The notes under the pieces: model-generated
Database searches by the model: none
Seen by the model: the letters and a program-made list of their open reading frames with translations, nothing else
Told to the model about the DNA's origin: nothing
Program-made: the position numbers and the translations under genes
Shown: in pieces, positions 1-64,000 of the stretch
Numbering within the stretch: the first letter of the stretch is position 1
Layout: the number at the start of each line of letters is the position of its first letter
Assembly: GCA_963796015.1 (NCBI GenBank)
Contig: CAWCJR010000002.1
Coordinates: forward strand, 21,657-85,656
Source: an uncultured Acidobacteriaceae bacterium
Lineage (GTDB): Bacteria; Acidobacteriota; Terriglobia; Terriglobales; Acidobacteriaceae
Direction: 5' to 3'
DNA length: 64,000 nucleotides

Positions 1-216
1 GTCTTCTTCGCGGGGGGCCGGTGGAGATTCAATCTCGATGCTTTTCGCGATTTCAGCAGGGACGGCATGGAGAGAAAAACGAGCGCTGCCAGTCTCGAAG
101 GTAGCCCACGTATCGGTCGAGCCCTGATTGTTGGAATTGGCGCCAAGCATCTCGCCATAAAAATGCTTCATGCGCTCCAGATCTTTTACATAGAGGATCG
201 CGCTGCGCAGTTGCAT
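1..216 (-). CDS. VOC (glyoxalase/bleomycin-resistance/dioxygenase) family protein, 5' part only; gene runs off the left edge
   Basis: Not in the ORF track because it is open at the window edge. Reverse-strand ATG at 216..214. My translation is MQLRSAILYVKDLERMKHFYGEMLGANSNNQGSTDTWATFETGSARFSLHAVPAEIAKS..., which has the typical N-terminal beta-alpha-beta start of VOC proteins. Confidence 0.5.
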   Translation of the reverse strand, partial: MQLRSAILYVKDLERMKHFYGEMLGANSNNQGSTDTWATFETGSARFSLHAVPAEIAKSIEIESPPAPREED

Positions 217-418
217 ATTCCGTGATGATATCTCAAATGCAATCCGCTCAGCCCGTCCTGATGTCCAGCCGCACGCGCTAGCCAAATGAAAACTGCTCGG
301 TTTCTAGGGGTTGTCGCCAATCCGGGAGTTGGCCGCCGTTGTCCTCAATAAAAGTCTATAAATCGCCTATCACCTGTTGCTCCGTTCTCGTTTGGAGTAA
401 TAATAAGTCCTTACTTTC

Positions 419-838
419 TTGCCGGTGCTGGTTATGATTCGAATTGCGCGGACGATGCCCATGGTTCTGTGCTTGGCGTCAGTTGTCGGTTCAGGCCAGG
501 ACAATCCCACCCCCAATCAGTCGCCGACTGTTTATAAGGTTTGTAGTGAGACGCAGCCGCAACCCTGTGCGACGAGGCCGCAGGTGATCAATGACCCCTC
601 GCCAGAATACTCGGACAAAGCGCGGCGGAAGAGAGTGCAAGGGACAACTGAATTGAGTTTAACCGTAGGCTCGGACGGACGCACACACGACATAAAAGTT
701 GTGAAAAGATTAGGGTACGGCCTAGACGAAAAGGCTGTCGAGGCCGTGGCGATGTGGACGTTCGATCCAGGCAGGAAGGATGATAAGCCCGTCCCGGTAC
801 TCATAGATGTAACAGTTACTTTCAATTTGTACGATTAA
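419..838 (+). CDS. TonB C-terminal-domain protein (small, secreted)
   Basis: 139-aa ORF with a hydrophobic N-terminus. The C-terminal ~80 aa (PEYSDKARRKRVQGTTELSLTVGSDGRTHDIKVVKRLGYGLDEKAVEAVAMWTFDPG) match the TonB_C fold signature. Start is uncertain: TTG at 419 or ATG at 434. Confidence 0.7.
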   Translation: MPVLVMIRIARTMPMVLCLASVVGSGQDNPTPNQSPTVYKVCSETQPQPCATRPQVINDPSPEYSDKARRKRVQGTTELSLTVGSDGRTHDIKVVKRLGYGLDEKAVEAVAMWTFDPGRKDDKPVPVLIDVTVTFNLYD

Positions 839-844
839 GAAGAT

Positions 845-939
845 GGATGACCCGCCTTTGCGTTTTTTGTAAGGGTGGGATCAGACCGACTGCGTCGGGG
901 TTTTCATTATGCTTGTGCAATGACTGATTTCAAATCCGC
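845..939 (+). repeat. REP-like intergenic element, copy A
   Basis: Begins 7 nt after the TAA stop at 838. Contains the wobble hairpin cccgcctttgcg-ttttttg-taagggtggg followed by agaccg...ttcattatgcttgtgcaatga..aaatccgc. By eye it is ~75-80% identical to 2658..2758. Confidence 0.65.
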
Positions 940-1172
940 CCATTCTCCCGCATAGAATCCACAAGCTCCTTTGCTTCGCCTACGCTGCAGCCATAGAGTT
1001 TGCGGGCGGCGTACGTGGCTGTGATGGTCTGGCCGCGAGTGACGAGTTCGCGGAGTCGCTTCTGTTGGTCTTCGCGGTTGAGCGATTCCAGGTGCGTGAA
1101 GTTCTGTGTTAAAGAAACGGGATCGGCATGACCGCCATTCCACCAACCACTGGGGAAAAGCTGCCGATGCCG

Positions 1173-1688
1173 CTAGTTTGGATCTGCCACCGCCACTCCG
1201 TTGCTCATGAGTCCATCGGAACAGGTGGACCCTATCTTCATCGGACTGTGGTTGGGGAGTGTCTGAGTTCGGCCCCGCAGAGGACCACGAGTGAATCGGC
1301 AGGAGTGACTGGTGCGCTCCGCGGATGTTTCGTCATCCGGATCGCGGACCGTCACTCCGCTGCTTGTGAGCCCATCGGAGCAGCTCGATCCCACTCTTGT
1401 AGCGCTACGATCCAGAAGTGTGTGCGTTTGCCCCTGCAAAGGTCCTACATTGAATTTGCAAGTGTGGCTCATGGGCTGCGCAGCCTCCGGGGTGTCCGGG
1501 TCGGGAACAGCAATACCGGTGCTGGTAAGGCCGTCTGAACAGCTCGAGCCCACCACCGTGGCGTTAAGATTCGGAAACGTGTGGGTTTGACCCTGCAAAG
1601 GGCCTCTCCTGAATTTACAGGTGTGACTCATCTGGTCAGATGCAAAAGCAGCACCCAACAAGAGCGCGCAGAGAGTCAGGTTCTTCAT
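1173..1688 (-). CDS. secreted protein made of three tandem ~50-aa two-cysteine repeats
   Basis: Signal peptide MKNLTLCALLLGAAFA from the internal ATG at 1688. Three repeats of SH(T/S)C(K/R)F..GPL.G(Q/R)T.T.......(V/I)GS(S/T)CSDGL(T/M)S.G(I/V).V.DP(D/N). No family that I can name. Confidence 0.7.
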   Translation of the reverse strand: MKNLTLCALLLGAAFASDQMSHTCKFRRGPLQGQTHTFPNLNATVVGSSCSDGLTSTGIAVPDPDTPEAAQPMSHTCKFNVGPLQGQTHTLLDRSATRVGSSCSDGLTSSGVTVRDPDDETSAERTSHSCRFTRGPLRGRTQTLPNHSPMKIGSTCSDGLMSNGVAVADPN

Positions 1689-1893
1689 TAACGCGAAGCT
1701 GAAAATAGCGACGGGCCTATATGGCACAATTCCTCCTGGATACGGCGCAGCGGTTTTCTGGACTCTGGACTAAGGATATGGGACCAGGGTTCTCGCGAGG
1801 GAGCCAAAAACGAGCGTTCAACTGACGTTAGTAATCGTCAGTCTTCATTAATAATGATGGGTCGAGCGAACTGTTGAATCGGAGGATCGAAGA

Positions 1894-2637
1894 ATGTCTC
1901 ATATCCGCATCGCGCTCGTCGGTGACTACAATGCATCCTCGACGGCACACATTACGATTTCCCCGGCGCTGGAACTTGCCGGCAAGGCATCGAACGTGGA
2001 TGTCAAACCGGTGTGGATACATACATCGAAGCTGACTACAAAAGAAGAGATACGATCATTGCATTCCTACGAAGGAATATGGTGTGTACCCGGCCCTCCC
2101 TATGCGAACGCAGAAGGCGCAATCTCTGCGATATCGCTGGCCCGCACAGAAGGAATCCCATTCTTAGGCACGTGTGCCGGCTTTCAGCACGCACTAATCG
2201 AGTATTTCAGGAACGTGATCGGTACGAGCAACACAGCACACGCCGAGTCAAGTCCGGAAGTGGAGCACCCCCTGATTTCCAAGCTCTCCTGCTCTCTTGT
2301 GGACGTCAATGAGACAGTTCGGCTCGTTGCCGGCTCGCTGAGTCAACGACTCTACGGGAAAGATCGCGTGGAGGAAGGTTATCGTTGCAACTATGGACTA
2401 AATCCCGAGTTCGCGCCGTTGCTTCAAGATCGAACTGACATTCGAATCGAGGGCACTGACGACACTGGCGAGGTCAGAATTATTCGTTTGCAGAACCATC
2501 CATTCTTTATGGGAACTTTGTTTCAACCCCAACGTTCCGCGCTCAAGGGTCTCGTTCACCCGCTGATCCGTGAATTCGTGTCCGTGAGCGCCCAACGTGG
2601 TCATCGAGCGTCCGACGCTGAGCAAATCGCCAACTAA
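1894..2637 (+). CDS. class-I glutamine amidotransferase-like protein related to the CTP synthase C-terminal domain
   Basis: 247 aa. IALVGDY...IPFLGTCAGFQHALIEY (nucleophile elbow Gly-x-Cys-x-Gly-x-Gln) and HPFFMGTLFQPQ near the C-terminus (His/Glu region), as in PyrG GATase domains. No synthetase domain is present. Confidence 0.75.
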   Translation: MSHIRIALVGDYNASSTAHITISPALELAGKASNVDVKPVWIHTSKLTTKEEIRSLHSYEGIWCVPGPPYANAEGAISAISLARTEGIPFLGTCAGFQHALIEYFRNVIGTSNTAHAESSPEVEHPLISKLSCSLVDVNETVRLVAGSLSQRLYGKDRVEEGYRCNYGLNPEFAPLLQDRTDIRIEGTDDTGEVRIIRLQNHPFFMGTLFQPQRSALKGLVHPLIREFVSVSAQRGHRASDAEQIAN

Positions 2638-2657
2638 AGCTGGAAGGAATAGTTCCT

Positions 2658-2758
2658 GGATGACTGGCCCACCGTGCGTTTTTTGCAAAGGCGGGATCTC
2701 AGACCGCAGGTGCTGGGATCTTCATTCTGCTTGCGCAATGATTTGATTTTAAATCCGC
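2658..2758 (+). repeat. REP-like intergenic element, copy B
   Basis: Starts ~20 nt after the TAA stop at 2637. The order ggatga..cccaccgtgcgttttttgcaaaggcggg..agaccg..ttcattctgcttgcgcaatga..aaatccgc is colinear with copy A. Confidence 0.65.
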
Positions 2759-2787
2759 ACAAAGCGTTGTAGCCACTCAGATCGTCG

Positions 2788-2820
2788 CCCCCACCTTCAC
2801 AAAAAATGTAAAGGTGAGCC
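2788..2820. repeat. inverted partial copy of the REP hairpin module
   Basis: cccccaccttcacaaaaaatgtaaaggtgagcc resembles the reverse complement of the hairpin module of copies A and B (cccacccttacaaaaaacgcaaaggcggg). It forms an inverted pair with 2668..2697. Confidence 0.45.
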
Positions 2821-2860
2821 AGCCAGTCTGTGATTTGTCGGACCCAACTCCAATCGCGCT

Positions 2861-3783
2861 ATGAGACAATCTGCCGGGGCGAGTATGCGATGGCGTCAGC
2901 TAATTCGCTGGGTTGTTCTGGTTTCGGCGATCTCAAGCCAAGCCCAGACCGGGGTGGAGAAGCCCCCATCCCCATCGGCGGAGAAACCATCGGTCCAAGT
3001 GTTTCTAACCGCATCGGACAAACATGGTTCGGCTGCAATGCCAGTTCAGTCGGAAATCAGCGTTTCTGTGGATAAACAGCCAGCGCAGATTCGTACGCTG
3101 CGATCTGCGAAGAATGACCCTTTGTTGTTCGCTGTACTGGTTGACACAAGCGCGTCAAGAGCTCACAGTGCGAACCGGATAAAGCAAGCAGCTCTGCAGC
3201 TCTTCCAACGCCTAGCGACCGACGGCAACCAGGGCTACCTTGTACTATTTAACCAGTCCGTTATCATTAGCACGCGACCGCTTCAGGTCCCAGAGGTGAA
3301 GGACCTGCTGGAGAACGCAAAGTTCGGAGGGGAACAGCGGTTTATGATGCAATCGGAAAAACCTGTATTCAGAAGCTAAGCAGATCGGGAAATCTCAATA
3401 CTCCCCGTCGTGCAATTTTTTTGATTTCAGACGGGGATGATAATCAGAGCCACATTACTCAGGCTAACGCTGAAGCAGCCCTTGAGAAGGAGGGGGTAGC
3501 GGTCTTCTCTCTGGTAGTCCCATCAACCCTCCCTTGGCCACAGTCCGCCCCACAGTGGTCGGAGTATTTCTTAAAGAAGATCACCCGGGACACGGGCGGT
3601 CAGGCAATCATGGTCAAGAATCTGGCGGATGACGTCGCGCCTCTACTTTCGGCCGTCGAGGGCCAATGGGCTCTGAGCTTTGTGCCTGCTCAATCGCTCG
3701 GCCAGGGGCTACATTCGCTCGATATAAAGAGCCTGGAGAAAGACGTCCGCATTTCTGGTCCAGCTCACATCTTTGTTCAATAG
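2861..3783 (+). pseudogene. secreted von Willebrand factor A (VWA) domain protein, one frame disruption
   Basis: ORFs 2861..3379 and 3421..3783 belong together. Shifting frame at the G-run 3329..3332 gives ...AKFGGGTAVYDAIGKTCIQKLSRSGNLNTPRRAIFLISDGDDNQS..., which restores the VWA MIDAS-type motifs (VLVDTSAS ... SDGDDN). This looks like a 1-nt deletion in a G homopolymer. Confidence 0.8.
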
Positions 3784-3838
3784 ACTCGCGGCGAAAATTG
3801 TAGACATTCGTTCCGGGACCGGTTGCGATAAGCACCCC

Positions 3839-6800
3839 CTACCAAATCAGCTTCAATCCAAATTGCACTTGCCGCGACGTGGTTGCGGTGCTGGTGATTG
3901 CGCCTGCTGTTCCCGAGACTCCTGAAGGGGTGAACACAATGAGATTCGGCGTATTGAAATTTGCCCGGTTCAGGAGATTAAAAATCTCCGCGCGGAACTG
4001 AAGTCTCATGCGCTCGTAAATCGCGATGTCTTTTAGCGTGGAGAAATCCCATGTCGCGAGACCCGGCCCGATCAATGTATCCCTTCCAAGGTTGCCATAG
4101 AATCCGCTATTCGCCGGCGGTTGCAGGAATGCGTTGGGATTAAACCACTGATTCGGATTGCCGAGTATCACGGGTCCGCTGAAGTTCGGATTCACAAAAG
4201 GGCGCACCGGATTTCTCGTGTCTCCAGTATTCGACGGGTTGTAGCTGAGCTGCGGCGTGAATGGAAACCCGGATTGAAGCGTGACAATGCTGTTCACTGA
4301 GCATCCGCGTGCTAATGTTCCTCGCCAACCTTCGAGTCCGCTTCCAAGCGCCTGCCCGCGCCCGAACGGCAATTCGTAAACAGCACTGATCACCGCCGCG
4401 TTCCGCACGTCATAAGTGGCGAGACCGTAATCGGAGCGCAGGTTGAACGGATTCGATACCAAGCCGGGAGCATTTCCCGCCGCCGTACCATTCAATGAAT
4501 CGCCATCATCGAGCGCCTTTGACCAAGTGTAGGAACCGCGCAGAGACAGACCGTGGCTGAAGCGATGATTCAGGTCCGTCTGAAGCGCGTTGTAATTGCT
4601 GTCGCCGCGTGAAAACCATGTCCAGGTATTCGCCAAGCGTGGGGTTAGCCTTGGGCGTCCCGGCGGGGATGTAGTAGGTCCCGGCGGGGACCGGCGAATT
4701 CGCCAATGCTCCCGGAAACGTACTTGGAAAATTGGCGGGGCATGGAGATGCTGGACAAATTGTAGGAAACGGCTCGTTGGCATCTTCACCAATGATTTCG
4801 TAATACCCGTGCGATCCGACATAGCCGACCGTCAACACCGTGTTTGGCGAGATCTCGCGCTGCAATCTAAGTGACCACGAAATTAAGGTTGGCGTTTTCA
4901 TGTCCGGCTGAACTCCTCCGGCTACGAGAAGCGCCTTGGCGGGCACCGGGGCCGCGGGATTGAGGGGAAGCTGCGATACAGGCAGCGCTGCAATGCTGTA
5001 GGCGGGATTGAACGGCGCGTTCTGATCCGTCCGATAGCCGAGCGCGTCTTGCAAATCGTTGTACATCCCGAAGCCGGCGCGAACTACCGTCTTTGAACCG
5101 AAGGGATTCCACGCGATTCCCACGCGGGGTTGCGGCAGAAACGTCGCGTTATTGGTAGTGAACAGCGAATCCCCGACCCGCGGCTGGCTCGAGATTACGC
5201 CGTTGCTGAATGTGTAGTCGGCGGCGCGACCGTGAGCCTCATTCCAGCCAGTGGTAAATTCATCGCGAAAACCAAGAGACACGGTCAGCCTTGGCGTGAA
5301 ACGAATAACATCTTCGGCGTACCATGCGCCCAGCAAAGACCGCCAGTTCATTTCTGTTGGCGCAGGATCGTAGAGAAAACTCGAAGTGGTTCCTTGCAGG
5401 AATGTTTGCAGGCTGGCGAAAGTTGCCTGGCCAAACTGGCTCAGCGCTATGGTCTCGTTCGATTGAAAGGGCTGTAACCAGGCCCCAATGCTGAATTGGT
5501 GGCGCCCGCGCGTAAGTGTAGCGCGGTCTTCGAACGTGAAGAGATTTCTGGCGATTCGCAAGTCGCTTCCGTTATTACTTCCCGCCAGCCCGACCTGGGC
5601 CTGCGGATTGGACGCCGCACTGCCACCAACAACCACCGCGCCTACGGGATGCCCAAGCAGGAAACCGGAGACGCTCGATGCCGGAGTGCCCGGAGTTGGT
5701 TCTCCGGTAAAAAAGTACCCTGCACGCGAATATCCCACTCGCGCCACATTTAAAGTGGAAGCTGAAAAAGAGTGCGTCTCCTCCAGCGAGAAAACCTGCT
5801 CCCTCAGGCTCTCAACGTCGCTGCTGTAAGGGTCAAGCGTAGTTGCGGTGAGATCGTCACCGTCATCAACGGTATAAACCGATGCCAGAGAATCTTGCGA
5901 AGAAAAAATGTGGTCCAGCCGGGCGGTGCCAAAATCTTCACGAATGGTTTGCAGAGGACTGCTAAACACTTGTGCGATTCCATTGAAGTCTGGTGCGCCA
6001 GCAGGAGCAGTCGGCCACAAATTAAGAAGCGGGAGAACGCTGGGCACAGCGGCGGCTCGCGAGGCTGCGTCAGGAACGAATGCGGCCGAGGTTTGGTGAA
6101 GATGCTGTCGCAATCCTTCGTAGTTGCCGAACAAAAATGTCTTGTCGGTTTGAATCGGGCCTCCCACAGCCGCACCAAACTGGTTGCGCTGAAATGGAGG
6201 AGCTGAACCCTGGTCGAAGTAGTTTGGGGCATCGAGATCGTTGTTCCGCAGGAACTCATAGGCGGACCCGTGCAGCTGGTTGCTTCCGGACTGCGTCACG
6301 ATAATGACCTGGCCGCCCGGACGCTTTCCGTATTCTGCGCTATACGAGTCGCGCAACACATTGAATTCGCGGACCGCATCTACGCCTAACAACTCCTGGC
6401 TCGTGCCCCCTGGCTGCATGTTATTTTCCGCCGCGCCGGTATATTCGACTCCGTTCAGCAGAAACAGGTTTTGCTGCGGCCGATTTCCGGAGACGGCAAA
6501 ATTATTCCCCGTGGTTGAGTTCGATACGCCGATACCGCCAGTCTTCTCCGCAGTGAAGTTGACCACGCTGGGATTCAAAGTGAGGAGCAGATCATAACTG
6601 CGCCCGTTCAGAGGCAGGTCTCGTACCTGCCGCTCCCCGACCAAGCCAGTAATGTCCTGCGTGGTGGCGTTTACCACTGCCGCGTCCCCGGTGACTTTCA
6701 CTTCTTCGCTCACCGCTCCAAGCTTTAGACCCAAATCAGCGCTCGCATCCTCTCCGACAACCAGGCGAATCCCTGTCCGAATTCCTTCAGCGAAGCCGTC

Positions 6801-7055
6801 TTTCTTGACTTGAACTTCATACTGCCCAACTGGAAGAGCAAACAATTGATATCGTCCAGCCTGACTCGTAACCGTGCGCCGCGAAAGCCCGGTATCAATG
6901 TTCCTCGCCGTAACCGCCGCCCCAGTCACGGCCGCGCCAGACGGGTCCGTAACGGTGCCGGACAAGGTAGCCGACACCTGCGCCGATACAAATGAAGGGC
7001 AGAGACAAACCGATAATATAAAGAGCGAAAAGAATGAAGTTGCAAATTGACGCAT
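3839..7055 (-). pseudogene. CarboxypepD_reg-like + TonB-dependent-receptor-like outer-membrane protein, one frame disruption
   Basis: The N-terminus has a signal peptide followed by TLSGTVTDPSGAAVTGAAVTARNIDTGLSRRTVTSQAGRYQLFALPVGQYEV (CarboxypepD_reg), a plug-like region, and a long beta-rich body ending in QVQFGLKLIW (aromatic C-terminus). ORFs 4506..7055 and 3839..4822 overlap. The frames join around 4630..4645 (..PKANPT|LANTWTWFSRGDSNYNALQ..), consistent with a +1 nt indel. Confidence 0.8.
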
Positions 7056-7243
7056 TACTTCCTCGCGAGTTTTATTTTTGGATGCGAACGTAAAATGTAT
7101 ATTACAGGCGGTTCTTATGTCTAATCGTGTGCGTTTATAGCTGACTTTGTTGTTCGAGAAAATTCTTACGCAATCCGCTGAACACAGGCCCTGATCCAGA
7201 TTTATTGACGGTCACAGGGCTTCGCTGTAGGATTTTGTTCGAA

Positions 7244-7687
7244 ATGGCGGGAAATTCTAAGCGTCAACGCCCAAAAGAAGAAAACGAAGACCTTCTGAAG
7301 CTACGCGAGGCGGCCCTCGAACTCCGCGTCAGCTTCCCTACAATCAAGCAATGGATTTACAAGCGAAAAATTCGCAGCGTCCGCACGGCAGGCGGGCATC
7401 ACCGCATTCCGCAAAGTGAGGTAGACCGGCTGCTATTTCGGACGACAGGCAAAACGGCTCTAGAGCGAGGCCTGGTGAAGCGTCTCGTCAGCGGCAGAAA
7501 TCAACTCGTGGGCCGAGTGGATAGCGTTCGTATAAGCGGGTTGATGGCTGAAATAAAAATTTCGATAGGCGATCAGCAAATCACTTCAATCATTACCGCG
7601 AGTTCGGCGCGCGAAATGAAACTCAAACCAGGTCAGACCGCTGCCGCCCTTATAAAATCCACCGAGGTAATGATTCTGCGTATTTGA
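7244..7687 (+). CDS. HTH (excisionase/MerR-type) + TOBE/Mop molybdate-binding-domain regulator
   Basis: LKLREAALELRVSFPTIKQWIYKRKIRSVRTAGGHHRIPQSEVDRL is an excisionase-family HTH. The C-terminal SGRNQLVGRVDSVRISGLMAEIKISIGDQQITSIITASSAREMKLKPGQTAAALIKSTEVMI is a TOBE/Mop domain. Start is taken at the internal ATG 7244 (MAGNSK). Confidence 0.75.
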   Translation: MAGNSKRQRPKEENEDLLKLREAALELRVSFPTIKQWIYKRKIRSVRTAGGHHRIPQSEVDRLLFRTTGKTALERGLVKRLVSGRNQLVGRVDSVRISGLMAEIKISIGDQQITSIITASSAREMKLKPGQTAAALIKSTEVMILRI

Positions 7688-7871
7688 GACTGGGCCGGAT
7701 GATCCCACTTGAATCCGGATGAATGGCGGGCTGGAGCAACTTGCTGAGATCTTGAAATTACAATCACGTCGAAAACTTCGAGTCGCGTGATAGGAAGATT
7801 CCGCCCCCGGTTAAGCGCTACGGCGCCTTGCTAGTCCGGAAAATGTTCAGAGAATTAACGAGGGCTTCGGC

Positions 7872-8660
7872 TTACTGACTCTCCGTCACCACGCGTCCGT
7901 TAAGCGGCTGAGGCGGCCGGACATCGTGCGGATAAAGTCTGGCGAATGCGCTGATCTCCTCTGCCGAAATGTTCACCGGACTTTTTAGCACGAACCACGT
8001 GACGTTTTCACTGCATGGGGGAGCCGTTAGTGATCCCATATAGGTGTAGTAGGACGTATTTTCGGGCAGCAGATTCGCGGGGTTAACCTCGACTCCGGAA
8101 ATCTCCTGCTCTTTGCCCTCGGTCTTTGGCATATGTTCCCAAAGCTGCTGAATGGTGGCGTTCGCGCTGCCCGCCGTGAGAAGAACCGCGACTGCCGCAA
8201 CCTCCCCGCCGCTGGCTTGGTGCATGAAATGAATCACCATGTCATATGGCTTGCCGTGAACATACTCTTCGCTGGGCCGGTGAAAGTGAAATTGCGTTAG
8301 TTCGTATCGCTTGTCACCCACAATCAGAAAATTTCCATTTCCCCGAGCATAGTTCACCCGGACCGCTGTGTGGCCGTTATTGATAATTTTGAGCGGTCCC
8401 CTCTTATATTCGAATCGTATGGCGGGGAGGTCGGCTTTCTTGGTATTTCGAATGTCTATCGGAGATTGTTCCTTGCCGAGTTTGCACGGAACATACTGCG
8501 GATCAAGGTCACCCCAATGTTCGGGTCCGGTTACCCCTTCGTAACTCCACTGCGTTTTCCAGGCATTTGGGCCATGTTCAACGTCCTCTGCTCGGGGATG
8601 CGCAGGCACCAAAACCATCGTGACCGTCAGCAAAACAAGTATGACCGAATCTTTTCGCAA
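7872..8660 (-). CDS. alpha-class carbonic anhydrase, secreted
   Basis: Signal peptide, then HWGDL...QSPIDI, QFHFHRPSEEYVHGKPYDMVIHFMH (His-x-His plus His zinc ligands), and GSLTAPPCSENVTWFVL. Confidence 0.9.
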   Translation of the reverse strand: MRKDSVILVLLTVTMVLVPAHPRAEDVEHGPNAWKTQWSYEGVTGPEHWGDLDPQYVPCKLGKEQSPIDIRNTKKADLPAIRFEYKRGPLKIINNGHTAVRVNYARGNGNFLIVGDKRYELTQFHFHRPSEEYVHGKPYDMVIHFMHQASGGEVAAVAVLLTAGSANATIQQLWEHMPKTEGKEQEISGVEVNPANLLPENTSYYTYMGSLTAPPCSENVTWFVLKSPVNISAEEISAFARLYPHDVRPPQPLNGRVVTESQ

Positions 8661-8785
8661 ATTTCACCTCGCGCCGATCCATCCTATTTCACAAGCAGAA
8701 CAGGTTGAAACTTACCTTCCGGACTATTAAATCGGTCCCGTGATTTCGGGGACTGGCAAGCACGACCTTTGCAAGCCGGATCACG

Positions 8786-9490
8786 CTAAGACGGCGGGGC
8801 AGAAACCGGGTTCAAGCGGGCCCCGATTTTCTCGAGCAGCAAGGATGCCGCTTCGCCCGCATCGAGCATCGAAAAATCGTCCCCGAGTTCCACAATCGGT
8901 ACTTTGGCGCAAGCCGATTGGAACGCCTCTTGCGTCGCCGCGGATCCTAGCAACCCGCCGCCGACTACCAGCAAACCGGGCGGCGTTACTCGCATCAGCA
9001 GCAGACAGTCGTGCAAATTGTTGCTGGTGTAGGTTTCGTATCCGGCCCGCCGCAATAATTCCCGCAAGTAGGCAAGAACGTCCGCATTGGAATCAACGCA
9101 CAAAACGCTGAGGCCGGAAGTTTTGACCTTCTCCCACGATCCGGTGAGCCGGTAAAAAGCCGCCACCGCCTTCTCCTCTGAATCCTGGGTGTCGAATAGC
9201 TTGTCCAAATGCGTCATCTTCAAAACATTGCTGATGACGACCGGCACATTGCATAACTTCACGTCTCCGTGCAACTGACGAGCGGTCGTCAGCGAACGCA
9301 CCATGGTTCCGAGGCCGCTGCTGTCAACGAAATCTACTTCTTCAAGATTCAGGACGATCGCTTTCCGATCGCGCAGCAGATTCACAATATGAGCGCGCAA
9401 CGACTCCGTTTCAGCGCCCGCAGTGATACGTCCCTTGCAGCGGACAATGGTGACTCGACCAACCTCGCGTGTATCCAGCGCCAGCCGCAT
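8786..9490 (-). CDS. STAS (anti-sigma-factor-antagonist-like) domain fused to a degenerate receiver-like domain
   Basis: The N-terminal half VTIVRCKGRITAGAE...VLNLEEVDFVDSSGLGTMV...KLCNV is SpoIIAA/STAS with a DSSG serine. The C-terminal half LSVLCVDSNADVLAYLRELLRRAGYETY...PGLLVVGGG is CheY-like, but Gly sits where the phospho-acceptor Asp is expected. Confidence 0.65.
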   Translation of the reverse strand: MRLALDTREVGRVTIVRCKGRITAGAETESLRAHIVNLLRDRKAIVLNLEEVDFVDSSGLGTMVRSLTTARQLHGDVKLCNVPVVISNVLKMTHLDKLFDTQDSEEKAVAAFYRLTGSWEKVKTSGLSVLCVDSNADVLAYLRELLRRAGYETYTSNNLHDCLLLMRVTPPGLLVVGGGLLGSAATQEAFQSACAKVPIVELGDDFSMLDAGEAASLLLEKIGARLNPVSAPPS

Positions 9491-9739
9491 TTGGCCTCCA
9501 GTCGAGCAGATACAGAGCTAACAAGTCGGGCACATTATATTCGAGTTTCCGCGAAACCGGGTTAACTGAAATCAAAAACCGGACTAACTGAGATAAAGAC
9601 CGCTGCATTATCGAGGTATGCCTGTTCGGCTCGCGTCAATCGTAGATTGACAAGCCACGGTCTCAGGCATATGGTCGCGCGAGCGCTGAAGATCAAAGTT
9701 GAAGTCAAAAATTCCGGCTCGATCCGTTGAGAGGACACC

Positions 9740-10207
9740 ATGCGAAAAGCCGTACTGATTCTTATCCTTTGCGTCGCGCTCCCCGCTGCGCTCAATGCAG
9801 AGCAAAGCTCATGGTCCAACCTGAATCGCCTCAAACCTGGCCAGGGAATTATCGTGATCGAGTCCGGCGCGAAACATCACGCCGGGAAATTTGTCAGCGT
9901 GACCGATGAATCGCTCACCCTAAATGAAAAGGGCTCGGAGGTGTCGGTGAAACGCCAGGATATTGCGCGCGTTTCGACATCGTCCAATCCCAGGCGCGGC
10001 GAGCACGCCGTGATCGGCCTTATAGTCGGCGGACTCATTGGAGCGGGCATCGGCGCCGCCTCCGGCTCGAATACCGGTTTCTTTGGCGGATCCTCGCGCG
10101 GAATTGCCGCCCTTGTTGGCGTCGTAATCGGCGCCCCAATCGGCGCAATCGTCGGCGCTCTAATCCCGGCCCATCGCACCGTGTACCGCGCCGCCTCCGA
10201 CCATTAG
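9740..10207 (+). CDS. secreted/membrane protein with a C-terminal glycine-zipper region
   Basis: Signal peptide MRKAVLILILCVALPAALNA. The C-terminus is GLIVGGLIGAGIGAASG...ALVGVVIGAPIGAIVGALI. No named family. Confidence 0.6.
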   Translation: MRKAVLILILCVALPAALNAEQSSWSNLNRLKPGQGIIVIESGAKHHAGKFVSVTDESLTLNEKGSEVSVKRQDIARVSTSSNPRRGEHAVIGLIVGGLIGAGIGAASGSNTGFFGGSSRGIAALVGVVIGAPIGAIVGALIPAHRTVYRAASDH

Positions 10208-10312
10208 ACGGCGGGCCATTTAGAGAATCCAAGAGCAATGTATCGTTAAGAAGAAATCCTCGCTGCTATACTCCAGCCAAGAATCGCTGTTGTCATCTAT
10301 CCAGGAGATCAT

Positions 10313-11515
10313 GTGCCAATCGGTACCGCGCTGCACGAGCGAACATTTCCTCTTTGCCAGAGTCTGAACTATCGCGAGTGGTCGGGATTCTACGCCGTCA
10401 GCGTCTATGAGACGCATCATGAGCATGAGTACAATGCCATTCGGAATGCGGCCGCGCTGATTGATATCAGTCCTCTTTTTAAGTATCTGATTACCGGCAA
10501 GGATGCTACCCGCTTCGTGAACCGCGTCATCACTCGCGACATTAATAAAGTGCAGCCCGGCCAGGTGATCTACTGTTGCTGGTGCGATGAAGAAGGAAAG
10601 GTGGTGGACGACGGAACGATCACGCGCCTTTCGGAAAACACATATCGCTGGACCGCTGCCGATCCCAGCCTGCGCTGGTTCCAGCAAAACGCAATTGGTC
10701 TGGATGTCAGCATCGCGGACATCTCGGAACAGGTCGCAGCACTCGCTCTCCAGGGGCCGACGTCCGGAAGATTATTGAAATCGGTAGCCGAAGCCGACAT
10801 TGCTAATCTGAAGTATTTCCGCATGACTTCCGGAAAAATCGCGGGCGTGCCCGTTGACATCTCGCGCACCGGATACACCGGCGACTTGGGATACGAAATT
10901 TGGACGCCTTGGGGGGATGCAGTCAAAATCTGGGACACGCTGATGGAGAAGGGCCGGCAATTCGATATTCACGCCGCGGGAATGTTAGCCCTGGATGTGG
11001 CCCGCATTGAAGCGGGATTGTTGCTGATCGAAGTTGATTACACATCCAGCAAGAAAGCGCTGATCCCATCGCAAAAGTATTCTCCGTTCGAACTCGGAAT
11101 GGCTCGTATGGTGCACTTCGAAAAAGAAAACTTCACGGGACGGTCGGCTCTTTTACGCGAACAAAGTCAATCTCAATCCGCCTTTCGACGTCTCGTTGGC
11201 TTAGAGGTTGACTGGCCGTCGGTCGAAGAACTATATGACGAAATGGGACTTGCCTCTCAGGCTTCGAGTATTGCATCCCGTGTGCACGTCCCGCTCTATT
11301 CCGGCAGGCAACAAGCCGGAAAAGCAACTTCGACTACGTGGTCGCCGCTGCTTAAGAAAATGATTGCGCTGGGCAGCGTGCGTTCGGAGTACGCCAGTGA
11401 AGGGTCAACGCTCGAAATGGAAATTACGATTGAGGCAACGCGGCGTACCGTGCCTGCCAAGATCGTGAAGCTTCCGTTTTACAATCCACCGCGAAAAACC
11501 GCCACACCCATATAG
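10313..11515 (+). CDS. aminomethyltransferase (GcvT/DmdA) family protein
   Basis: 400 aa. HEYNAIRNAAALIDISPLFKYLITGKDATRFVNRVITRDI, GYTGDLGYEIW and AAGMLALDVARIEAGLLL are folate-binding GcvT-family motifs. GTG start lies 5 nt after AGGAG. Confidence 0.85.
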   Translation: MPIGTALHERTFPLCQSLNYREWSGFYAVSVYETHHEHEYNAIRNAAALIDISPLFKYLITGKDATRFVNRVITRDINKVQPGQVIYCCWCDEEGKVVDDGTITRLSENTYRWTAADPSLRWFQQNAIGLDVSIADISEQVAALALQGPTSGRLLKSVAEADIANLKYFRMTSGKIAGVPVDISRTGYTGDLGYEIWTPWGDAVKIWDTLMEKGRQFDIHAAGMLALDVARIEAGLLLIEVDYTSSKKALIPSQKYSPFELGMARMVHFEKENFTGRSALLREQSQSQSAFRRLVGLEVDWPSVEELYDEMGLASQASSIASRVHVPLYSGRQQAGKATSTTWSPLLKKMIALGSVRSEYASEGSTLEMEITIEATRRTVPAKIVKLPFYNPPRKTATPI

Positions 11516-11555
11516 AGTCGTCCCTAATCAAAAGTTGGTTGGCGACAATGAACCG

Positions 11556-12710
11556 CTAATCTGTTGCCGTGGACAGATTGGCTGCGCGGACCGGTTCGCC
11601 CGCGTCCTCCGCAAAAAATTCGCGGACGCAATTGAACACATAATTCTGCTGCTCTTCGGCAAGTTCCGGGTAAATCGGCAAGGCAAGCGTTTCGTTCGCG
11701 GCCCGCTCGCTCTCGGGGAAGCTGCCGCGGCCCATTCCCAGGTATGCGAAGCATTCTTGCAGGTGCATGGGCACGGGGTAGTAAATTTCCGTGCCGACGC
11801 CTTTCTTCTGAACAAAGGACCGCAATTCGTCGCGTCGTGAAACGCGAATCACATATTGATTAAAGATGTGGCGATCAGCCTCTGAAACTGGAACACCAAC
11901 TGGCAATGCAGCTTCACTGAACAAGCGATCATATCTTTTCGCGTTGCGCTGCCGAGCCGCCGTCCATCCATCGAGATGCGCGAGCTTTACAGAGACAATT
12001 GCCGCCTGAAGAGCGTCGAGGCGGAAATTTCCGCCGATAATTTTATGGTGATATTTCGGCTTGGCCCCGTGTCCTCGCAGGCACTTCAATTTCTCCGCGC
12101 GCTGAGAATCATTGGTGACAATCATTCCGCCGTCCCCCGCGGCTCCCAAATTCTTTGATGGAAAAAATGACAGGCATCCATAATGTCCAATCGAACCAGC
12201 GCGATGCCCTTTATATTCCGCGCCGATTGCCTGAGCGGCGTCTTCGATGGCGAGCAGGCCATGCTTCTCCGCGATCTGCATTATCGGATCCATGTCAGCC
12301 ATCTGCCCGTAAAGATGTACCGGAATCAGTGCCCGAGTTCTATCGGTTATTTTCGATGAGATCTGGGATATATCCAGGTTGTAAGTCTGCGGGTCAATAT
12401 CCACGAAAACCGGCGTAGCCCCGACCCGCGCGATTGCGCCCGCTGTTGCGAAGAACGTGTATGGAGTGGTGATGACCTCATCGCCAACGCCGATATTTTC
12501 GGCCATCAGACACGCGAGCAATGCCTCCGTCCCGGACGAAACCCCGACCCCGTGTGCGCAACCCGAATACTCAGCTACGGCCGTTTCACATTGCTCCACC
12601 TTCGGCCCCAAAATGAAATGCTGGGATTCGAACACTTCCGCAATTGCCGCATCAACTTCGGCCTTGATAGTCGCGTATTGGGCCTTCAAATCGAGGAGCG
12701 GAACGTTCAT
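11556..12710 (-). CDS. DegT/DnrJ/EryC1/StrS family PLP-dependent sugar aminotransferase
   Basis: 384 aa. VPLLDLKAQY...ESQHFILGP, SSGTEALLACL, VITTPYTFFATAGAI, and SFFPSKNLGAAGDGG (PLP-lysine region). Confidence 0.9.
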   Translation of the reverse strand: MNVPLLDLKAQYATIKAEVDAAIAEVFESQHFILGPKVEQCETAVAEYSGCAHGVGVSSGTEALLACLMAENIGVGDEVITTPYTFFATAGAIARVGATPVFVDIDPQTYNLDISQISSKITDRTRALIPVHLYGQMADMDPIMQIAEKHGLLAIEDAAQAIGAEYKGHRAGSIGHYGCLSFFPSKNLGAAGDGGMIVTNDSQRAEKLKCLRGHGAKPKYHHKIIGGNFRLDALQAAIVSVKLAHLDGWTAARQRNAKRYDRLFSEAALPVGVPVSEADRHIFNQYVIRVSRRDELRSFVQKKGVGTEIYYPVPMHLQECFAYLGMGRGSFPESERAANETLALPIYPELAEEQQNYVFNCVREFFAEDAGEPVRAANLSTATD

Positions 12711-12767
12711 GACTGCATGCCTTTCTTTAATAGATCTGTAGTTTCGGACAAAACCCGGTTCGACTGT

Positions 12768-14930
12768 ATGATGATCTCCCTGAATATGCGAGCGCTCAGC
12801 ATTTTTTTAGTTCTGTGCTTGTTCCCCGCAAAACCACTCCACGCTAACCCTATCCTCTATCCTATCGCGCCTGAGCTTCGTTCCGATCATTTCCATGTTT
12901 CAATTGCAGGTCATGATTCCCCTGTTGCGCACGCGGCGACTACCTATTACTTCATCAATTTTGAACTCGAGGGCAAAACGAATATCTCAATCACCGCGGA
13001 CGCGGACGGCTACTGGGATAAAGGTGTTGAGGTTCAACCCTGGCGATGGGGCATACGACCCCAAGTGAATGGACGAACCATCTCTTTTCGCATCACCGAA
13101 CCCATGAAACTTTGTATATCGCGCCCCGGCGATCATGGTGCCGGATCGGAAATGCTTTTCATCTTCGCCAATGCTCCTGAGATCAATCCGCCGCGGCAGG
13201 GTCAGGCTGGCGTGCGCTTCTACGGCCCCGGCACCTATCACGAGAACATTGAGACAAAGAGTGGGGAGACAATTTACATCGCCCCTGGAGCCGTAATCTT
13301 CGGATCGCTCAATCTTTGGGGTGTCGAAAACGTGAAGGTGATAGGACGGGGAACCATCGTGTACGACGGGCCCCAAAATCCCGATCACGACGAGGGATGG
13401 ATGCACAAGCGGAATTGGCATGCCATCGTGATGGACCACGCGCGGAATATTCAAATCACTGGAATCACCTGTGTCGTGCGCAGCCGCACCTGGATGATTC
13501 AGATGCTGGGCTCGCATAATGTCACGTTCGATAATGTGAAAGTCATTGGAGGCTGCCCCGGCAATGCCAATCAGGATGGAATGGATTGGCTCGGCGGCGG
13601 CGATACCGTCGTCCACGATTCGTTTTTCCGTGCCTCCGATGACGTCTTCGCGCTCCAGGGAAATTGGCTTGGCTACGATCCGCAATCCATGGCGACGCCG
13701 GGCGAGACGATAAGCAATATCTCGATTGACGATTCAGTCCTCTCAACCAGCATTTCCAACATTGTTCGAGTTAGCTGGCCCATGAAAATTTTCGACACGA
13801 GTCATTTCAAGATGACGAATTCCGACGTCATTCATATGGGAATGGGCGGTTGCGTAATACCTTTTGGCCTTCTGGACATCTGGAACGACGCTACGGGGAA
13901 AGGCCAGCACTCGGATTATTCATTTGAGAACATACGTTTGGAAGATTGGTATTCATTGTTGCAATTGAGGTACCCACAGCAGGGCATTCGCGATGTAACT
14001 CTGAAAAACGTGTGGGCTTTGGAAAATCCATCGCTCGTTCCATCCGTTTTGTCGGGCGATGTGAGCGGTGTGACGATTGAAAATACGAAAGTCGCGGGCA
14101 ACTTGGTCACTGGCAATGAAGACATACCGATGACGGTGGAGGCGGGTGCGTCCGCGCCTTTGTATAGCCAGGAAGACGGACCGCACGCCGCTTTTCGTTT
14201 CGACCCCGCCGCGGTGAGGGACGGGAATCTTGTGAAATTTGACGCATCCGGGTCCGCTGGCCGCATAAAAAAATACGGATGGATTTTTGGCGACGGAACA
14301 CGAGCTCACGGTCGAACAGTCCACCATACTTTTCACGACACGCAAGGAACTTTTATGGATGGCTCTGGCCGTTTTCGTGTACTTCTAAAAGTCACCGACG
14401 ACAGCGGGCGAGAAGACTGGACGTATCAACCGGTTTTAGTCACCGATAGCTATTCTCCTGCCCTAACCGGCACGACTGCGGTCGTAACCGGATGGCACTA
14501 TCAATATTTTGAGGGCAATGCTTTGAATCTGGCGGATCTGGCGCAGTTGACTCCATCTGCAACCGGCACGAGCAAGACATTAACTGTTACCGGCCGTGAA
14601 AGAACTGAGAATTACGGATTTATCTTTGACGGCGTATTTGAAGTCCCGGCAGGCGGCGGCTACACATTTCTCTTGCTGGGAAATGACGCCTCCGAACTGC
14701 AAATTGATTCCCATGTAGTCGCGGTAAGCCCTCTACCGAAGCCGCAAGTGTGCGGCACGCCCGGAAACATGGTGCAGTTGACGACCGGAGACATCGGGCT
14801 CAAAGCCGGGAAGCACGCACTTCACGCGGAAATGACACACTCATTAGGGCCGGACGGATTCGCTGTGAAGTGGCAGGGACCAGGCGCGAAATTAACTGAC
14901 ATGGGCAGCGAGTCTGGCCCACGCGATTGA
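12768..14930 (+). CDS. secreted right-handed beta-helix glycosidase-like protein (GH28/GH49-like) with PKD and PA14 domains
   Basis: Signal peptide from ATG 12768. NANQDGMDW...SFFRASDDVFALQ resembles the Asp-rich catalytic strands of pectin-lyase-fold hydrolases. FDASGSAGRIKKYGWIFGDGT...VLLKVTDDSGRED is PKD. GWHYQYFEGNAL...GYTFLLLGNDASELQIDSHVV is PA14. Confidence 0.65.
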   Translation: MMISLNMRALSIFLVLCLFPAKPLHANPILYPIAPELRSDHFHVSIAGHDSPVAHAATTYYFINFELEGKTNISITADADGYWDKGVEVQPWRWGIRPQVNGRTISFRITEPMKLCISRPGDHGAGSEMLFIFANAPEINPPRQGQAGVRFYGPGTYHENIETKSGETIYIAPGAVIFGSLNLWGVENVKVIGRGTIVYDGPQNPDHDEGWMHKRNWHAIVMDHARNIQITGITCVVRSRTWMIQMLGSHNVTFDNVKVIGGCPGNANQDGMDWLGGGDTVVHDSFFRASDDVFALQGNWLGYDPQSMATPGETISNISIDDSVLSTSISNIVRVSWPMKIFDTSHFKMTNSDVIHMGMGGCVIPFGLLDIWNDATGKGQHSDYSFENIRLEDWYSLLQLRYPQQGIRDVTLKNVWALENPSLVPSVLSGDVSGVTIENTKVAGNLVTGNEDIPMTVEAGASAPLYSQEDGPHAAFRFDPAAVRDGNLVKFDASGSAGRIKKYGWIFGDGTRAHGRTVHHTFHDTQGTFMDGSGRFRVLLKVTDDSGREDWTYQPVLVTDSYSPALTGTTAVVTGWHYQYFEGNALNLADLAQLTPSATGTSKTLTVTGRERTENYGFIFDGVFEVPAGGGYTFLLLGNDASELQIDSHVVAVSPLPKPQVCGTPGNMVQLTTGDIGLKAGKHALHAEMTHSLGPDGFAVKWQGPGAKLTDMGSESGPRD

Positions 14931-14959
14931 ACTCTATATACGCTTTTCTGAAAACACCC

Positions 14960-16276
14960 TCATGCGCCAGTCAGTTTCTTCTGCATGTTCTCCAGCGAAA
15001 CGCCTTTAGTTTCGGGGTATACGAATAGGACGACAGCGGCCATCAATGGAAATATTCCTGAAATTAGCGCGTTCATAAACCAATGCGAGAAACTGCCAAG
15101 GCTTTGGCCTTTGGCTCTGACTGAATTCGGAAAGACCTCGGAAAGATAAACCCAGATCACTGCGCCTTGAGAGAATGCGAAAAATGCAATGTAGCCGATC
15201 AGCAGCCAAACCAGATAGCCCTGATGCCGGTCGGTGAAGAAGATCACAGACACGCCGGCAAGACAAATGGCGGTGCCGACCGAACCTAGCAGAAGCAAGG
15301 TCTTGCGGCCAATCTTGTCAATCACAGACATAGCAATCATCGTGAAGAGAAGGTTGGTCGCACCCACAGCAACCGCTTGAATGTTGCCCGAGACCTTACT
15401 GAAACCGGCATGCGCGAAAATATCGTTCAGGTAATACAGAATGGCATTGATACCCGAGAGCTGATTAAACATGCCAATCGTCACCGCCAAAAAAATCGGG
15501 AAAGCGTACCGTCGCGAAAATAACTTTTCTTTGGCCCGGTCCTGCTCAATGCGAATTGACTCAACGATTTCCTCAATATCTCGCTGAAAATCCTGCTCTC
15601 CGCTTGCTTCCAGCACAGTTGACGCTTCTGCTACGCGTCCTTGCTTAACCAGCCATCGCGGACTCTCGGGAATCCCAAATAACATCAGAAAGAAAAACGC
15701 GGCGGGAAGCGCAGTTACTCCAAGTTCCCATCTCCATTCGAGTGCTCCAAATCCACGCAGTCCAATTTCATAATTCGAGAAATATGCCAGAAGAATTCCG
15801 AAGACCACATTAAATTGGAAAAAACCCACCAGTCGCCCGCGCATCCTTGCAGGAGCGATCTCCGCGATATACATGGGGCCGAGTACGGATGAGCCTCCAG
15901 CAGGAGCGATCTCCGCGATATACATGGGGCCGAGTACGGATGAGCCTCCAATGGCAATTCCTCCCATGAACCGGAAAGTAATAAGTGCCGGCCAACTCCA
16001 CGCGAAAGCACAACCGACGGCGGAGACGAGATACAAAATCGCCATCAGCCGCAGGCTATTGCGACGCCCGAGACGGTCTCCCGGCACACCTGCCAGCATC
16101 GCTCCCAACACCGTTCCCCACAGAGCGCTCGCCACCGTTACACCCAACACAGTGGGAGACAAGGAGTAGGTTTGAGTAAGGCCGCCGGTCGTCCCCGAGA
16201 TTACCGCCGTATCGAAGCCAAAGAGAAGACCGCCCAAGGCGGCCACCACCGTACTCTTCAACAGATATTTGTTCAT
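14960..16276 (-). CDS. MFS sugar porter (XylE/GalP-like) carrying an internal 17-aa tandem duplication
   Basis: GGLLFGFDTAVISG, GDRLGRR, PMYIAEIAPARMRGRL, PESPRWL and PETKG motifs. Start taken at ATG 16276 (MNKYLL). See the repeat at 15849..15950. Confidence 0.85.
   Translation of the reverse strand: MNKYLLKSTVVAALGGLLFGFDTAVISGTTGGLTQTYSLSPTVLGVTVASALWGTVLGAMLAGVPGDRLGRRNSLRLMAILYLVSAVGCAFAWSWPALITFRFMGGIAIGGSSVLGPMYIAEIAPAGGSSVLGPMYIAEIAPARMRGRLVGFFQFNVVFGILLAYFSNYEIGLRGFGALEWRWELGVTALPAAFFFLMLFGIPESPRWLVKQGRVAEASTVLEASGEQDFQRDIEEIVESIRIEQDRAKEKLFSRRYAFPIFLAVTIGMFNQLSGINAILYYLNDIFAHAGFSKVSGNIQAVAVGATNLLFTMIAMSVIDKIGRKTLLLLGSVGTAICLAGVSVIFFTDRHQGYLVWLLIGYIAFFAFSQGAVIWVYLSEVFPNSVRAKGQSLGSFSHWFMNALISGIFPLMAAVVLFVYPETKGVSLENMQKKLTGA
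15849..15950. repeat. perfect 2 x 51-bp tandem duplication inside the sugar-porter gene
   Basis: Unit gcaggagcgatctccgcgatatacatggggccgagtacggatgagcctcca occurs at 15849..15899 and again, identical, at 15900..15950. It duplicates GGSSVLGPMYIAEIAPA in frame. Confidence 0.95.
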
Positions 16277-16404
16277 GGTGATTTTGCTCGCTATTCCGGT
16301 CCGCGAGGACACTACCACTTCTCTGCTCAAGCTTCGCGCTCAAAGAAAGCAGTTTTATGAGCAGGTTATTGTAGCGGCGTCAGATACCAAAATCATCCGG
16401 GTTT

Positions 16405-18308
16405 TTAGCGGTCTTGCGTGACCGCTCTTCGATAATCATCGGCGGTCGTTCGATAACAAGGAAGAAGATCATTTCGATCATTGGGAGCCAACGCTGGCGG
16501 GCCGGTTGCGTACTTCGATCCAGAGTGTTTTTCGTCGGTTTGCGGCCACGTCATTTGCAGCAGGGTTTCATCGCAGGCAGGATCTCGAGTGACGCGGAGT
16601 CTATAAACTTTCGAATTGTCCAGACCATAATCAGCAAGCCGTGGCTGATAAGGAAGAGATTCGTAAACCAGTTTTATAAGTTCCGGGTCGCCCTTCTTGA
16701 CGCGCCGCTCGGCAATAAAAACTTCGTAATTGGAAAAATAAGAAGAGTTGGGCAAACTCACGGCCATCCCTATCACGCGTATGGGAAGTTCGATTGTAGC
16801 CGGGTCATTCGCGCTATCAATCTTCGGTGGCGCAGGAGTAGCAGCTTGCGCCTCCGAACCCCCGGATGCGCCTTTTTCGATAGAGCTAAGCGAATCCTGT
16901 AGTGATGACGATGGCGGAAGCGCCTGTTGACCGCCTGACAATGTGGCGACGCGTCCGCTTCCCGGTCCCGTGCTTCCCGTGCCGCTAAGTGATGGAGTCG
17001 GAGCGACGGCTCTGCGATCGGCGACCGAAAGCGTAATTCCCTTTCCTCCAGCGACAGAATTGGGGCCGCCTAGTGATGCGGGAGGTGGTATCACGGACTT
17101 TCCGGTGCCAGTACCAGATAACGCCGCAACCCGCCGCCCTCCAGTCGCATTGCCCGATCCGATTGATGGAGGCGGCGGTACTACCGCAATATCTCGTCCA
17201 GATAGCGAACTTGAGTGTCCGGAAAGACCCGTTGCGGCCCTTATGGAGGGAGCGGGAGATATTGCGGAACTTCCAGACATGGAAAGCCCGGGATCTATTC
17301 CGCGAAAAATTCCCGACCCCTTCACCGGAAGGAGCCGGAGGAACGACCGGCAAATCAACTCGGGAATTCAGCCGACCATTTCCCGGTATTCCGGAAGCGT
17401 GCGCAGACGCTGCCGGCATGACCACAACCGGACGTGGCAGAGAGGCGGAGCCTCGAGTAGAAACGCCTCTAATATCCAACTGTGGCGTAGGAGCCACAAC
17501 TTGGGGATTTCCAATCTGGGCGCCCGACCGGTTTGCCATCGAGGCCTGAAGGTTAGGAGCCGGCGGCACGACTAGCCGCGCTTGGCGTCGCCATGGCACG
17601 GCGGGCAGAAACCGAGCCAACATTTGCAGCCGGAGCAACGGCTGCGTCCTGCGGCAAATTAAGTCGGCGCGTTGTAGCCTGTCTAATGTTATCGGCCGGA
17701 GCCACCGCGTTTGCTGGACCTGCCGGCACGGTGAATTCGCGAAGCTTCGGTGCAAACAGCGGCATCGCTGAAGATGGAAGCGCGGCCATGACACTCTGCC
17801 GCTCGGATTGACCCGTCTTCAGCTCTGGCGGTTTCATTTCGCTCGGACTGTGCTCCCGTGCGACGCGTAGTGCGGATTTACGAGTGGGTCGCTGCGGGGT
17901 GTGGCTTTCCTGAACCCGCGGAGGCCTACCGCCTAATGCCGGAAACGTCTTCGGCGGGTAATAGGTCAGCGCTTCGTGAGCGCTCCTTCGCTGCTGGATT
18001 TCCACTTGTTTAACCCAGGTTTGCGCCACCGTCCACAACACGGACACGACCGCAAGGTGCCATAGCATGGACTCAATAAAGGCGCTCCACGGCAGCCCGC
18101 TGTGAACGAATACGTCATTCCAGAAATGGCCGGGCCTCGTCTTGGTGACGACGGGAGGCACGGATCGGCGCAGAAGCGTATCGGCTAAATTGCGAAAAAA
18201 TACCCGGTGCGCTGGTTCCAGTTCGAACAGCAGTTTTAGGTTCGGAGGTGCCTTGAGGCGAGCGTCCATGTTCGAACTCAAGTGCCCCAAACCGGTGTCT
18301 ATGGACAC
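16405..18308 (-). pseudogene. single-pass membrane protein with a long Pro/Ser/Gly-rich repeat region and a conserved C-terminal domain; two frame disruptions
   Basis: Three overlapping ORFs (17553..18308, 16985..17794, 16405..17358) read through as one protein. The order is: N-terminal LFELEP..FFRNLADTLL..FWNDVFV motif; TM helix MLWHLAVVSVLWTV; repeated ..V(V/I)(A/P)P(P/T)P(S/A).. units; then a ~150-aa C-terminal domain. Frame joins lie at ~17575..17590 and at the A-run 17305..17309. Confidence 0.65.
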
Positions 18309-18589
18309 GTCTGGATGGGATTGGGTGAGAATGTTCTCTAGATTATAGACCAGCCCATTCGCGGGGCGCCGATTTCGCGCGTAATTTCTTCACACTTGGG
18401 TAACGTGGTTGGCCCTGGGCTTGCGGAAACTCGATGCTGAGTTTATGGCGGAGCTGGTCCCGCATTTAGCAATTCGTGACTAATGTGTTTCAGCTATTGC
18501 GCGGAATGTTCTTTGACAATAGATTGCTCCTCACTTTGACGGGCTGTGCCCTTTCTTAAAGTATTTCGAATCCTGGGTGGGAGTGAGGC

Positions 18590-20111
18590 ATGAAATTAGT
18601 CTGGGGATGGTTGAGAGAATCAGTGTGTTTGGGTTTGGCAGTAGATCCTCTTCGCAGGCTGGATGTTCGGGCAACAATCCGCGACGGTTCAGCAGTCATC
18701 GCCGGAGAAAAAAGGACCCGTAGCGCCGGCGAAGCACAAACTCGGTCCCTTAGAGATCTCGATCAACTGGCGCACTCGCGCAGAGGGTTGGAATTGGTTT
18801 GAGGGCAAGACCGGAAATAGCGATTACGGGCTATGGAATTCACTGTTGCGCGTGGGGATCGGGCAGACTGGAGAGCGGTTTGACTGGTTCATTGAAGGGG
18901 AACAACCCTCCATTCTTGGCCTGCCGAATGACGCCGTGGTAGCGGCTCCGCAGGGGCAACTGGGCTTGGGCGGGACCTATTATGCCGCCAATCACAATCA
19001 CACCAACGTCGCGGATGGATTCGTAAAGCAGGCGTTTGTGAACTTCAAGGATCTCGGCCCGGCAGGATTAAAGTTGGGGCGCTTCGAATATTTTGACGGC
19101 CTGGAAGTCAAGCCCAAAGATCCATTTCTCGCGGCCGTGATACAGACACGAATCTCAAGCCGCCTGATTTCGAACTTCGCGTTCGCCGCGGTTCAAAGGA
19201 CATTCGACGGAGTCCAATTTTCCTTGGACTCCAGTAAAAATAACTTCACTTTTTTCGGCGCCCGGCCTACCGAGGGAGTTTTTCAAGTTCAAGGCATGGG
19301 CGAGCTGGACGTGGACACTTATTACGGCGCCTACACCCGGTCGGTCACCAGCAAACACAGCGCGGGAGAATTGCGCGTGTTCGCGCTGGGCTACATTGAT
19401 CATCGCACTCTGGTATTGAAAACCGACGACCGCCCTACGGCGGTTCGCACCGCCGATCACGGGAAGCTTGAGATTGCGACGTGGGGCGCCGACTATGTCC
19501 ACGTGATCAACACAACGAATGCCGGGAAGTTCGATTTTCTCGCTTGGGGCGCAGTCCAAACCGGTTCATGGGGCAACCTTACGCAACGCGCTGGCGCGTT
19601 CGTGGGCGAGGCAGGATGGCAACCGCCTGTAAAAGTCTTGAAGCCGTGGTTGAGCGCGGGTTATTCATACGGCAGCGGCGACGGCAATCCCAATGACTCG
19701 ACCCATGGCACGTTCTTTCAGGTCTTGACGACGCCACGCCAATACGCGCGCTTTCCCTTTTACAACATGATGAACAATGAAGACTGGTATGGCACGCTGA
19801 ACCTGCGTCCGGTCGCAAAGCTGGCCCTCCGCAGCGAAGCGCACGCCATGCGGCTGGCGAGCGCTTCCGACCTGTGGTATTTGGGTGGAGGGGCATTTCA
19901 GTCCAACACGTTTGGCTATACCGGCCGGCCCGCAAACGGCAGCCGCGGACTGGCCAACGTGTGGGACCTCAACGCCGACTATCAAGTTACCCGCTCTTTT
20001 AGCACTACGTTGTATTACGGCCATGCCTGGGGTAAGAGCGTAATCGCAAAAATTTATCCCAACGATGCCAATGGGCAGCTCATTTTTCTTGAGACCAACT
20101 TTCATTTCTGA
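18590..20111 (+). pseudogene. alginate-export (AlgE-like) family outer-membrane porin; frame disruption in the signal peptide
   Basis: The body 18663..20111 is beta-rich and ends in ..LETNFHF. The N-terminal ISINWRTRAEGWNWF and LKLGRFEY motifs are typical of the alginate_exp family. ATG 18590 follows GGGAGTGAGG. Removing 1 nt near 18644 gives MKLVWGWLRESVCLGLAV|ILFAGWMFGQQ. Without that repair the only start is the internal ATG at 18663. Confidence 0.6.
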
Positions 20112-20212
20112 AGTTGTGAAGCCGGCTCTAATACAAAACTGCTATTGATCGAAAGCAGCTAAAGTGTGATCGTGATCACGTTTGTCCGGAAGTTGCTGGT
20201 CCCGAAAGAACT

Positions 20213-23087
20213 ATGCGACGGATAAAGAATCTATTTGGCCGACCATCCCTTCTCTGGCAACTGATCTTCCTTTTCCTGTCCGCTGTCTATCTTTTTGCCT
20301 TCCCACAGCCAAACCTTATCTATCCGATTTTTGTTTTTCTTCACACAATTGTCGGAGTCATTGCAACCGTCATCCTGTTGGCGCTCCTGGCTCGGTTGCT
20401 TCGCGATGCCAGTTGGATCTTGCGCATCGGTTGGCTGCTCCTCCTCGGAGGTGGAATCTTGGGTTGCGTGCTGATTTACACCGGCACGGTCCATTCTGAA
20501 TTCCGTCTTTTATATACCCATATCATTTTGTGCGTTGCCGGAATTGGCATTGTGTTTGCCGAGTGGGCGGGCAAACGCGGCTGGATGGGATCGGGCGCGG
20601 CTTCGTCTTTCGCGCGGATAGGCGTCTGCTTTATTTTGCTCGCGGGACTCGGCTATGGCTCGTGGTACTTCCGCCATGCTCGCTGGCTGAATAGTGCGAG
20701 AATCGAAAATCCCGACGATTCCCCCGCCAGCATGGACGGTGAAGGCGACGGTCCAAACGGTGCTTTCTTCCCCAGCTCGGCGCAGGTTTACGGCAACGAG
20801 AAGATTCCCAGCAAATTCTTCATGGAGTCCGATTCGTGCAAGCGCTGCCATCAGGATATCTACAACGAATGGAATAGCTCCGCGCATCACTTTTCTTCGT
20901 TCAACAATCAGTGGTACCGCAAGAGTATCGAGTACATGCAGGATACGATCGGCACCAAGCCCTCCAAATGGTGCGGCGGTTGCCACGATCCCGCCGTGCT
21001 TTACGCGGGTAAAATGGATACGCCCATCAAGCAGATTCGTGCATCGTCCCGAAGCGCAGGCCGGCATGGGCTGCATGATGTGTCACTCGATTGCGCGACG
21101 TAAAGAGCACGATGGGCCAGGCCGATTTCTATCCTGGAATATCCCAAATTGCACGAACTGGCGGCCAGCAAGAATCCCGTTCGTTCGCACGATGCACGAT
21201 TTTCTTGTCTACCTGAATCCGGAGCCGCACCGCCGCGTTTTTCTGAAGCCATTCATGCGCAATCAGACGGCGGAGTTCTGCTCCGCTTGCCACAAAGTTC
21301 ATCTCGATGTTCCGGTCAACGATTATCGCTGGTTCCGCGGCTTCAACGAATACGACAACTGGCAGGCCAGCGGAGTTTCCGGACAGGGCGCGCGGTCGTT
21401 TTATTATCCGCCAAAGCCGCAGCAGTGCGCCGATTGCCACATGCCCGCTGACGCAAATCCGCACGACCAGGGCAATGTCAACGGCTTCGTGCATTCGCAC
21501 CGCTTCCCGGCGCGAACACCGCCGTGCCAACCGCGAACGATGACATGGTGCAGTTGAAGACTGACGAAGACTTCCTGAAGAGCTGGCGCTTTGACCGTGG
21601 ATATTTTTGCGCTCTCGCCCGAGCAGACGCCGGCTCAAGATCTGGCGCAGCCAACCAGAGCGACACTATCCACGACATTTCGCCGTGGGCGAAGAAGCGG
21701 AAACCAAGATTAACTTCCGCGACCGCAGGCGAGAGGTTGCTCCGGTAACCGCGCCGCTAAACCGCGTCCATGCCGTCGTTGCGCCGTGGCGATACGGTTC
21801 GCGTAGATGTCGTCGTTCGCACCAAGACAGTCGGCCACTTTTTCCCCGGCGGCACTGTGGATGCATACGACACTTGGCTCGAACTGAAAGCCACCGACGA
21901 CAAAGGCCAAACAATTTTCTGGAGCGGCATGGTTGAAGATAACGGTAACGGCCCAGTCGAGAACGGCGCCCACTTTTATCGCTCGCTGCAAATCGACGAG
22001 CATGGCAATCCTATCAACAAGCGCAATGCATGGGCTACGCGTTCCGTTGTTTACGTGCGTCTGATTCCTCCGGGAGCCGCGGACACTGTGCACTACCGCT
22101 CCACATTCCGGAAAACGCGGGAAACAAAATCATCCTGCACTCCCGCCTCTGCTATCGAAAGTTTTCCTGGTGGAACACGCAATTTGCCTTTGCTGGAGTT
22201 CCGGGTCCAGGACGATGTCGAACGCACAAATTATCGATGATCGTCCTGTTACGTTTCACGGATCGCTCAAAGGGGTATCTGCGCAAGACGAGAAGATTCC
22301 CGATCTTCCCGTCGTGACCATCGCGGAAAACGAAGTCACGCTTGACGTCGAAGCGCCACAGCGCTCCGAAGCCAGCAGTCCAAGATTGATCTGCAAGCAA
22401 AGAGATTGGCAGCGCTGGAACGACTACGGCATCGGCCTGTTCTTGCAGGGAGACTTAAAAGGCGCGCAAGCCGCCTTCCAGAAAGTAACTGAAATCGCTC
22501 CCAATAATCCTGAAGGCTGGGTGAACATTGGCCGCTGTGCGGTGCAGGAAGGCGACATGGATCAGGCGCGAACAGTGCTGACGAAAGCGCTCTCCATCAA
22601 TCCAAAACTGCGCGAAGACACATTATTTTTATGCGCGAGTGCTGCGTAGCGACGGCAATTACGAGGGCTCCGCCCAGCAATTGCAAATGGTGTTAGCGCA
22701 GTATCCGCGCGATCGCGTGGCGCTCAATGATCTGGGTCGCATTTTTTTCCTGCAACGCAAATACGCAGAAGCGGTGCAGGTCTTGCAATTCAGTTCTGGC
22801 AATTGATCCGGAGGACCTGCAGGCGCACTATACATTGATGCTCTGCTATCGCGGAATAGGTGACGAGAAACAAGCGCAGGAACACGAGAAACGCTACCTC
22901 CGTTTTAAGGCTCAGGAGTCCGCGCAAGCCATCACCGGCCCCTATCGCGAAAAGCATCCCGACGACAACAACGAACGCCAGGCGATACACGAACATGTTT
23001 TCCGTGCCATTGCCGGCACTGCAAACCACGAAAATTACTGCTCGTCGTCTCACTGCCCACAATCCAATTCCAGGCGGCGCCCAATAA
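20213..23087 (+). pseudogene. membrane-anchored pentaheme c-type cytochrome fused to TPR repeats; about 13 frame disruptions
   Basis: About 5 N-terminal TM helices. Five CXXCH motifs (CKRCH, CGGCH, CMMCH, CSACH, CADCH). C-terminal TPR (WNDYGIGLFLQGDLKGAQAAFQKV...). The protein-like reading hops frames at ~21038, 21096, 21133, 21182, 21508, 21580, 21680, 21780, 22095, 22215, 22612, 22790 and 22997. One example is CHSIA|DVKSTMGQADFY|LEYPKLHELAASKNPV|VRTMHDFLVYLNPEPHRR. Confidence 0.75.
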
Positions 23088-23090
23088 TCA

Positions 23091-24825
23091 ATGAACAAAA
23101 CTTCGCTTCATTGATTCGTCACAATATTCCTCGTCACAATATTTTGTTTTGTAGCCTGCGCCCAGGCGCAGCGCATCCAGTTCCGGGACATCACTGCCGA
23201 AGCTGGAATCCACTTCAAGCACAATAACGGTGCGTTCGGGAAAAAGTACTTACCCGAAACCCTGGGCCCCGGTTGTGCGTTCATTGATTACGATGGCGAC
23301 GGCTGGCAGGACATCGTGCTCATCAACGGAGAAAACTGGCCCGGCCACCCCGGTCCGGCATCCACCCTGAAGCTCTATCACAACAATCACGACGGCACTT
23401 TTACAGATGTGACTCACAAAGCCGGGCTCGACGTTCCCATGTTCGGTTTGGGCGTCGCAGTAGGTGATTACGATAACGACGGCCACGACGATCTTTTCGT
23501 CACTGCCTGGGGCAGAGCCATCTCTTCCATAACAACGGAAACGGCACATTCACCGACGTCACCAAGGCTGCCGGACTTTGGGGCCATAACGAATTCTCCA
23601 CCAGCGCCGCCTGGGTGGATTACGACCGCGATGGCAAGCTCGATCTTGTCGTCGCCAATTACGTGCAGTGGTCCATAGCGGGAGACCTGTTTTGCACCCT
23701 CGATGGCACTCACAAGTCTTATTGCACGCCTGAGTCATACAAAGGAACAGCTGTGCGGCTTTGGCACAATTTAGGCAATGGAAAGTTTGAAGACGCCACG
23801 CAGAAGGCTGGACTCTACGATTCAACATCGAAAAGCCTGGGCATTGCGATTCTTGACTACAACGGCGATGGCTGGCCTGACATTCTGATCAGCAACGATA
23901 CGCAGCCAAACAAACTTTATTTAAATAAAAAGAATGGAACGTTTGAAGAGGAGGGCGTCGCCGCAGGAGTCGCCTTCAGCGAAGACGGCATAGCCCGCGC
24001 CGGCATGGGCACGGATGCCGCAGACTACGACCGCTCCGGCAAGCCCAGCATGATTATCACGAACTTCGCCAATCAGATGCTTTCGCTCTATCACAACGAA
24101 GGCAACGGCCTTTTCGTGGACGAGGCTCCCACCTCTGAAGTCGGTCGCGCAAGCCTCATCACGCTGGGATTCGGTTGCTTCTTCTTCGACTATGACAATG
24201 ACGGCTGGCCCGATATTTTCGTTGCGGATGGCCACATCGAGAGATCATGTCGAGCGCGTGCAGAAGCGAGTGAGCTATGCCGAGCCGCCACATCTTGTTC
24301 CGGAATTTAGGCGGCGGCAAGTTTCAGGAAGTCACTACTTCACTAGGTGAGGTCTTTGCCTCTCCCAAAGTGGCGCGTGGTGCCGCCTATGCTGATATTG
24401 ACAATGACGGCGCGCTCGACGTGCTGGTAACCACCAACGGCGGCCGTGCCTATCTCTTCCACAACGAAGGCACGACTGGGCACAGCCTGCGAATTAAGTT
24501 GCAAGGAGTGCAATCCAACCGCGATGGCATCGGCGCAGTGGTGCGCCTGGCTTCCGGCAAAGATAAGCAATGGAAGATGATGCGTAGCGGATCGAGCTAT
24601 CTGTCCCAGAGCGAGCTTGTGTTGACCTTCGGCCTAGGCTCCGCGACCAGAGCCGACGCGTTGGAAGTGGAGTGGCCCAGCGGGCCGGTAGAAAAACTCA
24701 AAGGCATCAACGCCGGACAGACCGTGACGATTGAGGAGGGCAAGGGAGTCGTGAGCTCCCAGCCCTACAGCAAAGGCTGGATCTCCAACACCAAGAGGAC
24801 GCTGGTAAAGCAGGCTCGACAGTAA
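23091..24825 (+). pseudogene. CRTAC1/ASPIC-UnbV family protein (FG-GAP/VCBS repeats); in-frame TGA plus three frame disruptions
   Basis: ATG lies 3 nt after the upstream stop. The signal peptide reads MNKTSLH*FVTIFLVTIFCFVACAQA, with an in-frame TGA at 23112..23114. Repeated D.D.DG..D motifs (IDYDGDGWQD, GDYDNDGHDD, VDYDRDGKLD, LDYNGDGWPD, FDYDNDGWPD, ADIDNDGALD). The C-terminal SNRDGIGAVVRL...RSGSSYLSQSE is an UnbV_ASPIC domain. Frame joins lie at ~23518, ~24243 and ~24297. Confidence 0.8.
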
Positions 24826-24833
24826 ATCAATTG

Positions 24834-27041
24834 CTACGTGAGAAGCTTGTCCGGGGTAATCGGTGCTTCGCGAATTCGTTTCCCCGTCGCGTGGAAAACC
24901 GCGTTAGCCACCGCCCCCCCCGCTCCCGTGATTCCAATTTCGCCAATCCCGCGTGCGCCCAATGGATTGAAATTCATATCCGGCATATCAATCACTGAAA
25001 CATCAATGTCAGGAATGTCCGCATTCACCGGTACGTGATACTCGGCAAGGTTCGCATTCACGATGCGACCCACATGCGGATCAACGTGTACCTCCTCGAA
25101 CAGCGCGAGGCTGATGCCCCACACAATTCCGCCGATAAATTGGCTGGATCCGGTTTTCTTGTTCAGTAACTTTCCCACGTCGTAAACGCCTACCACCCGC
25201 CGCACCCGCACCGTGCCCAATTGCGGATCAACCGACACTTCGGCAAATACGGCGCCGAAGGAGTGCGCTGAAAACCTTTCTGCATCCTGCTCTGGCTGGG
25301 CTTCTCCGGTGGCTTCAACCGGCTTGCTTCCCTGTCGCGCCAAAATTGCCGTGAAAGTTTCTGAGTTGCCGGGAGACGACTTGCGAAAAACCTTGCCATC
25401 TTTGAAATCGAGTTCTTCAGCAGTCGCACCATGGACCGGAGATTGCGAATCACTCGCCGCCATCGTCAATATTTTCAGCCGTGCCTGCGTCGCTGCCGCC
25501 TTCACCGCGGGAGTTACGCTGGCAGCGCTCATCGAACCGCCCGAGACCGGAGCCTTGGGCAGCGTCGTGTCGCCAAGCTTCACATCAATCAGATCGGTAG
25601 AGATCCCCAGCGTATCCGCAGCCACCTGGCTCATGATGGTGTATGTTCCGGTGCCCAGATCCTGGGTACCGGACGCAACTAGAACTCGGCCGTTGGGCAG
25701 AAATCTCACGAGCGCCGACGCCGCCATACGGTTGCCGGGATAGGTTGCAGTAGCCATTCCCCATCCAATCAGCAATTCTCCATCCTTCATGGATCTCGGT
25801 TCGTGGTTTCGCTTCGACCATCCAAATTTTTCTGCGCCTTGCGTGTAACACTCGCGCAGATGCTTTCCGGTAAATGGTTTCTTCGACTGCGGGTCTTCTT
25901 CGGCGTAATTCAGTAGACGAAGTTGCAGCGGATCCATGTTCAGCTTGTACGCCAATTCGTCCATCGCACTCTCGAGCGCGAAGGTTCCAGTCGCCTCCCC
26001 GGGGGCGCGTTGGAACGTTGGCACACCCAGATTCAGCGGGACCAAACGGTGCGAGGTCGTCAAGTTTGGACACGCATATAACATTCGCGTCTGCACCGCC
26101 GACGGTTCCAGAAAATCTTCCATCACCGATGTATGGCAGTGAACGTCGTGACGCACAGACGTTAACTTTCCATCCCGCGTAGCTCCTAAAACGATGTGCT
26201 GATACGTCAGCGGACGGGCCCCGACCGGGCCAAACATTTGCGGGCGTTCCAACGCAATCTTCACCGGACGGTTAATTTGCTTCGCCGCCATTGCCGCCAA
26301 AACTACGTGCGACCACATGGACCCCTTGCAACCGAAGCCGCCGCCCACGAAAGGACAAATCACGCGAATATTATCGTCGGGAATCCCCAGCGTTTTTGCC
26401 ATTGACGATTTCACGCCGCTGACATATTGCGTGGCGTCATACAGCGTCAAATGATCCCCATCCCATGTCGCGATGGTCGCGTGCGGCTCCATAGGGTTGT
26501 GCGCCTGGATAGGAGTCGTATAAATTTCATCAACTTTTACCTCCGCCTGAGCCAGCCCGGCATCAACATCCCCACGCCCCTCATCCGCCGGATCTTTGCC
26601 GTGATGCCCGGGATGCGAAGCATTCATCTCCGCGATGAAATCCAGTTTCGGCGGCGTCGGCTGATAGTGCACCGCAATCAGAGACTTCGCATAAAGCGCA
26701 GCATTCAGGCTCTCGGCGACTACGAGCGCAATTGGCTGGCCGTTGTAATGAACTTCATCATCTTGCAATAAAGAAAGAGTACGGCCGGCGGGCGGATGAA
26801 TTCCCGCTTTCCCGCCTTGCGGCAACTTCGGAGCGTTGGAAGAAGTGAGGATCGCGATCACTCCCGCAACCTTTTGTGCGCGAGCGGTATCCATGCTCAC
26901 GATCTTCCCGCTCGGGATCGTACTGCGAAGCATTACTGCATGGCCCACATTCGGAATCTGAAATTCGGCCGAATACTTGGCCGCGCCGGTAACTTTCAAT
27001 TTCCCGTCAACACGAGTGAGTGGGGCTCCGATGACGCTCAT
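24834..27041 (-). CDS. xanthine dehydrogenase-family molybdopterin-binding subunit (PaoC/YagR-like)
   Basis: 735 aa. Shows the aldehyde oxidase/xanthine dehydrogenase a/b hammerhead and MoCo-binding domain pattern (GGGFGCKG, TGTYT). Its start overlaps the stop of the upstream gene by 4 nt. Confidence 0.9.
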   Translation of the reverse strand: MSVIGAPLTRVDGKLKVTGAAKYSAEFQIPNVGHAVMLRSTIPSGKIVSMDTARAQKVAGVIAILTSSNAPKLPQGGKAGIHPPAGRTLSLLQDDEVHYNGQPIALVVAESLNAALYAKSLIAVHYQPTPPKLDFIAEMNASHPGHHGKDPADEGRGDVDAGLAQAEVKVDEIYTTPIQAHNPMEPHATIATWDGDHLTLYDATQYVSGVKSSMAKTLGIPDDNIRVICPFVGGGFGCKGSMWSHVVLAAMAAKQINRPVKIALERPQMFGPVGARPLTYQHIVLGATRDGKLTSVRHDVHCHTSVMEDFLEPSAVQTRMLYACPNLTTSHRLVPLNLGVPTFQRAPGEATGTFALESAMDELAYKLNMDPLQLRLLNYAEEDPQSKKPFTGKHLRECYTQGAEKFGWSKRNHEPRSMKDGELLIGWGMATATYPGNRMAASALVRFLPNGRVLVASGTQDLGTGTYTIMSQVAADTLGISTDLIDVKLGDTTLPKAPVSGGSMSAASVTPAVKAAATQARLKILTMAASDSQSPVHGATAEELDFKDGKVFRKSSPGNSETFTAILARQGSKPVEATGEAQPEQDAERFSAHSFGAVFAEVSVDPQLGTVRVRRVVGVYDVGKLLNKKTGSSQFIGGIVWGISLALFEEVHVDPHVGRIVNANLAEYHVPVNADIPDIDVSVIDMPDMNFNPLGARGIGEIGITGAGGAVANAVFHATGKRIREAPITPDKLLT

Positions 27042-28027
27042 GCTCTACCTCCCGCAACCGTGAGAGCGCGAACGATGCTGCGTTTCGCCATCTCAACTTT
27101 GAACGCGTTGTTCTTATAGGTCTTCGCTCCCTGAATTGCCCGGTCGGCGGCGGTGGCAAATGCCTCGGTGCCCATCTTCTGCCCCGTCAGTAAAGCCTCC
27201 GCTTCTTCGGCTCGCCAAGGCTTATGGGCCACCCCGCCAAGCGCAATCCGTGCACCGCGAATCGTATCTCCATCCAAGTCGAGTGCGGCCGCCACCGAGA
27301 CCAGTGCGAACGCATAGCTGGCGCGGTCACGCATCTTCAAATAATGCGAATGACTTGCGTAGGGCGACGCTGGAAGATCAATTGAAAGAATTAATTCGTT
27401 GGGACGCAGATTTGTATCCATTTGAGGCGTGGTTCCCGGCAGCCGGTGAAAATCTTTCATCGCGATTGTGCGTTCACCTTTCGGACCCAGAACCCGGACT
27501 TGCGCCTCCAGCGCCGTGAGGGCCACGCACATGTCAGAAGGATGCGTCGCAATGCATTGGTCGCTCGCGCCAAGAATTGCATGGATGCGGTTGAATCCGT
27601 CAATCGCGCCGCATCCACTACCCGGCATCCGTTTATTGCATTGAGAGAAACCGGTGTCCATGAAGTAATAGCATCGTGTCCGCTGTAGAAGGTTCCCTCC
27701 GTTCGTTGCCATGTTTCTCAGCTGCGGTGAAGCGCCGGCAAGAATCGCCTGCGACAGCAAGGGATAATTCTTCCGAACCAGTGGATGATCGGCGGTATCG
27801 CTATTTCGCGCCAGAGCGCCGAGTCGCAAACCGCCGCCCGGCAATGCCGCGATTTGGCTTAGCGGAAGATGATTGATGTCAATCAGCCGGACCGGCTGTT
27901 CCACTCCCAATTTCATCAGGTCAATGAGATTGGTTCCGCCCGCCAGAAATTTATTCTCTTTCGAGGGCGCGATCGCGTTGACCGCGTTCTGCGATTGATC
28001 CACCCGCTGGTATTCAAACGGATTCAT
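27038..28027 (-). CDS. FAD-binding subunit of the molybdo-oxidoreductase (PaoB/YagS-like)
   Basis: 329 aa. Carries the FAD_binding_5/CO dehydrogenase flavoprotein pattern (AGGTNLIDLMK, NMATNGGNL). Confidence 0.85.
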   Translation of the reverse strand: MNPFEYQRVDQSQNAVNAIAPSKENKFLAGGTNLIDLMKLGVEQPVRLIDINHLPLSQIAALPGGGLRLGALARNSDTADHPLVRKNYPLLSQAILAGASPQLRNMATNGGNLLQRTRCYYFMDTGFSQCNKRMPGSGCGAIDGFNRIHAILGASDQCIATHPSDMCVALTALEAQVRVLGPKGERTIAMKDFHRLPGTTPQMDTNLRPNELILSIDLPASPYASHSHYLKMRDRASYAFALVSVAAALDLDGDTIRGARIALGGVAHKPWRAEEAEALLTGQKMGTEAFATAADRAIQGAKTYKNNAFKVEMAKRSIVRALTVAGGRA

Positions 28028-28055
28028 GTTTTTACTCCCTGACTGATCTTTACCT

Positions 28056-28817
28056 TTAACTCTGGCGATACGCCATCTGTACCGCCTGAATAATTCCTGG
28101 GTAAGCGCCGCAACGGCACATGTTTCCGCTCATGCGCTCGCGGATTTCCTCCGGCGTGAGTTCGACCACTCCTTCTTTACTTAAATCCGCCGTAACCGCA
28201 CTCGCGCTTCCCTTCTTCCCTTCACTGAGCAGCCCCACTGCCGAACATATCTGCCCTGGAGTGCAGTAGCCGCATTGAAATCCGTCATGCTCCAGAAAAG
28301 CAGCCTGCACCGGATGTAATTCATCTCCCTTGGCCAATCCTTCAATCGTTGTAATTTCGTCGCCCTGATGTGCAACTGCCAATGCCAAACAGCTATTGAT
28401 TCGGCGTCCATTTACCAAAACCGTACAAGCTCCGCACTGCCCGTGATCGCACCCTTTCTTGGTCCCGGTCATGGCCAGATGTTCGCGCAGTGCGTCGAGC
28501 AAAGTCACACGCGGATCAAGCGAGAGCGCATGCTTCTCTCCATTGATGTTCAGCAGAACCGGCATGGCGTTGGCGAACGCATTCGCTTTAACCTCACCAG
28601 CAGCGCGTTTTGATAGAATCGGCATTCCCAGCACCATGCCTCCAGTCAGGACGCCGGCTGTCTTCGTAAAGTCGCGGCGGGTCAAATCCCATGAACATCT
28701 GGAGCCTGATGAATTCGCCTTCTCTATACTTGTAGGCTCAGCGTTAATAGGTTTCGCTTCATCAGTGTTCTTAGGTTTCCGCGGTTTATCTGACGGGATC
28801 ACATCACCCTCCTGCAA
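28056..28817 (-). CDS. (2Fe-2S)-binding small subunit with Tat signal (PaoA/YagT-like)
   Basis: Twin-arginine motif LTRRDFTKTAGVL. Two [2Fe-2S] cysteine clusters (CDHGQCGACTV and CGYCTPG...CRCG). Confidence 0.9.
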   Translation of the reverse strand: MQEGDVIPSDKPRKPKNTDEAKPINAEPTSIEKANSSGSRCSWDLTRRDFTKTAGVLTGGMVLGMPILSKRAAGEVKANAFANAMPVLLNINGEKHALSLDPRVTLLDALREHLAMTGTKKGCDHGQCGACTVLVNGRRINSCLALAVAHQGDEITTIEGLAKGDELHPVQAAFLEHDGFQCGYCTPGQICSAVGLLSEGKKGSASAVTADLSKEGVVELTPEEIRERMSGNMCRCGAYPGIIQAVQMAYRQS

Positions 28818-28984
28818 CCAGCATTTTCAAATGCAACATCTTTATACTCTTATCGCATCTTCTGAATGCACCTTCAGTGAGAATGACTATGATGGATAAG
28901 ACGATGTTCAGGATGTCCGATTAAAAAACAGTAGTTGAGGAAATTTGTCGAATCGTTGTAAGAAGCCGCATCCAATCGTGACTT

Positions 28985-30190
28985 ATGTCTGAGCTACGAA
29001 ATTTGTTGGAATTATGGAAATCCGCCCGCTCCGGGGGCGAGGAAATTATCCTGGTCACCGTGATTCGCGTCGAGGGGTCGTCCTATCGAAAGCCAGGGGC
29101 GCGAATGCTTCTGACGAAAAGCGGACAACGCAGCGGCATGATTAGCGGAGGATGCCTCGAGGCCGAGGTGAGCCGGAAAGCATGGTGGCTCACCGAGTCA
29201 GGACCGAGCGTGCAGAAGTACGGCACATTTTTTGATGAAGACAATCCTTCTCCCCAGGAATTGGGATGCGGAGGGACCGTTCATTTGCTCATGGAGCGCG
29301 GCGAAACCGCCGCAACTGCGTTGGAAGTTATTAACGAAAGCGCCGAGAATCGCGTTCCCTTTGCCGTGCTGACGGTTGTTAAGTCTGCTCATCCTCGGAT
29401 CGGCTTGGCCTCTCGATTCATTGTGCGCGACGGAAACGTGCGCGACGGAAACCAAACTTGCCGAGGCACGATTCCCCTTGATCGTGAAAGTTCTGAATGG
29501 AACCGGCTACTCGCGATTGCGGCCCAAACCCTCGAGCAACGCCACTCCGAATACATCTCCACCGAACTTGGAGGGTTTCCTCTTGAGTTATTCGCAGAAT
29601 ACATTTCCCCGCCGCCAGCCCTTTTCATTTTTGGCGCGGGAGACGACACGATTCCCGTCGTCGAATTCGCGCACGCCTTGGGTTGGCATATCAGTGTCGC
29701 CGATTTGCGCCCGCACGTTGCCACCAATGCTAGATTCCCTCACGCAGATCGAACAACGGTCTTAAAGACCCAAGCGGAAAGAAGTACCTACACAAACGTC
29801 GCGTCCGAAACGATTGATCTCGCCCCACTAAATCTTGGCCACGATGATGCGGCGGTTGTCATGACTCACAGCTACACGCAGGACCGCGCTTTATTACGCG
29901 AGCTCCTGCCCCTTGATCTTGCTTATCTGGGACTCCTCGGCCCACGCCTCCGAGCTTCCAGGCTGATTTGCGAAATCGCGGAAGAAGTGGGAATGACGGT
30001 AGCCGAGTGCAAGAGCAGGCTGCATTCCCCCGTCGGACTCAATCTCGGCGCCCATGGACCATCTGGGATTGCGCTTTCAATTGTCGCCGAGGTGCAGGCG
30101 GCATTCCATGCTGATTCCGGCCTTCGCCTTCGCGGAATTGCTAGTTCCCGCCCTGTCCCTTTCTCAGTCGCTGACAAAATCCATGCCTGA
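28985..30190 (+). CDS. XdhC/CoxI-family molybdoenzyme maturation protein
   Basis: 401 aa. XdhC_CoxI N-domain (ILVTVIRVEGSSYRKPGARML...GMISGGCLE) and a Rossmann-like C-domain (ALFIFGAGDD). Divergent from the oxidoreductase operon. Confidence 0.85.
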   Translation: MSELRNLLELWKSARSGGEEIILVTVIRVEGSSYRKPGARMLLTKSGQRSGMISGGCLEAEVSRKAWWLTESGPSVQKYGTFFDEDNPSPQELGCGGTVHLLMERGETAATALEVINESAENRVPFAVLTVVKSAHPRIGLASRFIVRDGNVRDGNQTCRGTIPLDRESSEWNRLLAIAAQTLEQRHSEYISTELGGFPLELFAEYISPPPALFIFGAGDDTIPVVEFAHALGWHISVADLRPHVATNARFPHADRTTVLKTQAERSTYTNVASETIDLAPLNLGHDDAAVVMTHSYTQDRALLRELLPLDLAYLGLLGPRLRASRLICEIAEEVGMTVAECKSRLHSPVGLNLGAHGPSGIALSIVAEVQAAFHADSGLRLRGIASSRPVPFSVADKIHA

Positions 30191-30788
30191 TGCCTCCTGC
30201 GCTGCAATCGTCCTCGCGGCAGGCCCCTCCTCCCGTCTCGGACAGCCTAAGCAACTCCTTACGGTTGACGGCGAATCGCTGCTGCGGCGGACATCTCGCC
30301 TGGCGCTAGAGGCAGGATTCTCTCCAGTTGTAGTTGTGCTCGGATCAGAGGCTCCCAAGTTTGAGCCAGAATTGCGCAACCTTAATGTTCAGACCGTGCT
30401 GAATCCTACATGGCAAGATGGAATGGCATCATCCCTGAAGTCCGGCCTCACCGCGATCGAGGCCCTCAACCCCATCACCGCTGATTTATTAGTCCTCGTC
30501 TGCGATCAACCCAAGCTAAGTCAAACAATTCTGCAAGCCTTGCTCGACAAACACCAATCCAGCAAGGCGCAAATCACAGCGTCGAGTTACGCAGGCACCA
30601 GAGGAGTTCCCGCCATCTTTTCGCAGACCATCTTTCGCGAGCTTGCAGATTTGCGCGGGGATCAAGGCGCGCGCCGAATCATAGCCCGCGATCCACAAAG
30701 GGTCGAAACCGTTGATTTTCCGGGCGGTGCCGACGACATTGATACCGAGCGTGACCTCCATCGCGCCGGGATCACGGCGAAGGACTGA
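30183..30788 (+). CDS. mocA: molybdenum cofactor cytidylyltransferase (MobA-like NTP transferase)
   Basis: AAIVLAAGPSSRLGQPKQLL is the MobA/MocA glycine-rich NTP loop. Its ATG overlaps the xdhC stop (ATGCCTGA). Confidence 0.75.
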   Translation: MPDASCAAIVLAAGPSSRLGQPKQLLTVDGESLLRRTSRLALEAGFSPVVVVLGSEAPKFEPELRNLNVQTVLNPTWQDGMASSLKSGLTAIEALNPITADLLVLVCDQPKLSQTILQALLDKHQSSKAQITASSYAGTRGVPAIFSQTIFRELADLRGDQGARRIIARDPQRVETVDFPGGADDIDTERDLHRAGITAKD

Positions 30789-32748
30789 TTTTTCGCTTTA
30801 GAACCGCGCTGTTGTTTTCATCGGCGGCGATTGTAGCCTCAAGTTTTCGATACTCGATATACTTTTGCGGAGCCAACTCTAATTCCTTCACCACAAACTC
30901 CCGCTTGTAATACAGCATGGTCGAGTCAGCCTTTACCTGGCTGTGATACGTGGCGAACCCAACATCTATGTTGATCGGGTCGGGCAAGTCATCCACTTCA
31001 TAACCTGCCGGAATGCTCACCTCAAAGCTATCCCGCCACGTGCCGGTTTGACCCAGGTCAATCGGATAAACTCTCGGTTCCTGATTAAATGGCCACTCCA
31101 ATGAACTTAGCACCCTCGGGCGTATCAGCAACAGATTAGCCCCAGCGTGCCTGGCATAGGATTGGGCGGTCACGTCGTAGCTGAGAAGAAGTTTTTTCTC
31201 CAGGTCGGCCACATTTGAGGCGGTCTGCGATTGCACCGTGAATGACGAAAGCGAATCGCGAAGTGTGTCCTCAATAGCCTCGTGCTGCTTGACTGTGCCG
31301 AATTCGTTGAACACTCTTCGCAAGTGCTCAGCGGAGGAACCGAAACGGGCCTCCGTCACGGCTCCCTTTAAAGTTCCGTCATCGGCGAGCTCGAACTTCG
31401 CCGAACGCTGCACCAGATCGGAGTCCGGCTTCAGCGTTGGAAGCAGAATCACCTGGCTATTCTTGCTCGCCACCAGAATTCCGTATCCTCCCTGGAGATA
31501 GCTGGGCAGTAAACCAATCGGAATGTACTCGTTCGTTGGATCAAAGATGAGATATCGCTGTCCGGTCTTAGCCGTAACAATCGCCTGCATCTGAGAGTCG
31601 TGATAGCCTTCGGGCAACTCGATGGCGGCAATAGCATGATTCGCGTGAATCGAAGGCAACTGCGGGTCAATGACTCCCCGGCTCGTATCCACCAGCACAT
31701 AGGTGGATCGCACTCCAACCGCACTGAGCATGGCAATCATTAACGTGACTTTGTCTTTGCAATCGCCATACCGATTCCGAAAAACGTCGGCTGCCGGATG
31801 CGGCTGCAATCCCCCGATGCCAATCTCGATCCCTACATACCTGATATCCCGCTGCATAAACTGGGCTATCCTTTGAATACGTTCCGTGAAGTCGGAACTT
31901 CCCTTAGTCAGTGTTTTCGCCATGGAGACGACCTCTGTCGGACCTTCAGTTCGGGGAGAAGCGAGGTCGTCATACCAATTTCCGATTTCCGCCCAGCGCG
32001 CGTCACCTTCGGGCGGGTCCGCCGCTGAAAAGTGCACAACCATGCGTCCCGCAAGCGACTGTTCCGAAGGCGCCATAGGAACATGATCAAGGTCAATACC
32101 GGGAATATCTTCCAGTTTCCACTGCCAATGATTTGGTGTTACCTGCGATGGCTCTTGCGGGTCATGCCGCAACCACGCAGCGTAGTACTTCCACTGCGCC
32201 GGCAGATTCAACTCAAAAACTGAGTGGACGGTTGGAATTGGATTTTGAAAGTACCATCCTTCTTCCTTCATATATGACGGGAGAATCTGCTCACTTTCAT
32301 ATGCCACGACTCCTCCCGGATCAGCTCCGGGCGGGACCACCACCTTCGCCTGCTCATCCACGTAAAGCATGCCCCATTCATCATCCCCGACTAAGCGAAT
32401 CTGATCATCCTCCACCGTATATTGGTGGCCGTCCGGGCCGATTGACCAGACGTGAAGGGCGTTCAGTTTGTAGTCTTTGCTGAAAGGAACAATGACGGTC
32501 GCATAACGCCGCCCCTGCTGACGCAATATCTTGATGACTGTCCTGTAGCGTTCTATCGCCTTCCCGTCGGGCTGGACGGTAAGCATCTTGTCTTCAAGCA
32601 ACACAATTGCTTTCGTATCCGGCGGGTACTGCGCCAGTTTGGCATTGGCCGCCTCTAAAACCCAATCTGGAAGCGCCGAATTCCTGGCAGCCGCAGGCCC
32701 CGCCAGCATCAGCGACAGTGCGACGGCGAAGAAGAAACTCTTGTTCAC
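30772..32748 (-). CDS. DUF3857 + transglutaminase-like cysteine protease-fold + DUF3858-type protein, secreted
   Basis: Signal peptide. The transglutaminase core RYGDCKDKVTLMIAMLSAVGVRS retains the catalytic Cys. GTG start overlaps the upstream stop (GTGA). Confidence 0.75.
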   Translation of the reverse strand: MNKSFFFAVALSLMLAGPAAARNSALPDWVLEAANAKLAQYPPDTKAIVLLEDKMLTVQPDGKAIERYRTVIKILRQQGRRYATVIVPFSKDYKLNALHVWSIGPDGHQYTVEDDQIRLVGDDEWGMLYVDEQAKVVVPPGADPGGVVAYESEQILPSYMKEEGWYFQNPIPTVHSVFELNLPAQWKYYAAWLRHDPQEPSQVTPNHWQWKLEDIPGIDLDHVPMAPSEQSLAGRMVVHFSAADPPEGDARWAEIGNWYDDLASPRTEGPTEVVSMAKTLTKGSSDFTERIQRIAQFMQRDIRYVGIEIGIGGLQPHPAADVFRNRYGDCKDKVTLMIAMLSAVGVRSTYVLVDTSRGVIDPQLPSIHANHAIAAIELPEGYHDSQMQAIVTAKTGQRYLIFDPTNEYIPIGLLPSYLQGGYGILVASKNSQVILLPTLKPDSDLVQRSAKFELADDGTLKGAVTEARFGSSAEHLRRVFNEFGTVKQHEAIEDTLRDSLSSFTVQSQTASNVADLEKKLLLSYDVTAQSYARHAGANLLLIRPRVLSSLEWPFNQEPRVYPIDLGQTGTWRDSFEVSIPAGYEVDDLPDPINIDVGFATYHSQVKADSTMLYYKREFVVKELELAPQKYIEYRKLEATIAADENNSAVLKRKISPSP

Positions 32749-34740
32749 AAACCGCTCCCTGTCTCATTCGACTTAAGAACGGCCTGTTCCTGGTCCTGGC
32801 CATTTACCTTCTGAAAGAAGTCCTTTAGACCACTGTAATCACCCGGTGCAAATAAAAAATTGGCGACAATCAACAAACGAGTGACGCTATAGGTATTGCC
32901 TTTGGCTTCGTACTTCGCGGTGTATAGAGCGTTATTCGGCAAAGGAATACTCGCATCTTTCGGAACGCTTTCGATCGCAAGGTTTTTTGGCAACTCGATC
33001 GTCACTGTATCCTGGACCGCCGATGCGTAACGAAGATAGACGGGCGTTTCTCGCTTATCGTGAACCAGAAGCGGTTTCGTTCCGGCTTCGAGGAAGTTTG
33101 ATGGCAAGAATATCCGCTTCGATGTCGCTGTGCCCATGGAACCCGATACCTCAACTTGGGCCAGTAGCAAGCTCTTCCAGTCTGTAAGTCCTATGAAGTG
33201 ATTCAATTTTACATCCGCGCCCGGAGCAATGGTCTCCCGCAAGTCGTCTTCGAATTCCTTTTTCACTTCAGTTTCATCACTCACCAGTGCGCGCTGCCGC
33301 CAATAAAGGGCAGGCACTCCCGACAGTATTATGCGGATGAAGCCGTGAACCTTTCCGTCGGGATCGAGCTGCAACTGCGCGACGCGTGTGGTCTGGGCTT
33401 TGGAATAGGGCGCAGCGGGTGTCTCCGCGATGGCTGTTCCCTTGTCTGTCTGTCGCATTCCTTTCGTGCTGGTGTGCTTCCAATGCAACTGTCCGATCGC
33501 ACAGTACCTTTCTCCGGGATCGAAATACTGCTCCTTGCCGTCCACCTGCACGATTGCAATTTCATCTTGCAGCTGAAACATTGTCAGATAATTCACGTCG
33601 AAGATTTCCCTTTCGCGATCAGTCACCAGCATCGCGTACGCCTTCATTCCCGCGGCTCTGGCCAAGGCTATGAACAGCAGCGTGATCTCGTCGCCGTCGC
33701 CTCGCTTCTGCTCCCATATATCATCCGCAGTCTTTATCTTGATTCCCTGCGCCTTATTTTCAGCACGGGTATGACCACGCGTGAAATTCGTGTTCTCCAA
33801 CTGCATGACCGCGTCGTAAATCTTAGCTACCTTTTGCTGCTCAGGATCTGAGGGACTCACAATCTTCGCCACTGCGGCGCTTAAATTTGGCGAGGACATA
33901 AACTTATTTACGTCTTTCGACCAATATCTGCCTTCAGTGTTCCAATATTCGTCGGGAGAGTGAGATGCGGTGTAGTAAAAAAGCACACGATAGGAAAGGC
34001 TATGCAGGGGCGGCATCAGCTCTTCCTGGGGAATCGGCGGAATGTTGTGAACAATCAGTTCATACCTGTCTTGCGCCGGAATGTATTTCACCGCATCGCC
34101 TTTTGGCAGAACAGTGGTGTAAACCGCGCCATGGAAAATGTCGCCACGCGAATTAATCAGGTCGTGCGAACTGGGCAGAAACTCATATTTTCCGGTTCGC
34201 AGAAACAGGTCCCGCTGGATATACCATTGCGGAGGGCTCGCGCTCATGGCGTTATAGCGCAGAACATAACGGTATTCGAGAATGCTTCCGACCTGAACGT
34301 CTGGCATAGTAAAGACGGTTTCGGCCAGAGTATCGTTCTTCGATCCTGCAATTTGCTTCTGGTAAGGCTTGCCGGTAAAGGGAACGATCGCTCCGTCGCT
34401 GTGAATTGTCCGGCCTTGCACTTCGGCGATTGAAAAGTAATGTCCGGGATATTCAATCCGCACATCTGCGTATCTTTTTCCGGCTTCGGTTAGAATCTTC
34501 ACCCGCTCATACAACGTATGAGAATTCAGTCTGGAATCCGTCCCAAAGGCGTCTGAGACCGATGCAGACTGCTCGCGGTCGTCGGTCGTCTCTTCGCGAT
34601 ATAAAACTACAGCATCCGCCCCAGGAGCCTCAGGCTGCGCCGTCATACTCAATTCCTCCGCCGTCGGCTGCTGCCACGTCACTCCGAATAAGGGCGCGGA
34701 AATAACTATCAGAAACTAGAACACGCAGGAATTTGGTCAC
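32745..34740 (-). pseudogene. paralogous DUF3857 + transglutaminase-like protein lacking the catalytic Cys; frame disruption in the signal peptide
   Basis: Same architecture as 30772..32748, but the core reads KRGDGDEITLLFIALARAAGMKA (Gly where Cys is expected). GAAGGAG lies 5 nt before GTG 34740. The reading MTKFLRVL|FLIVISAPLFGVTWQQ needs 1 nt removed near 34716. The ORF-track start at 34682 lacks a signal peptide. Confidence 0.7.
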
Positions 34741-35069
34741 GAGAACTCCTTCGAAAAAACTAAGAGCGCAAACTCATTGACACAAAAGCGGCGGGAAGAA
34801 GCGCCTGAAAACGATGTTTCAGGAGGGGAATCGCCCCTGTCCCGTTTCGGCACACAGGATCATACGAAAGACAATACTTGTAAGCAAGATGAAACCGGAG
34901 ATTCATGGCGGCTGGACCCGCCTTGATAATGGGAACGGCAACAGCGCTCAATGCGGCATAATCAGCTTTTGGTACATGACCGGGAGTAATCGGGTATCTA
35001 TGGGATTGTTGCGCTTGTGCCGTTTCGGTACAAATGTCTTGCGGCCAAAATTATCGAGGAGAGATTCAA

Positions 35070-35246
35070 ATGTTCAACAACAGCCTAACCCCCAAAATTG
35101 CTAATTTCGTAGCGCGATTCAAACCGTCAAATCAGCCCCTGCGCGAACTGCCACTCCCGTTCGCGCCACGAAATGGTGATTCCCCCAGCGTTTGGGATAT
35201 TACCAATAAGATCTGCGACCGCCATCACATCATGCATCTGTGCTAG
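35070..35246 (+). CDS. possible small protein (58 aa), unknown function
   Basis: ATG 35070 is preceded by GAGGAGAG with a 6-nt spacer, inside an otherwise empty ~530-bp gap. No recognisable motif, and a reverse-strand ORF covers the same DNA. Confidence 0.25.
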   Translation: MFNNSLTPKIANFVARFKPSNQPLRELPLPFAPRNGDSPSVWDITNKICDRHHIMHLC

Positions 35247-35272
35247 ACATTCTGACGGCGTGCAGTCGCAAA

Positions 35273-36605
35273 TTATTGAGGTTCTGGGATTGTCTCCATG
35301 CGTCCCAGCAGAATCACATAACCGGCAATACCGAGTAACAGAATGCCTGTGGCGGTCACGAACGCGGATGAAAACGCATGAGTTGCCGAGACAATGTAGC
35401 CAGTAACAATGGGGGCGGAAATTCCGCCTATCTGACCACACAAATTCGCTATGCCTCCAATCGCGCCAACGCTCTCGCGGGGTGCAATCAAGGATGGCAC
35501 GGTCCATGCGACTGGCGCCGCGGCCGCCAGTCCTCCTATGGAAACGCTGATCCAAAACAACGCGGTTGCAGGACTATGCGCGCGCGCCGCGCCCAAAATT
35601 CCTAGCCCTAGAGCAGTGCCGCCAATCAGAACCGCCTGGCGCACCGTGTTGGGATTCCAGCCGCGCCCAATCAAATCGTCCACCAGCCAGCCTCCAACTG
35701 CGATGTCGGTGAATGTTGCGAACAACCATGGCACGCTCGTATAAACAACCGAATGCAGCAAATCCAAATGAAGCGAAATCAGGAGATAGCTCGGCAGCCA
35801 CGCCGCCAGCAAATAAAAAGTGTAGTTATAAGCTCCCCATCCCAAGGCAAGCCCGTATACTTTTGGCTGCTGCAACAAATACCATAGCGACGCTTGCGCG
35901 TTGATCTGACGTATTGCCTTCGACTTGAGTGCCCCCTTTAGCAATGAACTGGCGTTCGTTGTCCGAAAGATTGTTGTCCTCACTGGGATTTCGATAAATC
36001 AGGCAAAACAATGCAAAGTAGAGAAGGCTGATGAAACCGGTGGCGGCGAAACTCCATCGCCAGCCAAAATGCAAAAGCAAAATGCCCAGGAAAGGCACTC
36101 CGATCGCGATGGAGAATTTCGCGGCAGCATCGGTGATGGCCGTCGCCAGACTTCTTTCTCGTACAGGAAACCAATAGCCGATCGCCTTTGCATTTCCGGG
36201 GAAAGTCGGTGATTCGCCAACTCCCAAAAGAAATCTCGCAGCTACAAATGTGCCCACGCCGGTCGAGGCTGCCGCGCCGAATGAAGCCATGCTCCATAAC
36301 AGAGTGCTGATTCGGCCAATCCGACGCACTCCGAAACGGTCTAATAGCAGGCCACATGGAATCTGCATCATCGCGTAAGTCAGGTTATAAGCGCTCGACA
36401 AATATCCGAACGCGACCGTGGACACTCCAAATGAAATATTTAAAGCAGTCTGCGAGACCGACAGATTGACGCGGTCGAAATATGCCACGACCACGCCGAA
36501 GGCAAGCAGAAAGGCGATTCGCCATCGCCTATGGGGAATTCTCGCGGCGTCTGAATCAATGCTCTCTGAATCGGTGTTCCCTGAATCAATGTTCAACGAT
36601 CGCAA
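35273..36605 (-). pseudogene. MFS transporter, anion:cation symporter (ACS, DgoT/ExuT-like) family; one frame disruption
   Basis: ORFs 35826..36605 and 35273..35983 join at the C-run 35932..35936 (..NERQFIAKG|ALKSKAIRQINAQASLWYLLQQPKVYG..). DRFGVRR and GVGESPTFPG motifs. Confidence 0.8.
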
Positions 36606-36727
36606 CCTCGTCCTGATTTCGCGGAGCAGTTGAGTCTACCGGAATTGCTTCTACTTAGACGTAATCCTGAAGAACTTTAGGATCGGTGTCAGAATTTCCT
36701 TCGCAATATTTTGGCTCTCGCGAAGGC

Positions 36728-36842
36728 AGCCGACAAATCCAGCCCCGAAGGGGCGAAACACATCAGCCCAGCACGTAAGTGCTGGGTAAACAGACGACAA
36801 AAATCCACGCGCCCGAAAAGGGCGCGAAAGCCGACAAGATCC
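36728..36842. repeat. REP-like composite of three short GC hairpins flanked by a near-identical direct repeat
   Basis: Hairpins are gccccGAAggggc, cccagcacGTAAgtgctggg and gcgcccGAAAAgggcgc. They lie between agccgacaaatcc (36728..36740) and agccgacaagatcc (36829..36842). The ORF-track entries here (36711..36905, 36689..36931) are translations of this element. Confidence 0.6.
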
Positions 36843-36945
36843 CTGAAACAGTGCTTTTCATATTTCCCGCACTCTTGGATTGACACCGTTCGCCGGATAA
36901 AATAGATTTCTCTTCCCGGTCCGAATTTCATCTTTGGAGCTATTT

Positions 36946-38495
36946 ATGGCTGCGATGAATCTCGAATTGGGCCCGCCCGAAGTAAACCCTGAGTTGCCCC
37001 AAGCCTTCGCTGCAAAACCACCAAGCTCGCCCCCCGCAAACCGGGTTGCGATTCTCGTCGCCCACGGCATGGGGCAGCAGGTGCCTTACGAAACCATTGA
37101 CGGGGTGGCACAAGCCGCCGCCCGCGGTGTGGTGAATGGCGGAGGAACTTTAACCAAATCCGTGATTCGCTCGGTGCGCATGGGAACCCAGGGAGACTCA
37201 GATCTCGTCCGCGCCGAAATACAGATCAGAGAAGCTAGCGGCCAGGAACACGAGGTGCATGTCTATGAGGCGTACTGGGCGCCAATTACCGAGGGTAAGG
37301 TCTCGGCAACTGACGTAGTCAACTTTCTCTTCGATGCCGGCTGGAATGGGATTCTGAATACTACGGCTAGAACCTATCGCCGATGGATGTTCGGAGCGGA
37401 ACAGCAGTTCTTGCTTGCAACCGAGAAGCTGACATTTGCATTCCTGGGAATCATGGCGCTTCTTGCCGCGCTGGTTTTCATTAATTCAATTGCCGCTGCC
37501 GCCACAGCGTCCCATGCCCTGGGAAGCGCGAACCTTTTCCCGTCCGGAGATCTTCTGGCGTGGCTGACGTGGGACTTCGTTTTGGTTGATATCGCTGCGT
37601 TATTGATCGCGATCGGAGTTTTCGTCGTCGGGCGTATCAATCCCAGGCTCATTGCATGGATCTTTATTTATTTAGGCGCGTCTCTGATTGTCATCGCGGC
37701 AATCCTTATGGCTGGACACTTACTGCGATGGCCGTTCTTCCTTCATTTCGTTCCGCACGGCGGCTGGTCGCAGTTCGTTTCTAAATATTCGCTCTGCATC
37801 GTAGCGCTATGGACACTTGAAATATGGGCGGCTTCCATAGCGCGAGGTTTCTCATCCAATATGTCGGCGACGTCGCCGCTTACATCGCGGCCCACACCGT
37901 CAGCAAATTCTGGGAAGTTCGACAGCAGATTTGGGAAACGGCAATGAAAGTAGGCGAAGCGGTTTATCGTGCCAGAACCGCCGATGACTCCGGCTTCCTA
38001 TATACAAAAATAATCGTCGTCGGCCATTCTCTAGGTTCAGTGATCGGATATGACGTGCTCAACGGCCTTCTGATAGACGATCAATTCTCAGCTAAGCCAC
38101 TGAATGTCGCCGCCCGCACCAGAATGTTTCTCACCTTCGGATCGCCCCTCGATAAGACCGCTTTTCTTTTCCGAACTCAAAAAGATATGCGTTCACAAGT
38201 GCGGGAAGTGGCAGCCGCCGCAGTGCAACCCATGATCGCGGATTACCGTAACCGGCCGCCGGAATGGGTAAATCTTTGGTCGAAGGCGGATATTATCAGC
38301 GGCCACCTTGATTTTTACGATCCTCCCAATGCAATCAATGCAAAGCATCCGGAACACTACGTACATGCCCGCATGAACCCGAAAGGGGTTCAAAATCACA
38401 TTGATCCCGACGCTAAGACGCCCCTAAAGGCGCACATCGAATACTGGGACGGCAAGATGTTCGCCGAGCAGTTATACCGTGGCATTACTACCTAA
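36946..38495 (+). pseudogene. membrane-inserted alpha/beta-hydrolase (lipase/esterase-like, GHSLGS); one frame disruption
   Basis: VAILVAHGMGQQ near the N-terminus; ~4 hydrophobic helices in the middle; IIVVGHSLGSVIGYD is a nucleophile elbow. ORFs 36934..37947 and 37824..38495 join at the T-run 37848..37850 (..AASIARG|FLIQYVGDVAAYIAAH..). Confidence 0.7.
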
Positions 38496-38531
38496 GAAAG
38501 AGTCGTTCGATCTCGTCTACACAATAAAAAT

Positions 38532-38554
38532 AGGGCCGCTTTTGAAGCGGCCCT
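38532..38554 (-). terminator. intrinsic terminator-like hairpin between convergent genes
   Basis: Perfect 9-bp stem agggccgct/agcggccct with loop tttga. On the minus strand it is followed by a U-rich tract (complement of acaataaaaat). It lies 27 nt beyond the stop of the minus-strand peptidase gene. Confidence 0.6.
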
Positions 38555-38580
38555 TAGTCAAATACCAATTCTACTTTCGC

Positions 38581-40693
38581 TTAGTGAGCTGCTGGCGCGG
38601 CCAACGAAACTACTCCCTGAATGAACGCCAATCCGTTCGGCGTCCCCAAACCGGTAGCGTTGTCCCATCCTACAGCCGTCGTTAGCGATGAGTCCGTCCC
38701 GAAAGTGAAGACATCCCATCGAGTTGAGGTTGAACTCTGGAATAGCGCGCTGACGAATTGCTTCTGCTTTTGCACCGGCTGCGCCAGAGTGGCCGCCGAC
38801 TCGAACATCGGTTTATTTGGCGGATTGAAGATAGTCCCCGTTACATTAAACGGAGAAGTTACAGGAACTACGTCGAGGATGCTGCCGGCCGGGAGTTCAT
38901 AAAGCCAGGGAGCTGCCTGCCCCAACGGACCTCCGGCTGCCTGGTTCGCTATAGCCCACAAAGCGGAGAACATCGGACAAGAAAGGCTCGTACCGCCAAA
39001 CACCTCTACCAAAGTCTGTCCACCCTTATTGGGATCGCTAATGACTATCTCGTTTCCCGTCTCAGGGTCGGCATTCATGGAAATATCCGGTGTCTGTCGG
39101 AACTTACCCGGCAGCTTTTTTTGGAAACTGGGCTTGGCAAAGTAGGTGCTCGCTCCTCCACCGCCTCCTTCTATAAAGCCGAAAAACAGAGGGGGAATGG
39201 TCGGAGGGTTCGGATTCGGCTCGGCAATGCGTGTCTCGTTTAGACCCCAGCTCGTTTGAAATTTCAGGCTGTTGTCCGGATTCAAGAACGTGCTGGTGCC
39301 GCCAATAGCGGTTGCAAACGGCGAATCTGAATTTGAGCCCGAAGAAGGTGCCGGGATACCAAAATCGTTAGTATCTTCGATGAGGTTATCGCCAGCGTCG
39401 CCGGTGGAAACGTTCTGCGAAATACCGAGAGCCGCCGCGATCTCCGCAATGCCGTTCTCAACAATAAGCTCCGAAGGCAGGAAGTCAACTAGCACTATCT
39501 CTGGAATCCCGAAGCTGTTCGAAACGACGTTGCCCAACTCATTGTCAATCGCAAACAGATTCGCTTCATCGAGAGTCGAGAAGTTGGCATCCGTGCCGAG
39601 CACGAGCGCGATATTGGCGCCTGGGGCAATCGCGTGCGCCCATTCAACGTCAAGGGTTGTTTCATATTCCCAGTTTCCGGCTATGCAATCGGCCGCGCAA
39701 TTGACCGGACCTGTCGGCGTGAAGATTTGGAAATTTGTGGAGGTAAGCGCGGGCAGTCCGTTCATGCGATGAAAATTGATTGGCATCCGCGGTGATCGTA
39801 TTCGAGCCGTATGCGTCAACGATTACAATTGTCTGGCCCGTACCATTTAAACCGGTGTTATAAAGTCCATTCAATCCATACACAGTTTGAATTTCGGCGG
39901 CGTCATAACCGCAAGATGGCATATTTGGAGCCGGAGTGCCGAGATCGGCACCGTACCTATTGCCGGAGTACACCGCAAATGGAGCCCCGCCTCCCGTCGT
40001 GAAGATATGGGCTTCCGGTGGCCGCATGCATTCCTGGCTAAAAACCAACCCGTCGGACCCTACCGCAGACAGTGGTACTCCAGCGAAAGGCTTCCCGGAA
40101 TCGGGGTTCACGCTGCGCTTTGCGTATGACTTATAAGTGAGATCACTCAACCCCTGTACGGAGGCAATCTTCGCACTGGCAGGTCCCGAGACTGAGGCCT
40201 CTGACATGTTTACGCGATGCATTGCGCCGTTAACCATGACCCGGTTAATCTGCACGTTAAATGCTTTTTGAATGTCCCCTATCTTCCCTGTCGCGACCAC
40301 ATAGTGATTGTTCTTCTCGATGGATGTGACTCGCAGATTTTTGTTCGCCAGGAAGCTGCGGACTGTTCCTGCATCCTGAACCGTAGGCGCGAACGTGGAC
40401 CGATATTGCTCGCCCGTAAGGAAATGATGGTAGTTTGGCGAGTTTTTGTTGTAGATGTCGCGAACCAGATTATCCAGTGTCTCTTTATTGTTTTGGCGGA
40501 GCCAAACCGTCACTGAAATTTGTTTGGAGGCTTCTTCTGGGCCAAGATTTTGCGAGTTCGCTAGCGCTGGGGTGCTATCGCTTGCGACAACCGAACCTGA
40601 TGATTGAGAGTATGCGGAACCCACCATCAATGCCAGAACAGCCAGCGCGACGGAGGGCACAACGCGGGAGAAGTATCTGGTTCTGTAAATCAT
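38581..40693 (-). pseudogene. S53 (sedolisin/kumamolisin-like) serine peptidase with pro-domain; one frame disruption
   Basis: Signal peptide; pro-kumamolisin activation domain (ISVTVWLRQNN...FLTGEQYRSTFAP...ATGKIGDIQKAFNV); catalytic part with TIVIVDAYG, SGDAGD and GGTSLSCPMFSALWA. ORFs 39662..40693 and 38581..39819 join near 39766 (..ADANQFSS|MNGLPALTS..). Confidence 0.8.
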
Positions 40694-40853
40694 GAGTAAA
40701 CTCCTTTAAGGACTTTCCCTTACTTCAGGCTTGTAGCGCGGCTTTTGGCGGGGTTAGTCCGGGCACGAAGTGTGCCACTACCGAGTACAGGCTGTCAAGT
40801 GAAGTTGGATAGGTATGAAAGTTTTTACAACTCTGAGAGAGGTCGCAGGTTTC

Positions 40854-41444
40854 TCACCGGCTGCTCGGTGTTTGCTGATTCTTTCCTGAAGCGTGCACAT
40901 TAATCGCAACTGACTCGCTTACCCTCAAGACAAATGTGCTCGGATTCTTGATTCCCCACTTCGTATACGGCACGACGAAATGTCCAGTCGCGGTCCAGTG
41001 ATCTTGTGCCAGGTCAACTTGAATCGGAATTGTCATTTCATGGTCTCCCCCATGAATTGTGAAAATTCCATGCACCTGCACGTTTGACGTACCGTTCATC
41101 CCGACTTTCCCATCTACCCGGTCGGGACGAAAAATAATATCCGGGTACGTCGCGCTCTCCAGAACCTCCTTATGCATCTTCCGGTCCCGCATCCCGATGC
41201 CAGTATGACCGCTCGTGGCATCCACTACCACTTCGCCACTGATTTCTCCGGACGCAGGATTGTAAAGTATCTTCCCGCGCTTCAATGCAAAAGTTCCGTG
41301 CACATTGTGCACCATATCACCCAGCGTGAACGTTACCGTTGTCTGTAAGGGAAGGAATTCAAAAACCGCTTCGGGAGTCTGAGCGCGACACCAAACCGCG
41401 AGCGCTACGATCAGCACCGCATGGCAGGGAAACCAACTGGCCAT
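40854..41444 (-). CDS. YceI-family (polyisoprenoid-binding-like) periplasmic protein
   Basis: Signal peptide, then TVTFTLGDMVHNVHGTF...VVDATSGHTGIGMRDRKMHKEVLE..YPDIIF...IHGGDHEMTIP pattern. Confidence 0.8.
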   Translation of the reverse strand: MASWFPCHAVLIVALAVWCRAQTPEAVFEFLPLQTTVTFTLGDMVHNVHGTFALKRGKILYNPASGEISGEVVVDATSGHTGIGMRDRKMHKEVLESATYPDIIFRPDRVDGKVGMNGTSNVQVHGIFTIHGGDHEMTIPIQVDLAQDHWTATGHFVVPYTKWGIKNPSTFVLRVSESVAINVHASGKNQQTPSSR

Positions 41445-41635
41445 TCTTAGTCTAGTTGTACTGATATCAGCCTCATTTTCTGAAAATAGTTGGCCGCAAC
41501 TGGACCGGGGAACTATAACGTGAGCGGTTCTCTAAATACATGAATAGTTTGAGAATTCGAGCCCAATCATTGTTCGTAGTTGTCACCCTTGTCAGTCTGA
41601 CTCTGACAGGGTGACGGCGTTAACGATGAGAAAAC

Positions 41636-41725
41636 TGGCGGAGAGGGAGGGATTTGAACCCCCGATACCCGTTAAGGTATGTCCGCTTTCGAGGCGGATC
41701 GTTTCAACCACTCACGCACCTCTCC
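41636..41725 (-). tRNA. tRNA-Ser (anticodon CGA)
   Basis: Reverse complement is GGAGAGGTGCGTGAGTGGTTGAAACGATCCGCCTCGAAAGCGGACATACCTTAACGGGTATCGGGGGTTCAAATCCCTCCCTCTCCGCCA. It has a 7-bp acceptor, anticodon stem TCCGC/GCGGA with loop CTCGAAA, a long variable arm, a GTTCAAATC T-loop, and an encoded CCA. Confidence 0.9.
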
Positions 41726-41816
41726 GTAACGGATTTTTGTGAAAGACCCGATAGATGTGGGACCCTTCGCTCAGGATTTCGGGTCAGGAGTTTGTTCGTA
41801 TTCCCAACTATTTTTT

Positions 41817-42266
41817 CTATCGCCGCTCCCGAAAAAAATCCTTCAATAATCCCGCGCAGCGATCGGCAAGCACTCCGCCACGAACTTCCATATTGTGATT
41901 CAGTTGAGGATGGTTGAGCACCTGCATCACCGAATAAACCGCCCCGGCCTTGGGATCGTCAGCGCCGAAAACCAACCGCCTCAACCGTGAATGAACCATC
42001 GCGCCCGCGCACATCGCGCAGGGTTCAATTGTAGCAAACAGCTCGCAGCCGATCAGGCGGTGATTTCCGATCGTGGCGCCTGCCTCTCGCAACGCAATGA
42101 TTTCGGCATGAGCGCTGGGATCGTGATCGCTGAGATTGCGATTCCATCCGCGGCCTACAATTTTATCTTCCAGGATAACGACCGCGCCCACCGGTACTTC
42201 GCCGATGTTGAGCGCTTCCCGCGCCGCAAGCAGCGCCTCCTCCATCCAAACTTCGTCCATCCGCAT
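41817..42266 (-). CDS. tadA: tRNA adenosine(34) deaminase
   Basis: 149 aa. HAEIIALREA and PCAMCAGAM zinc-binding CDA motifs, with typical TadA size. Confidence 0.9.
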   Translation of the reverse strand: MRMDEVWMEEALLAAREALNIGEVPVGAVVILEDKIVGRGWNRNLSDHDPSAHAEIIALREAGATIGNHRLIGCELFATIEPCAMCAGAMVHSRLRRLVFGADDPKAGAVYSVMQVLNHPQLNHNMEVRGGVLADRCAGLLKDFFRERR

Positions 42267-42473
42267 AACCCGTGGGAGTAAATAGATTGCGTGGCAACTT
42301 TTCTGGGGAAATCAGCCACTGTAGCCTGACCACGGCATCGTCACCGTTGAATTGTCACCAGAATATTTTCTGTAAAAAATCGCTTCCTCTACGTTAATTC
42401 ATATTAATGGTTTTTATTCCTCCCAGAACTTGAATTAATACTATCTCGGCTCGACGCTAAGTATTGGCAAGAT

Positions 42474-42836
42474 TTGGAAGAAGAGTTTGGCCCCGATATT
42501 GCCTTAGAATTTTGGGGACAAACTATGGGTCAGGAAGTTTCAATTTCTTATCAAGCCGTAAAGAGCAAAGTCTATAAACTGATTGACGCTCTGGTCGAGG
42601 ATGCAAAGACCCGGGGCGACGTGCAAGAGTCCGTGACACGCTGGTGGAAGTTGGTACACCCGGCAGACCGCCCGGTCGCCCGGAAATACCTGATGATGGT
42701 TCTGGAGCGCTCGAACGCGAGCCTCGAAGCCATCTCCGATGGTTTACTCCAGTTTGCGGATGGCGAGACTGAACCCGCCAAGTTGTCAAAGCTTCACACC
42801 GTACCCGACCATACCCAGATCAGCTCGCGAATCTAG
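42474..42836 (+). CDS. hypothetical protein
   Basis: 120-aa ORF (TTG 42474, or ATG 42525) downstream of an AT-rich stretch. No recognisable motif. Confidence 0.4.
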   Translation: MEEEFGPDIALEFWGQTMGQEVSISYQAVKSKVYKLIDALVEDAKTRGDVQESVTRWWKLVHPADRPVARKYLMMVLERSNASLEAISDGLLQFADGETEPAKLSKLHTVPDHTQISSRI

Positions 42837-42859
42837 CCGGTGTAGAGAATCGGGCGTTC

Positions 42860-43095
42860 CGCTCCGACCTGACGGGCGAGGACGCCCGTCCCTCCATCGA
42901 GCTTTCCCCAACCTTCACTTGTTACCCGCAGCGCCCCGACTTCGCATCGCCGGAAAATCTTGCAGCAGTAGCGCGCTTCCAGCAGATCCTGCCCGGTGGC
43001 CCATTCAATCTCGAAAACGTCTCCACTATTTGTCATCCCGACCGGAGCAGATGATCGCGAAGCGATGATCTGCGCAGTGGAGGGACCTGTGGTTC
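42860..43095. repeat. cluster of REP-like palindromic elements
   Basis: gacgggcgaggacgcccgtc (42871..42890) is an 8-bp stem with an AGGA loop and has an identical copy at 54039..54058, both followed by (c/t)ctccat. gtcatcccgaccggagcagatgatcgcgaagcgatgatctgcgcagtggaggg (43032..) is a 12-bp stem with 1 mismatch, related to 63915..63947. ORF-track entries 42739..43068 and 42833..43036 mostly translate these elements. Confidence 0.6.
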
Positions 43096-43429
43096 CGCTT
43101 TACATTCGCGATGCGACAAAAATTTCATCTCATCCCATCACGCCCGGCTTGGCGAAACATCCCGCGCAGAGTGATTGGGGGCAGTTTTCCTCATTACACG
43201 CCGGCAAAATGACGTACAACCTCAAGGATTTCGCCAAGGCAGGCGAGCATTTTAGAATTTCAGTTTTGCGGCCGGGAGATTTATTGAAAAAGGTGGAACC
43301 ATGAGCAAAGCTACTTATCCGTTGAAACTTCCGCTTTCCATCAAGAAAGCTGCGCAACTCATAGCAAGAGATCGCAAATTTTCGCGTCGCCTACTTCAGC
43401 AATCGTGAGCCTTGATGTAATCCGCCAAA

Positions 43430-44746
43430 TCAGTGCACAGTAACGGTCAGCGAGGAACTTGTGCGGCCATATTGATTGGTGGCGTAGAGGGTATAGACGG
43501 TGGTCTGCGCCGGAGAAACCGCCACGGTGTTGCCTCTGACCGCACCCACTTGTGGGGACACAACATAATAGGACGCGCCCGAAGCTTGCCAACTCAGCGA
43601 CGCTTGCGCCCCCGCGCTCACAGTTGAAGAACTTGAGGTAAAACTCGTAATCGTCGGGGCCGAACCTTGAGGAACGGTCGCCGCCGTGTAAATGGGATTC
43701 ATCTGCACCACTTCAAAAGCGGAAGCGGGCACTTGCGAGAGATTATGCAGATCACTGTTATCCCAGCGATCATCGGGAGCGCCGCTGAGATACATTGCGC
43801 TGCCGTTATCGGCCATGATCATGCCGTAGCGCTTTAGCGAGGTGAGGATGATTTGAACGTTTGGCGAAAACTGGGAAATGTCATAGCTCGCTTTGAGCCG
43901 TAACCGCATTCCCATCGGCGCGGCAAATTGAGCCGTCGAGTTCGCCGCCCAATGCGATGCGGGAGGCACAATGGCCCCGCGGCTCTGTGGCAGAGTGAAC
44001 CGAACAGCGTGTTGAATGCTTCCGCTGGCGACTTCGTCGTAACGAATCAATCCGGGAAAGATTGGCAGTCCGGCGGCATCCGCCGAGGTCCATGTCCAGG
44101 GCCGCTGCTCATCGTTTTGGATATCCCAAACGGCAGCCGAATCCGCGTTCCACGTGCCGTCGGAATTCGAAACCGAATTGTAGAGTTCATATAGAAAGCA
44201 ATTGCTGTTGTCGAGCACCAGCACATGCCGGTCGCCGCTGCCTGGATTTGGATAGCCCTCAATCGCCGCATTCGCGGGAATCGGCATGGGACCGGGATCG
44301 CTTTCATCCCCATAAGCCGTGAAATTAATATTCACCAGAGCCTGTGTTCCACTCACAACGGTATATGGAATGCCAATGCTCGATCCCGCATATAGACCCG
44401 CGCCAAAGTCAGGATGCAATCCGATGCTGGGACCGATAAAACTAATGATGGCGCTGGAATTCGGGTCAACCGGCGACGCGGAGATATCCTGATTCCAAAG
44501 ATCAGTTGCCGGAAAGGGACGAAAGCCATTCAGCGCCGCTCCCTGACCGACAGCCATGACGCTGCAAGCACTCGATTGAGTCGCTCCGCCACCGCCGCCG
44601 TTCCGTCCGCCGCCTCCGGATCCGCCGCCGCCGCCGGAAGTAGTGAGCGACCCGCCAGGTGCGGACGAACCTCCTCCGCAGCCTGCCATCAACAGAAGCA
44701 AAGCTGTCGGGAAAAGAATCGCGCAGCGAGAAAGTCTTATTTGCAA
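43430..44746 (-). CDS. lipoprotein with Gly-rich linker, conserved central domain and C-terminal Ig-like domain; unknown function
   Basis: Lipobox LLLMAGC followed by a GGGSS/GGGGG linker. About 300 aa with motifs GDRHVLVLD..CFLYELY, ADAAGLPIFPGLIRYDE and HAVRFT. The C-terminal ~80 aa is beta-sandwich-like (SLSWQASGASYYVVSP). Confidence 0.6.
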   Translation of the reverse strand: MQIRLSRCAILFPTALLLLMAGCGGGSSAPGGSLTTSGGGGGSGGGGRNGGGGGATQSSACSVMAVGQGAALNGFRPFPATDLWNQDISASPVDPNSSAIISFIGPSIGLHPDFGAGLYAGSSIGIPYTVVSGTQALVNINFTAYGDESDPGPMPIPANAAIEGYPNPGSGDRHVLVLDNSNCFLYELYNSVSNSDGTWNADSAAVWDIQNDEQRPWTWTSADAAGLPIFPGLIRYDEVASGSIQHAVRFTLPQSRGAIVPPASHWAANSTAQFAAPMGMRLRLKASYDISQFSPNVQIILTSLKRYGMIMADNGSAMYLSGAPDDRWDNSDLHNLSQVPASAFEVVQMNPIYTAATVPQGSAPTITSFTSSSSTVSAGAQASLSWQASGASYYVVSPQVGAVRGNTVAVSPAQTTVYTLYATNQYGRTSSSLTVTVH

Positions 44747-44957
44747 GAAGTGCCCTCAACTTCATTTTCGAGGTTTCGCGTGGATAGTCCAAGCTGGAAT
44801 CAGGACCTGTGGGTGAGTATTCGGGACATGTACGGTGGAGCAGCGCGTGATTGGTCGCGCCGAACTGGCGGAAAGTGGCCTTGGAAAAAGGACGAAGAAT
44901 CCAGAGGACTGATTTGCCTCACACTCGCAACAAACTTTGCCAATATAATGACCTATT

Positions 44958-45914
44958 ATGCGACGAATTTTCATTGTTTTAGTTGTGGCTGTCGCTGCGT
45001 TCGGTCAAGGCGCTTCCACACGCGTTCCGCCTGATGAAGCCGCGAAGCACATCCTTAGCAAGCCTTCGCCAGCTTATCCGTCTTTGGCTGAGCAAGCGCG
45101 CATCCAGGGAGACGTCATTTTGGAGGTTACGATTAATGAATCGGGAGCGGTATCGGCCATCCGTTTAGTTTCAGGACATCCGATGCTGGTTGAGGCGGCC
45201 CTTGAGAATGTAAAGAAGTGGAAGTTCCACCCGTTCGAAGTGGACGGGAAGCCGGCGACGGCGCAGACTTTCGTGATGGTGACCTTCGGCAGTCCGGCGG
45301 ACCGCGACGCTGACCGCACTGAGATGCTTTTCCAGTACGAGTTTTGGACCACACTAGATCTAGCGCAGGCTGACCTGAGTAAGACAGATTATGCCGGCGC
45401 AGAGGGCCAGCTAAATAAGGAACGGGATCTTCTTCTGCTGGTGGGGAAGTTTCCGCATCCACAAGAGCGTTGGCGGTGGGCGACGAGCATGGGGAATCTT
45501 GCCATGGCGCAGCGAAAAGACGAGGAGGCCGAGCAGTATTACAAGCAGGCACTCGCGATTTATGACGCCAACAAGGAGGCGCCCGAAGTTGCGGCGACGC
45601 TAGCTTACCTCGGCAACTTATACGCCGTCGAAAAACGATATGATCTCGCGCGCGATAATGCCGCCCAGTCGATTGCAATTTACGAGGAAAATTTCAAGAA
45701 TGCGGGTTCTGGCAATCCTGGTGCGCAGCAGATTTATGGAAGAGCAATCGCGTACGAGTCATGGATGCTTTCAAAACTCTCTCGTCAGCAAAACAATACC
45801 TCCGAGGTTGAGAAGAATTGCCGCACAGTTCTGGACTTCCAAGCCTTTCTCACTCCTGCGGACCACGATTCGTTCATATCCATATGCGAGCACGGCGGGC
45901 TGGCACATCCTTGA
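44958..45914 (+). CDS. secreted TonB C-terminal-like domain + TPR-like protein
   Basis: Signal peptide. PAYPSLAEQARIQGDVILEVTINESGAVSAIRLVSGHPMLVEAALENVKKWKFHPF is TonB_C-like. The C-terminal half has TPR-like helices (AEQYYKQALAIYD..., LGNLYAVEKRYDLA). Confidence 0.7.
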   Translation: MRRIFIVLVVAVAAFGQGASTRVPPDEAAKHILSKPSPAYPSLAEQARIQGDVILEVTINESGAVSAIRLVSGHPMLVEAALENVKKWKFHPFEVDGKPATAQTFVMVTFGSPADRDADRTEMLFQYEFWTTLDLAQADLSKTDYAGAEGQLNKERDLLLLVGKFPHPQERWRWATSMGNLAMAQRKDEEAEQYYKQALAIYDANKEAPEVAATLAYLGNLYAVEKRYDLARDNAAQSIAIYEENFKNAGSGNPGAQQIYGRAIAYESWMLSKLSRQQNNTSEVEKNCRTVLDFQAFLTPADHDSFISICEHGGLAHP

Positions 45915-46076
45915 TGGGGATTTGATTTTTGTTGGGGATCATAAAGAGGGGCTGTCCCATTCGTCGCGATTTTCGACGGATCGGAGTTCATGTCGCGTAG
46001 GACGCGCCCGAAGCTTGTCAGTTCAGCGACACTTGGCATGCCAGCCTGTTCCGGCGGGCGTAAACTGACGAAACCT

Positions 46077-47060
46077 ATGAAACGCATTCTGGTCACTGGC
46101 GCGACGGGTAAAGTCGGATCGAACTTTATAAACCGAATTCTTCAGTCCAATAACCATCAGGACGTAGTCATTCGCGCCTTATGCCATCAGCGCCAACTGC
46201 AACCTCGCGAACGCCTTGAGGTAGTTTCTGGCAACATCTCTGACCGGGAAGTGGTGCGCAAAGCCGCCAGCGGAGTCACGCATGTTCTCCATTGCGCCAC
46301 GTGCAAAGAGACTCCCGAGCAAATTATGGACGTCCCGGTCAAGGGTTTGTTCTGGTTGCTGGAGGAGTGCCGCGCGAGTTCGTCATTTAAGCAGATGATT
46401 CTGATAGGCGGCGATGGTGCGGTCGGCCACTTCTTTTATCCGCATCCCGTCCCAGTCACAGAGCAACAGAAGCACAGCGCTTATCCCGGATGCTATGCGC
46501 TGTCGAAAGTTCTTGAAGAGGTCATGTTGGAACAATATTTCATTCAGTATGATCTTACGGGATGCTGCCTTCGCGCCCCCTGGATCATGGAAAAAGATGA
46601 CTTCAAGTATTCGCTTTCTTTTGGCAACGACGTTTTCGGCGGCCCACGATGGCGAGACTTGGTGGGCGCCGAACTCGCGGATGAGTACATGAAGAACGGG
46701 TCAGTGCCAGTTATGCTCGATCCCGATGGCAATCCCGTGAAACGCAACTTCGTTCACGTCAGCGACCTTGTCGAGGCAATTCTGGCGGCAATTGATCATC
46801 CCAAGGCACACCAACAGACGTTCAACATTTGCATGGACGAACCGGTTGACTACAAGGCAGTAGCGGAATATCTGCATCAGACACGAAAACTCCCGGACGT
46901 GGAGATCAAAACCCCATTCCACTCCACTTGGCTCGACAACACGAAAGCGAAGTTTTTGCTGGGATGGCGTCCACGGTTTGACTTGCCACGGCTCATTGAA
47001 GACGCCTGGACTTATCGGCGAACCAGCGACGACCCACGCAAAGTTTGGTATCCAGGCTAG
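46077..47060 (+). CDS. NAD-dependent epimerase/dehydratase (extended SDR) family protein
   Basis: MKRILVTGATGKVGSNFINRIL Rossmann motif and YALSK (YxxxK) catalytic motif. Start at the internal ATG 46077. Confidence 0.85.
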   Translation: MKRILVTGATGKVGSNFINRILQSNNHQDVVIRALCHQRQLQPRERLEVVSGNISDREVVRKAASGVTHVLHCATCKETPEQIMDVPVKGLFWLLEECRASSSFKQMILIGGDGAVGHFFYPHPVPVTEQQKHSAYPGCYALSKVLEEVMLEQYFIQYDLTGCCLRAPWIMEKDDFKYSLSFGNDVFGGPRWRDLVGAELADEYMKNGSVPVMLDPDGNPVKRNFVHVSDLVEAILAAIDHPKAHQQTFNICMDEPVDYKAVAEYLHQTRKLPDVEIKTPFHSTWLDNTKAKFLLGWRPRFDLPRLIEDAWTYRRTSDDPRKVWYPG

Positions 47061-47094
47061 AGAATAGGAGGTCGGGGGAGGTTAGCGATAAAAG

Positions 47095-47197
47095 CGTCGT
47101 TGGTCATTGGTCGTTCGTCGTTGGCAGAATCAAAATCTGCCAGCAACGCACAGTCGAGTATAAGAGCCAACTACCAACGACGCACGGCCAACGACAG
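47095..47197. repeat. REP-like element built from GTCGTTGG units in direct and inverted orientation
   Basis: cgtcgttggtcattggtcgttcgtcgttggcag ... ccaactaccaacgacgcacggccaacgacag form imperfect inverted arms around the hairpin ggcaga-atcaaaa-tctgcc. It lies between convergent genes. Confidence 0.55.
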
Positions 47198-47207
47198 TTT
47201 GACGAAT

Positions 47208-47738
47208 TTAGCTCCCTTGTACTGGTACCGCCGGGGCGCCGCCCACGACCTCTGCTTGATTGAACACCGCGTTCGACCCCATGTGGGCCGGCATGGCGGC
47301 CAGCATTTGCTCTTTGCGGTAAACCAGGTTTGTGGCGTTGAACGTTGCCAACTCGAATCCGTGCCCGTGCGTAATTGCGTCGGTAGGGCAAGCCTCGACA
47401 CAGTATCCGCAAAAAATGCAGCGGTTGTAATCAATGTTGTAAACCTTGGCGTAGCGTTCCGCGCCGCTGACGCGATTCTCCGCCGTGTTCTCGGCCGCTT
47501 CGATGTAAATGCAATTGGACGGACAATTTGCCGCGCACAGAAAACATGCGACGCATTTTTCCAGTCCATTTTCGTCGCGCTGCAAAACGTGAACGCCGCG
47601 AAAGCGCTCCTGAAATTTCGCGCCGCGCAAAGGCCCGGGGCCATCGGGATAATTCTCCACCTGCGTGGGTTGGAACATCTCCATGAACGTAATGCTCATG
47701 CCTTTGGCGATGGCGGCTATGTCTTTCAATATCGGCAT
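47208..47738 (-). CDS. nuoI: NADH-quinone oxidoreductase subunit I (2x[4Fe-4S] ferredoxin-type)
   Basis: 176 aa. YPDGPGPLRGAKFQERFRGVHVL, CVACFLCAANCP and CIFCGYCVEACP motifs. Confidence 0.9.
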   Translation of the reverse strand: MPILKDIAAIAKGMSITFMEMFQPTQVENYPDGPGPLRGAKFQERFRGVHVLQRDENGLEKCVACFLCAANCPSNCIYIEAAENTAENRVSGAERYAKVYNIDYNRCIFCGYCVEACPTDAITHGHGFELATFNATNLVYRKEQMLAAMPAHMGSNAVFNQAEVVGGAPAVPVQGS

Positions 47739-47813
47739 ACTCTATTATTATAGCGGATGCACTCCCGGCCAACAGTTTGTGGCCAGTATGCACTGAAGCA
47801 GTTTTCAAAAGCC

Positions 47814-47890
47814 GGACCCGTAGCTCAACTGGATAGAGCACTGCGCTTCGAACGCAGGGGTTGGGAGTTCAAGTCTCTCCGGGTCCACCA
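47814..47890 (+). tRNA. tRNA-Arg (anticodon TCG)
   Basis: GGACCCGTAGCTCAACTGGATAGAGCACTGCGCTTCGAACGCAGGGGTTGGGAGTTCAAGTCTCTCCGGGTCCACCA. Acceptor GGACCCG/CGGGTCC, anticodon stem CTGCG/CGCAG with loop CTTCGAA, T-loop TTCAAGT, and encoded CCA. Confidence 0.9.
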
Positions 47891-48099
47891 TTCGTTAGAT
47901 TCCCGGCTTCGGCTCAGAAGTTCGCCGGCTCCCGGTCACCCGCCGTCTGGCGCCAGCAGCCTTAGACCAGAGAATGTGCTTGCCGCCTCGCGTCGCCGCA
48001 CAGTAGAATTTCCCGGAAAATCTAGGTCCTTTCCATTACTGCTTGGACTTCGGCACGCGGATTCGCGACCCGGGAATTATCGAAATGAATTCTTTAGCT

Positions 48100-50103
48100 A
48101 TGCGGAAATGCAAGTTGTTCGTCTCCCTATTTTGTTTACTGATGAGTCTGGTCCCACCGATTGGTGCGCAGAGTGTTTGGGACAAGATCAAGCAGCAGGC
48201 AAAGCAAGCCCAACAGCAACCCGGACAACAACCCCAGCAGCAGGGCCAGAAGCCCGGACAGCAGCAGAAAACTCGGGCTGCCGCTCAGTCCAACTCTTCC
48301 GCGGACGACACCAGCCCCATCACGCCTCCACCCGGCACAAAGATAGACCCGGTAGTGCTGTCGCCATTCGAGCAAGGGGCGCAATTCATGGTCAGCCCGC
48401 AAGGCATCCACGTGGCCACGCTGTCACACAGCGGAAGCCGGCAAGTCATCATTTACGACGGAGTGCCCGGACCAAAGTTTGATCATTTCACACCCCAAGG
48501 CGGAGGCGGTCCGGTCCCGGTCATTTTCAGTCACGACGGCAACCACTACGCTTACTGCGGCCTGGCGAGTGACCATTTCACTGTGATGGTGGACGGCAAG
48601 GAAGTTGGGCACGGCTCGGAGGCCGATACCGGCGCGCTGAACTGCACGGTTTTTTTCTCGCCCAACGGCAAGCATTTTTACTATGCCGCCATTCAACATT
48701 CGGGAGACTATCGCCAGGGCTTGGCCTACACCCGGCTGGTCGTTGATGGGAAGACGGAAATTAAAGTATTTCAGGGCGCTGCCAACGATCCTCGGAACTT
48801 CATCTTCAGCCCGGACGGCGATCATTTTGCCGCCGTCTTTGCCTCTCCGACCGATCCCGAGCGCAGTGCTCTTTTCGTGGACGGAAAGGCGGTTAACGTC
48901 CCCGGGGGTGAGCCTCAGTGGAGCGCCGACAGCAGGCATTTGTTTACGAGACGAGGGCTTCCTCCCGCCAGTGGTAGAGGGGGAACGATATGGGAAGTGC
49001 TGCTCGACGGCAAACCCATCATGCGGGCTGATGCAGTGACCCTTTATATTCCGCCGGTGGGCAACATGACAGTTGCCATGGTGCAAAAGCTTTCGGTGAA
49101 TCCCCCCGTTTCATTCCTGGTGGTCGGAGGAAAGCAGGTGCCAGGCAGCGAAGTGCAGAACGGCAACATCTCGAGTATCACCTTTAGCCCGGATGGAAAA
49201 CACTATGCCGCGATATACAGGAACACGAACAGCCGGTCGTGGGTTTTCGCCGACGGCAAGAAAGGACTGGAGTACGGCGGCATTATGCTACATAACGCTC
49301 CGGGGCGGCTCCCGTCGAATCTGATATTCACAGCGGACTCTTCCCGAGTTGTTTATGAAAGCAGCACTGGATCCCCGTACGGAGAGTATCTGGTGCTGGG
49401 CGATCAGGAATCTGACGAACTTATGTCGCTTACTGACACCGTGATCGCTCCTGTCGGCGGTCACGTCGCAGCCGAGGGATCTGGCCAGGTGAGCCTCGAC
49501 GGGAAGATACTCAAATTGCCCAACGTCAACCCGCACACGAGCCAGGCCACTGCACTCGGCTTCAGCCCGGACGGCTCGCACTTTGCGTTTGTTCTACACG
49601 ATCATGGCGGCTTGACGCTTTATCTGGATGGGGTACCTCAGTCGGCATACTCAGCATCGCTTCAAGGACCGCTGACCAATGAGAGCACCAGGCCGTACGT
49701 ATTCAGTCCCGATAGCAAACATATAGCCTATTTTTGCGGGCAGTCGGGCCCCGCAGCCGGCACTGAGCAAGGCTTGTGCGTGGACAATAAGTACGTGCGA
49801 CTTGGGTCTCCGGGTTATTACGCAAATTTGTCTTTTACCTCCGACAGCAATCATCTGCTGTGGAGTAGAAACCTTCCGCAAGCTGAGGTCCGCATTTTTG
49901 TGGACGGCAAACCCGTTGTGGACGGTTTTCCCACGGCCACGGGCGGATTCGCGAAAGAAACCTGGCAGACCGGCACGGACGGCAATCTACTTGTATTGCT
50001 ACAAAGCGATAGCTCGCTAAACCGGGTGAGCATTACTCCTTCGCCAGACTTAAACATCTCGACGCTGGTCGGCGGCGCTTCCGGGCCTACGGCGCAGCAC
50101 TAA
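48100..50103 (+). CDS. secreted protein with a Gln/Pro-rich linker and many PD40/WD40-like beta-propeller repeats
   Basis: Signal peptide from ATG 48100. QQAKQAQQQPGQQPQQQGQKPGQQQK tract. Recurrent (F/V)SPDG(K/D/S)H(Y/F)A(A/Y/F) units, at least 8 of them. Confidence 0.7.
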   Translation: MRKCKLFVSLFCLLMSLVPPIGAQSVWDKIKQQAKQAQQQPGQQPQQQGQKPGQQQKTRAAAQSNSSADDTSPITPPPGTKIDPVVLSPFEQGAQFMVSPQGIHVATLSHSGSRQVIIYDGVPGPKFDHFTPQGGGGPVPVIFSHDGNHYAYCGLASDHFTVMVDGKEVGHGSEADTGALNCTVFFSPNGKHFYYAAIQHSGDYRQGLAYTRLVVDGKTEIKVFQGAANDPRNFIFSPDGDHFAAVFASPTDPERSALFVDGKAVNVPGGEPQWSADSRHLFTRRGLPPASGRGGTIWEVLLDGKPIMRADAVTLYIPPVGNMTVAMVQKLSVNPPVSFLVVGGKQVPGSEVQNGNISSITFSPDGKHYAAIYRNTNSRSWVFADGKKGLEYGGIMLHNAPGRLPSNLIFTADSSRVVYESSTGSPYGEYLVLGDQESDELMSLTDTVIAPVGGHVAAEGSGQVSLDGKILKLPNVNPHTSQATALGFSPDGSHFAFVLHDHGGLTLYLDGVPQSAYSASLQGPLTNESTRPYVFSPDSKHIAYFCGQSGPAAGTEQGLCVDNKYVRLGSPGYYANLSFTSDSNHLLWSRNLPQAEVRIFVDGKPVVDGFPTATGGFAKETWQTGTDGNLLVLLQSDSSLNRVSITPSPDLNISTLVGGASGPTAQH

Positions 50104-50332
50104 AGGACGTAGAGAGATTGCTCAGACCCGGGAACGAATTCGGGATCACGTGCGTTTCATGATCGTCCTGGAAATTGTTTCAACCTGCCTGATTTCACGA
50201 ATGGCCCCTGTCCGTATTTAAGATTTTTTGCCAAAGTACCCCACTTTTAACCATTCCGTAACCATTCGCTATGTTAGATTTGACCCTCATTGACCTATTG
50301 TGGGCAGGAGGCCTAACGAATTGGGTAGAGAT

Positions 50333-50878
50333 ATGGTTCCCAAGAAGATATTTTTCACCAAGGGAGTCGGCAAGCATAAGGAGCGGCTCACTTCTTTTGA
50401 GTTGGCGTTGCGTGACGCCGGCATAGCGGCGCAGAACCTGGTTCGGGTGTCTTCGATTTTCCCGCCTCAATGCAAGCTGATTCCGCGGTCACAAGGATTG
50501 AAATACCTCAGCCCCGGAGAGGTCGTGTTCTCGGTTGTCGCCGAGAATTCCACGCGCGAACCGCACCGGCTGATGGCTTCGAGTATTGGCGTCGCCATTC
50601 CGGCAGACCGAAATACGTATGGATATCTGAGCGAACATCATTCTTTTGGAGAATCGGAAGATGCAGCCGGAGATTATGCGGAGGAACTCGCCGCGGAAAT
50701 GCTTGCCACTACGCTGAACGTGGAATTCGATCCCGACCGTTCCTGGGATGAGAAGAAGGAAATTTACCGAATCTCAAACAAGATCGTGCGTACGGCAAAC
50801 GTTACTCAATCCGCCGTCGGCGATAAGCGTGGATTATGGACTACCGTGATCGCGTCGGCGGTGTTGATATTTGATTAA
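50333..50878 (+). CDS. pdaD: pyruvoyl-dependent arginine decarboxylase
   Basis: [45 protein letters not shown] carries the Ser-Ser self-cleavage site context. Size of ~180 aa fits. Start at ATG 50333. Confidence 0.8.
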
Positions 50879-50916
50879 CTGACTTTCTCAGCCTGCTCTC
50901 AGGAATTGTTTGAGGG

Positions 50917-51459
50917 TTATTTCTCTTTCGTAGACTTGCCTTCCATTACCGTGTTCCAGGTCGTGCCATCCGTTGACGCCTCATATTTGAATGTGTAAGA
51001 GGTCGGAGAAAGCACCTTCATGGTGAAACGCCCCTTGATTGTCTGTTCCCCCATTTTCTGATCACCAAGCCAGGTCCAAGTATCGCCATCCACGGAACCA
51101 GTCGAGTGATTGTGTTCTCCCATGCTGTTGAACTCATCGTAGGTATATTGCTTTGCGCCCGCGTCATAACCCATGAATGCTATGCCGCTCCCGCTGCCTA
51201 TTTCACCGGAGAAACTGGAGTGCAGAGTTAGAAAAAAGCCGCCCGGCATCCATTCATTCTTCTCCGTCATTGTCATCTTTCCACCAGGACCCATCGGGCC
51301 GGCTTTCAAATCACCCTGATCAGTCCAATTGCCAGCCAGGAAATCCAGCTTCTTCAGTTCAGGCGAGGGGCTGGGCATCTGCGCGAAACTTTGACCACAG
51401 AAAAGGCATATGAAAACCAAAAGGACAGATGACTGAATTGTCGCCGGAAGACGTCTCAT
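50917..51459 (-). CDS. DUF1579 domain protein, secreted
   Basis: Signal peptide, then LDFLAGNWT...MPGGFFL...YDEFNSMGE...GDTWTWLGD pattern. Confidence 0.75.
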   Translation of the reverse strand: MRRLPATIQSSVLLVFICLFCGQSFAQMPSPSPELKKLDFLAGNWTDQGDLKAGPMGPGGKMTMTEKNEWMPGGFFLTLHSSFSGEIGSGSGIAFMGYDAGAKQYTYDEFNSMGEHNHSTGSVDGDTWTWLGDQKMGEQTIKGRFTMKVLSPTSYTFKYEASTDGTTWNTVMEGKSTKEK

Positions 51460-51578
51460 AGTGGATTCTCCTAGGTGAGTTAGATCGGGAACCGTAATGT
51501 TTTTGGATTCGTGCTGATACTAGCCGGACGAGTCTCTTAGCGTCAAGGTCGTAACAGAATAGGCAATAAGAGGTACCG

Positions 51579-53198
51579 CTAGGTTTTCGGGCGAATTCTT
51601 TCTGCAAGTTCACTTCGAGGCACGGAAACCTGTTCGCCGGTCTCCTGATTCTTGAGCGCGAACGCGCCGGTAACTACCTCGTTCTCACCGACAATCAGAA
51701 CTTGCCGCGCCCCAAGTTTGGCCGCAGTCTCAAAAGATTTTTTTAAGCGAAAAGTTTCGTCGCCAAGTTCGGTGACGATATCCTGACGACGAAGTTCTCG
51801 CGCGAGTCGCGCGGCCTCGCGGTCCATGCCTGCTCCAAGAGGCGCGATATAAACATCGGGCTTGGGCTGGACGGACTCCGCGGACTCCTGTAATGCCAGT
51901 GTCAGACGATCCTCGCCGATGGCGAAACCGATGCCGGGAGCTTGCGGTCCTCCGAGGGACTCGGAAAGTCCGTCATAGCGGCCGCCTCCGAGAATTGCGT
52001 TTTGCGCGCCCAGTGCTCCGTGCGTGAATTCGAAAGCCGTGCGAGTGTAGTAATCCAAGCCGCGCACCAGCCGGTCGTTTAAATGAAAATCAACCCCAAC
52101 GTATCTCAGGATTTCCTGAACCGCCTGAAAATGTTTTCGGCATGGCTCGTCGAGAAACTGGCTGATGCGCGGCAACGATTCGATGACTGGCTGATCTTCT
52201 GGAACTTTGCAGTCAAAAACTCGCAAAGGATTCGTCACCGCGCGGCGCTGGCAATCCGAGCACATGGTTGCGGCAACCGGTTCGATCGCTTTGCGCAACG
52301 CTTCGTTGTAGGCGGCGCGGTCGTTGGCGCAGCCGACCGAATTCAGTTGTAGAGTCCAGCCTTTGATTCCGAGCCGGTCAAGCAATGTCGCCAGCAGTTC
52401 GAGGATTTCCGCATCGCGCGCGGGCGACTCACTACCGGAGCTGGCCGGCCCAATCACTTCGGCGCCGATTTGATAGAACTGCCGGTAGCGTCCTTTCTGC
52501 GGACGCTCACGGCGAAACTGCGGGCCGATGTAGTAGAGCTTTTGCAGTCCGCGTTCTCCGAGATTGTGCTCGATGTAGGCGCGGACAACGCCCGCAGTGT
52601 TTTCGGGACGCAGGGTTAGCGACTGCGAGCTTGAGAAATAATTTCCGGGAAAGCCCTCTATTTCCACATCTTCCTTCTCGACCCATGGGGAACTGGTGGA
52701 CATTGTGTCCGGAACTACCAGGCGAAGGCGGATCGGAAGGTTAACGAATTCCTGTGAATAATGGCTTCTAGCAACGCCGCGGGCCTTCATCAAAGCAGCA
52801 ATTGAGTCCAAAGAAATCTTCGGTCGAAAGCACACGAATTCGACACTATTGGTTGCCTTCCGCCAAATCTGCCTCTGAATTCCCAGTGGTTTGATGCCGG
52901 ACAAAAATGGCGCTCCTTCTTGAAAAAAGACCCTGTCTTCGTTTGCCTTGGACCACGCGTCGAAAAGCTTCTTATCATCAAATCGTTCACCGCTCTCCCA
53001 CGTGTACATTTCTTTGGCGACAATGTCCGTTTCTTCTCCAACGCTTCGAGAAAAAAGTTCGGTGCTCTCAAAAATTGGTGTGCGAATCTCGTGGAAGTTA
53101 TAAGCGCGGAACACATCGCGTACCGTTGCTTCGGCGGAATTCCACAGCGCGGTTTCGGGCGGAAGAAGGTCGCGCGTTCCTCGGACAGCTTTAATCAT
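51579..53198 (-). CDS. hisS: histidine--tRNA ligase with a ~120-aa insertion in the catalytic core
   Basis: RGTRDLLP, KEMYTW, SLTLRPENTAG, YYIGPQFRRERPQKGRYRQFYQIGAEV and GGGRYDGL motifs, plus an anticodon-binding C-domain. It is 539 aa against the usual ~420 aa. The extra segment is residues ~69-192 (nt ~52623..52994). Confidence 0.9.
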   Translation of the reverse strand: MIKAVRGTRDLLPPETALWNSAEATVRDVFRAYNFHEIRTPIFESTELFSRSVGEETDIVAKEMYTWESGERFDDKKLFDAWSKANEDRVFFQEGAPFLSGIKPLGIQRQIWRKATNSVEFVCFRPKISLDSIAALMKARGVARSHYSQEFVNLPIRLRLVVPDTMSTSSPWVEKEDVEIEGFPGNYFSSSQSLTLRPENTAGVVRAYIEHNLGERGLQKLYYIGPQFRRERPQKGRYRQFYQIGAEVIGPASSGSESPARDAEILELLATLLDRLGIKGWTLQLNSVGCANDRAAYNEALRKAIEPVAATMCSDCQRRAVTNPLRVFDCKVPEDQPVIESLPRISQFLDEPCRKHFQAVQEILRYVGVDFHLNDRLVRGLDYYTRTAFEFTHGALGAQNAILGGGRYDGLSESLGGPQAPGIGFAIGEDRLTLALQESAESVQPKPDVYIAPLGAGMDREAARLARELRRQDIVTELGDETFRLKKSFETAAKLGARQVLIVGENEVVTGAFALKNQETGEQVSVPRSELAERIRPKT

Positions 53199-53305
53199 AA
53201 GATTGAGTGTTAGAAGAATACCGCAAAACTCACGTAGGCCCGGACGTACTCGTTATGGGCTTGGTGTTCCCGGTCCGCAACCATTACACTGGTAGGGAAA
53301 GAAAA

Positions 53306-54013
53306 ATGTCTTCCCAAAATACAATTCCCCAAGGTTCGCCGGAAGACTCTACATACGAACCCGATTTTTCTCCGCCTGCGAGCCTGACGCAGCCGTTGTG
53401 GAGGTCTCTGCTGGGGAATTTGCGCGATAAGTTTTCTCCCGAGATACTGCCACCTTTAGTTCTCACTTCGCGTCCTGTGGATACCGGAATGCTCGCTGGA
53501 GACGTTCTGAGCCTTCCTTGGTATCGGACCATTTTTACGAATCTAGGCGACGTGATCTCCCCAGAAACTTTGCCGCCGCTGCAATTGGAGTCGCTCCCTG
53601 TTGATCTCGGCGAACTGATCGGCGATCAACTGAATCATATGTGGTGGACATCTCTTCTACGAAATCTGGCCGATGCCGCCGCGCCGGAAAGACAGAGTCC
53701 GCTTCAGTTAACTTCGATGCCGGCCGATCCAGGTTTTACTCCTGGATATTTGCTTCTGGTGCACTGGTCCGCTGTGATCAGCGGGCCTAAAGCTCTTCTC
53801 CCGGCTAAGCCGAAGCTTACTTATACCGGCATCGGACGGACGAACACTTCCGAACCCAAACCGCAAATTGATCCGGGAGAGCTCGAGTTTATCCGGGGAC
53901 TAGAGATTGATTTGAAAAGAGATCTGCGGCGTTCGCGCTTCCGGCAGCGAATCTGGTTTACGCTTGTCACCGCTCAAGTGGCTCTGCTGGTAGCTGGCTT
54001 CTTCTGGAAGTGA
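53306..54013 (+). CDS. tail-anchored protein with three ~41-aa N-terminal repeats; unknown function
   Basis: ATG 53306 follows GGTAGGGAAAG. Repeats are LWRSLLGNLRDKFSPEILPPLVLTSRPVD.., WYRTIFTNLGDVISPETLPPLQLESLPVD.. and WWTSLLRNLADAAAPERQSPLQLTSMPAD... C-terminal TM helix IWFTLVTAQVALLVAGFFW. Confidence 0.65.
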   Translation: MSSQNTIPQGSPEDSTYEPDFSPPASLTQPLWRSLLGNLRDKFSPEILPPLVLTSRPVDTGMLAGDVLSLPWYRTIFTNLGDVISPETLPPLQLESLPVDLGELIGDQLNHMWWTSLLRNLADAAAPERQSPLQLTSMPADPGFTPGYLLLVHWSAVISGPKALLPAKPKLTYTGIGRTNTSEPKPQIDPGELEFIRGLEIDLKRDLRRSRFRQRIWFTLVTAQVALLVAGFFWK

Positions 54014-54038
54014 TTTAAATCAGCAAATACTTCAAAAG

Positions 54039-54058
54039 GACGGGCGAGGACGCCCGTC
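54039..54058. terminator. REP-type hairpin placed as a bidirectional terminator between convergent genes
   Basis: gacgggcgaggacgcccgtc (8-bp stem). T-rich on both sides (cttttg on the minus strand, tctccattaaatttt on the plus strand). Identical to 42871..42890. Confidence 0.5.
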
Positions 54059-54075
54059 TCTCCATTAAATTTTCG

Positions 54076-55341
54076 TTACTTTCCGGAAAGTTCAGGCGGA
54101 TCGAAAAAGCACTGCCTCCAGATCGCTTGGTCGGACACAGGGCCCGCAACCCATTCTTTCAGCATTCCTAATGTCGCGGCTATCATCCCGCCATCGTCCG
54201 AATCGAAAATCACTACAATCCCGGCAGGAGTGTCCGCGGCTGCCGCCACTGTTGAATACTCTTTCATGAACAACGCCTTGGCAAATTGAAGTCTTGCCTC
54301 CGCTCCGGTGGACCGTTCGTTTTCGTTCGCTTTTTGAACGGTGACAATCTTGACGATTTTTCCTCGGAGAGGTTCCCAATCGCCGGGGAATGGCGCGATT
54401 TGTTCATGGCTGATTCGAAACTCTTCGACCGCGTTTTGAGTTGCTACGCCAAGCTGCTTCGCGCCGGAAAAATCTTCGGGCATTTCCAGCGCGGAGCGGC
54501 GAATCCATCCGCGCGAAAGACCCGAAATCCGCACGTGCACCCAACTAGAGTTGATATCCAGGATTTCGAATTCGTCTCCCGCGGTTGCCGGAAATAAGAT
54601 TTTTGCATCGGCGTTGGGGCTCTGCAAAATTGGGGTGCCCGTTTTTTTGACTGCCGCTAAATTAGTGGGCTGGGCTTGGTTTTGCAGAATTTCTTCCAGG
54701 CTCTTGGCTTCCTCGGCCAATTCCTGCTCATGTTTCTCCAGGGCGTCAGTCTGCGATTGCAATGCTCCCGCGTTCGAATCCGGAAGCGCTATTGCCGAAG
54801 CGTGGAGAGCGCTTTCTGGGATGCGGGGCATCGGAGCTGAAATTGACGGCTCGTCCCCGTGGGCCACAGAGGCGGGAGGGGCTGAACTTTTTTCCTGCTC
54901 TGATCCTGCATTTCCTAAGCGCGTGCCCAGCGCGTCCCCAATCTGATCCAACAGGTCTGCTTCAATCCTCCCATTCGACGGCAAGGTCTGATACCCCGAA
55001 CGAGATACAACTGGATCCGCATACCACGCTGTGATTTTTGCGTTGACTCGAACTCTCGTGCCGCCTGATGGAAGGGCAATGATTTGAACCGTGCACTGAT
55101 AATATCCGCGCCGGAAGCGATCTAACGGGCGTTCTCCTGGAATTGTGAACCCATCCAACACGGGAAGACGCCCGGCAACCGAAGACGAGAGCGTCTTCAT
55201 AACTTTTTCAATCGCAACTTTGGATTGAGGAAACGTCCGTTCATTTGGGGAATTCTGATTCTCGCTGCAAGGAGTAACGACACAAGACGCAGTTAAGAAC
55301 AGAATCAATCCGCAGAGGCGTTGCCAGCGCTCACGTTTCAC
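54076..55341 (-). CDS. lipoprotein with N-terminal beta-domain, coiled-coil linker and bacterial SH3-like domain
   Basis: The probable GTG start at 55341 overlaps the upstream stop (GTGA). Lipobox LFLTASC. SH3b-like TPILQSPNADAKILFPATAGDEFEILDINSSWVHVRISGLSRGWIRRSAL. Confidence 0.6.
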   Translation of the reverse strand: MKRERWQRLCGLILFLTASCVVTPCSENQNSPNERTFPQSKVAIEKVMKTLSSSVAGRLPVLDGFTIPGERPLDRFRRGYYQCTVQIIALPSGGTRVRVNAKITAWYADPVVSRSGYQTLPSNGRIEADLLDQIGDALGTRLGNAGSEQEKSSAPPASVAHGDEPSISAPMPRIPESALHASAIALPDSNAGALQSQTDALEKHEQELAEEAKSLEEILQNQAQPTNLAAVKKTGTPILQSPNADAKILFPATAGDEFEILDINSSWVHVRISGLSRGWIRRSALEMPEDFSGAKQLGVATQNAVEEFRISHEQIAPFPGDWEPLRGKIVKIVTVQKANENERSTGAEARLQFAKALFMKEYSTVAAAADTPAGIVVIFDSDDGGMIAATLGMLKEWVAGPVSDQAIWRQCFFDPPELSGK

Positions 55342-56222
55342 GGCAAAGCCTCGACCTGGTCGTGAAAGAGCCACCCGTGTTGTCCGTCCTGAGTCTCGAT
55401 GCCGTACCAGTAAGGCGTCACAATCAAAATGACTACTTCCGTACCGGGGATGAGAGGTTTGAGCGTACTCGCGGTGTGAAAAGGCGCTGACTTGAGGGCC
55501 GCGCCGGAGGCCACGACTCGGCGTTCCACCTGGTGCCGTAAATCCTGTACGTGTTGTTCCATGGTCTGGCTTGAGACTCGAGCGGCGGCCAGGCGGGATG
55601 CTCCATTGTCGTCGGTGGGAGTACGACGCAGTTCGCGTCTGGCGAGGTCCAGTTCGCCTTTTTTGGTGGCCTCTTCGGTTTCTTTTTGCCGCAGGTGCAT
55701 CTGGTCGAGATGATCGGTAATGTCCTTATACTCACTGGATTCCACCATGCCGTCGGAAGGATGGACGGTTCGCCGAAAATCTTCGACAAAGACGGCGTCA
55801 ATACGCAAGTTGGTCTTGGCTGGGCCGGCGCTTTGCACGATGTATCGCACCGCGAGCGTGCCTACATCACCGCCTTCTTTGAAATTACGCGGATCCAGAG
55901 CTTCGGCACGAACCTTGTAAAAAGCCTTCCCTGGGCCGGTCCATGCAGGGAATACGGGCGTTGAGGCAACGGAAGACGCTCCACTAATGTTCTCGTCTTT
56001 GTTGTATTCCCTGGTTCCCTGGATGATCCCGTCGTCGGCGACGTCCTCCACCGCCTGCAAAACTTCGCTTTCGGGTGATTCGATTTCCACACGCAGGCCC
56101 GCGCCATAATCAACCCTCCTAGCCTTTTCGCGCGCTTGCAGCGGGGAGATCAATATGACCACGATGAGTGTCCCCAATAAAGCATGCAGCATTGAGAAAT
56201 AGTGTTCGCGTGAGATTCTCAT
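55338..56222 (-). CDS. secreted protein, paralogous architecture (beta-domain, coiled coil, C-terminal SH3-like domain)
   Basis: Signal/anchor LLGTLIVVILISPLQA. C-terminal SH3b-like LKSAPFHTASTLKPLIPGTEVVILIVTPYWYGIETQDGQHGWLFHDQV. Confidence 0.6.
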   Translation of the reverse strand: MRISREHYFSMLHALLGTLIVVILISPLQAREKARRVDYGAGLRVEIESPESEVLQAVEDVADDGIIQGTREYNKDENISGASSVASTPVFPAWTGPGKAFYKVRAEALDPRNFKEGGDVGTLAVRYIVQSAGPAKTNLRIDAVFVEDFRRTVHPSDGMVESSEYKDITDHLDQMHLRQKETEEATKKGELDLARRELRRTPTDDNGASRLAAARVSSQTMEQHVQDLRHQVERRVVASGAALKSAPFHTASTLKPLIPGTEVVILIVTPYWYGIETQDGQHGWLFHDQVEALP

Positions 56223-56515
56223 AAAACAAAACTAGTTTGAAATCACAGGCTTCATGGAGTCATCCGGTCACCAGGCAAACATTATCATTCATCATTCCCG
56301 AACGTACTCGAGTTATGGCCCATAGTCCCGGAATTTTTCATGCGCGGTATCGAATTGATTTCTGCATTCATTGTTTAGTTGCGTTGTCTCAGCATTTCTG
56401 ATTTTCTTGACACACGCATAACCGACATGATCATTTTGTGCGCTTCGCACGCACGTCTTGGGTGCGCGAAGAAGTCTGTGAGGGTGGTCTCGATTTGCCT
56501 GGTCAGGAGGGATGA

Positions 56516-57889
56516 ATGACTTCGTTCCGCAGAAGTCTTGCGTCTGGATTGCTTTTTGTCTTTGTAGTTCTCGGATTTTCCTCTGACGCCCACGCCTTAC
56601 CAGCCTTCGCCCGAAAATACGGACTGCGCTGTTCGGCATGCCACGAAGCATGGCCAATGCTCAATTATTTCGGACAGAAGTTCAAAGACAACGGCTATCA
56701 GTTGATGAATGACAGGGACTCGCCAATTTGGCAGAACCCATCATACTGGCCGGTAGTGTTTCGCATTACCCCAAACTGGCACCGGGAAAGCAGCAACAAG
56801 GTCTTGGTAGATACGCCTGCTGGCCCTAACTCTGGGGAAGTGCAAGTCACATCGCACGGTTTCGATCTTTCCGGTCTCGACTTCCACACCGCTGGAACGT
56901 TGGACAAGAACATTTCTTTCTATGTGCTTCCCTCGTCCGACGCCACGGCGTCTTTCCACTTTGAGCAGGTCTTCGCACGGCTCGACAACCTCTTTGGCAG
57001 TTCCTGGCTGAACGTAAAACTTGGCAAATTCGAACTCGATAACCTCGTTTCCGAAAAGAGAATCCTGACCCTGACGAGCATTTCCGGAATCTACCAGACT
57101 TATCACTTCATTCCGCAAGGCGACGGCAACATCTTCGGACAAATTGGAGATAACCAACTCGGTGTGGAATGGATGGGCCACTCCGTCAACGATCGTACCC
57201 GTGTCTCCGCTGCACTGCTGAGTTCCAGCGACGGCAATGTGAATCTTTCATATGGGAATTCTTACAGCGGTTTTTTTGCCGCCAGCCAGGCCTTCGACGT
57301 TGGAAGGCTGGGGGTGGACCGCATTGGCGCCTATGCCATGGTCGGAGAGGCTCCGACCACTTATTTAACGCAAAATAATGGAGCCAGCATCATTCCCGGC
57401 GCCGCGCTCGGAAATAAATCCTACAGCCGCGAGGGCTTCGTTGGATTGTTCTACTTTGGCAAACTTGATTTCCTTGCAGTCACTCAGCACGGCTCCGACA
57501 GCGCGTGGTTCGGCGCCGGATATGGCGATCTGCCCGGACGAACGATAACAAACAATAACATTCCTGGCACCGCGCTTCCCGCTGGAGCGCGTGCGCCGGC
57601 GTGGAATGGCTACATGCTGGAAACTCACTACGTTTACAACCCTCAATTGATATTCATTCAGCGGTCAGAATGGGAGCGCATGTCTCAGCAGGCGGATCCC
57701 AGCTAACGCATCCACTTTCGGCGATATTGACATGTACACCATCGGATATCGCTACTACCCCATTATGACCAGCCGTGCGGGCTTTGCATGGCACAACGAG
57801 TATTCGTGGACACGGCAACGTGGAACTGCTCCCGATGGCGGCGACCTCAGCAGCAGCAGTCTTTTACTCGGTTTTGACTTCGACTTCTA
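56516..57889 (+). pseudogene. Cyc2-like fused monoheme cytochrome c-porin (outer membrane); one frame disruption near the 3' end
   Basis: Signal peptide (..FSSDAHA|LP). Single CSACH at nt 56630..56644, within LPAFARKYGLRCSACHEAWPMLNYFGQKFKDNGY. The body is long and beta-strand-like. ORF 56516..57706 stops, but the +1 frame (57651..57889) continues as ..ANASTFGDIDMYTIGYRYYPIMTSRAGFAWHNEYSW...SSLLLGFDFDF*, a typical terminal OMP strand ending in Phe. The likely indel is at the C-run 57698..57700. Confidence 0.65.
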
Positions 57890-57901
57890 GAAGGGACGGC
57901 G

Positions 57902-58810
57902 ATGCGCGCAACTCTCCTGAAATCCCCGTTAGTCGTGAGCGCTACCGTGGGCGTATTTTTCGCGTTATCCGGCTTTTCTTCCGCACAGACTACGAAGTAC
58001 CAGGAAGATCAGCGGTTGGGAATGGAAAGCCACATCGGAAACGTAACCGGCCATGCCAAATCCGCTGAAGCTGACTACCGGCGTTATTGCGTGGGCTGTC
58101 ATGGCGAAGAAGGCGACGGAATGGGTGAGAACGAACCATGGCTCGACCCCAAACCCCGGAACTTCACGCTCGGCCAGTTCAAGTGCCGCTCTACCCCGAC
58201 TGGCACATTACCCACCGATGAGGATCTCTTCAATACGATCGCTCGCGGACTCGATCGTTCGAATATGCCCCAATGGAATACATTTACAAGGCAGCAGCAA
58301 GCTGACCTGGTTGCATACGTCAAACACTTCTCGCCAAAGTTCCAGACGGAGAAGCCCGGGACTCCGATACAGATTCCTTCTGAACCGGAAGTCACCGCGG
58401 ATAGGATTAAAGGCGGCCAGATATTGTTCCAAAAGCTGGAATGCTGGAAGTGTCATGGTGTCGAAGGAAGGGCGAACGGCCCTTCGGCCGACACTTTGCA
58501 GGATGATGAGAACCGTCCCATCAAGGCGTACGACTTCACTGAGGGCGCCCGGCCTAAGTGTGGAAGTTCCGATCAGGATCTCTATCGAATCTTTATGACC
58601 GGGCTGGACGGCACTCCAATGCCATCCTACGCCGACAACGTTAAGCCGGAAGAAGCTTGGGAGTTGGTTTTTTACTTGCGCACGTTGCAACCGATGCACT
58701 CTAAAGAAAAGGAAATTGCCAAGCAACTTGGATTGAAGCCAATTGATCCAAATGCGCCGGTTCCGGAGACAACGCCTGCGGCAACGCCGGCGCCTGCTCC
58801 TCAACACTAA
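57902..58810 (+). CDS. periplasmic diheme c-type cytochrome
   Basis: Signal peptide. Two class-I modules with CVGCH and CWKCH, each followed by a ..MP.. Met-ligand region (SNMPQW, GTPMPSY). Starts 12 nt after the porin stop. Confidence 0.85.
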   Translation: MRATLLKSPLVVSATVGVFFALSGFSSAQTTKYQEDQRLGMESHIGNVTGHAKSAEADYRRYCVGCHGEEGDGMGENEPWLDPKPRNFTLGQFKCRSTPTGTLPTDEDLFNTIARGLDRSNMPQWNTFTRQQQADLVAYVKHFSPKFQTEKPGTPIQIPSEPEVTADRIKGGQILFQKLECWKCHGVEGRANGPSADTLQDDENRPIKAYDFTEGARPKCGSSDQDLYRIFMTGLDGTPMPSYADNVKPEEAWELVFYLRTLQPMHSKEKEIAKQLGLKPIDPNAPVPETTPAATPAPAPQH

Positions 58811-58829
58811 ACCAGATCGGGAGCATTCC

Positions 58830-59570
58830 ATGAAGACCGGATACAAATACAAGTTGGCCGCACTCTCTAGTGCATTCCTATTGCTGGCGCTTGTAGTAAT
58901 CATGGGCCGAAAGGCGGATGCTGCCCCGCCAACCGGAAGCAGTATCACTGGGACTGTAAAGCTCACTGGGACGCCTCCGCAGGAGAAAGCGATTGATATG
59001 TCAGCGGAACCGAGTTGCGCGAAGGAACACGCCGGCAGTCCGCTCAGAGCGGAACACGTTGTTGTAGGCCCGAATGGAGGCCTGCAAAACGTTGTCATCT
59101 ACGTTTCGCAGGGTCTCTCAGGCAATGAGGCGGCCTCTACCGAGGTGCAAACCTGGAATCAAAAGGGCTGCCAGTATATTCCCCATGTTCTCGCGCTAAA
59201 CCCGGGCCAGCACTTCAAAGTCGTAAACAGTGATCAAACATCCCACAACATCCATCCGCAACCCAGGAACAATTCAGAATGGAATAAAGCACAGCAGCCG
59301 GGATCTCCAGCTTTCGATTTAACGTGGGCGAATCCGGAAATCCCAATCATCGTGAAGTGCAACATTCATCCCTGGATGCGTGGTTATATGGCAGTCGTAA
59401 AGGGACCATACGCGGTCACCGATAACACTGGCGACTTCAGGCTTGATGGATTGGCGCCGGGCAGCTACACATTAACCGCATGGCAAGAAGAGTATGGAAC
59501 GCAGACTCAGAAAGTGACCGTAGCGGCAGGGAAACCAACCTCGGTGAGCTTTACCTATAAGGCGAAGTAG
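58830..59570 (+). CDS. secreted cupredoxin-core protein flanked by CarboxypepD_reg-like segments (MauL-like)
   Basis: ATG 58830 follows GGGAG, 19 nt after the upstream stop. ITGTVKLTG.. at the N-terminus and TDNTGDFRLDGLAPGSYTLTAW.. at the C-terminus are CarboxypepD_reg-like. The core has VVNSDQTSHNIHP and VKCNIHPWMRGYMAVV (Cys-X2-His-X2-Met). Confidence 0.7.
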   Translation: MKTGYKYKLAALSSAFLLLALVVIMGRKADAAPPTGSSITGTVKLTGTPPQEKAIDMSAEPSCAKEHAGSPLRAEHVVVGPNGGLQNVVIYVSQGLSGNEAASTEVQTWNQKGCQYIPHVLALNPGQHFKVVNSDQTSHNIHPQPRNNSEWNKAQQPGSPAFDLTWANPEIPIIVKCNIHPWMRGYMAVVKGPYAVTDNTGDFRLDGLAPGSYTLTAWQEEYGTQTQKVTVAAGKPTSVSFTYKAK

Positions 59571-59840
59571 AAAATGGCGATGATTCTTTCCGGGGCCGCC
59601 AATCGTCGCATATGATTATTTATGACCTGACAGCTTCGAATACTGGTGGGCGCGCCATTTTCCAGTTACCATTGTAGGTTCGGCTAAACTGACTGATACG
59701 GACGGGCTCACAAGTCACGACAATCCTCCATCAGGACTAGTGGTGCTGCTTATTTTGCTGCCGGCGTTTTCGCAAAGTTACCGGCAAAGGGATTTAGGCG
59801 GCTCCGCGCGGAACCAAATGGACACTGGTAACAGGAGAGC

Positions 59841-60740
59841 ATGACCACAACTCAAGTAATGGCGCCGCCAGGCGACAGGCGAGACTTTAAATCCAAGCTG
59901 CGCGATTTTTATACGCTGACCAAGCCGGAAGTGAATCTGTTGATTCTGATGACCACGTCAGCCGGCTACTATCTTGCATCGCGGGGATCGTTCAGATTTT
60001 CTGGCCTCGTCAACACTCTGTTCGGAACGTTGCTCGTAGCCAGCGGAACTGCGACTCTGAATCAATGGATGGAGCGGGTTTGGGATGGCCAAATGCGCCG
60101 TACCGCGAACCGGCCCATGCCATCCGGACGGATGAGTTCCATTCACGCACTTATTTTCGGAATGCTTCTCAGCATTGGCGGCGGGGTATATCTTTTCGCA
60201 ACCGTTAATACTTTGTCGGCGGTTCTCGCAATTTCAACGTTGCTTTCCTATCTTCTTGTCTATACTCCCTTGAAGCGGATAACCCCGCTCTGTACGCTGC
60301 TCGGCGCAATTCCCGGCGCGATGCCAACTTTGATCGGATGGGCAGGAGGATCGGGCCGCATTGACCCGCAGGCATGGTACCTTTTCGCGATCCTGTTTCT
60401 CTGGCAGTTCCCTCACTTCCTGGCTATCGCGCTGATGTACCGCGACGATTATGCCCGCGCGGGTTACAGAATGCTCCCCCAATTTGACCGGGACAACCGT
60501 TTTACGCGGTCAGAAATCGTATTTTTTACTCTTGCCCTCATCGTTACCACCATGCTGCCTTTCATTGACCGCGGCGGATCTTATTATGTCGCCGCAATGT
60601 TCGTCGCGGGGGCATTCCTGCTTTATCACTCGCTCAAACTCTCTACCTCCACTTCGACAGTCGTCGCCAGAAAACTGGTTCATGCTTCCGTAATCTACTT
60701 GCCAGTAGTTTTGGTGATTATGTCGGTGCTAAAACGCTAG
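59841..60740 (+). CDS. ctaB: protoheme IX farnesyltransferase (heme O synthase)
   Basis: 299 aa and ~8 TM helices. LTKPEVNLLILMTT, NQWMERVWDGQMRRTANRPMPSGR and LFLWQFPHFLAIALMYRDDY are UbiA-family CyoE/CtaB motifs. Confidence 0.9.
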   Translation: MTTTQVMAPPGDRRDFKSKLRDFYTLTKPEVNLLILMTTSAGYYLASRGSFRFSGLVNTLFGTLLVASGTATLNQWMERVWDGQMRRTANRPMPSGRMSSIHALIFGMLLSIGGGVYLFATVNTLSAVLAISTLLSYLLVYTPLKRITPLCTLLGAIPGAMPTLIGWAGGSGRIDPQAWYLFAILFLWQFPHFLAIALMYRDDYARAGYRMLPQFDRDNRFTRSEIVFFTLALIVTTMLPFIDRGGSYYVAAMFVAGAFLLYHSLKLSTSTSTVVARKLVHASVIYLPVVLVIMSVLKR

Positions 60741-60745
60741 GCATC

Positions 60746-60840
60746 GGGTAATTTTGTAATTGAGTAATTTTTAACTGCGCCACTTAATCGCCGATCCTGC
60801 TGATTTACAATTACAAAATTACCCAATCACTCAATTACCC
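60746..60840. repeat. AT-rich palindromic element (GTAATTTTGTAATTG family), copy 1
   Basis: gggtaattttgtaattg (60746..60762) pairs perfectly with caattacaaaattaccc (60808..60824). An extra half-repeat aatcactcaattaccc follows. It abuts the HIT gene start. Confidence 0.7.
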
Positions 60841-60841
60841 A

Positions 60842-61183
60842 ATGTCCGATTGCATCTTCTGCAAAATCGTTCGCGGTGAAAGTCCTTCGAAAAAAGTTTA
60901 CGAAGACGAGCACATATTCGCCTTTGAAGACTTGAATCCTCAAGGTCCAACCCATGTTTTGGTGATTCCCAAGAAACATATCGCTGGATTAAAAGAAGCG
61001 TCCGTGGAGGATGCAGAGATCATCGGACGATGCCATCTCGCGGCAGCCCAAATAGCCCGGGATCGCAACATAGAAAATGGATACCGCACCGTTCTCAACG
61101 TTGGTCCCGGCGCGGGCCAGTCGGTCTTTCATCTGCATGTTCATTTAATCGGTGGCCGCGCCCTAAACTGGCCTCCCGGATAA
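60842..61183 (+). CDS. HIT-family (histidine triad) nucleotide hydrolase
   Basis: 113 aa. CIFCKIV...VYEDEH..AF.D..PQGPTHVLVIPKKH and HLHVHLIGG. Confidence 0.9.
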   Translation: MSDCIFCKIVRGESPSKKVYEDEHIFAFEDLNPQGPTHVLVIPKKHIAGLKEASVEDAEIIGRCHLAAAQIARDRNIENGYRTVLNVGPGAGQSVFHLHVHLIGGRALNWPPG

Positions 61184-61279
61184 AATGCTGGAGCCTTCCC
61201 CCGGTGCGGAAACCTCCCCAAATGCCCCTGCTATAGCCCGTTAGTGCCCCTTGAACACAGTGTTAGAATTGACTTGTTT

Positions 61280-61933
61280 ATGGGCATGAATAGCACGATC
61301 GGGCGTAAGGCGATGTTTCAACAACTGCCGGGTGCCCAACACCGAACTTCTCTTTGGTGGTCGCTGGGATTACATGTTGTTCTGTTGTACCTCGTTATTT
61401 CTGCTGGGCCGCGCTTTATTCAGCCGTCCTCGATTGCGTTTGGCAACGCTGGCTCGGGGACATCGGCTGAGATTATCTACTTGGGACCATCGGCTGTTCC
61501 TCACCAAACCCGACTTAGCGCGCCGAGACCCAAAACAAAGCACAGAGCCGCCCCCAAATTAACCGCCCCTAAAACCACGGAAGAACCTTCGCTTGACGCA
61601 CCAGTAGAGTCGGCGCGCGCCGGCTCGATTTTAGGATCTTCCTCAACCGGTCAATCAACGGGGTATGAATCGCGACCCGCACTGCCGGTAGTTTTCCCGA
61701 ATCCCGCAGTGGACCGTTCAGACATACCTTCGGGAGTCGCGGGAGATGTAGTCGTCGAAGTCACCATTGACGAAAAAGGTAATGTTGCAGGTGCGAAGGT
61801 GTTGGAATCCCTGGGCTACGGACTGGAAGACAAAGTTCTAGAGGCACTAAAAAACTGGCGCTTTACTCCCGCAACAATGAACGGGGTCGCGATTGCTTCG
61901 CGGCAGGACGTACACTTCCACTTCCCCAGCTAA
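61280..61933 (+). CDS. energy transducer TonB-family protein
   Basis: N-terminal TM LWWSLGLHVVLLYLVI, a Pro/Ala-rich spacer, and C-terminal GVAGDVVVEVTIDEKGNVAGAKVLESLGYGLEDKVLEALKNWRFTPATMNG (TonB_C). Start at ATG 61280. Confidence 0.8.
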   Translation: MGMNSTIGRKAMFQQLPGAQHRTSLWWSLGLHVVLLYLVISAGPRFIQPSSIAFGNAGSGTSAEIIYLGPSAVPHQTRLSAPRPKTKHRAAPKLTAPKTTEEPSLDAPVESARAGSILGSSSTGQSTGYESRPALPVVFPNPAVDRSDIPSGVAGDVVVEVTIDEKGNVAGAKVLESLGYGLEDKVLEALKNWRFTPATMNGVAIASRQDVHFHFPS

Positions 61934-62039
61934 TTGAGTAATTGGGCAATTTTGTAATTGGGTAATTGAAAATCTCCGCGATCCGCGAGGACAGAGTCCT
62001 TTCAATTGCCCGATTACAAAATTACCAAATTACTCAATT
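61932..62039. repeat. AT-rich palindromic element (same family), copy 2
   Basis: 40-nt arms aattgagtaattgggcaattttgtaattgggtaattgaaa and tttcaattgcccgattacaaaattaccaaattactcaatt, with 4 mismatches, around a 28-nt GC-rich loop. It starts at the TonB stop codon. Confidence 0.7.
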
Positions 62040-62042
62040 TCC

Positions 62043-62690
62043 CTACCCTGTGACTTCCTCTTCCGGGGCTCCGTGGCGGCGCAACAGTTGAGGAAGGTTC
62101 TGCGAGAACGCCGATCGCGGAAGCACCATATCACATCCCACTTCATGGGCTTTTTGCTTGAGGTCGCCCTGAACGTGGGACAGGAAGCCGATGACGGACG
62201 TCTTCTTCAATTTCGCCTTCAGCTTGGGAATCAGAGTCAGCGGCTTCGCGTTGGCATTGTTCATATCGAAAATGATCAGCGAAGGCTTTTCCTCGCCATT
62301 CAGCTTGATGCGCTCTAACAGATCTTTTTCTGCCTTACAGAATTCGACCTTTACGTTGAGCTTGCGCGCGGTTTCCTGAATCTTCGCCTGGAAGAATAGA
62401 TCGTCCACGAAAGCAAAGATGCGCGAACTTGCATCCTCGCGGAACGGCAATGGGTCAGGATCGGCGGGCGCGTAGGCAGCCGCAAAGCCCGGTCGAGGGC
62501 GTCCCTGTCGTGAACCGTTCCCGCTCCCCATATTCGCCCGGTAACTATGGTCCATGGGGGCGCTGTAAACACTGTTTTGTTGATTGCGATCGCGGCCTGA
62601 TGGCTGACCGCTACGGTTTGACGGACGCCGACTGCGTCTCCGCCTGTTTCTGCCTCCTCCGTTGGAGGGGCGTCCTGGTCCAGCATTCAT
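62043..62690 (-). CDS. receiver (CheY-like) domain protein with an Arg/Gly/Ser-rich disordered N-terminus
   Basis: N-terminus is GRPSNGGGRNRRRRSRRPSNRSGQPSGRDRNQQ. The C-terminal IFAFVDDLFF...PSLIIFDMNNANAKPL...VIGFLSHV...CDMVLPRS has the DD, D and S positions of REC but no output domain. Confidence 0.6.
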   Translation of the reverse strand: MNAGPGRPSNGGGRNRRRRSRRPSNRSGQPSGRDRNQQNSVYSAPMDHSYRANMGSGNGSRQGRPRPGFAAAYAPADPDPLPFREDASSRIFAFVDDLFFQAKIQETARKLNVKVEFCKAEKDLLERIKLNGEEKPSLIIFDMNNANAKPLTLIPKLKAKLKKTSVIGFLSHVQGDLKQKAHEVGCDMVLPRSAFSQNLPQLLRRHGAPEEEVTG

Positions 62691-62809
62691 ATTTTTCTCG
62701 TTTTATGCACTATGCGTTATGGCTTCCCGAAGGCAAACCACTCATTGCCTTGCTCCAGGGTATTTTGCGCACGTACCCTGCAAGGTGCTAAAAAAAAACC
62801 GACAGTGGG

Positions 62810-62977
62810 TCAATTTGAATCGTAGGTGCGCTTGTTCATTATCGATCCGAGGGCAACGCCCAAGGCCAACCCTATGGATATTCCGAGCGCGACATGGTGC
62901 AGGGCCGCGCCAATCGCCACACCTAAGCTCATCCCGATGGCGATCCCTGAGCCGAGAAAATTGTTGTTGTTTGACAT
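62810..62977 (-). CDS. small (55-aa) glycine-zipper membrane protein
   Basis: Not in the ORF track because it is under 60 aa. AGGAAGAG lies 9 nt before ATG 62977. My translation is MSNNNNFLGSGIAIGMSLGVAIGAALHHVALGISIGLALGVALGSIMNKRTYDSN*. A T9 run follows the stop. Confidence 0.5.
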   Translation of the reverse strand: MSNNNNFLGSGIAIGMSLGVAIGAALHHVALGISIGLALGVALGSIMNKRTYDSN

Positions 62978-63353
62978 GTTAAAGATACTCTTCCTGTGAA
63001 GTCGGACGATTACAGCAATAGATCACTGGGAAATCAAACTAACCCACTACCAAAAACTCAGGCGGCTGGAAACCCTTCTGAAATAAAATCTTCGTCGCTT
63101 TTAATTTGTATCAATTGTTCCGTCTGGAATCTGTATCCGTTTGGATCCTGTCCATTTGGCGCCGGGAGCTACGGGCGCGGAGGGCCAGCTAGAAAGCATG
63201 GCCGCTGGGAACACCTGAATGGTACCGTTCTTTGGGCGTTTAACGCAAGTCCAAAGTCACTATAGTTTTGCACAGAAGTAACTGCATGCTCTTTATACGG
63301 AAATTTTGGCCGAATCCTTGGCTGAAAGCGTAAAGTTTTCTGCGACGGCCTTT

Positions 63354-63890
63354 ATGTCTTTTCCTCGTCCCAAGAAAACCGATTCCGAAGACGAACTCTA
63401 TGCCTACGCCGTAGGCGCGTTGGGGCGACGTGCGCGCTCTGTCGCTGAACTGAAGCGATTGTTACGTCCGCGTGTCGAAGCCGAAACCGAATACGGCCAA
63501 ACCCTCGTCGAGCTGGTAATTCGCAAGCTCAAAGATCAGGGCTATCTCAACGATTCCAGATACGCCGCGGCCTATTCTTCCTTTCGCCGCGACAATGAGA
63601 AATTCGGACGCATGCGCGTAATCACCGATCTCAAAATCAAAGGCGTTCACGGTGAAGTAATCGAAAAAGCCGTCGCCTCCGTTTACGACGAAGTCAGCGA
63701 CGAGAAACAGGCGCGCGAATATATGCGTCGCAAACGCCTCGCAAAACCTGCCAACCAAAAACAGGCAGCCCGCATTTTCCGTCAGCTCACGCGCGCAGGA
63801 TTCGCCTCAAAGACAATTTTTAAAATCTTGAAGAAGTGGGATGTGGACGATGAAACGTTAACGGCGCTGGAGGGCGAGACTGAGAAGTGA
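63354..63890 (+). CDS. recX: regulatory protein RecX
   Basis: Three-helix repeats ELYAYAVGALGRRARSVAELKRLL, VIRKLKDQGYLNDSRYAAAY and ARIFRQLTRAGFASKTI. No recA is adjacent within the window. Start ATG 63354 (or TTG 63306). Confidence 0.8.
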   Translation: MSFPRPKKTDSEDELYAYAVGALGRRARSVAELKRLLRPRVEAETEYGQTLVELVIRKLKDQGYLNDSRYAAAYSSFRRDNEKFGRMRVITDLKIKGVHGEVIEKAVASVYDEVSDEKQAREYMRRKRLAKPANQKQAARIFRQLTRAGFASKTIFKILKKWDVDDETLTALEGETEK

Positions 63891-63914
63891 GTGGAAGCTG
63901 TGTTCCCACACTTT

Positions 63915-63947
63915 GTCATTCCGAAGCGCAGGGCGTGGAATCTGCTT
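63915..63947. repeat. REP-like element (gtcattccgaagcgcagggcgtggaatctgc)
   Basis: Shares its opening tttgtcat(t/c)ccga and its palindromic design with 43032..43090. Confidence 0.45.
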
Positions 63948-64000
63948 TTCTGTCTGGCGTTACGCGCCAAAACCGAATGTTAGAATGAGTTCTCATTGAT

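Follow-up and report, generated by a model that had tools for sequence, protein, structure and literature searches.

A probable degraded copy of a Cyc2-type electron-uptake and aa3 oxidase operon in an uncultured Acidobacteriaceae bacterium

The window, the whole 64,000-nucleotide stretch of DNA analysed here, comes from an uncultured soil Acidobacteriaceae bacterium and carries a triad of same-strand genes for a cytochrome-porin, a diheme cytochrome c and a cupredoxin, followed by a heme O synthase gene. The features at this locus are as follows.

54076..55374, minus strand: up2, a divergent secreted protein with SH3_3, neighbour of the cluster
55338..56222, minus strand: up1, a divergent secreted protein, neighbour of the cluster
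56407..56434, plus strand: promoter-like TTGACA-N16-GATCAT upstream of gene 1 (consensus scan, 10/12 matches)
56438..56450, plus strand: palindrome GTGCG-CTT-CGCAC, just 3' of the -10 element
56516..57890, plus strand: gene 1, Cyc2-type fused monoheme cytochrome c-porin (signal peptide, heme motif, predicted barrel; +1 frameshift)
57698..57700, plus strand: CCC run with a one-base insertion in gene 1 (removal of one C restores the frame)
57902..58810, plus strand: gene 2, secreted diheme class-I cytochrome c (two CXXCH motifs, Pfam)
58830..59570, plus strand: gene 3, secreted or anchored cupredoxin (SHNIH, CNIHPWM, CarboxypepD_reg)
59615..59672, plus strand: remnant of the coxD 3' end, a deletion scar (matches the CoxD end in relatives L004 and L006)
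59734..59778, plus strand: remnant of the small two-TM CxxC ORF found in relatives between coxD and ctaB
59841..60740, plus strand: gene 4, ctaB/cyoE, heme O synthase (Pfam UbiA; TIGR01473 at 265 bits, cutoff 210.3)

All features of the three-gene architecture described in a first-pass annotation of this DNA (Cyc2-like porin, diheme cytochrome, cupredoxin) are present, and heme O synthase lies 270 nt downstream of gene 3, as it had stated. Its 19-nt spacer between genes 2 and 3 stands, while the one between genes 1 and 2 is 11 nt rather than 12. The SD-like runs it had seen are AGGAGG, AAGGGA and GGAG, before genes 1, 2 and 3, respectively.

Gene 1 opens with a signal peptide followed by ALPAFARKYGLRCSACHEAWPML, and its single CSACH (residues 39-43) lies inside LPAFARKYGLRCSACHEAWPMLNYFGQKFKDNGY. 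Keffer 2021 (PMC8406198) defines the Cyc2 family by two motifs, AXPXFAR[Q/K][T/Y] ahead of the CXXCH and PXL four residues past it. Gene 1 contains ALPAFARKY...PML alongside its lone CSACH, and the FAR(K/Q)Y context that the first-pass annotation had given as typical of Cyc2 N-termini matches this published motif. The pattern A[LI]PAFARKYGLRCSACHE[AS]WP[MQ]L occurs in gene 1 of 78 of the 79 loci scanned, residues 29-66 are near-invariant in the clade (55 sequences), and intact orthologues span 448-498 aa. Searches of the gene 1 sequence against Pfam, NCBIfam and the PDB returned no match. Relatives are encoded by 491 GTDB species representatives, and a profile search reached 2791 clusters (50% identity) at E<=1e-3, with PxFA[RK][KQR][YT]...CxxCH...PxL retained in distant full-length members.

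The barrel was modelled with AF2 on P0001, an intact orthologue of 457 aa with 97% identity, the heme domain (residues 23-77) lying outside the modelled part. The resulting model, of moderate confidence (pLDDT 66.7), is a beta-barrel of about 16-18 strands, the number anticipated by the first-pass annotation; its best PDB match by Foldseek is OprP (2o4v), with OprO (4rjw) at rank 15, and Keffer et al. reported the same OprO/OprP templates for Cyc2 (PMC8406198). Gene 1 matches the Cyc2 family as defined by sequence, and its predicted barrel is OprP-like. Compared by motif, architecture and fold with Mariprofundus Cyc2PV-1, A. ferrooxidans Cyc2 and Leptospirillum Cyt572, it shares the signal peptide, the single CXXCH, the AXPXFAR[Q/K][T/Y] motif, the PXL, a length of about 450 aa and an OprO/OprP-like predicted barrel, but its clade is extremely conserved. 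Cyt572 has been reported to link to a densely clustered group of homologues from Acidobacteria and Nitrospira (PMC10654088).

In the window, gene 1 is split between a first frame (56516..57706, 396 aa, frame 2, stop at 57704-57706) and a second (frame 0 from about 57699, TAG stop at 57888-57890). Removing one C from CCC 57698-57700 restores the 457-aa protein with a terminal Phe that had been proposed from a single frame change. The repaired protein ends in ...LLLGFDFDF, encoded in the second frame, and is collinear with intact orthologues, reading ...QQADPANASTFGDIDMY... where P0001 reads ...QQADPTSASNFGDVDMY.... Left unrepaired, the +1 shift would remove the last barrel strands. It is restricted to the window, and the two closest relatives are intact.

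Gene 2 has the two CXXCH motifs described for it and two cytochrome c domains (Pfam Cytochrom_C and Cytochrome_CBB3, each matching two stretches), and every relative in which gene 2 was found has both (77 of 79 loci scanned). The analogy with Cyc1 did not extend to sequence: c4/Cyc1 structures in the PDB went unmatched even at E<=10, and we reject a Cyc1/c4 homologue by sequence in favour of a diheme cytochrome of the type of 6H5L chain B from Kuenenia stuttgartiensis, the closest solved relative (E=6.9e-60). The alignment covers about 208 residues and both heme motifs, but gene 2 has an added Pro/Ala-rich C-terminal tail. The context is entirely different, as the chain B protein is the redox partner of an anammoxosome HAO-like octaheme protein, Kustc0457, whereas gene 2 accompanies a Cyc2-like porin and an aa3 oxidase. 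Genes 1 and 2 are also paired in a distant clade with a Myxococcales MAG among its members, where a gene 51% identical to gene 2 follows a 32%-identical Cyc2-like gene.

Gene 3 had been read as a cupredoxin between CarboxypepD_reg-like segments, and this is upheld by the predicted fold, the conserved His/Cys/His/Met and a Pfam match to CarboxypepD_reg (residues 194-242). In the AF2 model (pLDDT 81.4) the cupredoxin is inserted in the CarboxypepD_reg Ig-like domain, after that domain's first strand. Foldseek matched amicyanin, pseudoazurin, plastocyanin, the Nitrosopumilus purple cupredoxin 5fc9 and CuA domains (target TM-scores 0.55-0.79), and many homologues are labelled 'plastocyanin' by JGI, while Pfam gave no significant cupredoxin match. 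The Cys-X2-His-X2-Met ligand loop is of amicyanin length and has an upstream His; H139/C177/H180/M183 form a candidate type-1 copper site, and among 50 homologues H139, H180 and M183 do not vary while C177 is conserved in at least 90%. Gene 3 shares its predicted fold with these small type-1 cupredoxins but differs from them in its position inside CarboxypepD_reg and in additional, invariant Cys63/His67/Cys114.

We compared the locus with 81 loci of relatives, all from MAGs. Genes 1 and 2 occur in all 81 and gene 3 in 80, and the triad is syntenic in 80 of 81 with invariant motifs; this synteny and invariance are more than chance. An aa3-type oxidase operon lies between gene 3 and ctaB in 76 loci, where the triad runs straight on into coxB-coxA-coxC-coxC-coxD, with a small CxxC ORF and ctaB at the end (coxB in 76, coxA in 74, coxC and coxC' in 72 and coxD in 70 of the 81). 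The oxidase genes of L006 match Pfam COX2, COX1, COX3, COX3 and COX4_pro, and independent gene calls in L082 and L083 give spacers of 12-90 nt or overlaps. The small two-TM CxxC ORF, about 88 aa long, is conserved in 70 loci (an 89-aa gene call in L082/L083). CoxB of the relatives carries the CuA motif CTQLCGLGHYNM and lacks a fused heme c, and therefore needs a soluble donor. In most relatives ctaB comes after coxD and this ORF. The ancestral order of the operon, which is shared across uncultured Terriglobales (Acidobacteriota), is Cyc2-type porin, diheme cytochrome c, cupredoxin, coxB, coxA, coxC, coxC', coxD, small CxxC membrane protein and, as the last gene of the operon, ctaB.

The first-pass annotation had drawn an analogy with the Acidithiobacillus rus operon (cyc2-cyc1-cup-coxBACD-...-ctaB; PMC10654088), and this proves much stronger than the window alone could show. 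What is new here is the order of triad, cox genes and ctaB in 76 Terriglobales loci, collinear with that operon in its sequence of types: cytochrome-porin, diheme cytochrome c, cupredoxin, aa3 subunits and heme O synthase. The two differ in that gene 2 is of the 6H5L_B type and not c4, the embedded gene 3 cupredoxin has no sequence match to rusticyanin or AcoP, the relatives have two CoxC-like genes and the small CxxC ORF but neither a second cupredoxin (rus) nor ctaA, the hosts are uncultured Acidobacteriota, and the cox genes are deleted in the window.

The terminal oxidase that had been expected just outside the window was instead deleted from the locus, with remnants of coxD and the small ORF in the 270-nt spacer before ctaB. 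Window 59610|59615 joins positions that in L004 are 8540|12844, so that about 4.3 kb, oxidase genes included, is missing from the window and its two closest relatives. The coxD remnant is the last 13 codons, frame-0 LRILVGAPFSSYH (59634-59672), matching the CoxD ends of L004 (FRILVGAPFSSYH and stop) and L006; frame-1 GLVVLLILLPAFSQS matches the small ORF of L004 (GLVVLLIPLPAFSQSCALCYTQ...), the rest of which was removed by a second deletion of about 140 nt. The cox loss appears in three independent assemblies (window, L001/L002 and L003). The window copy is therefore a remnant, and the first interpretation holds for the architecture but fails for the oxidase location and the homology of gene 2. 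We conclude that the locus is probably a degraded copy of a lineage-wide Cyc2-type electron-uptake and aa3 respiratory operon, with Fe(II) as the presumed donor.

By pairwise dN/dS, with comparisons inside the cox-less subclade included, the triad is under purifying selection (0.03-0.07 for gene 1, 0.04-0.15 for gene 2, 0.07-0.23 for gene 3); ctaB gives 0.07-0.13. After losing its oxidase, the triad was kept, presumably to feed one encoded elsewhere. It is possible, if doubtful, that in the window genome the locus is simply dead, with a real porin frameshift, no oxidase, a decaying triad and nothing functional encoded. Among 16 genes common to the window and L001, gene 1 alone is split between frames, so the frameshift, which may be real, does not come from a generally error-ridden assembly. 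Gene 1 also shows a nonsynonymous excess on the window branch (5N:5S against 6N:47S in L001 plus L003; Fisher p=0.01), although these counts are tiny and at least three of its residue differences from the closest orthologues fall in one variable loop adjoining the frameshift. Together with the loss of the cox genes and small ORF, these changes mean that the window copy may be non-functional. Against a dead locus, the frameshift sits in a homopolymer, where errors of sequencing or assembly are typical. Genes 2 and 3 as well as ctaB are uninterrupted, the promoter is conserved, and in cox-less sister genomes gene 1 is still intact at 457 aa and under purifying selection.

For the degraded respiratory operon that we favour, we infer the donor, the direction of flow and the docking of carriers to the oxidase. 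In the relatives, the outer-membrane monoheme porin would oxidise a dissolved reductant, either outside the cell or entering the periplasm, which by analogy with characterised Cyc2 is most likely Fe2+; electrons would pass to the periplasmic diheme cytochrome c and/or the cupredoxin, which would reduce CuA of the co-encoded oxidase and thereby O2, while ctaB would supply heme O, the precursor of heme A. Flow in the opposite sense, with electrons from respiration exported to Fe(III) or humics outside the cell, is very improbable. A monoheme porin-cytochrome could in principle run both ways, and some Acidobacteria reduce iron; however, the cluster lacks multiheme cytochromes, and in 76 loci gene 1 shares an operon with an aa3 oxidase that reduces O2 and with the heme biosynthesis gene of that oxidase, which makes sense for uptake and not for export.

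Uptake from another donor is unlikely, though the same hardware could serve a general extracellular electron-uptake branch of aerobic respiration rather than an Fe2+ oxidase. Its source would be another dissolved reductant of which peat and soil hold plenty, such as reduced humics or quinones, Fe(II) complexed by organic matter, or Mn(II). The sequence does not specify the donor, and some of the carrier MAGs go by the name Ca. Sulfotelmatobacter or bear peat-related labels (palsa, SPRUCE). Organisms that are not known to oxidise iron, nitrifying Nitrospirales among them, also have Cyc2 homologues (PMC7029218; PMC9040806), for which a role in Mn(II) oxidation and lithotrophy has been proposed (PMC9040806). 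Yet the only biochemically characterised members, A. ferrooxidans Cyc2, Leptospirillum Cyt572 and Mariprofundus Cyc2PV-1, all oxidise Fe(II) (PMC8406198, PMC7029218), and the small pore has been argued to admit dissolved Fe2+ only (Keffer et al., PMC8406198).

We regard as improbable a protective module, in which surface Fe2+ oxidation and O2 use by a low-affinity aa3 oxidase limit Fenton chemistry and oxidative stress in heterotrophs at oxic-anoxic interfaces. The carrier lineage is generally regarded as organoheterotrophic, no carbon-fixation genes adjoin the cluster, and the window lineage could lose its dedicated oxidase while retaining the triad. Acidobacterial aa3 oxidases have also been discussed as O2 scavengers (PMC9599518). 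However, because A-family oxidases with CoxC and CoxD subunits are proton pumps, electron flow through one conserves energy whatever its 'purpose', and the strong conservation of gene 1 and the tight operon organisation likewise speak against protection.

Upstream, the promoter scan count by itself is not above chance (2 found against 4 expected); the TTGACA and (G/A)TGAT(A/C)AT element is conserved in 13 of 14 aligned relatives. The palindrome, conserved at this position in relatives as AGTGCG-N6-CGCACT, is a candidate operator or 5'-UTR hairpin, and a TetR gene lies immediately upstream in some relatives. Membership of up1 and up2 in the cluster is uncertain; they adjoin it in 75-76 of 81 loci, and one subgroup has a ctaB paralogue immediately past them.

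The Cyc2-type gene of the window (gene 1) heads a cluster that, in related genomes, is best filed as a rus-like operon. It belongs to a major uncultured soil lineage and departs from rus in its diheme cytochrome and in having a domain-inserted cupredoxin; the window carries a degraded copy of that operon. Cyc2 is the main genetic marker for inferring microbial iron oxidation. Its meaning is contested beyond a handful of chemolithotroph groups, since homologues are also encoded by organisms without known iron metabolism, and to our knowledge rus is the only genetically well-defined iron-oxidation operon. The Terriglobales are usually treated as plain organoheterotrophs. Here the gene is not isolated: in 76 of the 81 fetched loci, all of them from MAGs of Terriglobales/Terriglobia type, it heads an operon with two periplasmic carriers, a complete aa3 oxidase and a heme O synthase. 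This operon logic matches that of rus and yields a testable hypothesis, namely that uncultured soil Acidobacteriota oxidise iron or another extracellular reductant.

Genes of the cluster in the window
56516 to TAA at 57704-57706, + strand: gene 1, Cyc2-type cytochrome-porin, 396 aa; the next frame runs to TAG at 57888-57890, ending LLLGFDFDF
57902-58810, + strand: gene 2, diheme cytochrome c, two CXXCH motifs and two Pfam cytochrome c domains
58830-59570, + strand: gene 3, cupredoxin, SHNIH...CNIHPWM, with a CarboxypepD_reg match on the C-terminal side
59841-60740, + strand: gene 4, heme O synthase (CtaB/CyoE), TIGR01473 at 265 bits against a cutoff of 210.3, UbiA Pfam at 184 bits

The Cyc2 family has been defined by a signal peptide, a single CXXCH, the motif AXPXFAR[Q/K][T/Y] just upstream of it, which is called unique to Cyc2, and PXL 4 residues downstream; its members are also 365 aa or longer and have a 16-stranded porin resembling OprO/OprP (Keffer et al. 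2021, PMC8406198). On direct reading, the N-terminus of gene 1, AHA followed by LPAFARKYGLRCSACHEAWPML, agrees with every sequence element of this definition. The signal peptide (MTSFRRSLASGLLFVFVVLGFSSDAHA ahead of LPAF, judged by inspection only) has a charged n-region, a hydrophobic core and AHA ahead of the motif, and CSACH at residues 39-43 is the sole CXXCH, both as the first-pass annotation had described. The heme site is preceded by ALPAFARKY-GLR-CSACH and followed by CSACH-EAW-PML; gene 1 has 3 residues between Y and C, the '5 residues upstream' of Keffer et al. being an ambiguous spacing. The N-terminal motif was found in gene 1 of 78 of the 79 loci scanned.

The window sequence gives a gene 1 protein cut short at 396 aa; repair of the reading frame brings it to 457 aa. 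An AlphaFold2 model of P0001, an intact orthologue 97% identical to gene 1, was built from a 55-sequence alignment and predicts, with moderate confidence (pLDDT 66.7, pTM 0.65), a barrel of ~16-18 strands over residues 80-456. Its best PDB match by Foldseek is OprP (2o4v, E=2.5e-10); OprO (4rjw) ranks 15 and other 16-stranded porins are among the matches. The barrel anticipated in the first-pass annotation is predicted; the heme domain, expected there as a plug, lies outside the model. Gene 1 matched nothing in Pfam or NCBIfam, libraries that contain no Cyc2 model, and its profile matched no PDB sequence even at E<=10. Searched against 1.84 billion representatives, the profile retrieved 2791 clusters at E<=1e-3, and distant full-length family members keep PxFA[RK][KQR][YT]...CxxCH...PxL and a terminal aromatic residue. 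A homologue search from one distant family member, P0388 (FARQY motif), gave 22 matches, one labelled Myxococcales, and no bridge to known iron oxidisers. In one network study, Acidobacteria homologues cluster with Leptospirillum Cyt572 (PMC10654088). The probable membership of gene 1 in the Cyc2 family rests on the published motif definition together with the predicted fold.

Gene 2, recognised from the outset by its two CXXCH motifs, has chain B of 6H5L as its closest solved structure (E=6.9e-60), a diheme cytochrome crystallised together with a Kuenenia HAO-like protein (6H5L). Structures of c4/Cyc1 went unmatched even at E<=10, and we rejected an assignment of gene 2 to c4/Cyc1. Given this best match and the lack of a c4/Cyc1 match, gene 2 is a functional analogue of Cyc1 and not its orthologue. 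An assignment as 'cytochrome 579' was likewise rejected, the match being partial and scoring 41 bits against a cutoff of 280.

The copper-like ligand spacing noted earlier in gene 3 is borne out by conservation and by the fold model. Among 50 homologues the candidate ligands H139, H180 and M183 are invariant and C177 is at least 90% conserved; C63, H67 and C114 are likewise invariant. In the AlphaFold2 model (pLDDT 81.4), two parts of a CarboxypepD_reg Ig-like domain flank a central cupredoxin domain, which by Foldseek resembles amicyanin, pseudoazurin, plastocyanin, the Nitrosopumilus cupredoxin 5FC9 and CuA domains, with target TM-scores of 0.55-0.79. Gene 3 is thus predicted to combine the beta-sandwich and the His...Cys-Xn-His-Xn-Met ligands of a type-1 copper cupredoxin. 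Many of its homologues carry the JGI label 'plastocyanin'. Against PDB sequences gene 3 showed no similarity to rusticyanin or AcoP, neither of which is within the top 50 fold matches, and an NCBIfam scan gave a weak S-layer match only.

Genes 1 to 4 are separated by 11, 19 and 270 nt, with an SD-like run ahead of each of genes 1-3; the first-pass spacing therefore stands except for its first value, given there as 12 nt. Heme O synthase does lie 270 nt downstream of gene 3, its TIGR01473 match being above cutoff, and the association of ctaB with the cluster, a feature of the rus operon, is thus found in the window. A scan of the interval from gene 3 to ctaB found no terminator.

Relatives of gene 1 were found in 491 GTDB species genomes. 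The best 80 are without exception MAGs. Nearly all have Acidobacteriota-lineage labels (Terriglobales, Terriglobia, Acidobacteriaceae), Candidatus Sulfotelmatobacter among them, and one bears the label Candidatus Eisenbacteria. Among the 81 fetched loci, gene 1 is present in 81, gene 2 in 81 and gene 3 in 80. Directly after gene 3, in 76 of the 81, follow coxB, coxA, two coxC-like genes, coxD and a small ORF with two TM segments and CxxC, that is, an aa3 oxidase operon. The CuA motif of the relatives' coxB, CTQLCGLGHYNM, is intact, and the protein lacks a fused heme c. Most loci then close with a ctaB of the window type (66-97% identity); for one subgroup, the sole ctaB detected is a ~44%-identical paralogue located upstream on the minus strand. 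Independent gene calls gave the same ten genes in L082/L083, two related loci, with spacers of 12-90 nt or overlaps. Two complete chromosomes, OY970291.1 and OY970199.1, carry the operon in full.

Two details concern genes within these clusters. The small ORF between coxD and ctaB (L006 17520-17822, L082 17504-17773) is a conserved ~88-aa frame with two hydrophobic segments, a C-x-x-C motif (SQSCALCYTQ) and no Pfam family match; its product could act in oxidase assembly or as a copper/thiol factor. Between the cupredoxin gene and coxB, some relatives have a gene for a STAS-domain protein (L065 13473-14330).

Genes 1 and 2 have paired counterparts, 32% and 51% identical respectively, in a distant clade with a Myxococcales MAG among its members. 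Because the pair is kept there, we take it to be the ancient core, with the cupredoxin and oxidase as additions in the lineage of the window. In two loci of that clade (L084 8001-10146, L085 8001-10212) the Cyc2-like gene overlaps the gene 2 orthologue by ~10 nt, and the neighbours are Lactonase/beta-propeller and RoxA-like cytochrome genes, not an oxidase.

The Acidithiobacillus rus operon has the order cyc2-cyc1-cup-coxBACD-...-ctaB (PMC10654088), and the gene order of the relatives is collinear with it. The carriers differ: rus encodes a c4-type Cyc1 and AcoP/rusticyanin, whereas the relatives and the window encode a diheme cytochrome of the 6H5L_B type and a domain-inserted cupredoxin that showed no sequence similarity to rusticyanin or AcoP in PDB searches. 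Oxidase genes accompany cyc2 in rus and in 76 related loci but are absent from the window. The rus analogy drawn in the first-pass annotation thus holds for the collinear order in relatives and for ctaB; it fails for a Cyc1/c4 orthologue and for cox genes in the window.

Neither coxA nor coxB was found anywhere in the 64-kb window. Three assemblies that share 97-98% identity in gene 1 (those of the window, of L001/L002 and of L003) all lack the oxidase genes. About 4.3 kb has been lost, window 59610/59615 joining L004 8540/12844, and two fragments remain downstream.

Oxidase-region remnants in the window
59634-59672, + strand: coxD remnant, the last 13 CoxD codons, LRILVGAPFSSYH, inside the '270-nt spacer'
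59734-59778, + strand: small-ORF remnant, the ORF start, GLVVLLILLPAFSQS, cut by a second deletion of ~140 nt

Since these coxD and small-ORF fragments persist, we rejected an insertion of the oxidase genes in relatives in favour of a deletion here. A terminal oxidase had been anticipated just outside the window; instead, the remnants show that the cox genes were deleted from this locus. From the retention of ctaB we infer another heme O/A oxidase encoded elsewhere in the genome.

The single frame change reported earlier in gene 1, with the LLLGFDFDF ending, is present in the assembly: intact orthologues have lengths of about 455-470 aa (P0001, 457 aa, 97% identical), and removing one C from CCC 57698-57700 restores a collinear 457-aa protein. 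The frameshift is seen in the window only and is the sole one among 16 genes shared with L001, a close cox-less relative; a generally frameshift-ridden assembly is ruled out for the 17 kb comparable with L001 (1/16 genes affected). A homopolymer sequencing error is possible. Counting substitutions in gene 1 gives 5 nonsynonymous to 5 synonymous on the window branch and 6 to 47 for the two sisters (p=0.01), which, with very few changes, is a weak hint of relaxed constraint. Death of the locus in the window genome, a reading to which the broken porin and lost oxidase are pertinent, we consider a somewhat unlikely outcome. Pairwise dN/dS is 0.03-0.07 for gene 1, 0.04-0.15 for gene 2, 0.07-0.23 for gene 3 and 0.07-0.13 for ctaB, comparisons within the cox-less subclade included; these low ratios argue that the triad stayed useful after the oxidase was lost.

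For the intact relatives, a four-step electron-uptake scheme is most likely, in which we infer donor, flow direction and carrier order. The outer-membrane monoheme cytochrome-porin would oxidise a dissolved reductant, by analogy most plausibly Fe2+; the diheme cytochrome c and/or the cupredoxin would receive the electrons and in turn reduce CuA of the aa3 oxidase, which would reduce O2 and pump protons. Outward electron transfer is unlikely because an O2 reductase is co-operonic. Cyc2 homologues are present in organisms not known to oxidise iron (PMC7029218, PMC9040806), and for this reason we hold the putative function in Fe(II) or extracellular electron uptake with moderate confidence. Donors other than iron, such as humics or Mn(II), would suit the same chain and are rather improbable as an alternative; a protective rather than bioenergetic role is less probable still.

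It is a tentative proposal, short of an even chance, that hundreds of uncultured Terriglobales species with a dedicated, tightly conserved rus-like operon respire extracellular Fe(II), reduced humics or Mn(II) with O2. If true, these species would form a large, so far overlooked guild of soil metal oxidisers with a litho-heterotrophic way of life, and the cox-less subclade would be an example of the uptake triad being connected to a different oxidase. In full-text literature searches, cyc2 in Acidobacteriota came up only at survey level (metagenomes); no paper was found that connects the gene to Terriglobales, Acidobacteriaceae or Sulfotelmatobacter, or that describes the operon. The intact operon, the triad without oxidase and the triad with a broken porin together offer a 'deletion series' made by nature, from which the required parts could be worked out.

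Several features were seen around the cluster. The histidyl-tRNA synthetase gene (window 51579-53198, minus strand) carries an in-frame insert of ~114 aa at ~52626-52967, after residue ~76, as defined against the 425-aa orthologue of L001, the closest relative; the insert has neither a Pfam match nor obvious flanking repeats. Beside the cluster, 75-76 of 81 loci encode two divergently oriented, paralogue-like secreted proteins, one with SH3_3 (window 54076-56222, minus strand). A subgroup (e.g. L065) has, immediately past this pair, a second ctaB (a paralogue, 44% identity) and a further CarboxypepD_reg protein, so that the pair may belong to the module. Ahead of gene 1, a promoter TTGACA-N16/17-(G/A)TGAT(A/C)AT is followed by a palindrome, both conserved (window 56407-56450; aligned upstream regions of L001-L025). 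The palindrome reads AGTGCG-N6-CGCACT in most relatives and GTGCG-CTT-CGCAC in the window subclade. In some relatives (L082/L083) a TetR-family gene lies immediately upstream, which together with the conserved palindrome suggests a repressor-operator pair.
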